From Myxococcota bacterium (lineage in GTDB: Bacteria; Myxococcota_A; UBA9160; PR03), in assembly GCA_041611735.1 (NCBI GenBank), contig JBFIML010000017.1, positions 386-64,385 of the forward strand: a stretch of 64,000 nucleotides of DNA, read 5' to 3'. Made by a program: the position numbers and the translations under genes. The notes below the pieces were generated by a model. The model did no database searches, was not told where the DNA came from, and saw only the letters and a program-made list of their open reading frames with translations. The stretch's first letter is position 1, and every line of letters starts with the position of its first letter. This document shows, piece by piece, positions 1 through 64,000 of this stretch.

Positions 1-787
1 GCGCCGCGATGGCCAGCGCGTGGTCATGCTCGATTTCGAGCACGCCAAGGACAAGGTCCTGCTCGGCGCCGAGCGCAAGAGCATGATCATGAGCGACGAG
101 GACAAGCGCACCACCGCCTACCACGAGGCGGGCCATGCGCTGGTGGCGCTGCTCTCGCCCCACGCGGACCCCGTCCACAAGGTGACCATCATTCCGCGGG
201 GCATGGCACTCGGGCTTACCCAGACGCTGCCCCCGGAGGACCGCTACAACCTGACCCGCGACCAGATCGTCGCCATGATCAAGCACGCCATGGGCGGCCG
301 GGCCGCCGAGGAGATCGTGTTCGAGCACTTCTCCACCGGCGCGTCCAACGACCTCAAGCAGGCCACGGACCTGGGGCGCCGCATGGTGTGCAAGTACGGC
401 ATGAGCGAGCGCCTCGGGCCGGTGTCCTACGGCGACGACGACCACGACGTCTTCCTGGGCCGGGACTTCATGACGCGCAAGGACTACAGCGAGAAGAAGG
501 CCGAGGAGATCGACGAGGAGGTGACGCGGCTGCTGCGAGAGCTGTACGACGAGGCCCGCCAGATCCTGCTCGAGCACCGTCCGACCCTCGACCGCATCGC
601 CGCAGCGCTGCTGGAGCGCGAGACGCTCGACACCGCCGACCTCAAGCTGCTGCTGGCGGGCGAGCGGCTGGCGCCGCTTCCGGCCCCCGCCACGCAACCG
701 CCCGCCCCCCCGCCGCGGGCCGCCAAGGAGCCGGTCCGCAAGTTCCCCGGCAAGAAGCTTCCCGACCCCGAGCCCATGCCGAGCTAG
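1..787 (+). CDS. ftsH: ATP-dependent zinc metalloprotease FtsH, C-terminal part (5' end outside window)
   Basis: HEAGH zinc motif, VTIIPRG, GGRAAEE and TGASNDL motifs of the M41 protease domain; followed by folP. Confidence 0.97.
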   Translation, partial: RRDGQRVVMLDFEHAKDKVLLGAERKSMIMSDEDKRTTAYHEAGHALVALLSPHADPVHKVTIIPRGMALGLTQTLPPEDRYNLTRDQIVAMIKHAMGGRAAEEIVFEHFSTGASNDLKQATDLGRRMVCKYGMSERLGPVSYGDDDHDVFLGRDFMTRKDYSEKKAEEIDEEVTRLLRELYDEARQILLEHRPTLDRIAAALLERETLDTADLKLLLAGERLAPLPAPATQPPAPPPRAAKEPVRKFPGKKLPDPEPMPS

Positions 788-797
788 GAGCCGCGCC

Positions 798-1658
798 GTG
801 CCCGAGCCGGCCCACTTCCCCCCGGACCGAGTCACGATCGTCGGGGTCCTCAACGTGACGCCGGACTCCTTCTCGGACGGCGGGCGCTTCGTCAGCGCCG
901 ACGAATGCGTGGACGTGGCCCGGGCGCTGCGGGCGGCCGAGGCCTTGGTGCGCGCCGGCGCCCACGTGGTGGACGTGGGCGGCGAGTCCACCCGGCCGGG
1001 CGCCCGCCCGCCCCCGGTGGAGGTGGAGCGGGCGCGGGTCGAGCCGCTGGTGGCCGCCCTGGCGAGGGCCCTGGCGGTCCCGATCTCGGTGGACACCCGC
1101 CGCGGCGAGGTGGCGCGGGCGGCGCTGGCGGCGGGCGCGCGCATGGTGAACGACGTCTCCGGCGGACGTCACGATCCGGGCCTGCTCAAGGCCGCCGCCG
1201 AAGCCGGCGCCACCCTGGTGCTCGGGCACCTGCGCGGTACGCCGGAGACCATGCAGGACGATCCCCACTTCGACGACGTGCTGGCGGAGGTCGCGGCCGA
1301 GCTGGCCGCCTGCGTGAGCCGGGCGGGGGAGGCGGGGGTGCCCGCGGAGCGCATCGTGGTGGACCCGGGCCTCGGCTTCGGCAAGCGCCTGGAGGACAAC
1401 CTGGCCCTGCTGGCGCACCCGGACCGGCTGCGGGAGCGCCTGGGGCGCCCGGTGCTGGTGGGCCCGTCACGCAAGTCCTTCCTCGGCCAGCTGACCGGCG
1501 ACCCGGTGGCGGACCGCGACACCGCCAGCGTGGCCGCCTGCGCCGTGGCCGTCTTCGCGGGAGCCGACGGCGTTCGCGTCCACGACGTGGCCGCGGCCCG
1601 GCGGGCCGTGGCGGTGGCCCGCGCCCTGCGCGACGCCCGGGGGAGCCGGCGGACGTGA
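798..1658 (+). CDS. folP: dihydropteroate synthase
   Basis: LNVTPDSFSDGG, DVGGESTRPG, DPGLGFGK, SRKSF, RVHDV motifs. Confidence 0.97.
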   Translation: MPEPAHFPPDRVTIVGVLNVTPDSFSDGGRFVSADECVDVARALRAAEALVRAGAHVVDVGGESTRPGARPPPVEVERARVEPLVAALARALAVPISVDTRRGEVARAALAAGARMVNDVSGGRHDPGLLKAAAEAGATLVLGHLRGTPETMQDDPHFDDVLAEVAAELAACVSRAGEAGVPAERIVVDPGLGFGKRLEDNLALLAHPDRLRERLGRPVLVGPSRKSFLGQLTGDPVADRDTASVAACAVAVFAGADGVRVHDVAAARRAVAVARALRDARGSRRT

Positions 1659-2575
1659 TCGAGCACCTCTGGCGCCTGCTCACCGAGGAGCTCTGGGGCT
1701 ATCTGGCCGCCAATTACGACCCCGTCTTCGACACCATCGACATCCTGGTGGTGACCCTCGCAGTCTACTGGCTGCTGCTCCTGATCCGGGGCACGCGCGC
1801 GGTCCAGATCCTGGTCGGACTGCTGATCCTGATGGCGGCCTTCCTGGCGTCCCAGGTGTTCGAGCTCTCCACCTTGAGCTGGATCCTGGACCACTTCCTC
1901 TCGTCGGTGGTGCTGATCATCATCGTGCTCTTCCAGCACGACATCCGGCGGGCCCTGGCCCGGGTGGGACGCGGCTTCTTTCCGGCCGCGACGCGCCGCG
2001 AGGAGTCCCAGATGGTCGAGGAGGTGGTGCGCGCGGCCCAGGTCCTGGCCCAGAAGCGGGTGGGCGCGCTGGTCGTCCTCGAACGGGAGACGAGCCTCGG
2101 CGACCTGATCGAGGCCGGCGTGCCCCTGGACGCGGAGGTCACCAAGGACCTGCTCACCTCGATCTTCCTGCCCTACTCCCCGCTCCACGACGGGGCGGTG
2201 GTGATCCAGAACGGCCGCGTCGCCTCGGCCGGCTCGATCCTCCCGCTCACGCTCCGGGACGACCTGCCCGACGGGGTCGGCACGCGGCACCGTGCCGCGG
2301 TGGGCATCACCGAGGAGACGGACGCGGTGGTGGTGGTGGTCTCCGAGGAGACCGGGACCATCTCGGTGGTGGTGGGGGGCCAGATGCTCCAGCGGCTCGA
2401 CGCGCCGCGCCTGCGCGTGGTGCTACGCGACATCCTCTCCGGAGGGCGGCGCGATCTGGCCGAGCCGCGCCGCGGCCGCGACGCCCACGACGAGCTCGAG
2501 TCCGCCCTCGAGGTCGCCGGCGGCGCCCGGGGCGAGGCCGCCCACTCCGCCGCCGACGCGCGTCCCTCGAGCTAG
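1655..2575 (+). CDS. cdaA: diadenylate cyclase CdaA/DacA (N-terminal TM helices + DAC domain)
   Basis: GTG overlapping folP stop; hydrophobic N-terminal helices; PLHDGA and GTRHRAA catalytic motifs, VSEETG. Confidence 0.93.
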   Translation: MIEHLWRLLTEELWGYLAANYDPVFDTIDILVVTLAVYWLLLLIRGTRAVQILVGLLILMAAFLASQVFELSTLSWILDHFLSSVVLIIIVLFQHDIRRALARVGRGFFPAATRREESQMVEEVVRAAQVLAQKRVGALVVLERETSLGDLIEAGVPLDAEVTKDLLTSIFLPYSPLHDGAVVIQNGRVASAGSILPLTLRDDLPDGVGTRHRAAVGITEETDAVVVVVSEETGTISVVVGGQMLQRLDAPRLRVVLRDILSGGRRDLAEPRRGRDAHDELESALEVAGGARGEAAHSAADARPSS

Positions 2576-2580
2576 CCCCC

Positions 2581-3249
2581 ATGCGGCGTCTCTTCGCCAA
2601 CTGGAACTACAAACTCCTCGCCCTGGCCATCGGGCTCTTCCTCTGGGCGGTGGCTCACGGCGCCTCCGACATCGAGCGGGGCTTCGACATCCCGGTGGTG
2701 CTGCGCGGCGTCCCCGAGGAGCTCGTGGCCACGAATCTCGGCGTGGACAAGGTGAACCTGCGCGTGATGGGCTCCCGGGCGGCGCTGCGCACCCTCTCGC
2801 CCGGGGCCCTGAGCTACGAGATCGAGGCCTCGGGCGCCAAGCCCGGCCGGGCGGACTTCGAGGTGGACGTCTCGCGCCTCGAGCTGCCGCGCGGCGCCCG
2901 GGTGGTGAGCCGCTCGCCGGCCGAGATCGAGGTCACCTTCGAGCAGCGGGCCAGCCGCGCGGTGCGCGTGCGCCCGGACATCGAGGGAGAGCCCGCCGAG
3001 GGCTTCCGGATCGCCGCCGTGGACGTGGAGCCCCGGCGCGTGCAGATCACCGGAGCCCGCTCGGAGGTGCTACGGATCTCCGAGGTGGTGACCGAAACGA
3101 TCGATGTGAGGGGGGCGACGGAGCTCGTGGACCGGGAGGTGCGCCTGTCCCTGGGGGGCGGGCGGGTGTGGCTGGAAAAGCCCGCTCCGGTCCGAGTGCG
3201 GGTACGGGTCGAGCCGGTCCCCGCCGCCGAGGCGCCCCGCACGGGCTGA
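2581..3249 (+). CDS. cdaR: CdaR/YbbR-like regulator of diadenylate cyclase
   Basis: NWxxKLLALAIxLFLW membrane anchor, two YbbR-like beta-rich repeats, position between cdaA and glmM. Confidence 0.85.
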   Translation: MRRLFANWNYKLLALAIGLFLWAVAHGASDIERGFDIPVVLRGVPEELVATNLGVDKVNLRVMGSRAALRTLSPGALSYEIEASGAKPGRADFEVDVSRLELPRGARVVSRSPAEIEVTFEQRASRAVRVRPDIEGEPAEGFRIAAVDVEPRRVQITGARSEVLRISEVVTETIDVRGATELVDREVRLSLGGGRVWLEKPAPVRVRVRVEPVPAAEAPRTG

Positions 3250-3282
3250 CCGGCCCGGGACGGCGCGAGAAGGAGGGCAAGA

Positions 3283-4656
3283 GTGGGCCGTCAGCGGCTC
3301 GAGCTGTTCGGAACCGACGGGGTGCGCGGGCGCGCCAACGTGCCGCCCATGACCGCCGAGACCGCCCTGGCCCTGGGCCAGGCCGCGGCCCACGTCTTCC
3401 GGCGTCGCGGTGGCGAGCGCCACCGCATCATCATCGGCAAGGACACGCGGCTCTCGGGCTACATGTTCGAGAACGCCCTGGTGGCGGGCATCTGCTCCAT
3501 GGGGGTGGACGTGCTCCAGGTCGGCCCCATGCCCACCCCGGGCATGGCGTTCCTCACCGCCGACATGCGCTGCGATGCGGGCGTCATGATCTCGGCGAGC
3601 CACAACCCCTACCAGGACAACGGCATCAAGTTCTTCTCCCACGACGGCTTCAAGCTGCCCGACGACATCGAGCGGCGCATCGAGGAGCTGATTGCCTCCG
3701 GGCGCCTCGACGAGCTGCGCGCCCCGGCCGAGTCCGTGGGCCGCGCCCGGCGCATCGACGACGCCGAAGGGCGCTACGTCGTGTTCCTGAAGAAGACCTT
3801 CCCCCTGGACCTGCGTCTCGACGGGCTGCGCGTGGTGCTCGACTGCGCCAACGGCGCCGCCTACAAGGTGGGCCCCACGGTGCTGGAGGAGCTCGGCGCC
3901 GAGGTGTTCAAGCTCGGGGTCTCACCCAACGGCCGCAACATCAACGACGGCTGTGGCTGCGTGCATCCGGAGGGCATGATCGCCAAGGTGAAGGAGTTGC
4001 GCGCCGATGTGGGCATTGCCGTGGATGGCGACGGCGACCGCTGCATGCTGGTCTGCGAGCGCGGCACGCTGGTGGACGGTGACGCGCTGCTCGCCCTGTG
4101 CGCGCGCGACCTGGTGGAGCGCGAGCAGCTGCGGGGCGGGGCGGTGGTGGCCACGGTGATGAGCAACCTGGGCCTCCAGAAGGCCGTGGAGGCGCTCGGG
4201 CTGCGGCTGGTCCGCACCCCGGTGGGCGACCGCTACGTGGTCGAGGAGATGCGGGCCGGCGGCTACAACCTGGGCGGCGAGCAGTCCGGGCACGTGGTGT
4301 TCCTCGATCACAACACGACCGGCGACGGCCTGATCACCGCCCTCCAGGCGCTGGCGATCCTGTGCCGCAAGCAACGGCCCCTGTCGGAGCTGGCGTCGGG
4401 GATCGAGCGCTTCCCCCAGGTGCTGGTGAACGTGCGCGTCGGCGAGAAGCGTCCGCTCGAGAGCCTGCCGAGCGTGTGCGAGGCGGTGCAGCGCATCGAG
4501 AAGGCCCTCGACGGACGCGGACGCGTGCTGATCCGCTACAGCGGAACCGAGCCGAAGGCGCGCGTCATGGTGGAGGGCGAGGACGAGAGCCGGGTGCGCG
4601 ACTACGCCCAGGAGCTGGCCGAGTGCCTGCGGCGGGCCGTGGGCAACGAGGTCTAG
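3283..4656 (+). CDS. glmM: phosphoglucosamine mutase
   Basis: [35 protein letters not shown] motifs. Confidence 0.97.
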
Positions 4657-4657
4657 G

Positions 4658-5368
4658 GTGCGCGGGCTGGTGGTCGTGCTGGACGCCCTGGCAGCGTTCG
4701 CCGAGGCGACGGGCACGTCCGAGCCGCGCCTGGCCGCCGTGGCAGCCCTGGCAGAGCTCGCCGGCGCGGAAGCCGTGCGGGTGGGGGTGAGCGAGGCCTT
4801 CCGCCCGGTGGACGACGTGGCCGTGCGCGACCTGCGCCGGGTGGTACGCCGCCTCGAGCTGCGCATCGCGCCGACCCCGACGCTGCTCAAGCTGGCCCTG
4901 GATGCGCGGCCGGAGCGCGTGGTGCTGGCCGGCACGGCGCCCCCCGCGCTGCTACAGCCGCGCCCCTTCGAGCCGCGGCATGCCCGCGTCGAGCTGGCTC
5001 CGCTGGTGCGCACGCTCCGGGAGGCGGGCATCGAGGTGACGGTGAGCCTGGCGCCCGACCTGGACGCCGCAAAGCTGGCCCACGCCGCCGAGGTGGATGC
5101 CCTGGAGCTCTTCACGGGCGACCTGGTGGATCTGCCGGCGGCGGAGCGGCGCGCCGGCCTGGAGCGCCTGGGCGACGCCGCCACCCTGGCGGCCAAGCTG
5201 CGGCTGCCGGTCTGCCTGGGCGGCGGCCTCGACCGCCGCAGCCTGCCCCGCATGCTGGAGGCCGCGCCGGTGGCCCAGTCCGTGGCCGTGGGCCGCGGAC
5301 TCGCGGCCCACGCCCTGCTGTTCGGGCTGGAGCGCGCGGTGCGTCAGTTTGCCGCAGGGCTCGGGTGA
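4658..5368 (+). CDS. pdxJ: PdxJ-fold protein, catalytic residues degenerate
   Basis: Colinear with PdxJ (AELAGA, LREAGIEV, ELFTG, GLERAV) and in the glmM-pdxJ-acpS position, but NIDH, HLREDRRH and GHG motifs are absent. Confidence 0.75.
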   Translation: MRGLVVVLDALAAFAEATGTSEPRLAAVAALAELAGAEAVRVGVSEAFRPVDDVAVRDLRRVVRRLELRIAPTPTLLKLALDARPERVVLAGTAPPALLQPRPFEPRHARVELAPLVRTLREAGIEVTVSLAPDLDAAKLAHAAEVDALELFTGDLVDLPAAERRAGLERLGDAATLAAKLRLPVCLGGGLDRRSLPRMLEAAPVAQSVAVGRGLAAHALLFGLERAVRQFAAGLG

Positions 5369-5739
5369 TCGTCGGCGTCGGCATCGACCTGGTCGAGACG
5401 CCCCGCTTTCGCCGCGCCGCCACGCGCTTTGGCGCGCGCCTGATGGAGCGCGTGTTCACGGAGGGCGAGCGGCGCTACGCGGAACGCCGTGCGCGCGCGC
5501 TCGAGAGCCTCGCGGTACGCTTCGCGGCCAAGCGGGCGGCCCGCCGCGCCCTGGGCGCTCCGGGCCTGCCCGGGCGGGAGGTCGAGGTGGTCCGGGAACC
5601 GGGGGCGGCGCCCAGGCTGCGGTTCCACGGCCGCGCTGCCCGGGCGGCCGAAGCTCGCGGCGTGACCCGCGTCGCCCTCACGCTGACCCACGACCCCTCC
5701 GCCTGCGTGGCGCAGGTGGTGCTGGAGGCCGAGGCATGA
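5365..5739 (+). CDS. acpS: holo-ACP synthase AcpS-family protein (atypical KEA motif)
   Basis: IVGVGIDLVE, RVFTxxE, RFAAKRA (canonical RFAAKEA), LTLTH. Confidence 0.85.
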   Translation: MIVGVGIDLVETPRFRRAATRFGARLMERVFTEGERRYAERRARALESLAVRFAAKRAARRALGAPGLPGREVEVVREPGAAPRLRFHGRAARAAEARGVTRVALTLTHDPSACVAQVVLEAEA

Positions 5740-7322
5740 GCGAGCCGGGCTGGCCCCTGGTCGGGGCGGAGACCATGCGGGCGCTCGACCGCCACACGAT
5801 CGGGACCCTGGGCGTCCCCGGCCAGGTCCTGATGGAGAACGCCGGGCGCGCGGTGGCCGAGGTGGTGCTGGCGGAGCGCGGCGCCGTGGGCGGCCCCGTG
5901 CTGGTGGTCTGCGGCTCCGGGAGCAACGGCGGCGACGGCCTGGTGGCGGCCCGGCACCTGGCCCTCCTGGGTGTTCCGGTGAAGCTGGTCCTGATCGGAA
6001 ATCCCTCTGAGCTGCGAGGGGATGCCGCATTGAACTTCGAGCGGATCCGAGTCCTTGGGCTGGAGGTGGCCGAGGGCGTGCCGCGCGCCATCGGTGCGCG
6101 CGTGGCGGTGGATGCCCTGTTCGGCACCGGTCTGGCCCGCGCCGTCTCGGGCGCTCCCGCGGCGGCCATCCGCCGCCTCAATGCGGCGCGGCCCGGGGTG
6201 CGGGTCGTGGCCGTGGATCTCCCGTCGGGCCTCGACGCGGACACGGGCCAGCCCCTGGGCGTCGCGGTGCAGGCGGACGTGACCGTGACCCTGGCGCTCC
6301 CCAAGCTCGGCCTCGCCCTGGAGCCGGGCCGCTCGCTCGCGGGCCGCATCGTGGTGGCGCGCATCGGCATCGCGGGGCGCGCGCCCCAGGTGGTGCCCGA
6401 GGCGGAGCTCTGGACCCGTGGGGCGGCCGGAAGCCGTCTCCCGGCGCGGCCGCCCCACGCCCACAAGGGCCACTTCGGGCACGTGCTCGTGCTGGCGGGC
6501 TCGCGCGGCAAGACCGGGGCGGCGGCCCTGGCGGCGGAGGCGGCCCTGCGCGTGGGTGCCGGGCTCGTGACCCTGGGCTGCCCGGCGGGGCTCAACCCGA
6601 TCCTCGAGCAGAAGTGCACCGAGGCCATGACCGAGCCCCTGCCCGAGACTGCGAACCAGGGCCTCGCGGTCGCCGCCCTCGAGCCGGCCCTGGGGCTGGC
6701 CCGGGAGCGCGACGCGGTGGCGCTGGGCCCGGGTCTCGGCCGCGAGGCCGAGACCGGGACCCTGGTGCGGGCCCTGGCGGAGCGGCTGCGCTCGCCCCTG
6801 GTGATCGACGCCGACGGCTTGCTTCCCTTCGCCGGGGATCCGGCGGCACTCAAGGCGCGCGCGGCGGCCACCGTGCTGACCCCGCACCCCGGCGAGGCGG
6901 CGCGCCTGCTGGGCCAGTCGGCCCGGGAGATCAATCGGGACCGCGTCGGGGCCGCGCGGCGCCTGGCCGAGGCCACCGGCGCCGTGGTGCTGCTCAAGGG
7001 CGCCGCCACGGTGGCCGCCGCACCGGACGGACGCACGCTGGTGAACCCGACCGGGGGCCCGGTGCTGGCCAGCGGCGGGAGTGGCGACGTGCTGACGGGG
7101 GCCGTCGCCACGTTCCTCGCCCAGGGGCTCGAGCCCCTGGAGGCGGCGGCCCTGGCGGCCTTCGTCCACGGGCACGCGGCCGACCGCCTGGCCGCCCGCC
7201 ACGGGCCCTCCGGCGTGCTGGCCGGCGAGCTGGCCCGGGAGATCCCCGACGCCTGCCAGGCGCTTCGGGAGGCGGCCCGACGGCCGCAGCCGGTCGACGG
7301 CCTTGCGGTTCCCTTCCCGTAG
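5736..7322 (+). CDS. nnr: bifunctional NAD(P)H-hydrate epimerase/dehydratase
   Basis: LMENAG, GSNGGDG, DALFGTG, DLPSG (YjeF-N); HKGHFG, GPGLG, DADGL, TPHPGEA, GSGDVL (kinase-like C-domain). Confidence 0.95.
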   Translation: MSEPGWPLVGAETMRALDRHTIGTLGVPGQVLMENAGRAVAEVVLAERGAVGGPVLVVCGSGSNGGDGLVAARHLALLGVPVKLVLIGNPSELRGDAALNFERIRVLGLEVAEGVPRAIGARVAVDALFGTGLARAVSGAPAAAIRRLNAARPGVRVVAVDLPSGLDADTGQPLGVAVQADVTVTLALPKLGLALEPGRSLAGRIVVARIGIAGRAPQVVPEAELWTRGAAGSRLPARPPHAHKGHFGHVLVLAGSRGKTGAAALAAEAALRVGAGLVTLGCPAGLNPILEQKCTEAMTEPLPETANQGLAVAALEPALGLARERDAVALGPGLGREAETGTLVRALAERLRSPLVIDADGLLPFAGDPAALKARAAATVLTPHPGEAARLLGQSAREINRDRVGAARRLAEATGAVVLLKGAATVAAAPDGRTLVNPTGGPVLASGGSGDVLTGAVATFLAQGLEPLEAAALAAFVHGHAADRLAARHGPSGVLAGELAREIPDACQALREAARRPQPVDGLAVPFP

Positions 7323-7824
7323 CGAGGCGGAGACGCGCCGCACCGCCCGGGCCCTGGCGGCGTGCATCGACGCGCGCGGCCTGGTGATCGCCCTGTGCGG
7401 GCCCCTGGGCGCCGGCAAGACCGCCTTCGTGAAGGGGCTCGCCGAGGGCCTCGGAATCGACCCGCGCCTGGTGGCAAGCCCGAGCTTCGTGATTGCCAGC
7501 GAGTACCCGGGCCCGCGCCGGCTCGCCCACGTGGACCTCTACCGGGTGGAGAGCGAGGCGGAGCTGGAGGCGGCGGGCTTCCTGGACCTGCTGGAGGCGG
7601 GCGCCGTGGTGGCCGTCGAGTGGGCGGACCGGCTGCCGGACGCCTTGCCGAAAGACCGCCTGGAGGTCACGATCGCGAGACCGGCGTCCGCGGACGGCGA
7701 CGAGGCGTCGCGCACGCTGGCGGTGCACGCCCGGGGCCCCGTGGCCCGGGCTGCCGCCGCCTGCTGGAGCGGGCGGCTCGGCGGGACGGCGAACGGGAGG
7801 GGGGAAGGGTCCTCGTGGCCCTGA
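7303..7824 (+). CDS. tsaE: tRNA threonylcarbamoyladenosine biosynthesis ATPase
   Basis: [21 protein letters not shown] motifs; follows nnr; start approximate. Confidence 0.93.
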
Positions 7825-9056
7825 TCGTCCAGAAGTACGGCGGCACGAGCGTCGGCAGCGTCGAGCGCATCCGCCAGGTGGCGCGCCGCGTGGCGGCGGT
7901 CAAGCAGGCGGGCCACCGCGTCGCCGTGGTGGTCTCGGCCATGGCCGGCGAGACCGACGCCCTCGTGGCCCTGGCCCACGAGGTAGGCGGCCCGGACCAC
8001 GACCGCCGCGAGTACGACATGCTGGTCGCTACGGGCGAGCAGAAGACCATCGCGCTGCTGGCCATGGCCATCCAGCGCCTCGGCCACAAGGCGCGCTCCT
8101 TCACCGGGGCGCAGATCGGCATGCTCACCGACACCGCCCACAGCCGGGCGCGCATCCGCAGCATCGACACGCAGCGCATCCAGGAGACCCTCGACGAAGA
8201 CACCGTGGCGGTGATCGCCGGCTTCCAGGGCGTGGACGACGAGGGCAACGTCACCACGCTCGGGCGCGGCGGCTCCGACACCTCGGCGGTGGCCGTGGCC
8301 GCCGCCCTGGGCGCGGACGCGTGCGAGATCCTGACCGACGTGGAGGGCGTCTACACCACCGATCCGAACCTGGTGGCCGCTGCCCGCAAGCTCGAGCGCA
8401 TCTCCTACGACGAGATGCTCGAGATGGCCAGCCTGGGCACCAAGGTGCTCCAGATCCGCTCGGTGAAGTTCGCCAAACACTACGGCGTCCCGATCCACGT
8501 GCGCTCGTCGCTCTCGGAGGCGGAAGGCACGTGGGTCGTCCGCGAGGAGGACGTGATGGAGAAGCTGGTGGTCTCGGGCGTCACCTACAACCGCAACGAG
8601 GCGAAGATCCGCGTGCGGGGGCTCAAGGACCAGCCCGGCGTGGCGGCGCGGCTCTTCTCGCCGCTGTCGGAGGCCGGCATCGTGGTGGACATGATCGTCC
8701 AGAACCTGAGCCAGGACGGCAGCACGGACCTGACCTTCACGGTCCCCAAGGCCGACTCCCGTCGCGCCCTGGAGCTGGCCCGGGCGGCCTCCCGGGAGAT
8801 CGGCGCCGGCGAGGTGGAAGGGGACGACACCATCGCCAAGGTCTCGGTGGTGGGCCTCGGCATGAAAGACCACGCGGGCGTCGCCACCCGCATGTTCCAG
8901 GTGCTGGCCGACGAGGGCATCAACATGCAGATGATCTCCACCAGCGAGATCAAGATCTCCGTGGTGATCGAAGAGAAGTACATGGAGCTGGCCGTGCGCG
9001 CGCTCCACGCGGCCTTCGTGGAGCAGGGCGCCGAGGCGCCGCGCGCCGAGGCCTGA
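7815..9056 (+). CDS. lysC: aspartate kinase
   Basis: [24 protein letters not shown], two ACT domains. Confidence 0.97.
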
Positions 9057-9113
9057 CGCCCCCTCGCCCCCGGGTCCCGGCAGGAGGTCGCCCTGGACGG
9101 CGACCGCCGACGC

Positions 9114-9548
9114 GTGGACGCCGCGTTGTGGCTGGCGGCGGCCCTGCTCGTGCTGGCGCGGCCCACCCCGGCGCCGCTCGCTATGCCCTGTGCGCAGCCG
9201 CGCGAGGCAGGCGGCGCAGGCCCGCTGGCGAGCGTGTGCTGCTCGTGCGGATCGGGGCGACCGGCAGCGGCAGGAGCGCTACCCCTCCTGTTCGGCGGCC
9301 GCCTCGACCTGAACCGCGCTCCGGCCCACGCCCTCGAGGCCCTGCCCGGCATCGGGCCGATCCGGGCCCGGGCGATCGTGCGCGCGCGCGAGCGGCGTCC
9401 GTTCTGTGCGCTCGAGGAGCTGGTGCGGGTGCCGGGCATCGGTCCCCGGAGCGTGGCCCGGCTGACCGGCCGGGCCCGCGCCGGGTGCTCCGCCGGGCCC
9501 GGCAGCGCCGGCCCGGCCGCCCTTTACACGCCCTCCGGGAACCCGTAA
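9114..9548 (+). CDS. ComEA-like helix-hairpin-helix DNA-binding protein
   Basis: LDLNRA...LEALPGIGP...LVRVPGIGP double HhH; hydrophobic N-terminus; start uncertain. Confidence 0.8.
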   Translation: MDAALWLAAALLVLARPTPAPLAMPCAQPREAGGAGPLASVCCSCGSGRPAAAGALPLLFGGRLDLNRAPAHALEALPGIGPIRARAIVRARERRPFCALEELVRVPGIGPRSVARLTGRARAGCSAGPGSAGPAALYTPSGNP

Positions 9549-9558
9549 CCCTGCGCCG

Positions 9559-10893
9559 ATGGCGGGCTTCGCCTCGAGCTGGCGGCAGCGGGTCGCGCGC
9601 TTCCTGGACCGCGACCTGTGGAGGGCCGAGGCGGCGCGGGCCGGCTGGCTGGCCTGGCCGCGGCGCGCGCTCCAGCTGGCGGTGCTGGTGGCCCAGCAGT
9701 TCGTGCGCGACCAGCTCCTGCTGCGGGCCAGCGCGCTCACCTACTACACGGTCCTGTCGCTGATCCCGCTGCTCGCGATCGCGCTCTCCCTGGTGCAGGC
9801 CCTCGGCGTCCGCGAAGACCTCGCGCGCATCATCGTGGACCGCGTGGCGGCCGGCAGCCCGCAGGCCGCCGAGCAGATCGTCGGCATCCTGGATCGCATC
9901 GACTTCTCGGGGCTCGGAACCGTGGGTGCGGCGGTGCTGATCCTCACCACGATCCTGGGCATCAGCAGCATCGAGCGGGCCCTGAACGGCATCTGGGGCA
10001 TCCGCCGCTCCCGCTCCTGGGAGCGGCGCGTGCCCGACTACCTGGCGGTGCTGGTGGTGGCGCCGCTGCTGCTGGGTGTGGCCCTGTCTCTCGGCACGAC
10101 CCTCCAGAGCCAGTCCCTGGTGCGCCACCTGCTCGGCGTGCCCGGCTTCGAGACCGTCTACCGGCTCGGCCTGCGCGAGGCGCCGGTGCTGCTGCTGTGG
10201 GGTGGCTTCGGCTTCCTGTTCTGGTTCCTGCCCAACACCCGGGTCAAGATCTCGTCGGCCCTGCTGGGCGGGATCGTGGCGGCGGTGCTCTTCACCCTGG
10301 CCCAGCGCGCCTATCTGGGCTTCAACGTGGGCGTGGCGCGCTACAACGCACTGTTCGGCAGCCTGGCGGCGCTGCCCCTGCTGCTGGTCTGGATCTACCT
10401 CTCCTGGGTGATCGTGCTGTTCGGCGCCGAGGTGGCCTTCGCGCACCAGCACCTCGGGTACTTCCGCCGCGCGCGCCGTCACGCGGCGCCGGGGGCCGCC
10501 GCGCGCGAGGCGATCGGCCTCGCCCTGGCCGTCCGCATCGCGCGGGCCTTCCGGGAAGGGGAGGGAGGCATCGGGGCGGACGCGCTGGCCGACCAGATGA
10601 ACGCCGCGGCACTCACGGTGCGCGACCTGCTGGGGGACCTGGAGCGCGCGGGCATCGTCGCTCCGCGCGGCGGCGGCGAGGCGGAGAGCTTCCAGCTCGG
10701 GCGGGCCGCCGAGAGCGTCCACGCCGCCGAGGTGCTGCGAGCGCTGCGCGGCGAGCGCGAGCTGCCGGAGGAGCTGGGCGGCGAGGGCAAGGCGGTGAGC
10801 GCCTTGCTCGACGAGGCGGACCGGTGCAGCCGCGAGCCGCTCGAGTCGGTCACCCTGGCCGATCTGGTGGAGCGCGCCGGCGGGGCGCGCTGA
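9559..10893 (+). CDS. YihY/BrkB-family inner-membrane protein with C-terminal winged-helix-like extension
   Basis: RASALTYYTVLSLIP, LPN, YNALFGSLAALPLLLVWIY..FGAE motifs; soluble tail with an HTH-like pattern. Confidence 0.88.
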   Translation: MAGFASSWRQRVARFLDRDLWRAEAARAGWLAWPRRALQLAVLVAQQFVRDQLLLRASALTYYTVLSLIPLLAIALSLVQALGVREDLARIIVDRVAAGSPQAAEQIVGILDRIDFSGLGTVGAAVLILTTILGISSIERALNGIWGIRRSRSWERRVPDYLAVLVVAPLLLGVALSLGTTLQSQSLVRHLLGVPGFETVYRLGLREAPVLLLWGGFGFLFWFLPNTRVKISSALLGGIVAAVLFTLAQRAYLGFNVGVARYNALFGSLAALPLLLVWIYLSWVIVLFGAEVAFAHQHLGYFRRARRHAAPGAAAREAIGLALAVRIARAFREGEGGIGADALADQMNAAALTVRDLLGDLERAGIVAPRGGGEAESFQLGRAAESVHAAEVLRALRGERELPEELGGEGKAVSALLDEADRCSREPLESVTLADLVERAGGAR

Positions 10894-10933
10894 GCCGCCG
10901 GGCGCGACCGGCGACCCCGGATATCCTTGCCCC

Positions 10934-12082
10934 GTGCGCATCTACCTGGACCACAACGCCACCACCCCGCCGCGGGAGGAGGTGCTGGCCGAGGTGGCGC
11001 GGGTGGCCCGCGCGGGCTTCGGCAACCCGAGCAGCCCCCATGCGGACGGGGCGGCGGCCCGGACGGAGCTGGAGCATGCCCGGGAGCGGGTGGCGGCAGC
11101 ACTGGGGGTCGCGGCCAACGAGGTGATCTTCACGTCCGGCGCCACGGAGGCGAACAACCTGGCGCTGCACGGCGTGACCCGCGCCCGACGCGAGCGGGGC
11201 AGCCACCTGGTCACCACGGTTGCCGAGCACCCGTCGGTGCTGGAGCCCCTGGCGGCCCTGGCCGAGGCGGGTTGGCGCGTGACCCACGTTCCGGTGGACG
11301 CGGAGGGGTGCGTGGATCCCGAAGCGCTGGCGGCGGTGCTGCGGCCCGACACGGTCCTCGTCTCGATCCTGTGGGCCAACAACGAGAGCGGCGTGGTACA
11401 GCCCATGGAGCGCCTGGCGGAGCGGGTGCGGGAGCGCGGCATCCCGCTGCACGTGGATGCCACCCAGGCCCTGGGAAAGATCCCGGTGGACCTGGGCCGG
11501 GTTCCCGCAGACCTGCTCTCCGCGTCCGCCCACAAGCTGAACGGGCCGAAGGGAGTCGGCTGCCTGGTGGCGCGGCGGTGGGTGCCGCTGCTTCCCTTCG
11601 TGCGCGGCGGACCCCAGGAGCGCCGTCTGCGGGGCGGAACCCCGAACGTCTCCGGAGCGGCGGGCTTCGGTATCGCCTGCGAGCTGGCGGCCCGGGAGCT
11701 TGCGCAGCGGGCCCGGCGCGACGCCGAGCTGCGCGACCGGCTCTGGGAGGGGATCCGCGCCAAGGTGCCCCGGGTGCGTCGCAACGGAGCCCCGGAATCC
11801 GTGCTGCCCAATACGCTGAACGTCGAGTTCACGGGGGCGGCCGCAGACGTGCTGCTCGAGGCCCTGGATCTCGAGGGGGTCTCGGTCTCGGCGGGCGCGG
11901 CGTGCGCTTCGGGCTCGCTCACCCCTTCCCACGTGCTGGCTGCCATGGGACGCAGCCCCGAGCAGGCCCGGGCCGCCCTGCGCTTCAGCGTGGGTCACGG
12001 CAACGACGAGGCCCAGATCGACCGGGTGCTGACGCTCCTGCCCGAGCTCGTGGCCCGGGCCCGGGCCCCGGGGGCGCCGTGA
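10934..12082 (+). CDS. iscS: cysteine desulfurase (IscS/NifS type I)
   Basis: YLDHNATT, FGNPSS, FTSGATEANN, SAHKLNGPKG, GAACASG. Confidence 0.93.
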   Translation: MRIYLDHNATTPPREEVLAEVARVARAGFGNPSSPHADGAAARTELEHARERVAAALGVAANEVIFTSGATEANNLALHGVTRARRERGSHLVTTVAEHPSVLEPLAALAEAGWRVTHVPVDAEGCVDPEALAAVLRPDTVLVSILWANNESGVVQPMERLAERVRERGIPLHVDATQALGKIPVDLGRVPADLLSASAHKLNGPKGVGCLVARRWVPLLPFVRGGPQERRLRGGTPNVSGAAGFGIACELAARELAQRARRDAELRDRLWEGIRAKVPRVRRNGAPESVLPNTLNVEFTGAAADVLLEALDLEGVSVSAGAACASGSLTPSHVLAAMGRSPEQARAALRFSVGHGNDEAQIDRVLTLLPELVARARAPGAP

Positions 12083-13146
12083 GGGAACGGGTGGTGGCGG
12101 CCCTCTCGGGCGGCGTGGACTCCTCGGTGGCCGCGGCGTGTCTCGTGGAGCAGGGCTACGACGTGGTGGGGGTGACCCTGCACCTGGCGGGCGACGCCTC
12201 GCGTTGCTGCTCCCTCGAGGACGCGGACGACGCGCGGCGCGTGGCCGAGCGACTCGGCATCCGCTTCTACGTGGCCAACTACACCGAGCGCTTCCGGAGC
12301 GAGGTGATCGAGCCCTTCGCCGACGCCTACCTGGCGGGCCGCACCCCGATCCCCTGCGTGGGCTGCAACCGTCGCTTCAAGTTCCGCCATCTGCTGGACC
12401 GGGCCACGGCCCTGGGCGCGCGTGCCGTGGCCACCGGCCACTACGCGCGCATCGATGCGGACCCGATCACGGGGAGGCGCCGGCTGCTGCGCGGCGCGGA
12501 CGCGGCCAAGGACCAGTCCTACTTCCTGTTCGATCTGGACCAGGCCCGCCTGGCGCGCATCCGCTTTCCGGTGGGCGACCTGGCCAAGGGCGAGGTGCGC
12601 GAGCGGGCTCGCGCCCTGGGGCTTGCCACCGCCGACAAGCCCGAGAGCCAGGAGATCTGCTTCGTTCCCGACGGCGACTACGCGCGGGTGGTGGAGCGGA
12701 TGCGGCCGGAGCGCCTGCCCGGAGCCGGGGAGATCGTGGACGAGGCGGGGCGCGTGCTGGGACGCCACGCGGGCGTGCACCGCTTCACCGTGGGGCAGCG
12801 CCGCGGGCTCGGCGTCGCCTCCGACCGGCGCCTCTACGTGAAGCGCATCGACGCCGCGCGCAACCGGGTGGTGGTGGGGGACGCCGCCGCCCTGCGGGCC
12901 GACGCGGCGGAGCTCGAAGGCGTCTGCTGGGTGGCCGGCACGCCCCCGGACGAGCCCATCGCAGCGCGCGTCCAGGTGCGCCACCGGCATGCCGGTGTCC
13001 GGGCCCGCATCGAGCCCCGTGCGGAGGCACGCGCCCGCGTGCACTTCGAGGAGCCGGTGGCCGCGGTGGCGCCGGGCCAGGCGGCGGTCTTCTACGACGG
13101 GGACGTGGTGCTCGGCGGGGGGTGGATCGTGGGCAACGCCCCGTGA
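12079..13146 (+). CDS. mnmA: tRNA 2-thiouridylase
   Basis: SGGVDS, TPIPCVGCN, ATGHYA, KDQSYFL, ESQEICF, TVGQRRG, PGQAAVFY. Confidence 0.96.
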   Translation: MRERVVAALSGGVDSSVAAACLVEQGYDVVGVTLHLAGDASRCCSLEDADDARRVAERLGIRFYVANYTERFRSEVIEPFADAYLAGRTPIPCVGCNRRFKFRHLLDRATALGARAVATGHYARIDADPITGRRRLLRGADAAKDQSYFLFDLDQARLARIRFPVGDLAKGEVRERARALGLATADKPESQEICFVPDGDYARVVERMRPERLPGAGEIVDEAGRVLGRHAGVHRFTVGQRRGLGVASDRRLYVKRIDAARNRVVVGDAAALRADAAELEGVCWVAGTPPDEPIAARVQVRHRHAGVRARIEPRAEARARVHFEEPVAAVAPGQAAVFYDGDVVLGGGWIVGNAP

Positions 13147-13844
13147 GCGGGGTGCGTGCGGAGGCGGCGCTCGAGGAGGCCCTCGGGCACCACTTCGAGG
13201 AGCCGGACCGGCTGGCACTCGCGCTCACGCACCCCTCCCAGGCCCACGAGATCGATGGCAGCCGCGGCAACGAGCGCCTCGAGTTCCTGGGCGACGCGGT
13301 GCTGGACCTGGTGGTGACGCGGCTGCTCTACGACGCGCACCCGAGCTGGCGCGAAGGGGACCTGACGCGCGCGCGCGCAGCGCTGGTGAACACGCGCTCG
13401 CTGGCCGCCCGCGCCCGGGAGCTCGACCTCGGGGTCCGGGCGCGCCTCGGACGCACCGAGGCGCGCAGCGGCGGAGCCGAGAAGAACCGCATCCTGGCCA
13501 ACCTGTTCGAGGCCGTGCTCGGTGCCCTCTACCTGGACGGGGGCCTCGCGCCGGTGGAACAGCTGGCGCGGCGCCTGTTCGCGGACGCGCTCGTGACCGG
13601 GTCCCCGCCGCTGCCCCGGGACCCGAAGACGGGCTTCCAGGAGTGGGCCCATGCCGCGCGCCAGCCGACACCGCGCTATCGGACCCTGCGCGACTCGGGC
13701 GTCGAGAACGACGAGGAGCGTTTCGAGGTGGAGGTGCGCCTGGGCGAGGAGATCTGGGGACGCGGGTGCGGCCGCACCAAGCGGCACGCCGAGCGCGCGG
13801 CCGCCGAGGCGGCCCTGCGCCGGGCGGATCCCGGGCCGCGCTGA
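13143..13844 (+). CDS. rnc: ribonuclease III
   Basis: NERLEFLGDAVL signature, FEAVLGALYLDGG, C-terminal dsRBD. Confidence 0.97.
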   Translation: MSGVRAEAALEEALGHHFEEPDRLALALTHPSQAHEIDGSRGNERLEFLGDAVLDLVVTRLLYDAHPSWREGDLTRARAALVNTRSLAARARELDLGVRARLGRTEARSGGAEKNRILANLFEAVLGALYLDGGLAPVEQLARRLFADALVTGSPPLPRDPKTGFQEWAHAARQPTPRYRTLRDSGVENDEERFEVEVRLGEEIWGRGCGRTKRHAERAAAEAALRRADPGPR

Positions 13845-13849
13845 GCGCC

Positions 13850-14212
13850 TCAGCCCAGGATGCCGCGGATCTCTCCGATCAGCTCCTCCGGGTCCACGGG
13901 CTTCTCGAAGAACCCGGTGGCTCCCGCGTCGAGCGCGCGCTGCCTCACCTTCTCGTCCCACGCCGTCACCACCAGGATCGGGATGTGGGAGAGCTGGGTG
14001 TGCTTGTGGAGGCGGTCGAGGACGCTGAAACCGTCCCCTGCCGGGAGCCCGAGATCGAGCAGGATCACGTCCGGCTCCTCCTTGCGCGCGGCCGACACGG
14101 CGCCGAGGCCGTCCTCCGCGAACACCACGTGAAAACCCGCGTTGCGCAGCTTCTGGTTGAGCAGCCGCTGGAAGCGGCGGTCGTCATCCACCAAGAGGAC
14201 CTTGTGCGTCAC
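13850..14212 (-). CDS. single-domain response regulator (receiver)
   Basis: LLVDDD, ILLDLGLP with phospho-Asp, VVTA, FEKP. Confidence 0.92.
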   Translation of the reverse strand: MTHKVLLVDDDRRFQRLLNQKLRNAGFHVVFAEDGLGAVSAARKEEPDVILLDLGLPAGDGFSVLDRLHKHTQLSHIPILVVTAWDEKVRQRALDAGATGFFEKPVDPEELIGEIRGILG

Positions 14213-14257
14213 CTTGCCTACCCCCCTCCGAGACGTCCCAGGGCGCCCCGGCCCGGC

Positions 14258-16156
<1,899 letters not shown>

Positions 16157-16254
16157 CTCCCCTCCGGGCCCCGGGACAGGCGGGTCCCCCGCGGGCGCGT
16201 GCTCCCCTGCGGGTATCGGATTGCGGCAGGCGGACTTGAGGCGCGGAGGCGCGT

Positions 16255-17145
16255 GTGGCTGGAGTGAGGGGTGTGCACCGCTGCGGCGTGGTGGCCCTGC
16301 TGGGACTGCCCAACGCGGGCAAGTCGACGCTGCTCAACCGTCTGCTCGGGGAGAAGCTCGCCATCGTCACGCCCAAGGCGCAGACCACCCGCAGCCGGCT
16401 GCTCGGCATCCTCAGCTTGCGGGACGCGCAGATCCTCCTGCACGACACGCCGGGGCTGCTGCGGGGCGAGCGTCCCCTGGACCGGGCCATGCGGGAGGCG
16501 GTGCAGGAGGCGGCCCGCGATTGCGACGTGGCGGTGCTCCTGGTGGACCCCGCCCGGGGCTGGAGCGAGCTGCAGGCGGCCTGGCTCGAGCGGCTCGCCG
16601 ATGCGGAGCGGCCGGTGCTGCTGGTGGCCAGCAAGGTGGACCAGCAGCGGGCCGCCCGGGCTCCGTGGCCGCCGCCGGGGGCGGAGCGGGCGGCGGCGGT
16701 GCTGCGCATCTCGGCCCGCAGCGGGGAGGGGATCGACGCGCTCCTGGAAGCGCTGCGGACGCACCTGCCCCCTGGGCCGGCCCTCTACCCGGAGGACCAG
16801 CTCACGGATCGGTCGCTGCGCTTCCTGGCCGCCGAGTCGGTGCGCGAGTCCGCCTTCGAGGCCCTGGCCGAGGAGCTGCCCTACGCCCTGGCGGTGGAGG
16901 TGACCGAGTTCGACGAGTCGCGTGCGGAGCTCGTGCGCATCCGGGCGAACCTGCTCGTGCGGCGCGACTCCCAGAAGCGCATCGTGGTGGGGGCGGGCGG
17001 GGCGAAGATCAAGCAGATCGGGATCCGGGCGCGGCTCGACCTGGAGCGGCTCCTGGGCCGCCGCGTGCACCTGGCGCTGTGGGTCAAGGTGGACCCCGCC
17101 TGGGCGAAGCGGCCCCAGCGTCTGCGGGCGCTCGGCTACCACTGA
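16255..17145 (+). CDS. era: GTPase Era
   Basis: GLPNAGKSTL, QTTR, DTPG, KH domain (ELPY, SQKRIVVG, LWVKV). Confidence 0.96.
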   Translation: MAGVRGVHRCGVVALLGLPNAGKSTLLNRLLGEKLAIVTPKAQTTRSRLLGILSLRDAQILLHDTPGLLRGERPLDRAMREAVQEAARDCDVAVLLVDPARGWSELQAAWLERLADAERPVLLVASKVDQQRAARAPWPPPGAERAAAVLRISARSGEGIDALLEALRTHLPPGPALYPEDQLTDRSLRFLAAESVRESAFEALAEELPYALAVEVTEFDESRAELVRIRANLLVRRDSQKRIVVGAGGAKIKQIGIRARLDLERLLGRRVHLALWVKVDPAWAKRPQRLRALGYH

Positions 17146-17159
17146 GCCGCCCCGCCGCG

Positions 17160-17187
17160 TTGACTGCGGGCGTCTTGATCGTGTAAT
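17160..17187 (+). promoter_or_regulatory. possible sigma70 promoter of the thiolase operon
   Basis: TTGACT-N16-TGTAAT in the era-thiolase gap. Confidence 0.4.
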
Positions 17188-17257
17188 GTCGCAGGGTTAC
17201 GCGGGCCCCGGCCCCAACGGTCCGGTGCAGGCCCCACCACCCGACCCGAGGAGAGCC

Positions 17258-18451
17258 ATGAGTCCCAAGTCCGCTCCGGACGTGGTCATCGCGAGTGCCG
17301 TCCGCACCCCCATCGGCAGCTTCCAGGGCGCCTTCGCCCCGCTCTCCGCCTCGGACCTCGGCGCCCTGGCGGTGAAGGAGGCGGTGAGGCGCGCCGGCGC
17401 ACGGCCCGAGCAGATCGAGCGCGTCTACATGGGCTGCGTGCTCCCGGCCGGGATGGGCCAGGCGCCCGCCCGGCAGTGCGTGATCAAGGCGGAGCTGCCC
17501 GTCTCCACCGAGGCCGTCACGATCAACAAGGTGTGCGGATCGGGGCTCCAGGCCGTGATGTTCGCCCGGCGTGAGATCCTGATCGGCGACGCCGAGGTGC
17601 TGCTGGCCGGGGGCATGGAGTCCATGACCAACGCGCCCTACCTGCTGCCCAAGGCGCGCAGCGGCTACCGCATGGGCAACGGCGAGATCATCGACTCGAT
17701 GATTTACGACGGCCTCTGGGACCCCTACGACGACTGCCACATGGGCAACTGCGGTGACCTGGTGGCGGAGAAGTACGGCTTCACGCGGGAGGACCAGGAC
17801 CGCTTCGCACGGACCAGCTACGAGCGGGCGCAAGCGTCCCAGAAGGAGGGCCGTTTCAAGCAGGAGATCGTCCCGGTGGCGGTTCCCCAGCGCAAGGGCG
17901 AGCCCCTGCTGGTGGACGAGGACGAGGACCCCAAGCGGATCGACCTCGAGAAGATGTCGCGCCTGCGTCCGGCCTTCTCCAAGACCGGCACCGTCACCGC
18001 GGCGAACGCCTCCAGCCTGAACGACGGCGCTGCGGCCCTGGTGGTGGCGTCGGCGGCCGCCGCCGAACGCCACGGCTATCCGAAGCTGGCGCGCATCGTG
18101 GGCGACGCCAGCGCGGCGGTTGAGCCCAAGTGGTTCACCCTCGCTCCGGTGGAGGCGCTGCGGAGGCTCTACGAGAAGACCGGCAGCAAGCCCGGCGACT
18201 GGGACCTCTACGAGATCAACGAGGCTTTTGCGGGCGTCACCATGGCTGCCATGAAGGAGCACGGCCTGGACGCGGAGCGGGTCAACGTGAACGGCGGCGC
18301 GGTCTCCCTGGGGCACCCCATCGGCTGCTCCGGCGCGCGCGTCCTCGTCACCCTCCTGCATGCCCTGCGCGACCGCAAGAAGAAGCGCGGCATCGCGACC
18401 CTCTGCATCGGAGGCGGCGAGGCGGTGGCCCTCGCCGTCGAGACGCTCTAG
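17258..18451 (+). CDS. acetyl-CoA C-acetyltransferase (thiolase)
   Basis: NKVCGSG, GGMESM, NEAFA, GHPIGCSG, LCIGGG; GAGGAG SD. Confidence 0.96.
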   Translation: MSPKSAPDVVIASAVRTPIGSFQGAFAPLSASDLGALAVKEAVRRAGARPEQIERVYMGCVLPAGMGQAPARQCVIKAELPVSTEAVTINKVCGSGLQAVMFARREILIGDAEVLLAGGMESMTNAPYLLPKARSGYRMGNGEIIDSMIYDGLWDPYDDCHMGNCGDLVAEKYGFTREDQDRFARTSYERAQASQKEGRFKQEIVPVAVPQRKGEPLLVDEDEDPKRIDLEKMSRLRPAFSKTGTVTAANASSLNDGAAALVVASAAAAERHGYPKLARIVGDASAAVEPKWFTLAPVEALRRLYEKTGSKPGDWDLYEINEAFAGVTMAAMKEHGLDAERVNVNGGAVSLGHPIGCSGARVLVTLLHALRDRKKKRGIATLCIGGGEAVALAVETL

Positions 18452-18453
18452 CC

Positions 18454-19308
18454 GTGCCGATCCGCACCCTCGGCCTGATCGGCACCGGAACCATGGGTTG
18501 CGGCATCGCCCAGGTGGCGGCCCAGGCCGGGATCCAGGTGCTGTTCCAGAACCGCCGCCAGGAGTCGGTGGACCGCGGCCTCCGGCAGGTGCGCAAGTCC
18601 CTGGAGCGGCTCGTAGCCAAGCAGAAGCTCACCCAGAGCCAGGCCGAGGAGGCGCTCGCCCGCATCCGCGGTGTGGTGCCCCTCCAGGATCTCAAGGTCT
18701 GCGAGGTGGTGATCGAGTCGGCCCCGGAGATCGAGGAGACCAAGCGCAACATCCTGCTGGAGCTCGACGAGATCCTGGGCGAGGACACGATCCTGGCCAC
18801 GAACACCTCCAGCCTGTCGGTCACCAAGCTGGCCTCCTTCACCAGCCGGCCGGGCCACTTCGTGGGCATGCACTTCTTCAACCCCGTGCCGGTCATGAAG
18901 CTGGTGGAGCTGGTGCGGGGCATGCGCACCAGCGATGCCACCGCCGGGGTGGCGCGCGAGCTGGCGGAGCGGCTCGGCAAGGTGCCCATCGAGGTGCGCG
19001 ACCGGCCGGGCTTCGTGGTGAACCGGGTGCTCTTCCCGATGATCAACGAGGCCGCCTTCGCGCTGCAGGAGGGCGTGGCCGCTCCCGAGGGCATCGACGA
19101 GTGCATGAAGCTCGGCTGCAACCATCCCATGGGCCCCCTGGCCCTGGCGGACCTCGTCGGCCTCGACGTGGTGTACGCGATCCTGGACAGCCTGCATCGC
19201 GAGTACGGCGAGCCGCGCTACGCCCCGTGCCTCGAGATCAAGAAGCGGGTGGAGGCGGGCTGGCTCGGCCGCAAGGCGGGGCGCGGTTTCTACACCTACG
19301 AGAAGTAG
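18454..19308 (+). CDS. hbd: 3-hydroxybutyryl/3-hydroxyacyl-CoA dehydrogenase
   Basis: GTGTMG Rossmann motif, TNTSS, GMHFFNP, HPMGP, GRKAGRGFY. Confidence 0.93.
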   Translation: MPIRTLGLIGTGTMGCGIAQVAAQAGIQVLFQNRRQESVDRGLRQVRKSLERLVAKQKLTQSQAEEALARIRGVVPLQDLKVCEVVIESAPEIEETKRNILLELDEILGEDTILATNTSSLSVTKLASFTSRPGHFVGMHFFNPVPVMKLVELVRGMRTSDATAGVARELAERLGKVPIEVRDRPGFVVNRVLFPMINEAAFALQEGVAAPEGIDECMKLGCNHPMGPLALADLVGLDVVYAILDSLHREYGEPRYAPCLEIKKRVEAGWLGRKAGRGFYTYEK

Positions 19309-19315
19309 CGGGGCC

Positions 19316-20260
19316 ATGGCCGGCGTCGGGACTTCGGGCGCCAGGGATGTGGTGGTGTACGAGGTGGGGCCGCGCGACGGGCTCCAGAACGAGCCCGAAG
19401 CGGTGCCCACCGACGCCAAGGTCGCCCTGGTGGAGCGGCTGGCCCACGCGGGGCTGGCGCGCATCGAGCTCACCTCCTTCGTCTCCCCCCGCTGGATCCC
19501 CCAGCTCGCCGATGCCGACGCGCTGTGTGGCCGGGTGGCGCGCCTTCCGGGCGTGACCTACAGCGCCCTCGTGCCCAACGAGCGCGGCTACGAACGTCTG
19601 CGCGCGGCCCGCCTCCCGGTGGCGGCCTTCTTCGTCTCCGCCAGCGAGACCCACAACCGCAAGAACGTGAACCGCGGCGTCGCCGAGCACCTGGCGGGCT
19701 TCCGCCCCGTGGCCGAGCGGGCCCGGGCCGACGGGGTCCGGCTGCGCGCCTACGTCTCCACGGTGTGCGGCTGCCCCTACCAGGGCCCCGTGTCGGTGAC
19801 GGCCGTGGTGGGGCTGGTGCGCGAGCTCGTGGCCCTGGGTGTGGACGAGATCTCGCTGGGCGACACGATCGGCGTGGGGCACCCGGCCCAGGTGCGCGAG
19901 CTCGTGCGGGCGGTGGGCGACGTGTGCCCGCTCGCGCGCGTGGCCCTGCACCTGCACGACACCTACGGGCGGGCGCTGGCCAACGTGCAGGCCGGCTTTG
20001 AGGCCGGGATCCGGACCTTCGATGCCTCCGTCGGCGGCCTGGGCGGCTGTCCCTACGCACCCGGCGCCACGGGCAACGTGGCCACCGAGGACGTGGTGGA
20101 CCTGTTCCGGTGCGCGGGCCTGCGCACGGGCATCGATCTCGACGCGCTGGTGGATGCCACCGCCTGGCTCGAGCGCGACGTCCTGAAGCGGACGCTGCCG
20201 GGCCGCGTCTACCGCGCCCGGCTCGGCGCCCGGGCCCGCCAGCAGGAGGGCCGGGCATGA
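19316..20260 (+). CDS. hydroxymethylglutaryl-CoA lyase
   Basis: EVGPRDGLQNE, DTIG, HLHDTYG, GLGGCPYAPGATGN. Confidence 0.95.
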   Translation: MAGVGTSGARDVVVYEVGPRDGLQNEPEAVPTDAKVALVERLAHAGLARIELTSFVSPRWIPQLADADALCGRVARLPGVTYSALVPNERGYERLRAARLPVAAFFVSASETHNRKNVNRGVAEHLAGFRPVAERARADGVRLRAYVSTVCGCPYQGPVSVTAVVGLVRELVALGVDEISLGDTIGVGHPAQVRELVRAVGDVCPLARVALHLHDTYGRALANVQAGFEAGIRTFDASVGGLGGCPYAPGATGNVATEDVVDLFRCAGLRTGIDLDALVDATAWLERDVLKRTLPGRVYRARLGARARQQEGRA

Positions 20261-21789
20261 AGAGCGGCCGGGAGGTCGAGGAGCGCCGCGAGCGCATCCG
20301 CAAGGGCGGGGCGCCGCGCTACCACGAGAAGGCGGCGCAGCAGGGAAAGCTGTTCTGCCGCGAGCGCCTGGCCCTGCTCCTGGATGCGGACTCCTTCGTG
20401 GAGGACGCCGCCTTCGCCAACAGCCTGGACCCGGAGCTGCCCGCCGACGGGGTGGTGACGGGCAGCGGGGCGATCGACGGGCGCACCGTGTGCGTCATGG
20501 CCAACGATTCCACCGTCAAGGCGGGCTCCTGGGGCCGGCGCACGGTGGAGAAGATCCTGCGCATCCAGGAGCGCGCCGAGCGGCTGCGGGTGCCGCTCCT
20601 GTACCTGATCGACTCGGCGGGCGCGCGCATCACGGACCAGGTGGAGATGTTCCCGGGTCGCCGCGGGGCGGGCCGCATCTTCTTCAACCAGTGCCGGCTC
20701 TCGGGGCTGATTCCGCAGGTCTGCCTGCTGTTCGGCCCCTCGGCCGCGGGCGGAGCGTACATCCCGGCCTTCTGCGACGTGGTGTTCATGGTGGAGGGCA
20801 ACGCCAGCATGTACCTCGGCTCGCCGCGCATGGCCGAGATGGCCATCGGGGAGCGCACGACCCTCGAGGAGATGGGCGGAGCGCGCATGCATTGCAGCGT
20901 CTCGGGCTGCGGGGACTGGCTGGCCGGCGACGAGCGGGAAGCCATCGCCGCCGCTCGCGCCTACCTGGCCTATCTCCCCGCCCATGCGGAGGCAGCGCTC
21001 CCCACGGCGCCGCCCCGCCCTCCGGCCCGGGACTGTGCGGACCTGGAGCAGGTGATCCCGCGCGACGAGAACAAGCCCTTCGACATGCGCCTGGTGATCG
21101 AGCGCCTGGTGGACGCGGATTCCTTCTTCGAGATCAAGAAGCTCTGGGCCGGCGAGCTGCTGACCGGGCTCGCGCGCATCGAGGGCCAGCCCATCGGGGT
21201 CCTGGCCAACCAGCCCAAGGTGAAGGGCGGCGTGCTGTTCGTGGACTCGGCCGACAAGGGCGCGCGCTTCGTGTGGCTGTGCGACGCCTTCGGCATCCCG
21301 CTGCTCTACCTGGCCGACGTACCCGGCTTCATGATCGGCAAGAAGATCGAGCGCGAGGGCATCATCCGCGCCGGCGCCAAGATGATCATGGCGGTGGCGG
21401 AGACCACGGTGCCGCGCCTCTCGGTGATCCTGCGCAAGGCCTACGGGGCGGGGCTCTACGCCATGAGCGGACCGGGCTTCGCCCCGGACGCCTGTCTCGC
21501 CCTGCCGGGCGCCATGATCGCCGTGATGGGGCCCGAGGCCGCCGTGAACGCGGTCTACTACAAGAAGATCCAGGCGCTGCCGGAGGCCGAGCGGGCTGCC
21601 GTGGTGGAGAAGCTGCGCGACGAGTTCCGCCAGGACGTGGACGTGGAGCACCTGGCCAGCGAGCTCGTGATCGACGACGTGGTGCCCCCCGCCCGCCTGC
21701 GGGAGGAGGTGGCCACGCGCCTGCGCACGCTGCGGACGCGACCCCGGGACCCGGCGCCCCCCAAGCGCCGCAGCGTGACCCCCGTCTAG
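20257..21789 (+). CDS. acyl-CoA carboxylase carboxyltransferase subunit (methylcrotonyl-CoA carboxylase beta-like)
   Basis: DSAGARI, AAGGAY, EEMGGA, DVPGFMIG, RKAYGAG, VMGPE; context with HMG-CoA lyase. Confidence 0.92.
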   Translation: MKSGREVEERRERIRKGGAPRYHEKAAQQGKLFCRERLALLLDADSFVEDAAFANSLDPELPADGVVTGSGAIDGRTVCVMANDSTVKAGSWGRRTVEKILRIQERAERLRVPLLYLIDSAGARITDQVEMFPGRRGAGRIFFNQCRLSGLIPQVCLLFGPSAAGGAYIPAFCDVVFMVEGNASMYLGSPRMAEMAIGERTTLEEMGGARMHCSVSGCGDWLAGDEREAIAAARAYLAYLPAHAEAALPTAPPRPPARDCADLEQVIPRDENKPFDMRLVIERLVDADSFFEIKKLWAGELLTGLARIEGQPIGVLANQPKVKGGVLFVDSADKGARFVWLCDAFGIPLLYLADVPGFMIGKKIEREGIIRAGAKMIMAVAETTVPRLSVILRKAYGAGLYAMSGPGFAPDACLALPGAMIAVMGPEAAVNAVYYKKIQALPEAERAAVVEKLRDEFRQDVDVEHLASELVIDDVVPPARLREEVATRLRTLRTRPRDPAPPKRRSVTPV

Positions 21790-23438
21790 CGGCAGCTTGC
21801 GCGAAGCGGCAGCCGGATCGCGAAGCGGGTCGTCACGAAGACGACGTAGGCGAGCACGAATACGCTCGAGACCACGAATATCTCGTCTACGTCGTCCACC
21901 AGGAGAGCCGCGCTCTGGGAGAGCGCCGCGAGAACCAACAGACCCACCGCGGCTTCGAGTCGGGGTGCCAGGAGCAGGGCGTAGCCGGCGAGGATCGCGT
22001 AGTAATAGCAGGTGAGCTCGGTGGCGATCGGGACGAGCCCGATGCCGAGAACGGCCGCCATCCAGGGGGGCTGACCGCGCGTGGCCAGCACCAGCAACCC
22101 GAAGAAGGCGCCGACCAGGATGCCGTAGCCCGCCCGGCGCGAGGCGAACGTCTCGCGGCGCAGACGCTTCCACTCGCCGACCGGATCGACGGCCTCGTCC
22201 TCCAGGGTCAGCTCGGAGCGGTGCGCCGAATCCCAGGCGATCACGGGTGCAAGCCCCATGTGGTTCAGCATCGGCGTCGAGACCAGGGTGCGCGCCCGCT
22301 CCGCGAAGCCCGGCCAGACTTCGACACCGCCCAGGGCGAGCGAGGAGAGCGCCAGGAGCGCCACGCCCGCGCCGAGCATGCCCGCCAGCAGGCGCCGTTC
22401 GACGCGCTCGAGCGTTGCGTGCCGATCTTCGAGCCAGCGTCCAAGCAGGCGCGCGAGCAATCCTCCCAGGAGCAGTACGGGGAAGAGTCGCAGCGAGGCC
22501 GCCCACGCCAAGGACGCACCCGCCCAGGCGGGATAACCCCGGCGCAGCAGCGCGACGGCTGCCAACGAGGCGAACAGCCAGTCCTGGCGCAAGAAGGCGC
22601 CCGCGGTCCAGGATCCTGCCGCGGGAAAGAAGCTGCCCAGGAAGATCGCCACCACGGCCAGCTGCTGGACTCCGAACGCCCAGGCGATCACGGCGCCGGT
22701 GGCGGCGAGCAAGAGCAGATCGACGAGAGCCAGGGCGTGCACCAGCGCGGGCGTGGCGGGGCCGAGGCGCGCCAGCGCCCGGCCGAGGAGCGCCCAGGCG
22801 GGCGTTCCGTTGAAGCCGTGGTCGTGCAGGACGCCCTCCCAGCGCGCCGGCGAAAAGTGGCGCCGCAAGAGCCGCACGTCCCAGCGGAAGTCGCGCCAGC
22901 GCTCGGCCGTGAAGTGACGCCGACAGCGCTCCGGCGCGGCCAGAACGGCGTCGGCGAAGACGATGCGATTGGTCTCGAGGTCGCGCTGCCGCCGCGTCCG
23001 GACCCGTCCGACGAGGCCGTCCTCGTGGTCCGCGAGGGTGGCGCAGGCGTAGAGGCGCGTGTAGCCGAGCTCGGGGAAGTACTTGGCATTCAGGTAGTAG
23101 TGGAAGAACTCGTGGTAGTGGATCGACTCGCCGCGCGCGACCCGAAGCGCTGGCATCCAGAGCAGGAAGCCTGCGGCGCCGAGGGCGAGGAGCGTGCCGT
23201 CGACCGCGCGGGCGGCGGCGGGGGTTCGGGCGCGCGTCCGGGCCAGCAGCAGCGCGGCGCCGGCCAACGCGAGGCCGGCGCGCAGCATGGGCCGGCGGGG
23301 GACCGCGGTGGGGTGACGGGGAGCCGGGCCCCGGCTTGCGACCGCGAGCGCGGAGCCACCGAGCACCGGCTCGCCGACGGCCTCCCCTGCGGGGGCGACC
23401 AGGAGCGCAAAGGTCAGGAGGAGCAGCAGGCGCCGCAC
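21786..23438 (-). CDS. polytopic membrane protein of unknown function, possibly GT-C/GT87-like glycosyltransferase
   Basis: Many TM segments, large loop with HYYLNAKYFPELGY and DHGFNGTP, later RQDWL and LRLFP motifs; start uncertain. Confidence 0.6.
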   Translation of the reverse strand: MRRLLLLLTFALLVAPAGEAVGEPVLGGSALAVASRGPAPRHPTAVPRRPMLRAGLALAGAALLLARTRARTPAAARAVDGTLLALGAAGFLLWMPALRVARGESIHYHEFFHYYLNAKYFPELGYTRLYACATLADHEDGLVGRVRTRRQRDLETNRIVFADAVLAAPERCRRHFTAERWRDFRWDVRLLRRHFSPARWEGVLHDHGFNGTPAWALLGRALARLGPATPALVHALALVDLLLLAATGAVIAWAFGVQQLAVVAIFLGSFFPAAGSWTAGAFLRQDWLFASLAAVALLRRGYPAWAGASLAWAASLRLFPVLLLGGLLARLLGRWLEDRHATLERVERRLLAGMLGAGVALLALSSLALGGVEVWPGFAERARTLVSTPMLNHMGLAPVIAWDSAHRSELTLEDEAVDPVGEWKRLRRETFASRRAGYGILVGAFFGLLVLATRGQPPWMAAVLGIGLVPIATELTCYYYAILAGYALLLAPRLEAAVGLLVLAALSQSAALLVDDVDEIFVVSSVFVLAYVVFVTTRFAIRLPLRASCR

Positions 23439-23522
23439 GCGGGCAGTCTATAACGAGGGACCGTCCAGGCAGGATGGGTGGGGCAGGCGGTCCATCCCTT
23501 CGGGGAGCTTGCCTCGCTGGGG

Positions 23523-23550
23523 TTGGCCAGTTAACGTAAAGTGGTAGACA
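23523..23550 (+). promoter_or_regulatory. promoter/operator region with LiuR-like site GTTAACGTAAA
   Basis: AT-rich element directly upstream of the MerR gene; matches part of the LiuR palindrome TTTACGTwwACGTAAA. Confidence 0.5.
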
Positions 23551-23978
23551 TGATCTCGAAGCAGCCGAGCTCGGAGCAGGCCCGCGACGCGCTGGGCATC
23601 GCCCAGGTGTGCGAGGCTGCGGGCCTCTCGCCGCGCACCGTGCGCTACTACGAGGAGCTCGGGCTGCTCCCGGGCGTGCGCCGCCGCAACGGCGGCCGCC
23701 GCGTCTACGGACGCGACGAGCTCGAGCGTCTGCGCTTCATCCGCCGCCTGAAGGCCCTCGGCCTGCCCCTCGCGGAGATCCGCGAGCTGAACGCCGTCTA
23801 CGCCATCGCCGGATCCACGCAGGCCCTGCTCGAGAGGCTCGACGAGCTGCTGCTGCGCCACCGGGCCGAGCTCGACCGCCGGCTCGCGGAGCTGGCGGGG
23901 CTGCGCGAAGAGATCGAGAAGTACCGCAGCCGCGTGGCGAGCCGCATCCACGCGCTCGGCGAAGCGAAGCAGCCGTGA
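23550..23978 (+). CDS. MerR-family regulator (LiuR-like)
   Basis: GLSPRTVRYYEELGLL, GRRVY, LGLPLAEI, coiled-coil tail; alternative GTG start at 23541. Confidence 0.92.
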   Translation: MISKQPSSEQARDALGIAQVCEAAGLSPRTVRYYEELGLLPGVRRRNGGRRVYGRDELERLRFIRRLKALGLPLAEIRELNAVYAIAGSTQALLERLDELLLRHRAELDRRLAELAGLREEIEKYRSRVASRIHALGEAKQP

Positions 23979-26900
23979 GCACGGCGCCGCGACTGGCTGC
24001 GGTCCCGCGGCCCGGGAGCCCGGTGCGGGTGGTGACCGCCGCCTCCCTGTTCGACGGCCACGACGCCTCCATCAACATCGTGCGGCGCCTGCTTCAGGCG
24101 CAGGGCGCCGAGGTGATCCACCTGGGCCACGACCGTTCCGTGGACGAGGTGGTGGAGGCCGCCACCCAGGAGGATGCCCATGCCGTGGCGGTCTCCTCCT
24201 ACCAGGGCGGCCACCTGGAGTTCTTCCGCTACCTGGTGGATCGGCTGCGCGAACGCGATGCGGGGCACGTGCGCGTCTACGGGGGCGGCGGCGGGACCAT
24301 TGCGCCCCACGAGATCGAGGCCCTGCACGCCCACGGGGTGGCCCGCGTCTTCAGCCCCGAGGACGGCCGCCGCCTCGGCCTGGAGGGCATGATCGCGGCG
24401 ATCCTGGAGCAGGCCCGCCAACGGCCGGACCGGGACCCGGAGGCGGCCCTGGCGCGGCTCTCCCCGGACGAGCCCGCGGCGGTGGCCCACCTGGTCACCT
24501 GGCTGGAGGAGGAGGGTCCGCGCGGCGGACCCCAGGTGGAGCACGTGCGGCGCGCCCTGGCCAGCCGGCGGCGCGAGCCCCCGGCCCCGGTGGTGGGCTT
24601 CACGGGGACGGGCGGCTCCGGCAAGTCGAGCGTCGTGGACGAGGTGGTGCGCCGGCTGCGCCGGGACCGGCCCGCAGCGAGCCTCGCCTGCCTGCTGGTG
24701 GACCCCACGCGCCGGCGCAGCGGCGGCGCCCTGCTCGGCGACCGCATCCGCATGAACGCGATCCACGCCCCGCGCATCTACGTGCGCTCGTTGGCGACCC
24801 GCCAGGCGCACCTGGCCCTCTCCCAGGCGGTCCGCGATGCGGTAGCGGTGCTCCAGGCCGCGGGCTTCGACCTGGTGCTGGTGGAGACCGCGGGCATCGG
24901 CCAGAGCGATTCGGAGATCGTGGAGCTCGCCGACGTGTCCGTCTACGTGATGACGCCCGAGTACGGCGCCCCCTCGCAGCTCGAGAAGATCGACATGCTC
25001 GACCTGGCGGACCTGGTGGTCCTGAACAAGTCCGACCGCCAGGGAGCCGCGGACGCCCTGCGCGACGTGCGCAAGCAGTGGCGGCGCAACCGCGTCGCCT
25101 TCGAGACGCCCGACGATGCGCTGCCGGTCTTCCCGACCGTGGCGAGCCGCTTCCAGGATCCGGGCACCGAGCGCTTCTACCGGGCCCTGGCGGCGCGCCT
25201 GGCCGGCCTCACGCCCGAGGCGGGCCCGGCCCCGGCCGCCCCGGCGCCCCTGGTGCCGGGCGCGCGCTCCCGCTACCTGGCGGAGATCGCGGCGAGCGTG
25301 CGGGCCCACCGCACCCGCAGCGAGCAGGAGGCCGAGCGGGCGGGCAGCGCGTGGGCCCTGGCCCGGGCGCTGCGGGCCTGCGGCGACGAGCCGCCCGCCG
25401 CTCTCGCCCGCCTGGCGGCGGCAGACCTGGCGGAGGGCGCCGCGGCCCCGGAGGTGCTGGCCCTGCGCCGCCGCTACGACGCGGCCCTGGCCGGGCTCGG
25501 GGCCGAGACGCGCCGCCGCCTGGCCGCCTGGCCCGCCCTGCGCGCCCGCTACGCGGCGGAGGCCCAGAGCTACCGCGTTCGCGAGCGGGAGATCCGCGTG
25601 GAGAACTACGCCGAGACCCTCTCCGGGACGCGGCTTCCGAAGGTCGCCCTGCCGCGGCTGGAGGACTGGGGCCAGGTGGTGCGCTGGAGCGGCCTCGAGA
25701 ACGTGCCCGGCCAGTTCCCGTACACGGCCGGCGTCTTCCCCTTCAAGCGCGAGGAGGAGGACCCGACCCGCATGTTCGCGGGCCAGGGCACCCCCGAGCG
25801 CACCAACCGTCGCTTCCACCTGCTCTCGCACGGGACCCGGGTGGCCCGGCTGTCCACCGCCTTCGACAGCGTGACCCTCTACGGCCGCGACCCGGACCCG
25901 CGGCCCGACGTCTGGGGCAAGGTCGGGAACTCGGGCGTCTCGGTCTGCACCGTGGACGATGCCAAGAAGCTCTACTCGGGCTTCGACCTGTGCGCACCCA
26001 CCACGTCCGTCTCCATGACCATCAACGGCCCGGCCCCGGTGGTGCTGGCCTTCTTCCTGAACGCCGCCATCGACCAGGGCGTGGAGCGCCACCTGCGCCA
26101 GAGCGGACGCCTGGAGGAGGTCCGGCGCCGCTTCGCGGCCCGGGGGCTGCCCGCCTACGCGGGCGACCTGCCCGAGGGCCACGACGGCCTCGGGCTCGGG
26201 CTCCTCGGCATCGCCGGCCACGAGGCCGTCGACCCGGACAGCTACGCCCGCATCCGTGCCGACGTGCTGCGCAGCGTGCGCGGCACCGTCCAGGCCGACA
26301 TCCTGAAGGAAGACCAGGCCCAGAACACCTGCATCTTCTCCACCGAGTTCGCCCTGCGCATGATGGGCGACGTGCAGGCCTCCTTCGTGGCCAACCAGGT
26401 GCGCAACTTCTACTCGGTCTCCGTCTCCGGCTACCACATGGCCGAGGCGGGTGCGAACCCGATCACCCAGCTCGCCTTCACCCTGGCCAACGCCTTCACC
26501 TATGTGGAGTACTACCTGGCGCGCGGCATGGACGTGAACCAGTTCGCGCGCAACTTCTCCTTCTTCTTCAGCAACGGCCTCGACGCGGAGTACGCGGTGA
26601 TCGGCCGGGTGGCCCGGCGCATCTGGGCCGTGGCCCTGCGCGACCGCTACGGGGCCGACGCCCGCAGCCAGAAGCTCAAGTACCACGTGCAGACCTCCGG
26701 GCGTTCGCTCCACGCCCGGGAGATGGCCTTCAACGACATCCGCACCACCCTGCAGGCGCTCACGGCGATCCAGGACCACTGCAACAGCCTGCACACCAAC
26801 GCCTACGACGAGGCCGTGACCACGCCCACGGAGGAATCGGTGCGGCGCGCCCTGGCCATCCAGCTCATCATCAGCCGGGAGCTCGGGGTGGCCCGCAGCG

Positions 26901-27379
26901 AGAATCCGCTGCAGGGCGCCTTCCTGACCGACGAACTCACGGACCGCGTCGAGGAGGCGGTGCTGGCCGAGTTCGAGCGCCTCTCGGAGCGCGGCGGCGT
27001 ACTCGGCGCCATGGAGACCCTCTACCAGCGCAGCCGCATCCAGGAGGAGAGCCTGCGCTACGAGTCCCTCAAGCACTCGGGCGCGCTCCCGGTGGTCGGG
27101 GTCAACACCTTCCTGGGGCCCGGCGCGCCGGAGGCGCCGCCCCCGACCGCGCTGGTGCGCGCCAGCGAGACGGAGAAGCACCAGCAGTTCGACCACCTGC
27201 GCGCCTTCCAGGCCCGCCACGCGGAGCGCACCCCGGCGGCCCTGCGGCGCCTCCAGGAGGTGGCCAGTGCGCGCGGGAACCTCTTCGACGAGCTGCTGCA
27301 AACCGTCCAGTGCGCGAGCCTCGGGCAGATCAGCGCGGCGCTCTTCGAAGTGGGCGGGCGCTACCGACGCTCCATGTAG
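23975..27379 (+). CDS. icmF: fused isobutyryl-CoA mutase/GTPase IcmF
   Basis: N-terminal B12-binding FDGHDAS, MeaI GTPase ([20 protein letters not shown]), mutase domain with [26 protein letters not shown]. Confidence 0.95.
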
Positions 27380-27440
27380 GGCCGGGGCGGTCGGCTATGT
27401 TGGGGACGATGCGCCGCCCGCGGCGCGAACGGAGTCGAGC

Positions 27441-29588
27441 ATGAGCAAGCGAGCGAAAGCGGATCGCGAGGCCTGGCGCGCGCTGGCCCGCAAGGAGCTG
27501 CGCGGCCAGGACCCGGAGCAGCTGGCCTGGGAGACGCCCGAGGGGCTGCGCGTCGCGCCCCTCTACACCGCGAGCGACCTCGAGGCCGTCGAGTTCACCG
27601 ACACGCTGCCGGGACTGTGGCCCTACGTGCGCGGGCCGCGAGCCACCATGTACGCCAACCGGGCCTGGACCATCCGGCAGTACGGGGGCTTCTCCACCGC
27701 CGAGGAGACCAATGCCTTCTTCCGCCAGAACCTGGCCGCCGGCCAGCAGGGACTGTCGGTGGCCTTCGACCTGGCCACGCACCGGGGCTACGACTCGGAC
27801 CACCCGCGCGTGCTCGGCGACGTGGGCAAGGCGGGCGTCGCCATTGGCACCGTGGAGGACATGAAGCGCCTCTTCGAGGGGATCCCTCTCGACCAGGTGT
27901 CGGTCTCCATGACCATGAACGGGGCGGTGCTGCCGGTCCTGGCCTGCTTCGTGGTGGCGGGGGAGGAGCAGGGCGTCGCAGCGGAGAAGCTGGCCGGGAC
28001 GATCCAGAACGACATCCTGAAGGAGTTCATGGTCCGGAACACCTTCATCTATCCGCCCGAGCCGAGCATGCGCATCGTGGCGGACGTGATCGAGTACACC
28101 GCCCGCCACATGCCGCGCTTCAACTCGATCTCGATCAGCGGCTACCACATGCAGGAAGCCGGCGCGAACACGGTGCTCGAGCTGGCCTTCACCCTGGCCG
28201 ACGGCCTGGAGTACGTGCGGGCGGCGCTCTCCAAGGGGCTCGACGTGGACGCCTTCGCGCCGCGTCTCTCCTTCTTCTTCGCCATCGGCATGAACTTCTA
28301 CCTGGAGGTGGCGAAGCTGCGAGCCGCGCGCCGGCTGTGGGCGGAGCTCATGCGCGAGTTCGGGCCGAAGGATCCCGGCTCCAGCATGCTGCGCACCCAC
28401 TGCCAGACCTCGGGGGCGAGCCTCACCTACCAGGACCCGCTCAACAACGTGGTGCGCACCACCATCGAGGCGATGGCCGCCGTGTTCGGCGGGACCCAGT
28501 CGCTCCACACCAACGCCTACGACGAAGCGCTGGCCCTGCCCAGCGAGACGAGCGCCCGCATCGCCCGCAACACGCAGCTGATCCTCCAGGAGGAGACCGG
28601 GATCCCCCATGTGATCGACCCGTTCGGCGGCTCGTACTTCATGGAGTCCCTGACGGCGAGCGTGGCCGCGGCGGCCCGGGAGGTGATCGCGGAGGTGGAG
28701 AGCCTGGGGGGCATGGCCAAGGCCATCGAGGCGGGGATGCCGAAGCTGCGCATCGAGGAGTGCGCGGCGCGCCGGCAGGCGCGCATCGACCGCGGCGAGG
28801 ACGTGGTCGTGGGCGTGAACAAGTACCGGGTCGAGACCGGGGAAGAGGAGCTGGACCTGCTCGAGGTGGACAACACCGCCGTGCGAGAGGCGCAGGTGCG
28901 CCGCCTGGCGGAGGTGCGCGGGCGCCGGGACGCCGGGGCCGTGGAGAAGGCGCTGGGCCGCCTCGAGGCCATGGCGCGCGACGGCACCGGCAACCTGCTC
29001 GAGGGCACCATCGAGGCGGTGCGGGCGCGGGCCACGGTGGGCGAGGTGTCGGAGCGGCTCGAGCGGGTCCATGGTCGCCACCGGCCCGAGACCCGCACCA
29101 TTGCGGGGGTCTACGCAGGCGTGTCGGAAGGGGACGAGGAGTACGAGTCCGTGCGCGGGGAGGTGCAGCGCTTCGCCGAGAGCGAGGGGCGCCGGCCGCG
29201 CATCCTGGTGGTGAAGCTCGGGCAGGACGGGCACGACCGCGGCATGAAGGTGATCGCCACGGCCTTCGCGGACCTGGGCTTCGACGTGGACATCGGGCCG
29301 CTGTTCCAGATGCCCGAGGAGGCGGCCCGTCAGGCCATCGAGAACGACGTGCATGCGGTGGGCGTGTCCACCCAGGCGGGCGGCCACAAGACCCTGATCC
29401 CGCAGCTGGTGGAGGCGTTGCGGGCGGCGGGCGGGGAGGACGTGGCGGTGGTGGCCGGCGGCATCATCCCGCCCCGCGACCACGCCGGGCTGCGCAAGCA
29501 AGGCGTCGCGGCCGTGTTCGGACCGGGCACCCCGATCCCGAAGGCGGCCCGCGAGGTGCTCCAGGCGATCCGGACCCGGCACGCATGA
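27441..29588 (+). CDS. scpA: methylmalonyl-CoA mutase (B12-dependent)
   Basis: [34 protein letters not shown]12 motif. Confidence 0.95.
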
Positions 29589-30574
29589 GCACCCGCCGCC
29601 TGGGGGTGGCCGCCTACCGCGACGGTGTGCGCGGCGGCGACCGGCGCCTGGTGGCCAAGACGATCACCCTGCTGGAGAGCACCCGGCGCGAGGACGCGGC
29701 CCTCGGCCAGGCCGTCCTGGAGGAGCTCGTCCCCCACACGGGCGGCGCGCTGCGGGTGGGGATCAGCGGCACGCCCGGTGTCGGCAAGAGCACCTTCGTC
29801 GAGACCCTCGGCCTGTCCCTGATCGAGCAGGGGCAGCGGGTGGCGGTGCTGGCCGTGGACCCCACCAGCCCGCGCACCGGGGGCAGCATCCTCGGCGACA
29901 AGACCCGCATGGAGCGCCTGGCCCAGCGCCCGGAGGCCTTCATCCGGCCCTCGCCCTCGGGCGGCTCCCTGGGCGGCGTGGCCCACCGCACCCGGGAGAG
30001 CCTGCTGGTGTGCGAGGCGGCTGGCTTCGACGTGGTCCTGGTGGAGACGGTCGGCATCGGCCAGTCCGAGGCCGCGGTGGCCTCCATGGTGGATTTCTTC
30101 GCCTTGCTGCTCCAGCCGGGGGCCGGCGACGAGCTGCAGGGGATCAAGAAGGGCGTGCTCGAGCTGGCCGATGCGCTGTTCGTCAACAAGGCGGACGGCC
30201 CCCAGCTCGAGGCGGCGGAGCGGGCGGCCGTGGAGTACCAGCGCGCCTTCGAGCTGCTGCGGCCCGCCTCGCCCCACTGGCGCCCGCCGGTGCTGCTGGG
30301 CAGCGGGCGCACCGGCCGCGGCGTGAAGGAGTTCTGGGCCACGGTGCGGGCGCACCGGGTCGCCGTCGAGCGCAGCGGCGAGCTGGCGGCCCGGCGCCGG
30401 GAGCAGGCGCGGGCCTGGATGTGGAGCCTGGTGGAGGAGGGGCTGCGGCAGGCGTTCCGGGCCCATCCCCGGGTGGCCGGGCGCGTGCGCAAGCTCGAGC
30501 GCGAGGTGGAGGCCCAGAAGAGCACCCCCGCCGCCGCGGCGCGAGCCCTGCTCGATGCCTTCCTCGGGGGCTGA
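29585..30574 (+). CDS. meaB: methylmalonyl-CoA mutase GTPase chaperone MeaB/ArgK
   Basis: [47 protein letters not shown]. Confidence 0.96.
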
Positions 30575-30674
30575 GCGGGAAGACCGGGCGCCACCGCCTC
30601 CCCGGGGGGCGCTTCACCAGGGCCCGCTGCCTGCCGATGAGCCCGGAGCAGGGTCAGGTGCGGGGTCATCCTCC

Positions 30675-31337
30675 ATGGTGCAGATCAACATGGCCGCCCG
30701 GGAGATCACCGTGAAGGTGGTCTACTACGGACCTGCCCTCTCCGGAAAAACGACCAACCTCCAGCAGCTCCACGCCATGATCGAGCCGGTCGCGCGCGGC
30801 AAGATGGTGACCGTGGATACCGCCGACGACCGCACCCTCTACTTCGACTTCCTGCCCATCGAGTTCGGGACCGCGGGCGGCTTCTCGGTGAAGATCAAGG
30901 CCTTCACGGTGCCCGGCCAGGTCATGCACAAGTCCACGCGCAAGGTGGTGCTCGCCGGCGTCGACGCCGTGGTCTTCGTGGCCGACTCGCAGCGCGCGTC
31001 TGCCAGCGCCAACGCCTACTCCTGGCGCGACATGGAGGCGAACCTGCGCTCGAACGGCATCGACTTCGCCTCGCTGCCGAAGGTCGTGCAGTTCAACAAG
31101 CGCGACCTGCCGGACATCAAGCCCCTGCACGAGATCCGGGCCGCCTGGAGTGACGTGCCCACCTTCCCGGCGGTGGCCATCCGGGGGGAGGGCGTGCTCG
31201 AGACGCTGCGGGAGCTGCTGCGCCTGCTCTACCGCCACCTCGACGCCAAGCACCGGCTGGCCGAGAAGTTCGGCATCAGCGAGGAGAAGTTCCTCGAGGG
31301 CGTGTTCCGCAACTTCGCTCCCTCCGCCTCTGCCTGA
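30675..31337 (+). CDS. MglA-family small GTPase (no adjacent mglB)
   Basis: KVVYYGPALSGKTTNL, DRTLYFDF, TVPGQ, VFVADS, QFNKRD. Confidence 0.92.
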   Translation: MVQINMAAREITVKVVYYGPALSGKTTNLQQLHAMIEPVARGKMVTVDTADDRTLYFDFLPIEFGTAGGFSVKIKAFTVPGQVMHKSTRKVVLAGVDAVVFVADSQRASASANAYSWRDMEANLRSNGIDFASLPKVVQFNKRDLPDIKPLHEIRAAWSDVPTFPAVAIRGEGVLETLRELLRLLYRHLDAKHRLAEKFGISEEKFLEGVFRNFAPSASA

Positions 31338-31359
31338 CCCGCAGTCAGCCTGCGCCGTC

Positions 31360-31388
31360 TTGCATCTCTGCGGGCGCGCTGATACCGT
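31360..31388 (+). promoter_or_regulatory. putative sigma70 promoter of ribBA
   Basis: TTGCAT-N17-TACCGT with TGn extended -10. Confidence 0.5.
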
Positions 31389-31460
31389 CCGAAAAACGGG
31401 CACTTTCGTCTGCCCGGCCTTCATCCATGGCGCGGGGGCCTCCAGGAGGTCCGAACTCCC

Positions 31461-32732
<1,272 letters not shown>

Positions 32733-32805
32733 TGTCCCGTCCCGAGCGACCGGATCGGCTGCCAGACCACTGACGGATTTCCGAGACGAGACGGCAGGGA
32801 GCAAC

Positions 32806-33810
32806 ATGTTCGAGAACGTCGAGGCGGTGGGGAAGCAGCTGGCCGAGCAGGGCTACATCGCCAGCAAGAACATCGCCACCGTGGTCTACCTGGCCGCCCA
32901 GCTCGAGAAGCCGGTGCTGGTGGAGGGGCCGGCGGGCGTCGGCAAGACCGAGCTCGCCAAGGTGGTGGCCGGGGCCACCGGCCGGCCGCTGGTGCGTCTG
33001 CAGTGCTACGAGGGGCTCGACGAGGCCAAGGCCCTCTACGAGTGGGAGTACTCCAAGCAGCTCCTGTACACGCAGATCCTCAAGGAGAAGCTCGCCGAGG
33101 TGATGGCCGATGCCAGCAGCCTGCGGGACGCCGCCGACCGGGTGGGGGCCGAGGACAGCGTCTTCTTCTCGGAGCGCTTCATCGTCCCGCGTCCGCTGCT
33201 GCACGCCATCACGCGGGAGGAGCCCGCCGTGCTGCTGGTGGACGAGGTGGACAAGTCGGACCCCGAGTTCGAGGCGTTCTTGCTCGAGGTGCTCTCCGAC
33301 TTCCAGGTGACGGTGCCGGAGATCGGCACCGTGAAGGCCCGGCACCGGCCGCTCGTCTTCCTCACCTCCAATGACGCCCGGGAGATGAGCGACGCATTGA
33401 AGCGCCGCTGCCTGCACCTGTGGATCGACTTCCCCACCGAGGAGCTCGAGCTCGCCATCCTCGACAAGAAGGTGCCGGACATCGACCGGCGCCTGGCCAG
33501 CCAGGTCGTGCAGGCCATGCAGCGCCTGCGCCAGCTCGACCTCAAGAAGTCGCCGTCCATCAGCGAGACCATCGATTGGGCGCGGGCGCTGCTCACCCTG
33601 AACGCCTCGACCCTGGACGAAAGCGTGGTGCGCGACACCCTGAACGTGATCCTCAAGTACGAGGGAGACATCCGGAAGGCCCAGGCGGAGCTGGCCAAGC
33701 TGCTCGAGCGTCGGCCCGAGCCGGAGCCCGAAGCCGAGCCCGAGGCGTCCGCCGAGACCCCCGCCGCCCCGGTGGCGGCGGGCGCGCGCAAGAAGGGGAT
33801 CCTGCACTAG
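32806..33810 (+). CDS. MoxR-family AAA+ ATPase (CoxD-like)
   Basis: EGPAGVGKT, LQCYEGLD, YEWEY, DEVDK, LKRRCL, SISETIDW. Confidence 0.93.
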   Translation: MFENVEAVGKQLAEQGYIASKNIATVVYLAAQLEKPVLVEGPAGVGKTELAKVVAGATGRPLVRLQCYEGLDEAKALYEWEYSKQLLYTQILKEKLAEVMADASSLRDAADRVGAEDSVFFSERFIVPRPLLHAITREEPAVLLVDEVDKSDPEFEAFLLEVLSDFQVTVPEIGTVKARHRPLVFLTSNDAREMSDALKRRCLHLWIDFPTEELELAILDKKVPDIDRRLASQVVQAMQRLRQLDLKKSPSISETIDWARALLTLNASTLDESVVRDTLNVILKYEGDIRKAQAELAKLLERRPEPEPEAEPEASAETPAAPVAAGARKKGILH

Positions 33811-33824
33811 ATCGGCCCGCGCCC

Positions 33825-35246
33825 ATGCAGAAGAAGGTCATCGAATTCACGAACCTGCTGCGCCAGAGCGGCATCCGCGTCTCGGTCGCCGAGTCGATCG
33901 ACGCCTTCCGGGCGCTGGACGAGCTCTCCGTGGGCGATCGCGAGGTGTTCCGCAGCGCCCTGCGCACCACGCTGGTCAAGCGCAACGAGGACATCGCCGC
34001 CTACGACCAGATCTTCGACCTCTACTGGTCGGGCTTCTACGAAAACCTGCGCGAGAGCTTCGAGCGCGCCACCCGGGCGCTCGGCGAGCAGGGCATCGAC
34101 CTCGACGCCCTGCTGGAACGCATCCGCGAGCAGCTCGCCGCAGGCGAGCTGGAGGAGAGCGAGCTCTCGGACCTGGCCCGGGCCCTGCTCACGGCGGACC
34201 TGGCACGGCTCGAGCAGCTGATCCGGGAGGCGGCCCGGCAGGGTGGCGTCGCCCGCATCGAGAACCTGCTGCAGATCGGCTTCTTCAGCCGCCGAACCCT
34301 CGAGGCGCTCAACGCCGAGGGCGCCGCCCAGGAGCTGCGCGACCTGGCGGCCCGGCTGCGGGCCGGCGGCATGCCGGATGCCCAGGCCGACGCCCTCGGC
34401 CGCCTCGCCGACGAGTTCCTGGAAGCCTTGCGGCGCAGCGTGCGGGCTCTGACCGAACGCGAGCTCCAGACCCGCAACTTCGAGTATCTGGAGCGCTTCC
34501 GGCGCGAGTCGCTACTCGAGCGGAGCTTCTACAGCCTGACCGAGGACGAGGTGCGGCGTATGCGCGAGGTGGTGGCGCGCCTGGCGCAGCGCATCAAGAA
34601 CGTGCTCTCGATCCGCAAACGGCGGCTCAAGCGGGGCAAGCTGGATCTCCACGCCATGCTGCGTCGCAACATGGCGCACGGGGGGGTGCCCTTCGAGCTG
34701 ATCTTCAAGGATCGGCGCAAGGACCGGCCCAAGCTCCTGATCCTGTGCGACGTCTCCTCCTCCGTAGCCAACGTATCGCGCTTCATGCTCCAGTTCGTGT
34801 ACAGCCTCCAGGAGGCCTTCACGAAGATCCGCTCCTTCGTCTTCGTGGCAGAGCTCGGCGAGGTCACCCAGGTCTTCAAGGACCACGAGGTGAACGAGGC
34901 CATCGACCAGGCCCTCGAGGGGGGCGGGACGATCAATGTCTACACGCGCTCCAACTTCGGCTACGCCTTCCACAGCTTCTGGCTGAGCCACCTCTCGGCC
35001 GTCGACAACAAGACGACCGTGCTGATCCTGGGCGACGCGCGCAGCAACTACAACGACCCGAAGGCTTGGTGCCTGCGCGACATCCACGCCAAGGCCAAGA
35101 ACGTGGTCTGGCTGAACCCCGAGACGCCGAGCGCCTGGGGCTTCGGGGACAGCGTCATGAACCGCTATCTGCCGTACTGCGACGTGGCCGAGGAGTGCCG
35201 CAACCTCCGGCAGCTCTCCCAGATCGTCGACCGCCTGGTGCTCTGA
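33825..35246 (+). CDS. VWA-domain protein (CoxE-like)
   Basis: LRQSGIRVS N-terminus, CDVSSS MIDAS, GDARSNY, WLNPE, WGFGDS, CRNL. Confidence 0.92.
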   Translation: MQKKVIEFTNLLRQSGIRVSVAESIDAFRALDELSVGDREVFRSALRTTLVKRNEDIAAYDQIFDLYWSGFYENLRESFERATRALGEQGIDLDALLERIREQLAAGELEESELSDLARALLTADLARLEQLIREAARQGGVARIENLLQIGFFSRRTLEALNAEGAAQELRDLAARLRAGGMPDAQADALGRLADEFLEALRRSVRALTERELQTRNFEYLERFRRESLLERSFYSLTEDEVRRMREVVARLAQRIKNVLSIRKRRLKRGKLDLHAMLRRNMAHGGVPFELIFKDRRKDRPKLLILCDVSSSVANVSRFMLQFVYSLQEAFTKIRSFVFVAELGEVTQVFKDHEVNEAIDQALEGGGTINVYTRSNFGYAFHSFWLSHLSAVDNKTTVLILGDARSNYNDPKAWCLRDIHAKAKNVVWLNPETPSAWGFGDSVMNRYLPYCDVAEECRNLRQLSQIVDRLVL

Positions 35247-35251
35247 GGGGG

Positions 35252-35285
35252 AAAAAAGAACGCCCCGCCGGGGGGCGGGGCGTTC
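35252..35285 (-). terminator. intrinsic terminator facing the minus strand
   Basis: 12-bp stem GAACGCCCCGCC/GGCGGGGCGTTC with 4-nt loop; U6 tract only on the minus strand. Confidence 0.85.
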
Positions 35286-35445
35286 CACAGGGGGAGGGCG
35301 GTGGATAGATGATGGGGGGTGAGAGGTTGGACATTTCTTTTGGGAAATGTCTTATCCACCGCCGCTCCAAAACCGCCGTAGAAACCTTTTCTCGGGCTAG
35401 CGGAGCGCCGGTCGTCAGCCGCCTTTCGAACCCCCAGCCGACGAC
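35252..35445 (-). ncRNA. candidate structured small RNA (~194 nt), family not recognised
   Basis: Bounded by TTGACA/CATAAT promoter and terminator; three further stems, first with G-U pairs only on the minus strand; no ORF fits inside. Confidence 0.7.
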
Positions 35446-35451
35446 AGCCGG

Positions 35452-35481
35452 ATTATGCCCGGGCATGACAAAACTTGTCAA
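35452..35481 (-). promoter_or_regulatory. near-consensus sigma70 promoter of the candidate sRNA
   Basis: TTGACA (35481-35476)-N18-CATAAT (35457-35452). Confidence 0.75.
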
Positions 35482-35609
35482 ACACTATTTCGGGCCTGGG
35501 GCGGCGCCACCGCGCGGCGGAGCGGGGATGGTGGTTTCCCGGGGGGATGCGGCGCCTGGGGCCCCCTGAGCCCCCCGGTCGGGTACCGTTCGGCTCCCGG
35601 GAGGCCCGC

Positions 35610-37034
35610 GTGGAGCGATCCCGCCACTTCTTCATCCGCACCTTCGGGTGCCAGATGAACGTGCACGACTCCGAGAAGGTGGCGAACCTTCTGCATCATC
35701 TGGACTACCGCCCGGCCGGGGCGGCGGACGACGCGGACCTGCTGGTCGTCAACACCTGCTCGATCCGGGAGAAGGCCGAGCACCGCCTCTACAGCGACCT
35801 CGGCACCCTGCGGGCCTGGAAGGCGGGGCGTCCGGGCCGCCTGCTGGGCGTCGGAGGCTGCGTCGCCCAGCAGGAGGGCGACGGCATCCTGCGCCGCTTC
35901 CCCCAGGTGGACTTCGTCTTCGGCACCCACAACCTGCGCTGGCTGCCGGAGATCCTGGCCGCCGCCGAAGCCGGGGCGCGCCCGTCCCGCATCGAGGAGT
36001 CCCGCTCCCTGGAGCGCTTCGACCTGCCCGGGCGTCACCCCGCCTTCGCGGGGAGTCAGCCCGGCCGGGCCTACGTGACGGTGATGGAAGGCTGCGACCT
36101 GTTCTGCTCCTTCTGCATCGTGCCCCTCACCCGCGGACGCGAGATCAGCCGACCCGCGGCGGCGATCGTCCGCGAAGTCGAGGGCCTCGTGGCGCGCGGG
36201 GTGCGCGAGATCACCCTGCTCGGCCAGACGGTCAACGCCTACGGCCGTCACGACGCGCGCCGCGGTGGTACGGACGCGGCGGGGACGCTGCCCTTCGCCG
36301 CGCTGCTGCGGCGGCTCGACGCGGTCCCCGGCCTGCGCCGCCTGCGCTACACCAGTCCGCATCCGCTCTTCTTCGACGACGACCTGGTCGCCTGTCACGC
36401 CGAGCTTCGGTCGCTGTGTCCGCACGTGCACCTTCCGGCCCAGAGCGGCTCCGATGCGGTCCTGGCCCGCATGCGGCGCCGCTACCCGGCCGACCAGCTG
36501 CGCCGGGTGGCCGACCGGCTGCGCGCGGCGCGACCCGACGTGGCCCTCACCACCGACCTGATCGTGGGATTCCCGGGCGAGAGCGACGCCGACTTCCAGG
36601 CCACCCTCGCCCTGGTACGAGAGGTCGGCTTCGTGGACGCCTACAGCTTCAAGTTCTCGCCGCGCCCCGGCACCCGGGCGGCGGACCTGGCGGATCCCGT
36701 GCCGCCCTCCGTGTCCCAGGCGCGCCTGGAGGAGCTCCAGGCCCTCCAGCGTGGCCTCACCCTGGCGGCGCACCGGGCGCGGGTGGGAAGCACCACGGAG
36801 GTGCAGATCCACGGGCCGAGCCGCCAAGGATCGGGCCAGCTGACGGGGCGCGACCCCTACCACCGGGTCGTGAACCTGGCCGCCGGCCCGGCGCCGGCCC
36901 CGGCGCCCGGGGACTTCCTCCGGGTCCGGCTGGTGGAGGCCACCCCCCACTCCCTGATCGGCGCACCCGCCCAGCCGCCCCGTCCCCGCTCCTCGCCCGA
37001 AAGCGTTGAAGCCACGCCCGCTTTCGGCCGATAG
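35610..37034 (+). CDS. miaB: tRNA-2-methylthio-N6-isopentenyladenosine synthase
   Basis: TFGCQMNVHDSE, NTCSIREKAE, CDLFCSFC radical SAM motif, IVGFPGE, TRAM tail. Confidence 0.96.
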   Translation: MERSRHFFIRTFGCQMNVHDSEKVANLLHHLDYRPAGAADDADLLVVNTCSIREKAEHRLYSDLGTLRAWKAGRPGRLLGVGGCVAQQEGDGILRRFPQVDFVFGTHNLRWLPEILAAAEAGARPSRIEESRSLERFDLPGRHPAFAGSQPGRAYVTVMEGCDLFCSFCIVPLTRGREISRPAAAIVREVEGLVARGVREITLLGQTVNAYGRHDARRGGTDAAGTLPFAALLRRLDAVPGLRRLRYTSPHPLFFDDDLVACHAELRSLCPHVHLPAQSGSDAVLARMRRRYPADQLRRVADRLRAARPDVALTTDLIVGFPGESDADFQATLALVREVGFVDAYSFKFSPRPGTRAADLADPVPPSVSQARLEELQALQRGLTLAAHRARVGSTTEVQIHGPSRQGSGQLTGRDPYHRVVNLAAGPAPAPAPGDFLRVRLVEATPHSLIGAPAQPPRPRSSPESVEATPAFGR

Positions 37035-37151
37035 GGGACGCGACACGGGGCGTCCGCAGGGCGGGGGTCCATCCGCAACCGGCAACCCGGCGCGCAGCCG
37101 CCTCGAGCGGGCGGCGTTCCGGGCGTCGGACGCGGCGTGCGCGGAGGGGGG

Positions 37152-39005
37152 ATGGCCAGGGCCCGGATCCTCGCGATCGACGACCAGCGCTACTTCCGCA
37201 GCTTCGTGGAGGATCTGCTCAGCGCGGAAGGCTTCTCGGTGAGCACGGCCACGAGCGCCGACGAAGCGCTGCATCTGCTCGAGCGCGAACGCTTCGACGT
37301 GGTGCTCACGGATCTCGTCATGCCCGGGATGGCCGGCGGCGAGTTCGTGGAGCGCGTGAAGGAGAGCTGGCCCGAGCAGGACGTGATCGTGGTGACCGGG
37401 GTCGGCGACGTGCGCACCGCCGTGGACGCCATGCGCCGGGGAGCCACCGACTACGTGCTCAAGCCGGTGGATCGAACCGAGCTGACGCGCGCCCTGGAGG
37501 CGATCCTGCAACGGCGACGCCTGCGCCAGGAGCGCGGCCGGCTGCTGGCGGAGAACCTCGAGTATCTCGGCGCGCTCTCCATCTACGAGCGCGCGCTCGG
37601 CTTCCTCTCGACGCTCTCCCTGGAGCCACTCGGGGATCGCGTGGTCGAGGGCCTGTGTCTCGAGACGCACGCCCAGGGCGGTGTGATCTGGCTGGCCCGG
37701 GCCGAGGATCCGGAGCGCTGCCGGCTCGTGGCGGCGCGCGGCCTGGTGCGGGTGGAGCAGGAGCCCGAGGAGATCGATCTCGAGCGCCTGCCTCCCGCGC
37801 TCGAGCCATTGCGCACACCCGACGCCGCCCCCTTCGAGGCCGCCCCCGACGGCGCCACCAGTACCGCGGGTGAGGGCGCGGCCCTCTTCGTGCCCCTGCG
37901 TCATGCGGGGCTGCTGCTCGGGTTCGCCCGCCTCACGGACAAGCTCGCCGGCGCCACCTTCGACGCCCGCGACCGGGCGGTGGCGGAGCGCCTGGCCGAG
38001 CCCGCGGCCATCGCGGCGGCCAACGCCCGCCGCCATCGGGCACTGGAGAAGCGAACCTTCCGGGACCCGACCACCAAGGCCTACACCTGGGCCTACTTCG
38101 AGGACGTGCTGCGCAACGAGATCGAGAAGGCGAGCCGCTTCGCCCGCGGACTCTCGCTCCTGCACCTGGAGCTGGAGGGGCTGTCGACCTTGCGTCCCCG
38201 CTTCGCGGACGCCGCGCTCGCCCGCTGGCTGGAGACTCTGATCGGACGTCTGGTCTCGTTGCTGCGCGCCTCGGACCTGCTGGCCCAGGAGAGCGAGAGC
38301 CGCTACGCGCTGCTGCTGCCCGAGACGGACGCGATCGGCGCCGCGGTGCTCAAGCGCCGCCTGCGCGACGTGCTGCTCCAGAGCGAGCTGCTCCGCCCGG
38401 GCCGCGGCGAGGAGCCCATCGGCCTGCGTCTCGCCACCGCCACCTACCCCGTGGATGGCACCCAGCCGGAGGCCCTGGAGCGGACCCTGACGGCGCGGCT
38501 CGCTGCCGACCGCCACGGCCGCATCGAGCGCCTGGGCCTGGAGGGACGCTCCTTCTCCGAGGCCCTCGAGACGCTCGCCGGCGAGGGAGCGCCACTGCCG
38601 GTGGACGCGGTGGAGCAGATCTTCCGCTTCGTGCTCGACGACGCGGATCGCCGGGCCCGCGAGCGCGGAGTCCTGTGCGTGGCGCCGGGGGCCACCCGCC
38701 TCGGGCTGGTGCGCGACGCCTTGGCCCGCTTCGATCCGGCCAGCACGCGGACCGAGCTGGTGCTGGTGGGGGAGGGGGCCCTGGATGCCCTGGCGGGCAC
38801 CGCGGTGGCGTGCGTGTCGCCGCGACGGGCGCGCACCGAGCGGCCCTTCCTGGTCTACTACGCCGAGGGCCCCGCCTACGCCCTGGTCGCGGACCCGGAG
38901 CCGAGCGGGCCCGAGGTGCGCGTGTTCCACGACTCGGACCGGGTGCTGGTCGAGCACCTGGCCTTCCAGCTCCAGCGGGATCTCGGCATCCCGGTGGGGC
39001 GGTAG
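37152..39005 (+). CDS. response regulator: REC-GAF-degenerate GGDEF-uncharacterised C-domain
   Basis: Intact receiver (IDD, LTDLVMP, LKP); GAF-like segment; RDPTT..Y start of GGDEF fold with RASDLLAQESESRY in place of RxxD...GGDEF. Confidence 0.85.
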   Translation: MARARILAIDDQRYFRSFVEDLLSAEGFSVSTATSADEALHLLERERFDVVLTDLVMPGMAGGEFVERVKESWPEQDVIVVTGVGDVRTAVDAMRRGATDYVLKPVDRTELTRALEAILQRRRLRQERGRLLAENLEYLGALSIYERALGFLSTLSLEPLGDRVVEGLCLETHAQGGVIWLARAEDPERCRLVAARGLVRVEQEPEEIDLERLPPALEPLRTPDAAPFEAAPDGATSTAGEGAALFVPLRHAGLLLGFARLTDKLAGATFDARDRAVAERLAEPAAIAAANARRHRALEKRTFRDPTTKAYTWAYFEDVLRNEIEKASRFARGLSLLHLELEGLSTLRPRFADAALARWLETLIGRLVSLLRASDLLAQESESRYALLLPETDAIGAAVLKRRLRDVLLQSELLRPGRGEEPIGLRLATATYPVDGTQPEALERTLTARLAADRHGRIERLGLEGRSFSEALETLAGEGAPLPVDAVEQIFRFVLDDADRRARERGVLCVAPGATRLGLVRDALARFDPASTRTELVLVGEGALDALAGTAVACVSPRRARTERPFLVYYAEGPAYALVADPEPSGPEVRVFHDSDRVLVEHLAFQLQRDLGIPVGR

Positions 39006-39018
39006 CCCGGAGGGCGCC

Positions 39019-40559
39019 GTGAGCGCACTGGTGCTGATCGCCGACGCCGACGCCTCGCGCGCCGGGTTGCTCGGCCAGGCCTGCGCCCTGCGGGGCCTGG
39101 CCTCCCGGGTCGTGCCCAACGGGGCCGAGGCGCTCGACTCGGCCCTCACCGAGGTGCCCGACGTGCTGGTTGCCTCCGGCGAGCTCGACCTGATTCCCGT
39201 GCGCCGGCTCGCGGAGATCCTGCACGCGAATCCGCGCACCCAGCACGTGCCGCTCCTGCTGGTCGGCGCCGCCGAGGGCGAGGAGCCGGACGCCGACACC
39301 TGGAACGGCGAGCGGCTCGCTGCCGGCTTCGCGCCGGACGAGGTGGCCCAGCGGCTCGAGGGGCTCGTGGCCCGCAGCGCCCGCCTGGACGCCCTGGAGC
39401 GCCAGGCCGAGGCGGACCAGGAGGTGCACGGCCGCCTCACCCAGATCCCGCTGCCCGACCTGCTTCAGCTCTTCCACATGAACCGCCGCACCGGGACGAT
39501 CACACTGCGCCGGCGCACGGCGGACGGGCGCGAGGAGCGCGGCCGCATCCACCTGCGCGACGGGGAGGTGGTGCAGGCCATGATCGGGCCGGTGGCGGCG
39601 GAGAAGGCCATCTTCCGCCTGCTCGCCTGGAGCGACGGCGCCTTCACCTTCCGTCCCGAGCCGATCCGCCTGAGCGCGCGGATCGCGACCCCGACACGCG
39701 CGCTCCTGATGGAGGCGCTGCGCCAGATGGACGAGTGGAAGGAGCTCGGACCCCGGCTCCCGCCGCTCGATGCCGAGGTGAGCTTGCGCGTGCGCCGCAC
39801 CGAGCTGCCCAGCGTGGTGCATCCGGTGACCCAGGAGGTGCTGCTGCTGCTCGAGATCTACACGCGGGTGCGCGACATCGTGGACCACTCCTCCTCGCCC
39901 GACTACCAGGTGCTGCGCACCCTCCAGACGCTCCGGGAGCGCGGGCTGGTGGAGGTCCGCAAACGAGCCCGCAACCGCAGCCCGGACTCCGGCCTCTTCA
40001 CGCGGGTCCAGATCCGCCGCCTGCGCGAATGGTTCGCCCCGATCGGACGCGAGCCCGGCCCCCTGCGCGACGCCAAGCTGCTGGTCGCCGCGTCCGACGC
40101 GGAGGCCACCCGCGAGCTCCTGCGCCTGCTGGCGGGCCTGCCCGGCGTGGAGCTCGAGGGCCGCTTTGCCAGCGGCCGCTTCGGGGCGAACGACCTCGGG
40201 CGCATGGGCCGCCTGCGCCTCGACGCGGAGCTCGGCATCGAGCTGGTGCACGTGCCCACGGCGGCGATGGCCGCTCCGCTCTGGCCCCTGGCGGCCCACG
40301 GGGCGCTGGCCACGCTCGTCCTGCTGGCCGGAGACCCGGCCGCGGCGGAGGCGTCCGTGGCCCCTCTGGTGGAGGCGGTCCGGGCCCGGCCGCGGGCGCG
40401 CCTGCTGCCGGTGCGGCTGGTCCCGGCGGGCGAGTCCACGGCGGACGAGACCACGGTGCCGATCGTGCGTCCCGAGGAGGGTGCGCCGCTGCTGCTTCCG
40501 CTCGGGGCAGGCCGCGAATCCACCCTGGCGCTGCGCAGCCTGCTGGCGCGGTTGGTGCC

Positions 40560-40563
<4 letters not shown>
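39019..40563 (+). CDS. pseudo-receiver-DUF4388(PATAN-like) protein with degenerate small-GTPase-like C-terminus
   Basis: HGRLTQIPLPDLLQ..NRRTG, GRIHLRDGEV, W..GAFTF, LLMEALRQMDE; receiver lacks phospho-Asp. Confidence 0.8.
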
Positions 40564-42546
<1,983 letters not shown>

Positions 42547-42637
42547 GCTTCGGGCCAACGCCGCCTCCCCGCTTCGTCCGGCCCCCCTCCAGGCCGCAGG
42601 GCCGGCCTTGCGCCGGAGCAGGAGCGACCTCGACGGC

Positions 42638-44193
42638 ATGTCGACCGACAGTCATCGCGACCGGGTCCTGATCCTCGACTTCGGGTCCCAGTACACACAG
42701 CTCATCGCCCGCCGCATCCGCGAGCGCGGCGTCTACTGCGAGATCCAGGCCGCCAACCTCCCGCTGGACGCGATCCGCGCCTGGCGGCCGGCTGGCCTCG
42801 TGCTCTCCGGGGGCCCGGCCAGCGTGCTGGCCGAGGACGCTCCCGAGGCGGACCCGCGACTGCTCGAGATCGGCGTGCCGGTGCTCGCCATCTGCTACGG
42901 CCTGCAGTGGCTGGTGCAGCGCCTCGGCGGCGTGGTGGAGAAGGCGGAGGCGCGCGAGTACGGCCGCGCGCTGGTCAAGCTCGAGCGCGACGACCGGCTC
43001 TTCGAGGGACTCGGGGACCGGGCCGAACGCCTGGTCTGGATGAGCCACGGCGACCGCGTGCTGCGGCTGCCCGCGGGCTTCGTGGTGCTCGCCACCAGCG
43101 AGAGCTCGCCGTTTGCCGCCGTGCGCCACGCGGAGCGGCCGCTCTACGGGCTCCAGTTCCATCCGGAGGTGGTGCACACGGAGGGCGGAGAGCGCCTGCT
43201 CTCGAACTTCGTCCACGCCGTGTGCGGCTGCGATTCGTCCTGGAGCATGGAGGCCTTCGTGGAAGAGGCCGTGGCGAATGTGCGCAGCCAGGTGGGGCCG
43301 GAGAGCCGCGCGGTCTGCGGGCTCTCGGGCGGGGTGGATTCGTCGGTGGCCGCCGCCCTGGTGCACCGGGCCTTGGGTGACCGCCTGGTCTGCATCTTCG
43401 TCGACCACGGGCTGCTGCGGGAAGGCGAGCGCGAGGAGGTGGAGCGCGTGTTCGGCGAGGCGCTCCGGGTCCGGCTCGACGTGGTGGACGCCGCCGACCG
43501 CTTCCTGGCGGCCCTGGACGGCGTCACCGACCCGGAGGAAAAGCGCCGCCGCATCGGCCACCTGTTCATCGAGGTCTTCGAGGCCGAGGCGCAGCGGCTC
43601 GGCCGGGTCGACTACCTGGTCCAGGGAACCCTGTATCCGGATGTGATCGAGAGCGTCTCCGTGCGCGGCCCCTCGGCCACGATCAAGACCCACCACAACG
43701 TGGGCGGACTGCCCGAGCGCATGCGGCTGCGCCTGGTGGAGCCGTTGCGCGAGCTCTTCAAGGACGAGGTCCGCGAGGTGGGCCGCCAGCTCGGCCTGCC
43801 CGCCGGCGTGATCGGCAGGCACCCGTTCCCGGGCCCGGGCCTCGCCATCCGGGTCCTCGGCGAGGTCACGCGCTCGCGGCTCGCCACCCTGCGCCGCGCC
43901 GACGCCATCCTGATCGAGGAGATCCGCCGTGCGGCTCTCTACGACGCCATCTGGCAGGCGTTCGCGGTGCTCTTGCCGGTCCAGTCCGTGGGGGTGATGG
44001 GGGACGCGCGCACCTACGAGAACGTGGTCGCCCTGCGCTGCGTCACCTCCGTGGACGCCATGACGGCGGACTGGGCGCACATCCCCCCGGACGTGCTGGC
44101 GCGGATCTCGAACCGCATCACCAACGAGGTGCAGGGGGTGAATCGGGTCGTGTACGACGTCTCCTCCAAGCCACCCGCTACGATCGAGTGGGA

Positions 44194-44197
<4 letters not shown>
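42638..44197 (+). CDS. guaA: GMP synthase
   Basis: [47 protein letters not shown]. Confidence 0.98.
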
Positions 44198-47702
<3,505 letters not shown>

Positions 47703-47706
<4 letters not shown>

Positions 47707-48443
47707 GGAGCTGGCTCCGGCCCCTGCTCGCGCTCGCGTTCGGGGCGGGGCTCGACGGGGCGGGGGCAGCCCGGGCCGAGCTGGTGCGCCTCGAGGCCCT
47801 CGGCGCGGTGCCGGCCCGGGAGCGCGCGCCCGCGGGCACGTCGCTTCGACAGGCGGCGGTGCAGGCGGCGCTCGAGGAGGCGGTGCTGCGCAGCGCCCTG
47901 GCGCTCGTGGCAGGAGGCGACAGCCCGGAGCAGCGGGTCCGGGTGGCGCGCATCCTCGGGGACGATCCCTTCGTCTACACGGCGCGCTACCGGCTGCTGG
48001 AGGACCATGGGGAGCGGCCCAGGCTGCTCGTCTCGGATCCCCAGGCGGAGTGGGAGCACGTGGTGCGGGTGGAGGCCCAGGTGGAGCTCGATCGGGTGCG
48101 CGCGCGCCTGGCCGAGGCGGGCCTGCTGGCCGGACACCGGACGGTGGGGGTGCGGGTGGCGGTGGAGGGGGTGGACTCCTGGAGCCGCTATCGGTCCGTG
48201 CACGACGCCCTGGCGCGCGGCACCCGCGCGGTAAGGCCCCTGGAGTTCGGCCGCGGACGGGTGGTGTTCGAGGTGGAGACGGAGCGCGACGCGGCGGTCC
48301 TGCTCGAGGCCCTGCGCTCCGGCCTCCCAAGGGAGCTTCGGGTGGTTCCCCTGGCCCTGGGCGGCCTGGGCCTGCGGGTGCGTCTCGACGGCCCCGGCGG
48401 GGACGGGCGCGCTGCCTCCCCGCGCTCCGGACCCTCCTCCTGA
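47703..48443 (+). CDS. exported hypothetical protein (possibly FlgT-N/DUF2066-like)
   Basis: GTGA overlap with dnaE stop, signal-peptide-like N-terminus, AAVQAALEEAV helix pattern. Confidence 0.6.
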
Positions 48444-48503
48444 GCGACTGGGGGTTCCGGTCATTCCCCCTCGGGGACAAACGCCTGGAAGACCCCGGCG
48501 CGA

Positions 48504-48532
48504 TTGACACCCCGCGCCGAAAACGGTATCGA
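48504..48532 (+). promoter_or_regulatory. putative sigma70 promoter of tRNA-Val-thrS
   Basis: TTGACA-N17-TATCGA about 22 nt before the tRNA. Confidence 0.6.
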
Positions 48533-48554
48533 CTGCGCGAGGTTAGCAGCTTTC

Positions 48555-48629
48555 AGGCACGTAGCTCAGTGGGAGAGCACCACCTTGACACGGTGGGGGT
48601 CGGCGGTTCAATCCCGCCCGTGCCTACCA
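48555..48629 (+). tRNA. tRNA-Val(GAC)
   Basis: Acceptor AGGCACG/CGTGCCT, anticodon arm CCACC-TTGACAC-GGTGG, GGTTCAATCC T-loop, encoded CCA. Confidence 0.97.
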
Positions 48630-48712
48630 CGCCGCCCCGCCGCGCAGGCGCGCGACCGGGCTTTTCGGGTCCGGCCACGCGAAGAATCCCAGCCCATGAT
48701 CCGCCCGCCTCC

Positions 48713-50653
48713 ATGATCGAGATCCACGTGCGTCTGCCCGACGGCAAGGACGTGGCCGTGCCGGTGGGCTCGACGGTCCTCGACGTGGCGAAGCGGATCG
48801 GACCCGGTCTGGCACGCGCGGCCGTGGCGGGCCGCGTGGACGGCCGCCTGGTGGACCTGCGTACCCCCCTGCGTCGCGCGGTGGCCCTGGCGGTGGTCAC
48901 GGTTCGCGACCCCGAGGCCGGGGAGGTGGTGCGCCACTCCGCCGAGCACGTGATGGCCGACGCCGTCAAGCGGCTCTTCCCCTCCGTGCAGATCGATGTG
49001 GGGCGCGCCGACCACTCCGAGAAGTTCCAGTACGACTTCCTGACCGAGCGCCCCTTCACGCCCGAGGACCTGGAGCGCATCGAGGCCGAGATGGCGCGCA
49101 TCGTGGGGGAGAAGGCCCCCTTCCAGCGCGAGGTGGTGGACCGCGACCGCGCCAAGAAGCTCTTCGCAGAGATGGGCGAGCATCTGAAGGTCGCGCGCAT
49201 CGACGACATCCCCGCCGACCAGGAGATCACGCTCTTCCGCCACGGCGACTTCGTGGACCTCTGCCGCGGCCCCCACGTGCAGCGCACCGACCAGATCGGG
49301 GCCTTCAAGCTGTTCGAGGTGGCGGGAGCCTACTGGCGGGGCGACGAGCGCAATCCCATGCTCCAACGCATCTACGGGACGGCCTTCGCCTCCCGAGCCG
49401 AGCTCGAGGAGCACCTGCAGCGCCTCGAGGAGGCCCGGCGTCGCGACCACCGCCGGCTCGGCGCCGAGCTGGACCTCTTCCACGTGGATCCGCTCTCGCC
49501 GGGCTCCCCCTTCTACCATCCGAAGGGAATGGTCCTCTACAACGGCCTCCTGGACTACATCCGCTCCCTCTACCCGCGCTACGGCTTCCAGGAGGTGATG
49601 ACCCCGCAGCTCTTCCGGACCGAGATCTACCGCACCTCGGGGCACTACGAGATGTTCCGCGAGGACATGTTCCTGCTCGAGGGAGACGCGGAGGAGGAGC
49701 TCGCGCTCAAGCCCATGAACTGCCCGGGGCACTGCCACCTCTTCGGCCTGCGCAAGCGCTCCTACCGCGAGCTGCCGCTGCGCTTCGCGGAGTTCACCCG
49801 CCTGCACCGCAACGAGCGCTCCGGGACGCTGCACGGACTCACCCGCGTCCGCTCCCTGGCCCAGGACGACGCCCACGTCTTCAGCGAGCCCGAGGCGCTC
49901 GACGCCGAGGTGCGCGCCTTCTTCGCCATGACCCGCGAGGTGTACCGGGATCTCGGGCTCCCGGATGTGGAGGTCTTCGTGGCCACCCGGCCCGAGCGCT
50001 CCATCGGGGATCCGCAGCGCTGGGCGGAGGCGGAGCGCACGCTGGTGCAGGCAGTGGAGGAGGCCGGCTGGAAGTGCGCGATCAATCCCGGCGAGGCCGC
50101 CTTCTACGGCCCCAAGGTGGAGCTGCACTTCCGGGACGCCCTGGGTCGCACGTGGCAGGTGGGAACCCTCCAGCTTGACATGGCCATGCCCGGCCGCTTC
50201 GGGCTCCGCTACGTGGGACGAGACGGCCAGGAGCACGAGCCGGCCATGCTGCACCGCGCGATCCTCGGCTCGCTGGAGCGCTTCATCGCCATCTATCTCG
50301 AGCACACGGCGGGCGACCTGCCGCTGTGGCTCGCCCCGCTGCAGGTCGTCGTGTTGCCCATCACGGAGCGGCACGTGGATTACGCCACCCGCGTGCGCGA
50401 CGCGCTCGTCGCGCGCGGCGTCCGGGTGGAGCTCGATGCGCGGAACGAGAAGCTCGGCTTCAAGATCCGCGAGGCCGAGACCCAGAAGGTTCCGGTCATG
50501 CTCGTCGTGGGAGACCAGGAGGTGACGCACGGGACCGTCACTCCGCGGCGCCGCGGCGCGGAGCGCAACGACTCCGCCTCGCAGCCGCTCGACCCCTTCG
50601 CCGCGGGGATCGCGGCGGAGATCGCCGAGCGGAGCCGCCCGAACGTTCCGTAG
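48713..50653 (+). CDS. thrS: threonyl-tRNA synthetase
   Basis: TGS domain, RHSAEH, DLCRGPH, KPMNCPGH, HRNERSG, HRAILGSLERF. Confidence 0.98.
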   Translation: MIEIHVRLPDGKDVAVPVGSTVLDVAKRIGPGLARAAVAGRVDGRLVDLRTPLRRAVALAVVTVRDPEAGEVVRHSAEHVMADAVKRLFPSVQIDVGRADHSEKFQYDFLTERPFTPEDLERIEAEMARIVGEKAPFQREVVDRDRAKKLFAEMGEHLKVARIDDIPADQEITLFRHGDFVDLCRGPHVQRTDQIGAFKLFEVAGAYWRGDERNPMLQRIYGTAFASRAELEEHLQRLEEARRRDHRRLGAELDLFHVDPLSPGSPFYHPKGMVLYNGLLDYIRSLYPRYGFQEVMTPQLFRTEIYRTSGHYEMFREDMFLLEGDAEEELALKPMNCPGHCHLFGLRKRSYRELPLRFAEFTRLHRNERSGTLHGLTRVRSLAQDDAHVFSEPEALDAEVRAFFAMTREVYRDLGLPDVEVFVATRPERSIGDPQRWAEAERTLVQAVEEAGWKCAINPGEAAFYGPKVELHFRDALGRTWQVGTLQLDMAMPGRFGLRYVGRDGQEHEPAMLHRAILGSLERFIAIYLEHTAGDLPLWLAPLQVVVLPITERHVDYATRVRDALVARGVRVELDARNEKLGFKIREAETQKVPVMLVVGDQEVTHGTVTPRRRGAERNDSASQPLDPFAAGIAAEIAERSRPNVP

Positions 50654-50665
50654 GAGGAAATCCGC

Positions 50666-51262
50666 ATCGCCGACCCCAAGCGCGACACGGTTCGGGTGAA
50701 CGAACGGATCCGGGCCCGCGAGATCCGAGTCATCGACGACGACGGCGAGCAGCTCGGCGTGATGACTCCGGAGCAGGCCATGGAACGGGCCGCCGAGAAG
50801 GGGCTGGACGTGGTCGAAGTGGCCCCCAACTCGGTACCGCCGGTTTGCCGGATCATGGACTACGGGCGTTACAAGTACGAGCAGAAGAAGAAGCGCGCCA
50901 GCGGGAAGACCAAGGCCCACGCGGCGACGCTCAAGGAAGTGAAGGTGCGGCCGCGCACGGACCTCCACGACCTCGACTTCAAGCTGCGCAATGCCCGTCG
51001 CTTCCTGATGGACGGCGACAAGGTCAAGGTCACCCTGACCTTCCGGGGTCGCGAGATCGTGCACAAGGATCGCGGACGCGCTCAGCTCGACCGCATCAAA
51101 GAGATGCTCGCGGACGTCGCGGCGGTGGAGAATCCTCCGCGCATGGATGGTCGCTTCATGTCGATGATCCTGGTGCCCAATCGCGAGGCGATCGCGCAGA
51201 TGCGCCGGGAAGACGAGAAGCGTGAGCAGTCGGCAGCCAAGGCCAAGACGGGAGAAGCCTGA
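50666..51262 (+). CDS. infC: translation initiation factor IF-3 (probable ATC start)
   Basis: [34 protein letters not shown]; AGGAGG SD 8 nt before in-frame ATC at 50666. Confidence 0.96.
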
Positions 51263-51459
51263 TGCCCAAGATGAAGACGCACCGCGGCGCGGCCAAGCGG
51301 TTGAAACGGACCGGAACCGGGCGGATCGCGCGGCGCCAGCAGGGGATGCGGCACATCCTCACCAAGAAGAGGCGCAAGCGGAAGCGCCAGCTCCGCAAGC
51401 CGGCCCTGGTCTCGAAGGTGGACGAGGCACGCGTCAAGCAGCTGCTGCCCGGAAGCTAG
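51262..51459 (+). CDS. rpmI: 50S ribosomal protein L35
   Basis: [19 protein letters not shown]. Confidence 0.98.
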
Positions 51460-51481
51460 GGGCGGCGCAGAAGGAAGAAGC

Positions 51482-51838
51482 ATGGCTCGAGTCAAACGAA
51501 GCGTTCCGGCGCGGCGGCGCCGGCGGCGAATCCTGCGGGAAGCCAGGGGCTACCAGGGCGCCCGCGGGCGGCTGCTCAAGACCGCCCGCGAGGCGGTGGA
51601 GCGCGCCTGGCGCTACGCCTACCGCGACCGCCGGCGGCGCAAGCGAGAGTTCCGGGCGCTCTGGATCGCTCGCATCAATGCGGCGGCCCGGGAGCAGGGG
51701 CTCTCCTACAGCCGCCTGATGGAGGGATTGCGCAAGGCAGGCATCGAGGTGGACCGCAAGAACCTGGCCGACCTGGCGGTGGCGGAGCCGGCAGCCTTCG
51801 CCGCCCTGGCGGAGCGGGCCAAGGCGGCGTCGGCCTAG
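51482..51838 (+). CDS. rplT: 50S ribosomal protein L20
   Basis: [37 protein letters not shown]. Confidence 0.98.
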
Positions 51839-51852
51839 GAGCCGGAGGAAGG

Positions 51853-52878
51853 GTGGCGAAGCCGATCCCCGATCTGGAGGCGCTCGAGCGCGAGGCCAGC
51901 CGGGCCATCGCGGCGGCGGAGAGCGTTCCCTCCCTGGTCGAGGCGCGCGCCCGCGTGCTCGGACGCAAGGGCTCGCTGTCCGGCGTCCTGCGCCAGCTCG
52001 GCAGCCTCCCGCCCGCCGAGCGGGTGCGCCTCGGTCAGGCGGCCAACGCCGTGAAGCAGCGCCTGGAAGAGGCCTTGCGCGTGCGGCGCGACGCGCTCGA
52101 GGAGGCCCGGCGCGAGCAGGCCCTCGTCGAACGAGAGCTCGACGTGACGCTGCCGGGCGTGGAGCCGCCGCGCGGCCACCTGCACCCGGTCACTCACGTG
52201 GAGCGCGACGTGGCCGACTTCTTCGTGAGCCTCGGCTTCTCCATCGAGGAAGGCCCCGAGGTCGAGACCGAGTACAACAACTTCGAGGCGCTCAACATCC
52301 CGCCGGACCACCCGGCCCGCGACATGCAGGCCACCTTCTTCGTGGACGACGGGCTCGTCCTGCGCACCCACACCTCGCCGGTGCAGATCCGCGCCATGAG
52401 CGGCCGCGAGCCGCCGTTCCGCTTCATTGCGCTGGGGCGCGTCTATCGCCACGACGTGAGCCCGCGCCACAGCCCCATGTTCCACCAGGTGGAGGGCTTC
52501 CTGGTGGACGATCGGGTCACCTTCGCGGACCTGAAGGGGATCCTGCATGCGTTCGGCCGGAACCTGATGGGTGCCGGCACCGAGCTCCGCTTCCGCGCCA
52601 GCTACTTCCCCTTCACCGAGCCATCGGCAGAGATGGACTACGCCTGCCTGCTGTGTGAGGGGCAGGGCTGCCCCACCTGCTCCCAGAGCGGCTGGATCGA
52701 GTGGGGCGGCTGCGGGATGATCCACCCGCAGGTGCTGCGGAACTGCGGCATCGATCCGGAACGCTGGCAGGGCTTTGCGTTCGGCATGGGACTCGAGCGC
52801 ACCGCCATGCTCCGCTACGGCATCCCGCACATCCGCCTGCTCTACGAGGGCGACGTGCGCCTGCTGGAGCAGATCTGA
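51853..52878 (+). CDS. pheS: phenylalanyl-tRNA synthetase alpha
   Basis: HPARDMQ, LRTHTS, FHQVEG, YFPFTEPS, FAFGMGLER. Confidence 0.98.
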   Translation: MAKPIPDLEALEREASRAIAAAESVPSLVEARARVLGRKGSLSGVLRQLGSLPPAERVRLGQAANAVKQRLEEALRVRRDALEEARREQALVERELDVTLPGVEPPRGHLHPVTHVERDVADFFVSLGFSIEEGPEVETEYNNFEALNIPPDHPARDMQATFFVDDGLVLRTHTSPVQIRAMSGREPPFRFIALGRVYRHDVSPRHSPMFHQVEGFLVDDRVTFADLKGILHAFGRNLMGAGTELRFRASYFPFTEPSAEMDYACLLCEGQGCPTCSQSGWIEWGGCGMIHPQVLRNCGIDPERWQGFAFGMGLERTAMLRYGIPHIRLLYEGDVRLLEQI

Positions 52879-55283
52879 TGCGGGTGCCCCTCGACTGGCT
52901 GCGCGAGTTCGTGCCGTTGCCCCCGGAGCCGGCTCTCATCGAGCGCCTGACCTTCGGCGGCCTCGAGGTGGCGGCGGTGGAGCGGACGGGCCCCGACCTC
53001 TCCGGACTCCGCGTGGGCCATGTGCTCGAGCGGACTCCCCACCCGAAGGCCGACCGGCTCTCGCTGTGCCGCGTGGAGCTCGGCGAGGGCGAGCCGGTGG
53101 AGGTGGTGTGCGGCGCCCCGAACGTGGCGGCGGGCCAGAAGGTGGCGTTGGCACCGCCGGGCTCGCGCCTCCCGGACGGCACCAAGCTCAAGCGTGCCAA
53201 GATCCGCGGGGTGGTCTCCAACGGGATGATCTGCTCGGCCCGGGAGCTCGGTCTCGGCGACGACTCCGAGGGCATCCTGGTGCTGGATCCGGATGCGCCC
53301 GTCGGCGCACCCCTCTCCACGGTGGTGAGCGCCGGCGAGACGATCCTCGAGGTGGCGCTCACCCCGAATCGCGGCGACTGCGCCTCCCTGCTGGGCGTGG
53401 CCCGGGAGGTGAGGGCCTTCTTCGGAGGCCAGGTGAGCGTGCCGCCGGTGGAAGCGACGGAGTCCGGCCCGCCGGCCCGGGAAGCGGTGCAGGTCGTGCT
53501 GGAGGATTCCGCCGGCTGCCCCTACTACGTGGCGCGCCTGGTGCGGGGCGTCCGCGTCGCTGCGAGCCCGGAGTGGATCCAACGCCGATTGGCCCGCATC
53601 GGCGTACGCACCATCAACAACGTGGTCGACGTCACCAACCTCGTGCTCCACGAGCTGGGCCAGCCGCTGCACGCCTTCGACTGGGCCGCCCTGCGCGGCG
53701 AGGCCGTGCACGTACGCCGCGCCCGGGCCGGAGAGAAGCTCGTCACCCTCGACGGCGAGACCCGCGCCCTGGGGCCCGACGATCTGATGATCGCAGACGC
53801 GGAGCGCGCCATCGCCCTGGCAGGCGTGATGGGAGGCGCCGAGACCGAGGTCGGGAACGAGACGCGGGACGTGCTGCTCGAGAGCGCGTGGTTCGATCCC
53901 ATGCGCGTGCGCCGCACCGCCCGGCGCCTGGGGCTCGCCACCGAGGCCTCCTACCGCTTCGAGCGCGGCGTGGACCGCGACGGCGTACGGCGGGCCGCGG
54001 ACCGGGCGGCGCGTCTGATCGGCGAGATCGCCGGCGGCCAGGTGGCCCCGGGGGCGGTGGAAGCCCGCGGCGCAGCCCCGGAGCGCGCCGCGGAGCTGCG
54101 CCTGGATCCGGCGCGCGTGAACGGGCTGCTCGGTACGGAACTGAGCTCCGACGCGATCGTGGAGCGCCTCGCGCGGATCTCCGTGGAGGCGCGCGCCGGC
54201 GCCGGGGGGGTCCTGCACTGCGCCATCCCGAGCTGGCGCAACGACCTCGTCCTTGCCGAGGATCTGATCGAGGAAGTGGCGCGCATCCACGGCTACGAAC
54301 GCATCCCGACCACCCTGCCCACGGGACGGCTGGAGCCGGCGGCCCGCCCGGTGGCCTGGCGCCTCGGCGAGCGGGTGCGCGACGTGCTCTGCGGCCTCGG
54401 CCTGATGGAGTGCCGCACGTTCCCCTTCGCGAGCGAGGCGGACCTCGACCGCCTGGGGCTCGCCCCCGAAGACCCGAGGCGCGAGCCCGTGCCGATTCGC
54501 AACCCGCTCGTGGAGGAGGAGTCGCGCCTGCGCCCGACGCTGGTGCCCGCGCTCCTCCAGCTGGTGCGCCGCAACCGCTCCCGCCAGGTGGAGCGGGTGC
54601 GTCTCTTCGAGCTGGCGCGCGTCTTCCAGGCCCGCCCGGCCGGCGAGCTCCCCGACGAGCCCTTGCACGTGGCGGCGGTCCTGACCGGGGCCGGGGAGCG
54701 GCGCCTGTGGGAGCCGGCGGAAGCGGTGCCGATCTTCTTCCAGATGAAGGGCATCGCCACCCGGCTCGTGCGCGAGCTCGGCGGGGAGCCCGGCTTCGCG
54801 CCGGGCAGCCCCGAGCCCTTCCTGCACCCGCGGGCCGCGGTTCGCCTCCAGGCGGGCGGGCGCGAGGTGGGCGTGGTGGGCGAGCTGCATCCCGAGGCCG
54901 CCGACCGCTTCGAGGTCGACGTGCCGTGCGCGCTGCTCGTGCTGGATCTCGGCGCCCTGGCCCGGCGGCCGCGGCTGGAGCCGCGCTACCGCGAGCTGTC
55001 GCGCCAGCCGCACGTACGGCGCGACCTGGCGGTCCTGCTGCCGCGGGCCAGGCCCGCGGCGGAGGTGCTGGAGGCGGTACGCCGCGCGGCGGGCGGCGAC
55101 CTCGTGTCCGCGCAGATCTTCGACCGCTACGAGGGGCAGGGGGTGCCCCGGGACCGGGTGAGTCTGGCCTTCCGTCTGGTCTTCGAGCGGCCCGATCGGG
55201 CGCTCACCGACGCGGAGGTCGCAGGATCGATCGATCGGGTCGTGGCCGTGCTGGCCGAACGTTTCGACGGGGAGCTCCGCTAG
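52878..55283 (+). CDS. pheT: phenylalanyl-tRNA synthetase beta
   Basis: VCGAPN, TPNRGDC, VDVTN, RFERGVD, DLIEEVARIHGY, FDX-ACB tail. Confidence 0.98.
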   Translation: MRVPLDWLREFVPLPPEPALIERLTFGGLEVAAVERTGPDLSGLRVGHVLERTPHPKADRLSLCRVELGEGEPVEVVCGAPNVAAGQKVALAPPGSRLPDGTKLKRAKIRGVVSNGMICSARELGLGDDSEGILVLDPDAPVGAPLSTVVSAGETILEVALTPNRGDCASLLGVAREVRAFFGGQVSVPPVEATESGPPAREAVQVVLEDSAGCPYYVARLVRGVRVAASPEWIQRRLARIGVRTINNVVDVTNLVLHELGQPLHAFDWAALRGEAVHVRRARAGEKLVTLDGETRALGPDDLMIADAERAIALAGVMGGAETEVGNETRDVLLESAWFDPMRVRRTARRLGLATEASYRFERGVDRDGVRRAADRAARLIGEIAGGQVAPGAVEARGAAPERAAELRLDPARVNGLLGTELSSDAIVERLARISVEARAGAGGVLHCAIPSWRNDLVLAEDLIEEVARIHGYERIPTTLPTGRLEPAARPVAWRLGERVRDVLCGLGLMECRTFPFASEADLDRLGLAPEDPRREPVPIRNPLVEEESRLRPTLVPALLQLVRRNRSRQVERVRLFELARVFQARPAGELPDEPLHVAAVLTGAGERRLWEPAEAVPIFFQMKGIATRLVRELGGEPGFAPGSPEPFLHPRAAVRLQAGGREVGVVGELHPEAADRFEVDVPCALLVLDLGALARRPRLEPRYRELSRQPHVRRDLAVLLPRARPAAEVLEAVRRAAGGDLVSAQIFDRYEGQGVPRDRVSLAFRLVFERPDRALTDAEVAGSIDRVVAVLAERFDGELR

Positions 55284-55308
55284 CCCGAAGCCGGGCAGGA
55301 GGGGAAGC

Positions 55309-55626
55309 ATGACGAAGGCCGACATCGTCGAACAGATCTACGAGCGCGTGGGCTTCTCGAAGAAGGAGTCCGCGGAGCTGGTGGAGAAGGTGTTCCAGGT
55401 CATGAAGGAGGTGCTCGCCGGCGGCGAGAAGGTGAAGATCTCTGGCTTCGGCAACTTCGTGGTCCGGGAGAAGAATGCGCGCAAGGGCCGCAACCCCCAG
55501 ACCGGCGACGAGATCCTGCTGGAGGCGCGGCGCGTGCTCACCTTCAAGCCGAGTCTCGTCTTGAAGACCATGTTGAACGAGGAGCCGACACCACGGATCG
55601 AGAAGGATCGCGCGCACGGGGGCTAG
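55309..55626 (+). CDS. ihfA: integration host factor alpha
   Basis: MTKADIV, KISGFGNF, GRNPQTG, TFKPS; follows pheT. Confidence 0.95.
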   Translation: MTKADIVEQIYERVGFSKKESAELVEKVFQVMKEVLAGGEKVKISGFGNFVVREKNARKGRNPQTGDEILLEARRVLTFKPSLVLKTMLNEEPTPRIEKDRAHGG

Positions 55627-55654
55627 TTTCCGGCCACGAAAGCCAGGGGGGATC

Positions 55655-56032
55655 ATGGTCGAGCGAGACGACGCGTCAGGGGGCGACGAGGAATCCAAGC
55701 GCTACTACCGGATCGGCGAAGTGGCGCGCATCACGGGGGTCAAGCCGCACGTCCTCCGCTACTGGGAGTCGGAGTTCCGGTGGATGGCGCCGGCCAAGTC
55801 GCGTGCCAGGCAGCGGCTCTACCGCAAGCGTGACATCGAGGTGATCGAGCTGATCAAGCGCCTCCTCTACGACGAGCGCTTCACCATCGCGGGGGCCCGC
55901 AAACGCTTGCGGGATCTCGGCATTGCGCGTGCGCTGGCCGGGCCCCAGCTCGACCTGGGCGTCGAGCTGGACCACCAGGCGCGCTACCGCCGCATTCGCG
56001 ACGAGCTCCAGGCGATCCGCGGCATGTTATGA
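55655..56032 (+). CDS. MerR-family regulator (ihfA-associated type)
   Basis: YYRIGEV, HVLRYWESEF, LLYDERFTIAGA. Confidence 0.93.
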   Translation: MVERDDASGGDEESKRYYRIGEVARITGVKPHVLRYWESEFRWMAPAKSRARQRLYRKRDIEVIELIKRLLYDERFTIAGARKRLRDLGIARALAGPQLDLGVELDHQARYRRIRDELQAIRGML

Positions 56033-56889
56033 GACCGACGACGGCCCTGGCATTGATGCTCGCACTCGCGGTCTGGCTCGCCCCGCTGCCGGGCCGGGCG
56101 CAGACGTGTGCCCCGTGGCCCGGTGAGCCGAGTCCGCTGCCCACCACGGCGAGCGCCGACGCGCTGGCAGCCCAATGGGCGCAGCAGCGCGTCCACGAGC
56201 TGGTGGCCGCCGCGGAGCGCCTGGAGGCGGCCGCCCCCTCCGCCGCCCACCGCGTGTGGCGTCACGCGGCCTGCCTGGATCCGGAGCGGGCGGATCTGGC
56301 GGCGGCGATCGCGCGGACGCGACCCTTGCGCGTGCATCGCCCGGAGCCCGTGCGCGGCCGGATTTCCGCGCCTCCCCGGGCCGCCAGCGTGGAGGCAGCC
56401 CTGGCGCCGATCCGTGCCTCGTTGATCGTGGTGGCGGGGCGCCCCGCCCCGGCACCCGCGGAGGCTGCCCTCGAAGCGTCCAGGCCGAGCGCGTCGGCGC
56501 CGGCACCCCCCACCCCGGAGCCCCCCGCCGTGAGCAGCCCGCCGACCCCCGAGCCCACCCCGAGCGAGCCGCCCCTGGCCGCCCTCGACGGCCGTCTCGA
56601 CGAGGCCGAGACGCTGATCCGCAGCGCGCGCTTCGAGGAGGCCCTGCAGGCCCTCGGCACGGCGCGCGTCGACCTCGTGGACCTGCGGGCGGAGAACGGC
56701 GCAGCCGCTCGCCACGCGCGCCTCGAGCTCCTGACCGGGACCGCCGAAGTCGCCCTCGGCCGGGAGAACGAGGCCCAGGCGAGCTTCGCGCGGGCGCTCG
56801 CGGTCGACCCGGGTCTGCGCCTCGACCCCGCCACCACGTCGCCCAAGGTGGTTCGCACCTTCGAGCGCGCCCGGGAGAAACGCCCGTGA
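56029..56889 (+). CDS. secreted protein with Pro-rich linker and C-terminal TPR-like domain
   Basis: Signal peptide (..GRA/QT), ALGRENEAQASFARALAVDP...SPKV motif; ATGA-coupled to merR. Confidence 0.7.
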   Translation: MRPTTALALMLALAVWLAPLPGRAQTCAPWPGEPSPLPTTASADALAAQWAQQRVHELVAAAERLEAAAPSAAHRVWRHAACLDPERADLAAAIARTRPLRVHRPEPVRGRISAPPRAASVEAALAPIRASLIVVAGRPAPAPAEAALEASRPSASAPAPPTPEPPAVSSPPTPEPTPSEPPLAALDGRLDEAETLIRSARFEEALQALGTARVDLVDLRAENGAAARHARLELLTGTAEVALGRENEAQASFARALAVDPGLRLDPATTSPKVVRTFERAREKRP

Positions 56890-57827
56890 GGGCGTTGCGC
56901 ATCGTCGCGCCCCTCGTTGGGGGCTTCGCCCTCGCGTCGGCCTGCGCGAGCCCGCCGCCTCCGGCCTGGCTCGAGGTCTCGATGCTGCGGGGCGCGGCGG
57001 GGCAAGTGGAGAGCCTGGAGTCGCGGCCGGAACGCCTGCGTCTCGTGCTCGATCTAACCGCCTCGATGGGCGCCGCGTCCACGGCCGGCGAGCCCTCGCC
57101 CGCCGAGGCCGCCCGCGCAGCGGCCGTGCGGGTGCTGGAGGGCCTGCCTCCGGAGACGGACGTCTCGCTCCAGGTCCTCGGCATCGCGACGGGGCGGGCC
57201 TGTGCGCCGCCGGTGCGCCTCTCCGCACCGGAGCGCCCGTGGGGCTCGCAGCTCCTGGCCCGCAGCGTGGCTGCCCTGGAGCCGCGCTCCGAGGGCTCCC
57301 TCTCCCAGGCGCTCCGGGAGGTCCGCCAGGACGTGCACGAGGCTGCTCCCGCGTCGCGCTGGCGGGTGGTGGTGCTGAGCGACCTGCGCAGCGACTGCGG
57401 CGGCGACCCGTGTGCGGGCCTGACCGGGCTGCTGGAGCTCGGCGCCCGGGTGGACGTGGTCGACCTGGGCGACGAGCCGCCCGCCTGCCTGGCGGAGATG
57501 GAGCTCCCTGGCCCTCCCTCCGAGGCCGCCGCCCTGGCGCCGCCGCCCCCACCGAGATTCCGCGTGGAGGCGGCCCCCAAGGGCGGCCGGGAGGCGGGCC
57601 CGGAGCTGGCGCGCGGCGTGGCGGGGGAGGCCCCCGTCGGGCTCGCCGCCGGACGCGCGGTGGTCGTCCTGGAGACGGATCCGGTCTTCCGCATCGGCCC
57701 CCTCGATCTCGAGCCCGGCACGCTGACCACCGTGCGCGCCCTGGATTTCCCGGCCCAGGAGACGTCCTGGCGTGCCTGGGCCCTCAGCCGCCGGCCCGCC
57801 GGGCCGGAGCGGGGTACGAAACCGTGA
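56886..57827 (+). CDS. VWA-domain lipoprotein
   Basis: Lipobox LASA-C, LVLDLTASM, VVVLSD..DCGGDPC; GTGA overlap. Confidence 0.75.
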   Translation: MRALRIVAPLVGGFALASACASPPPPAWLEVSMLRGAAGQVESLESRPERLRLVLDLTASMGAASTAGEPSPAEAARAAAVRVLEGLPPETDVSLQVLGIATGRACAPPVRLSAPERPWGSQLLARSVAALEPRSEGSLSQALREVRQDVHEAAPASRWRVVVLSDLRSDCGGDPCAGLTGLLELGARVDVVDLGDEPPACLAEMELPGPPSEAAALAPPPPPRFRVEAAPKGGREAGPELARGVAGEAPVGLAAGRAVVVLETDPVFRIGPLDLEPGTLTTVRALDFPAQETSWRAWALSRRPAGPERGTKP

Positions 57828-59413
57828 CGAGAGCCGCCACCGCCATCGACCCCTTTGGTCCCACGGCCAACCCGAGCCTCTACGTGCCGCGCCCGTCTAC
57901 CCGCGAGGCCCTGGCGCGGGTTCGCGAGTTCGTGGATGCAGGCCGGCGCCCCGTGGCCCTGGTCGGTCCGCCGGGTATCGGCAAGACGATGCTGCTGCGC
58001 GTGCTCACCTTGCAGCTCGAGGATCGCTACCGGATGGTCTTCGTGCCGCACCCGACGCTTTCCACCTCGGATCTGTGCGCCTGGGCCCTGAGCCTGCTGG
58101 GCGAGGTGCCGAGCGCCGACCCGGAGCGGGCTCTCGTGCGCCGGGCGCTCCAGGAGCAACGAGACGGCTCGGCCCTGCTGCTGGTGGTGGACGACGCGGA
58201 CACCATGCCAATCAACACGGCGCGGCGCCTCGGCGAGCTGACGCGTGGCTCGGAGGGAGCGCTGCGGCTCCTGGTGAGCGCCGCCGACGACGTCCGGGCC
58301 GGCCGCTTCCTGCAGGCGCTCGATCCCGACGGCCACGGCGACGAGGTCCGGCTGACCGAGCCGATGAACGAGCAGGAGACGGCGCAGTACGTGCGAAGCC
58401 GGCTGGAGGCGACCAAGGCGCCGCCGGCGGTGCGGGGGCGCTTCGACGCCGGGAGCCTGGCCCGGCTCCACCGCGCCTCGGGAGGCAACCCGCGGCGCCT
58501 GCACGAAGTGGCGTCGCAGATCCTGGAGGCCGAGTTCGAGGAGCCGATCGAAGCGGTCTCGCACGCGCAGCCAGCCCTGCGCGTGGTGCGGCCGGGAGCC
58601 GGCGCGGAGAGCATCGAGGAGGCGGTGCCTGCGCCCGAGGCCCCGGAGCCCTGGACGGCGTCCCCCCCGGATCCCCTGGCCGATCCGTTGCCGCCCGTGG
58701 ACGCGCCGTCTGCCGCCGGGCCGACGCCGCCCGAGGCAGCCATCACGCCTGCACCCATGGCCCGGGCCGAGGGTCCACAGGCCAAAGCGGCGCCTCCGGC
58801 CCCTCCGACGGATCCGGGCGGGGAGAGCCTGGTGCTGAGCGGCCCGCGCTTCCAGCCGGCCGGGGTGCGCTTCATCCCGCCCGCGCGGGGTGCGCGTCGC
58901 CCGATCCGGCGCAGCGCGCCGCCGGGTCTGCTCGTGCCCCTCGGCGTCGCCGCCCTGGTGGCCGTCGCGGCCGTCGTCATCCCGCTCCTGACCCCCCGCA
59001 TCGTGCGCGAGATGACCCCACGTCCGGAGCGGCCTGCCACCACGCCCCTCGTCGTCGAGGAGGGCAGAGCGGGCGGGCCCATCGCCTCGTTGCCGCCGCG
59101 CGAGCGACTCTTGGACGAGCCGCGCGATGCGCCGCTCGGTGCGGCCGGGCCGGGCGCGGTCACGGGCCCCTCGAGCGGCGAGCTCTCCCTGGCAGAGGAC
59201 GCGGCTGCGCCCATCGAGCCGGTGGCCGTGAGCGTGAACGCCGTGCCCTGGGCGGAGATCGAGGTGGACGGCATCGTGGTGGGCGTGACCCCGCTGGCGA
59301 ACCTCCCCCTGGTCCCGGGTCCCCACGTGGTCCGCGCCCGCATGCCCGACGGCCGCACCCTGGAGCGACGCGTGGAGATCGGCCCGGAGACGCGGCATCT
59401 GAGCTTCGAGTAG
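57824..59413 (+). CDS. ExeA/GspA-like ATPase with TM helix and C-terminal PEGA-like domain
   Basis: DPFGPT, GPPGIGKT, LLVVDDA, ET.QYV..RL, SGGNPR; TM; NAVPWAEIEVDG..VGVTP..L.PG.H. Confidence 0.82.
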   Translation: MTRAATAIDPFGPTANPSLYVPRPSTREALARVREFVDAGRRPVALVGPPGIGKTMLLRVLTLQLEDRYRMVFVPHPTLSTSDLCAWALSLLGEVPSADPERALVRRALQEQRDGSALLLVVDDADTMPINTARRLGELTRGSEGALRLLVSAADDVRAGRFLQALDPDGHGDEVRLTEPMNEQETAQYVRSRLEATKAPPAVRGRFDAGSLARLHRASGGNPRRLHEVASQILEAEFEEPIEAVSHAQPALRVVRPGAGAESIEEAVPAPEAPEPWTASPPDPLADPLPPVDAPSAAGPTPPEAAITPAPMARAEGPQAKAAPPAPPTDPGGESLVLSGPRFQPAGVRFIPPARGARRPIRRSAPPGLLVPLGVAALVAVAAVVIPLLTPRIVREMTPRPERPATTPLVVEEGRAGGPIASLPPRERLLDEPRDAPLGAAGPGAVTGPSSGELSLAEDAAAPIEPVAVSVNAVPWAEIEVDGIVVGVTPLANLPLVPGPHVVRARMPDGRTLERRVEIGPETRHLSFE

Positions 59414-59458
59414 CCGCCGGTCGACAGGCGCCCTCGCGAGGGCTATTCAGGTCCCAGT

Positions 59459-59535
59459 CGGGCCGTAGCGCAGCTTGGTAGCGCGCCTGAATGGGGTTCA
59501 GGAGGTCGCGAGTTCAAATCTCGCCGGCCCGACCA
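59459..59535 (+). tRNA. tRNA-Pro(GGG)
   Basis: Acceptor CGGGCCG/CGGCCCG, anticodon arm CCTGA-ATGGGGT-TCAGG, GTTCAAATC, encoded CCA. Confidence 0.96.
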
Positions 59536-59556
59536 GTGATTCCAGCCGGTTGCGGG

Positions 59557-59898
59557 AGCTGGGCGTGGCCGAAGCCGGTCCAGCAGCCGCGTCCGCCGGT
59601 GCTGATCGGCGGCGTGGCCGGACCCACGCTCTTCGCGCACATTGTCGAGTACGCCGACGGCTGGATGCCGATCGGCGGCGCCCGCCTGAAGAAGGACCTG
59701 CCGCGCCTGCGCCAGGCCTTCGAGGAGCGCGACCGCGACCCCGACGAGCTGCTCGTGGCCCCGACCTTCGTCGCGCCCGACCCGGGCAAGCTCGACTACT
59801 ACCGGGAGCTCGGCGTCACCGAGTGCGTGCTACCGCTCCCGGCCGAGCCGCGCGACGCGGTGCTCCCGATCCTCGATTCCTACGCGCGCTTCCTGTAG
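59557..59898 (+). pseudogene. 5'-truncated luciferase-like (LLM/F420-type) oxidoreductase remnant
   Basis: WPKPVQQPRPPVLIGG and YADGWMP are mid-protein LLM motifs; N-terminal half missing, tRNA immediately upstream. Confidence 0.75.
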
Positions 59899-59981
59899 CG
59901 CGCTGACCGCGCGACACGCGGACCGGTGCGGGCGCCGGGACGTGCGTCCCGGCGCCCTGGAATCGGAGAAGGCTGCTGGTC

Positions 59982-60308
59982 CTACTTTCGAGGCTTGGCG
60001 CGCGGCCGCGGCTTGCCGCGAGCCACGCGAAGCTCGGAATCGGTGGATTCCGTCCAGACACAGCTCGAGTCGAAGCCGTCCGGGTTCGACAGGCAGGGCC
60101 CGGCGTTCCGGTCCAAGAGCTTCGACTCCCCGAGGAGGCCCGTGCCGAGATCGGCGACGCCCCCGTCGCCGCGCACTTCGAAGACGAGCGCGGCTCCGCC
60201 GACTGCGACTGCGTCTTCGGGGAGATCCACATGCGCGGAGGCCGAGTCCACCACCAGCAGAATGGCCGCACAGGCCAGCACCACGTACGTAGTCGATCGC
60301 ACCGTCAC
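59982..60308 (-). CDS. small exported hypothetical protein (108 aa)
   Basis: GGAGG SD before GTG, signal peptide ending ASA, Cys pair, basic tail. Confidence 0.55.
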   Translation of the reverse strand: MTVRSTTYVVLACAAILLVVDSASAHVDLPEDAVAVGGAALVFEVRGDGGVADLGTGLLGESKLLDRNAGPCLSNPDGFDSSCVWTESTDSELRVARGKPRPRAKPRK

Positions 60309-60484
60309 ACCCTCCGCCGGTCCCACCACGGGCGGGAACGGCGATTCCGCCAACCGCCCGGCGTTCCGGGTCGGTCGCGTCTCGCGGGCGAGGTTGCGGG
60401 GGCGGCCGGAGCGCCCGCGCCGGGCCGCCCGATCCGGGCTGCGCGCCCCTTGCACGAAGCTTCGGGGGTGCCCGGACGGCCGCG

Positions 60485-60514
60485 ACTATGCAGCGTCTCG
60501 TTCTCCGCTGTCAA
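60485..60514 (-). promoter_or_regulatory. sigma70-type promoter
   Basis: TTGACA-N18-CATAGT pointing towards the 108-aa ORF. Confidence 0.6.
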
Positions 60515-60757
60515 TCACCCGGATGGGGGGTTGCGCCGGGGGCTACGCCTTCCGGAGCGCGCCGCACCTTGCCGCCCGGGGGGGGGCCGCTCGAAGCGCG
60601 ACTCGCGGACCGGGTCGGCGACCTGGAGGCTGTAGGAATCGTAGTAGCGCTCGCGACCGAGCCGCTGCGCCTCGCGATGCTCGGGGTGCTCGCGCCAGGC
60701 GCGCAGGTGCTCGTGCGATTCGAACTCGATGATGCTGCAGCGCTTGCCGTCCTCGCC
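60515..60757 (-). pseudogene. 5'-truncated antibiotic-biosynthesis-monooxygenase (ABM) family remnant
   Basis: EFESHEHLRAWREHPEHREAQRLGRERYYDSYSLQV is the C-terminal half of ABM proteins; upstream in-frame sequence is unrelated. Confidence 0.7.
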
Positions 60758-60939
60758 TACGGTACCGCCCAGCCCGATATCCCCCAGGGAGTTGTCACTT
60801 CGGGCCTTATCGGACCTCGAGAGCCCGCTTGTTCGACCCAGCCGCCCCGTCCTGCCGCGGAGTGCGGGCGGCACCCTACCACGGAAGACCCGGCGCAGCC
60901 GAGGCCCCGAACGGGCTGTCCTCGACGCGCCGGTCGGCG

Positions 60940-61614
60940 TCAGCGGCCGTCGAGCCGCCCGGCGTCCTGGGCCAGGAAGCCCGCGAGCAGCCGCCCGGCC
61001 GTGGCGTAGAGCGGCTCCGGCGCGTCGCTCGCGAGCCGCGCGGCGAAGGCCGGAATCCAGCGTGCCAGGTGGTCGCGCACGAAGCTGCGGGCCGCGTCCC
61101 GGCAGATCCCCGCGGCCTCGGCGCCCGCTCCGTCCCGGAGCGCCAGGCCCTCCTTCACGGCGAGCAGGTGCATGAACTCGAGCTCGGCGCTGACGTGATC
61201 CAAGCGCTCGCTGCCCGGCGCCACCTCCACCCCGAAGGCCCGATAGAAGCCTGCGATGTCCGCAAGCTCGTAGGTGCGCGTGGGGACCGCCTCGGGGTCC
61301 TCGGTGGTGTAGGAGGTCTCGTGGGGCGGACAGCGCAGGCCACCGCTCGCCTCGAAGGTGCGCTCGTACTGGCTGCGCAGCACCTCGGGCTCGGCACGTT
61401 CGAGCAGCGCCGAGAGCTCCGCCGCGGCGCGCGTCAGCGGCTCTCCGGCGCCGAGACGGGTGAGGGCCCGGCGCAGCTCGGGCAGCTCACGGCCGCGGAG
61501 CGCGGTGAGCGTGGCGGCGTCGGGAGCCCCGAACAGGCGGGCGAGACCACGGTAGACGCGCGCGCGGTCCAGGTGCGGGTCGAGCTCCGGGCCCGCGCTC
61601 TCAGCGCCCGGCAT
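60940..61614 (-). CDS. TorD/DmsD-family molybdoenzyme maturation chaperone
   Basis: PPHETSY, LADIAGFYRAFG, ERLDHVSAELEFM, HLARW. Confidence 0.9.
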   Translation of the reverse strand: MPGAESAGPELDPHLDRARVYRGLARLFGAPDAATLTALRGRELPELRRALTRLGAGEPLTRAAAELSALLERAEPEVLRSQYERTFEASGGLRCPPHETSYTTEDPEAVPTRTYELADIAGFYRAFGVEVAPGSERLDHVSAELEFMHLLAVKEGLALRDGAGAEAAGICRDAARSFVRDHLARWIPAFAARLASDAPEPLYATAGRLLAGFLAQDAGRLDGR

Positions 61615-62425
61615 CCGCCTTCACCGTGGTGCCGAGGGCGAGCGGCACCCAGTTGAGGGTCACCGACTTGCGGCCGTTCACCTCGCCGCGCGAGCCATCC
61701 CAGACCGCCACGATCAGCTGCGCGGTCTCCCCCGGCTTGAAGGCAGGATCCTCGGGATCCCCCGTGGAGAGGCGACGCCGCAGCACGACCGCCCAGCGGC
61801 CGTTGCGGTGCTCGCTCGCGGCGAGCACGTTGCGCCCGGCGCGCCGGGTCAGGGTCCCGAATCCGGTCGCGACGAACTCGACCACCGGCTCGGTGCCCCG
61901 CCAGGCGCGCACCTCGCGCTGCACCGCGGCGTCCTGGGGGAAGTACCAGACCCCCTCCGTGTGGGGATAGCGGGCGGCGAAGCCGCCCTGGCCGCGCGCC
62001 TGGGCCTCCAGGTCCGCCGTCCACTGCCAGATCGAGACCGGGTGATCGGGATCCCCCATGAAGGGCGAGGGGGGCGGCTCGGGCTCCGAGACGGGAAAGC
62101 CCACCGCCGCCGCGTCCCGGAAGGTGTCCACGCCCACCTCCCGGTCCGCGGTCGCGTCCGCCCACTCGAGGCGGATCGCCAGCCACTCCCCGTCGTGCAT
62201 GGCACGCAGGGTGAGCTCCGTCACCGCGCCGCCGCCGTTGGGGGGAACGATGATCTGGGGCGTCAGCGTGAGCGAGGCTGCGGGCGTCGACTTCCAGTCC
62301 GCGGCCTCCGGCCGGCCCGGCACTCCCGCGTGGTGGTAGACCGCCTCGACCCGCGGGACCTGCTGGGCCGGGGCCGCGCCCGCCCACAGCACCAGGCCCG
62401 CCAGCGCGATGCTGCCCGCTCTCAT
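61601..62425 (-). CDS. periplasmic heme-b gamma subunit (EbdC/NxrC-like) of a type II DMSO-reductase-family enzyme
   Basis: Sec signal, LEWAD, FRDAAAVGFP, FMGD, IWQW, AVWDG..E..GRKS (Met/Lys heme ligands). Confidence 0.88.
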   Translation of the reverse strand: MRAGSIALAGLVLWAGAAPAQQVPRVEAVYHHAGVPGRPEAADWKSTPAASLTLTPQIIVPPNGGGAVTELTLRAMHDGEWLAIRLEWADATADREVGVDTFRDAAAVGFPVSEPEPPPSPFMGDPDHPVSIWQWTADLEAQARGQGGFAARYPHTEGVWYFPQDAAVQREVRAWRGTEPVVEFVATGFGTLTRRAGRNVLAASEHRNGRWAVVLRRRLSTGDPEDPAFKPGETAQLIVAVWDGSRGEVNGRKSVTLNWVPLALGTTVKADAGR

Positions 62426-62450
62426 GCTCTCCCTCCTCGTCCGGTGCCCA

Positions 62451-63590
<1,140 letters not shown>

Positions 63591-63593
63591 GGC

Positions 63594-64000
63594 TCAGCTC
63601 CTCTCGACCTTGACGAAGCCGCCACCGAGGTAGCGTTTCATCGCGTCGCTCTCCTGGGTGGGGCGCACGCCGAGGGTCACGGGACGCCAGGGGCCCTTGC
63701 CGTCCCGCCCGCCCGCCTCGGCCCGCGTGATCTTCACGAAGGACTCGCGCGGCGCTCCGTTCGCGCAGTGGACGTCGGGGCAAAAGCCCTGCTCGATCTG
63801 CTGCCCCATCAGGTTCTTGCGGGTCAGCGTGTCCGTGAGCAGCGTCGGGCGCAGCCACGAGCGTGTCCCGCTCTGGTGGCTGCCGTAGCGGTACATGGAC
63901 TGGTACCCGGTCTCGGGGCTGCGGGCCAGGCCGTCCCGCCGCTCTTCGTGGCCCCGCACGCTGCCGAAGGAGGCGCCCGAGAAGTGGAAGAACGTGCGCG
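63594..64000 (-). CDS. molybdopterin alpha subunit, NxrA-like, C-terminal part (5' end outside window)
   Basis: GSV.GHE.R.DGLA..P.TGYQSM.R.GSHQS.TR.WL.PT..TD.L.RK, GF.PDVHC..GAPRE; precedes beta and gamma genes. Confidence 0.88.

Follow-up and report, generated by a model that had tools for sequence, protein, structure and literature searches.

A conserved small RNA gene divergent from miaB in Myxococcota, with an invariant C-rich strand that matches predicted ftsA and ftsZ ribosome-binding sites

The DNA analysed here, referred to below as the window, is a stretch of 64,000 nucleotides from a Myxococcota bacterium, in which two genes of the plus strand flank a short region without an annotated gene. 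On one side lies the gene for a VWA_CoxE protein (33420-35246, plus strand), with a gene for an AAA_5 ATPase (32806-33810) ahead of it; on the other, a frame open from 35475 to 37034 encodes a MiaB-type radical-SAM methylthiotransferase with UPF0004, Radical_SAM and TRAM domains. A first-pass annotation of the window had placed a self-contained RNA gene between them on the minus strand, and the features it described there, namely a promoter, a +1 G, complementary segments and a terminator hairpin followed by six U residues, are all present at the minus-strand positions given for them (Table 1). Taken together, the two promoter hexamers (TTGACA-N18-CATAAT, 35481-35452 on the minus strand) agree with the consensus at 11 of 12 positions, where shuffled sequences are expected to yield 0.1 sites, and form the only promoter-like site that a consensus scan finds within 34500-36500. 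The +1 G at 35445 was placed by its spacing, about 7 nt 3' of the -10 box. At the other end of the gene, 10 of the 13 pairs of the terminator stem are G-C, and relatives have kept a GC-rich hairpin here (ACGCCCCG...CGGGGCGU).

Table 1. Features of the small RNA gene and of its conserved core, with positions in the window
Feature	Position	Strand	Basis or state in relatives
-35 hexamer TTGACA	35476..35481	minus	consensus scan; GTTTGACA kept in the alignment of relatives
-10 hexamer CATAAT, spacer of 18 nt	35452..35457	minus	consensus scan; CATAAT/CATACT kept in relatives
Putative whole sRNA, ~194 nt	35252..35445	minus	predicted +1 G to end of U-tract
Lineage-specific 5' extension: stem 1 of the first-pass annotation (35445-35411) and the 5' half of its stem 2	35374..35445	minus	unalignable among relatives
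P1, 5' strand: GGAG, bulged C, then GGCGGUGGAUA	35353..35368	minus	fold and covariation
P2 hairpin: GACAUUUC, loop CCAAAA, GAAAUGUC	35330..35351	minus	fold and model-fitted alignment
Single-stranded seed CAACCUCUCACCCCCCAUCAUC	35308..35329	minus	unpaired in minimum-energy and centroid folds
Invariant 16-mer AACCUCUCACCCCCCA	35328-35313	minus	unchanged in covariance-model members
13-mer complementary to predicted ftsA, ftsZ and pcm ribosome-binding sites	35326-35314	minus	genome-wide scan
P1, 3' strand: UAUCCACCGCC, then CUCC	35293..35307	minus	fold and covariation
C-rich linker from P1 to terminator	35287..35292	minus	C-rich in relatives, sequence variable
Rho-independent terminator: 13-pair stem (35286-35257), then U6	35252..35286	minus	scan; GC-rich hairpin kept in relatives

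The 194-nt RNA (35445-35252) is predicted to fold with an energy of -92.5 kcal/mol (z = -4.75), a stability that none of 200 shuffled sequences reached. The predicted fold includes stems 1 and 3 of the first-pass annotation, the inner GACAUUUC/GAAAUGUC hairpin and an unpaired C-rich 22-mer; the helix that we call P1 encloses both the P2 hairpin and this 22-nt single strand. The proposed second stem (GCUCC/GGAGC) is absent from the minimum-energy and centroid folds, and its GGAG, the conserved outer part of P1, pairs instead with a conserved CUCC located 3' of stem 3. Stem 1 does form in the predicted fold; the 5' region in which both of these stems lie is conserved among relatives in neither sequence nor length. 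As only the 3' ~120 nt are conserved, the earlier picture of a three-stem, 194-nt functional unit is not supported, whereas stem 3 and its contents, together with the linker and the terminator, do form a conserved unit (~35373-35252).

The extent of this unit was defined by comparison with relatives. A 251-nt query compared by BLAST with 40 genomes of the same order and the genome itself found the core in 35 of the 41, own genome included, with matches (71-98% identity) that cover positions ~117-235 of the query only (window ~35374-35256). An alignment of 30 loci has a 5' part that varies in sequence and length, and conserved promoter hexamers, core and GC-rich terminator hairpin. Among the 125 distinct homologues collected, 109 have the promoter pattern TTGACN, 16-19 nt, NATA[ACT]T upstream of the core, at a distance of ~1 to 167 nt from -10 box to core (median 45), and a crude T-tract pattern matches a U-rich tail in 65. 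These promoter-to-core distances imply a minimal RNA of ~125 nt, to which the 194-nt form of this genome adds an extra 5' hairpin. The locus is fixed as well: in a tally of BLAST and covariance-model matches, 54 loci from 46 distinct genomes, a miaB orthologue is divergent from the sRNA at all 54 and the VWA gene convergent with it at 44.

An exact motif with 21 specified bases occurs at no fewer than 119 loci, counting one genome per species; these loci, being selected by the motif, are no proof that it is invariant. Nearly all of them, among the matches listed, are metagenome-assembled genomes carrying the label Myxococcota, Myxococcales or Deltaproteobacteria; some other labels also occur. 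A covariance model (R1) of 23 base pairs, derived from 125 distinct cores, does not require the motif. In the own genome it returns one strong match of 99.3 bits, followed by one of 20.8 bits (E = 0.17), and the gene is single-copy. Of 151 genomes sampled evenly across the phylum, 27 matched, own genome included: 22 of the 23 further same-order genomes and 4 of 4 from a sister family of the same class, with none among the 123 other Myxococcota. In the divergent members found by the model AACCUCUCACCCCCCA is unchanged; in one of them (L174) the P2 stem is fully swapped and the flanking motif intact. Five same-order genomes that were negative by BLAST were also negative by the model (G030, G014, G016, G039 and G024), and for four of these the result is not readable as absence: the G030 contig with miaB breaks off within that gene, G014 and G016 have only paralogue-level miaB matches (37% identity), and G039 has none.

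The pairs of P1 and P2 carry the marks of selection on RNA structure. In a MAFFT alignment 93.3% of cells pair in P1/P2, against 40.6-58.1% when the 3' partners are slid, and 7 pairs have two-sided changes. An alignment fitted to the model (100 matches, 95 distinct), which is biased towards the structure, gives 95.7% against 44.1-55.8%, with compensatory changes at 10 of 23 base pairs and 0 of 500 shuffles reaching any of five pairing measures. One P1 pair occurs 80 times as U-A, 13 times as C-G and once as A-U; others are rich in G-U (U-A 41 / U-G 38; A-U 36 / G-U 32; G-C 73 / G-U 22). Such frequent G-U pairs, which would be A-C mismatches on the plus strand, fix the minus strand as the transcribed one together with the orientation of promoter and terminator, and the covariation itself indicates selection acting on an RNA. 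A coding reading was ruled out: indels of 1-2 nt in the P2 loop of relatives, not being multiples of three, would break a frame, and the region is non-coding.

These comparisons, made at the level of sequence, confirm a real and previously undescribed small RNA gene, an independent minus-strand unit as first proposed, with a promoter in 109 of 125 homologues, G-U pairs, compensatory changes and frame-breaking indels all agreeing. Searches with Rfam 15 at gathering scores returned only two tRNAs over the whole window; with E <= 10 over 35000-35800 there were 14 weak matches, all far under their gathering scores, the best of them driven by the terminator. Identity with 6S RNA (RF00013) was ruled out, as the region has no 6S match and the genome's 6S gene lies on another contig (C13 49441-49619, 53 bits against a cut-off of 46.4); the earlier statement that this is not a known housekeeping RNA stands. 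The family is undescribed and confined to one class of mostly uncultured Myxococcota. To our knowledge, Myxococcota have yielded very few regulatory RNAs so far, none of them from the uncultured marine and sediment lineages of the phylum. Our literature searches found nothing that joins a Myxococcota small RNA with ftsZ, and the hits for the motif strings, judged by title, concerned only eukaryotes, their viruses or primers.

What the single strand could pair with was addressed by scanning the own genome (4.09 Mb, 72.3% GC) for complements of a 23-nt strand. A 13-nt complement, GGGGGGUGAGAGG, has three copies outside the sRNA gene, each abutting a start codon. The ORFs that follow encode FtsA (412 aa; FtsA and SHS2 domains), FtsZ (457 aa; Tubulin and FtsZ_C domains; directly downstream of ftsA) and Pcm (219 aa; PCMT domain). 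Counted over the genome, GGGGGGTGAGAGG occurs 4 times, in the sRNA gene and at three places ending 0-2 nt before an ATG; composition-matched shuffled 13-mers have a mean of 0.26 occurrences, and 5 of 1000 reach 4. The predicted duplex with the ftsZ site comprises 13-14 contiguous pairs at -33.2 kcal/mol. The most favourable duplex energy outside the sRNA gene, -36.8 kcal/mol, belongs to an imperfect site with 9 contiguous pairs on contig C74.

A type of site this rich in G is uncommon here. GGGGGGTGA occurs 40 times in the genome, both strands counted, against 4491 for AGGAGG, and is thus too rare to be the standard ribosome-binding site; of 3646 candidate starts, 140 (3.8%) have a G6 run no more than 30 nt away, and 5 carry GGGGGGUGA. 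A rough genome-wide ranking of these start sites placed ftsZ and pcm in the top 5, and skipped ftsA, whose frame is open far upstream, under a rule that took the first 25 candidate starts. The fourth-ranked site precedes a TPR protein with a signal-peptide-like N-terminus. Many G-rich start regions are predicted to form duplexes of -25 to -33 kcal/mol with the seed. The first-pass suggestion that the exposed C-rich tracts could pair with Shine-Dalgarno regions has thus gained specific candidates, in the form of exact 13-nt complements at the predicted ftsA, ftsZ and pcm sites, and we conclude that the invariant C-rich single strand is, in sequence, a match to the putative ribosome-binding sites of ftsA and ftsZ.

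The same sites were compared between an in-group, from the clade in which the sRNA occurs, and an outgroup of genomes without an sRNA match (Table 2). Start codons were assigned by heuristic pairing to the canonical 16S tail, with the same rule for in-group and outgroup, and two loci (L209 and L210; a partial gene and a paralogue) were left out. In the outgroup, both genes have sites that resemble AGGAGG or GGAGG. Not every in-group genome offers extended pairing: 9 of 28 ftsZ sites have at least GGGGGUGAG. For pcm, once nine paralogue-level loci were dropped, a G6 run precedes the projected start at 11 of 21 orthologue-level loci.

Table 2. Predicted ftsZ and ftsA sites in the in-group and in genomes without an sRNA match (outgroup)
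Site and measure	In-group	Outgroup
ftsZ, G6 run	22/28	0/30
ftsZ, GGGGGGUGA	15/28	0/30
ftsZ, median predicted duplex energy (kcal/mol)	-21.9	-10.7
ftsA, G6 run	22/29	0/24
ftsA, GGGGGGUGA	9/29	0/24
ftsA, median predicted duplex energy (kcal/mol)	-20.0	-11.6

Across 30 in-group genomes, the 11-mer GGGGGTGAGAG has 99 matches against 47 for a reversed control. The sRNA gene itself accounts for 28, and among the other 71 are 10 ftsA or ftsZ start sites, 7 in the 3'UTR of nrdJ and 1 at pcm. The ten ftsA/ftsZ matches come from six genomes of five families, four with the 11-mer at both genes (G000, G026, G020 and G036) and two with it at ftsZ (G176 and G025). We inspected 40 of the remaining matches, of which 7 precede an ORF of at least 100 codons and most precede nothing. 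Because the sRNA and the G-run sites each go back to what is essentially a single common origin, the independent events of co-occurrence are few. The G-rich sites could also have been kept for translation efficiency alone.

How these sites relate to the ribosome depends on the 16S tail. The 3' end of 16S rRNA is the canonical GGAUCACCUCCUUUCU in three in-group genomes, the own genome being without an assembled rRNA end. The seed portion UCACCCCCC resembles the 16S tail UCACCUCCU, with C replacing U at two positions. Given the canonical tail, GGGGGGUGA is an extended Shine-Dalgarno sequence in which two A's have become G's; its pairing would include two G-U wobbles with 16S and be wholly Watson-Crick with UCACCCCCC of the sRNA. 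Past the UGA, the complement of 16S continues with UC and that of the sRNA with GAGAGG; at several ftsA and ftsZ sites the sequence agrees with the latter.

Six of the 40 inspected matches to GGGGGTGAGAG turned out to be one conserved hairpin element, with (U)GGGGGG(G)UGAGAG as the sequence of its loop and 3' stem and an intrinsic terminator after it. It begins no more than ~60 nt downstream of the point where a class II ribonucleotide reductase gene stops, a gene which by its predicted product (~1000 aa, cysteine-rich C-terminus) is nrdJ. The hairpin is present in the own genome, with a G7 loop, and in 11 of 28 in-group loci with a covered C-terminus, at predicted duplex energies of -24 to -32 kcal/mol; the G-runs of a further two loci are weaker. 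It is absent from both covered loci of the sister family (0/2) and from 26 covered outgroup loci, where the best energy is -22.9 kcal/mol. Rfam offers nothing credible for this nrdJ 3'UTR element.

Diverged members of the family may be informative about pairing. In G171 the seed variant has a C7 run. In G032 the flanks of the seed are changed and C6 is kept, and the ftsA and ftsZ sites are GGAGG-like. G024, of the same family as G032 and with a completeness of 99%, gave no match to the covariance model; by eye, we found an RNA-like element at the syntenic place upstream of its miaB with the same architecture, comprising a P1 that is fully re-written yet paired (14 bp), a small hairpin and a single strand with C9. 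When three seeds were set against ftsA and ftsZ of three genomes in a 3 x 6 table of duplex energies, the cognate seed was best in all six ftsA/ftsZ rows, the seeds being of unequal length and the rows non-independent. These modelled energies are suggestive of seeds and ftsA/ftsZ sites changing together in G024 and G032.

Public sequencing runs that contain part of the stretch number 22; most are DNA metagenomes, five may come from the source sample, and a single one, a metatranscriptome, is derived from RNA. Among three runs compared at 80% likeness, this metatranscriptome has three contigs of 200-379 nt that come from relatives and span 35275-35369, with strand and ends not readable; it also covers the end of the neighbouring VWA gene. 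We take these contigs as a weak hint that the sRNA is transcribed in relatives.

The features by which trans-acting sRNAs are recognised are found together here: a promoter and terminator of its own, the lack of coding capacity, a conserved structure and, as judged from sequence, a conserved unpaired seed with conserved candidate sites in mRNAs. Our preferred reading, to which we assign a probability of roughly 0.6, is that the RNA acts in trans as a mimic of the anti-Shine-Dalgarno sequence and occludes G6UGA-type ribosome-binding sites, above all those of ftsA and ftsZ. A strong promoter of the sigma-70 type would produce an RNA of ~125-195 nt ending at the intrinsic terminator, and the long helix P1 would hold open an asymmetric internal loop that contains P2 and the 22-nt single strand. 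Target sites of the form GGGGGG(UGA)(GAGAGG) would depend on G-U wobbles to pair with 16S, and would form 9-14 nt of Watson-Crick pairing with the sRNA. By occupying such G-run sites, the sRNA would block the loading of ribosomes. The predicted targets, named from complementarity and conservation, are headed by ftsA and ftsZ, followed by pcm; the G-rich hairpin loop in the nrdJ 3'UTR may be a further partner, either as target or as sponge. We infer transcription, pairing in the cell, the direction of regulation and independence of Hfq.

A more ambitious extension of this mechanism, which we regard as rather unlikely, is a cell-cycle circuit common to the class. With G6UGA at ftsA, ftsZ and pcm read by 16S through wobbles and by the sRNA perfectly, the sRNA would gate the synthesis of division proteins through a private Shine-Dalgarno code. 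The nrdJ 3'UTR hairpin, released as a sponge, would let expression of dNTP synthesis license division, and sRNA and sites would have co-evolved, in keeping with the G024 and G032 variants.

Among the alternatives to trans-acting pairing, we considered first a protein-binding or sequestering RNA, in which the C-rich strand and P1 serve as a platform for a KH- or S1-type binder or for Rho, and the complementarity to start sites is incidental or secondary. P1 and the 16-nt strand are near-invariant across a class, a stretch longer than most sRNA seeds, and the conservation of primary sequence in P1 beyond what a scaffold needs hints at a protein partner. The near-consensus promoter would suit an abundant RNA, and Hfq was not found in the genome (95% complete). 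Such a platform would nevertheless leave unexplained the exact 13-nt complements at three start codons, the confinement of G-run sites at ftsA, ftsZ and pcm to the clade, and the joint change of seed and sites suggested by G024 and G032; nor does a candidate protein gene adjoin the locus, whose neighbours are miaB and the VWA gene. We consider this alternative unlikely.

The likeness of UCACCCCCC to the 16S tail, a sequence confirmed in relatives, raises the question of a general mimic, not directed at particular genes, that would lower translation across the genome or act as a buffer for free Shine-Dalgarno sequences, and the many G-rich start regions with predicted energies of -25 to -33 kcal/mol would fit such a role. 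However, the type of site that matches best is rare, typical sites being AGGAGG-like, and the part of the seed that is not anti-Shine-Dalgarno, CCUCUC, is also invariant and is matched at ftsA/ftsZ in several families, so that a general mimic appears improbable. An element acting in cis, on the divergent miaB by promoter interference or a shared region or on the convergent 3' end of the VWA gene, is more improbable still: it would account for the strict synteny with miaB and for the VWA gene at most loci, but the conserved part is the body of the RNA, far from miaB, and not the region between promoters, the RNA's own terminator precedes the VWA stop codon, neither coding region is overlapped, and base-pair covariation points to selection on RNA structure. 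That there is no RNA gene of this kind at all, the region being a small ORF (a GTG-initiated frame, 35359-35165 on the minus strand, overlaps it), a leader, a riboswitch or a known housekeeping RNA (6S, for instance; there are weak sub-threshold Rfam matches), is hardly credible in view of the frame-breaking indels in relatives, the lack of a minus-strand gene downstream, and Rfam matches that mostly reflect the terminator.

In summary, the sRNA is encoded by a single-copy gene at a fixed locus throughout a class and has a concrete set of predicted targets. Should the preferred reading of trans-acting pairing hold, it would represent an ancient chromosomal counterpart of the prophage sRNA DicF with direct RNA control of ftsA and ftsZ, division could be tied to ribonucleotide reductase, and the system would be a natural case in which the code for pairing between an sRNA and its ribosome-binding sites has come to depart from that of 16S at wobble positions. 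The covariance model could seed a new Rfam family.

Several known sRNAs offer points of comparison. RsaE/RoxS, the alpha-proteobacterial CCUCCUCCC-motif sRNAs and RepG of Helicobacter use C- or C/U-rich unpaired motifs to pair with G-rich Shine-Dalgarno or G-repeat regions. The sRNA described here resembles this group in its anti-Shine-Dalgarno-like seed. It differs in that family, scaffold, taxon (RsaE/RoxS being an sRNA of Firmicutes; PMC6158497) and regulon are unrelated, there is no Rfam match, and its single invariant seed of 16 nt reaches beyond the anti-Shine-Dalgarno-like part.

DicF of E. coli pairs with ftsZ mRNA at the ribosome-binding site and thereby blocks FtsZ synthesis and cell division; it is sporadic among strains and depends on Hfq. 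Like DicF, the sRNA described here is complementary, by computation, to the ribosome-binding site of ftsZ. Unlike DicF, which is described as carried on a defective prophage (PMC5069750), it is chromosomal, sits at a fixed locus (54/54) across a class whose representative here has no detectable Hfq gene, and also matches ftsA. The Rfam model of DicF has no match at gathering score over the window, nor with E <= 10 over 35000-35800, and the same is true of the model of 6C.

A further parallel is 6C of the Actinobacteria (6C/B11 in M. tuberculosis), whose C-rich loops pair with G-rich ribosome-binding sites such as AGGGGGG of panD and act without Hfq or ProQ; 6C is linked to DNA replication through dnaB, and its overexpression leads to elongated cells (PMC6486639). 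Both RNAs combine a high-GC host with a C-rich single strand on a stable scaffold, and the predicted G6 sites, the lack of a detectable Hfq and the candidate partners ftsA, ftsZ and nrdJ run parallel to 6C. They differ in phylum and in design: 6C exposes its C-runs in the loops of hairpins, and the RNA described here has a single C6 run, placed in an internal single strand that is flanked by P2 and the 3' strand of P1 and enclosed by a helix of 15 bp. They also differ in that ftsZ, together with ftsA, is the top predicted target here, while the same source lists ftsZ as a non-target control for 6C (PMC6486639). On this analysis, the sRNA would probably work in the manner of 6C or DicF while standing outside both families.

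Upstream of miaB in a related genome (G024, locus L378) lies a strongly diverged homologue of the predicted minus-strand sRNA, one that escapes the covariance model built from 125 distinct sRNA cores. The sequence of P1, the long helix that encloses hairpin P2 and the C-rich single strand, is wholly re-written in this homologue with its pairing kept, and the single strand carries a run of nine C residues. At another locus (L021, genome G023), short tandem units resembling AAGATYC lie immediately 5' of the conserved core, where they replace the usual promoter and 5' region of the sRNA gene.

In the window, the only matches to Rfam at the gathering score were two tRNA genes; a 6S RNA gene is found elsewhere in the source genome (listed below with the other features). 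The VWA gene beside the sRNA gene is convergent with it in 44 of 54 related loci, and the ORF downstream of miaB is, by its domains, a diguanylate-cyclase-type regulator.

Features in the window and elsewhere in the source genome (C, contig; L, locus), with further nrdJ hairpin loci
Feature	Location	Strand	Remarks
AAA_5 (MoxR/CoxD-like) ATPase, then VWA_CoxE protein	window 32806-35246	+	
ORF with response-regulator receiver, GAF and GGDEF domains	window 37137-39005	+	downstream of miaB
tRNA gene	window 48555-48626	+	Rfam match at gathering score
tRNA gene	window 59459-59532	+	Rfam match at gathering score
6S RNA gene	C13 49441-49619 (L178)		53 bits; cut-off 46.4
TPR-repeat protein, 548 aa	C35 21,950-23,596 (L347)		signal-peptide-like N-terminus
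G-rich-loop hairpin and intrinsic terminator	C10 ~27,940-28,090, outside window		immediately past nrdJ-like stop codon
Further nrdJ hairpins	L284-L286, L289, L290, L292, L294, L297, L303, L304, L312

The start region of the TPR-repeat protein gene would form 12 contiguous complementary pairs (-33 kcal/mol) with the 3' half of the seed, the 22-nt C-rich single strand of the sRNA, and is a possible additional target. Elsewhere in the source genome, a G7 run followed by TGAAGGAGAGCGG opens two near-identical stretches at separate loci (C24, plus strand, ~63,506; C36, minus strand, ~12,712), which look like a repeated or paralogous element.

The gene preceding the conserved G-rich hairpin complementary to the seed encodes a class II ribonucleotide reductase (nrdJ-like). 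An Rfam search with the hairpin returned no match. About 12 of 29 genomes of the sRNA-carrying clade have the hairpin, versus none of 26 covered outgroup loci, and it could represent a 3'UTR-derived RNA.
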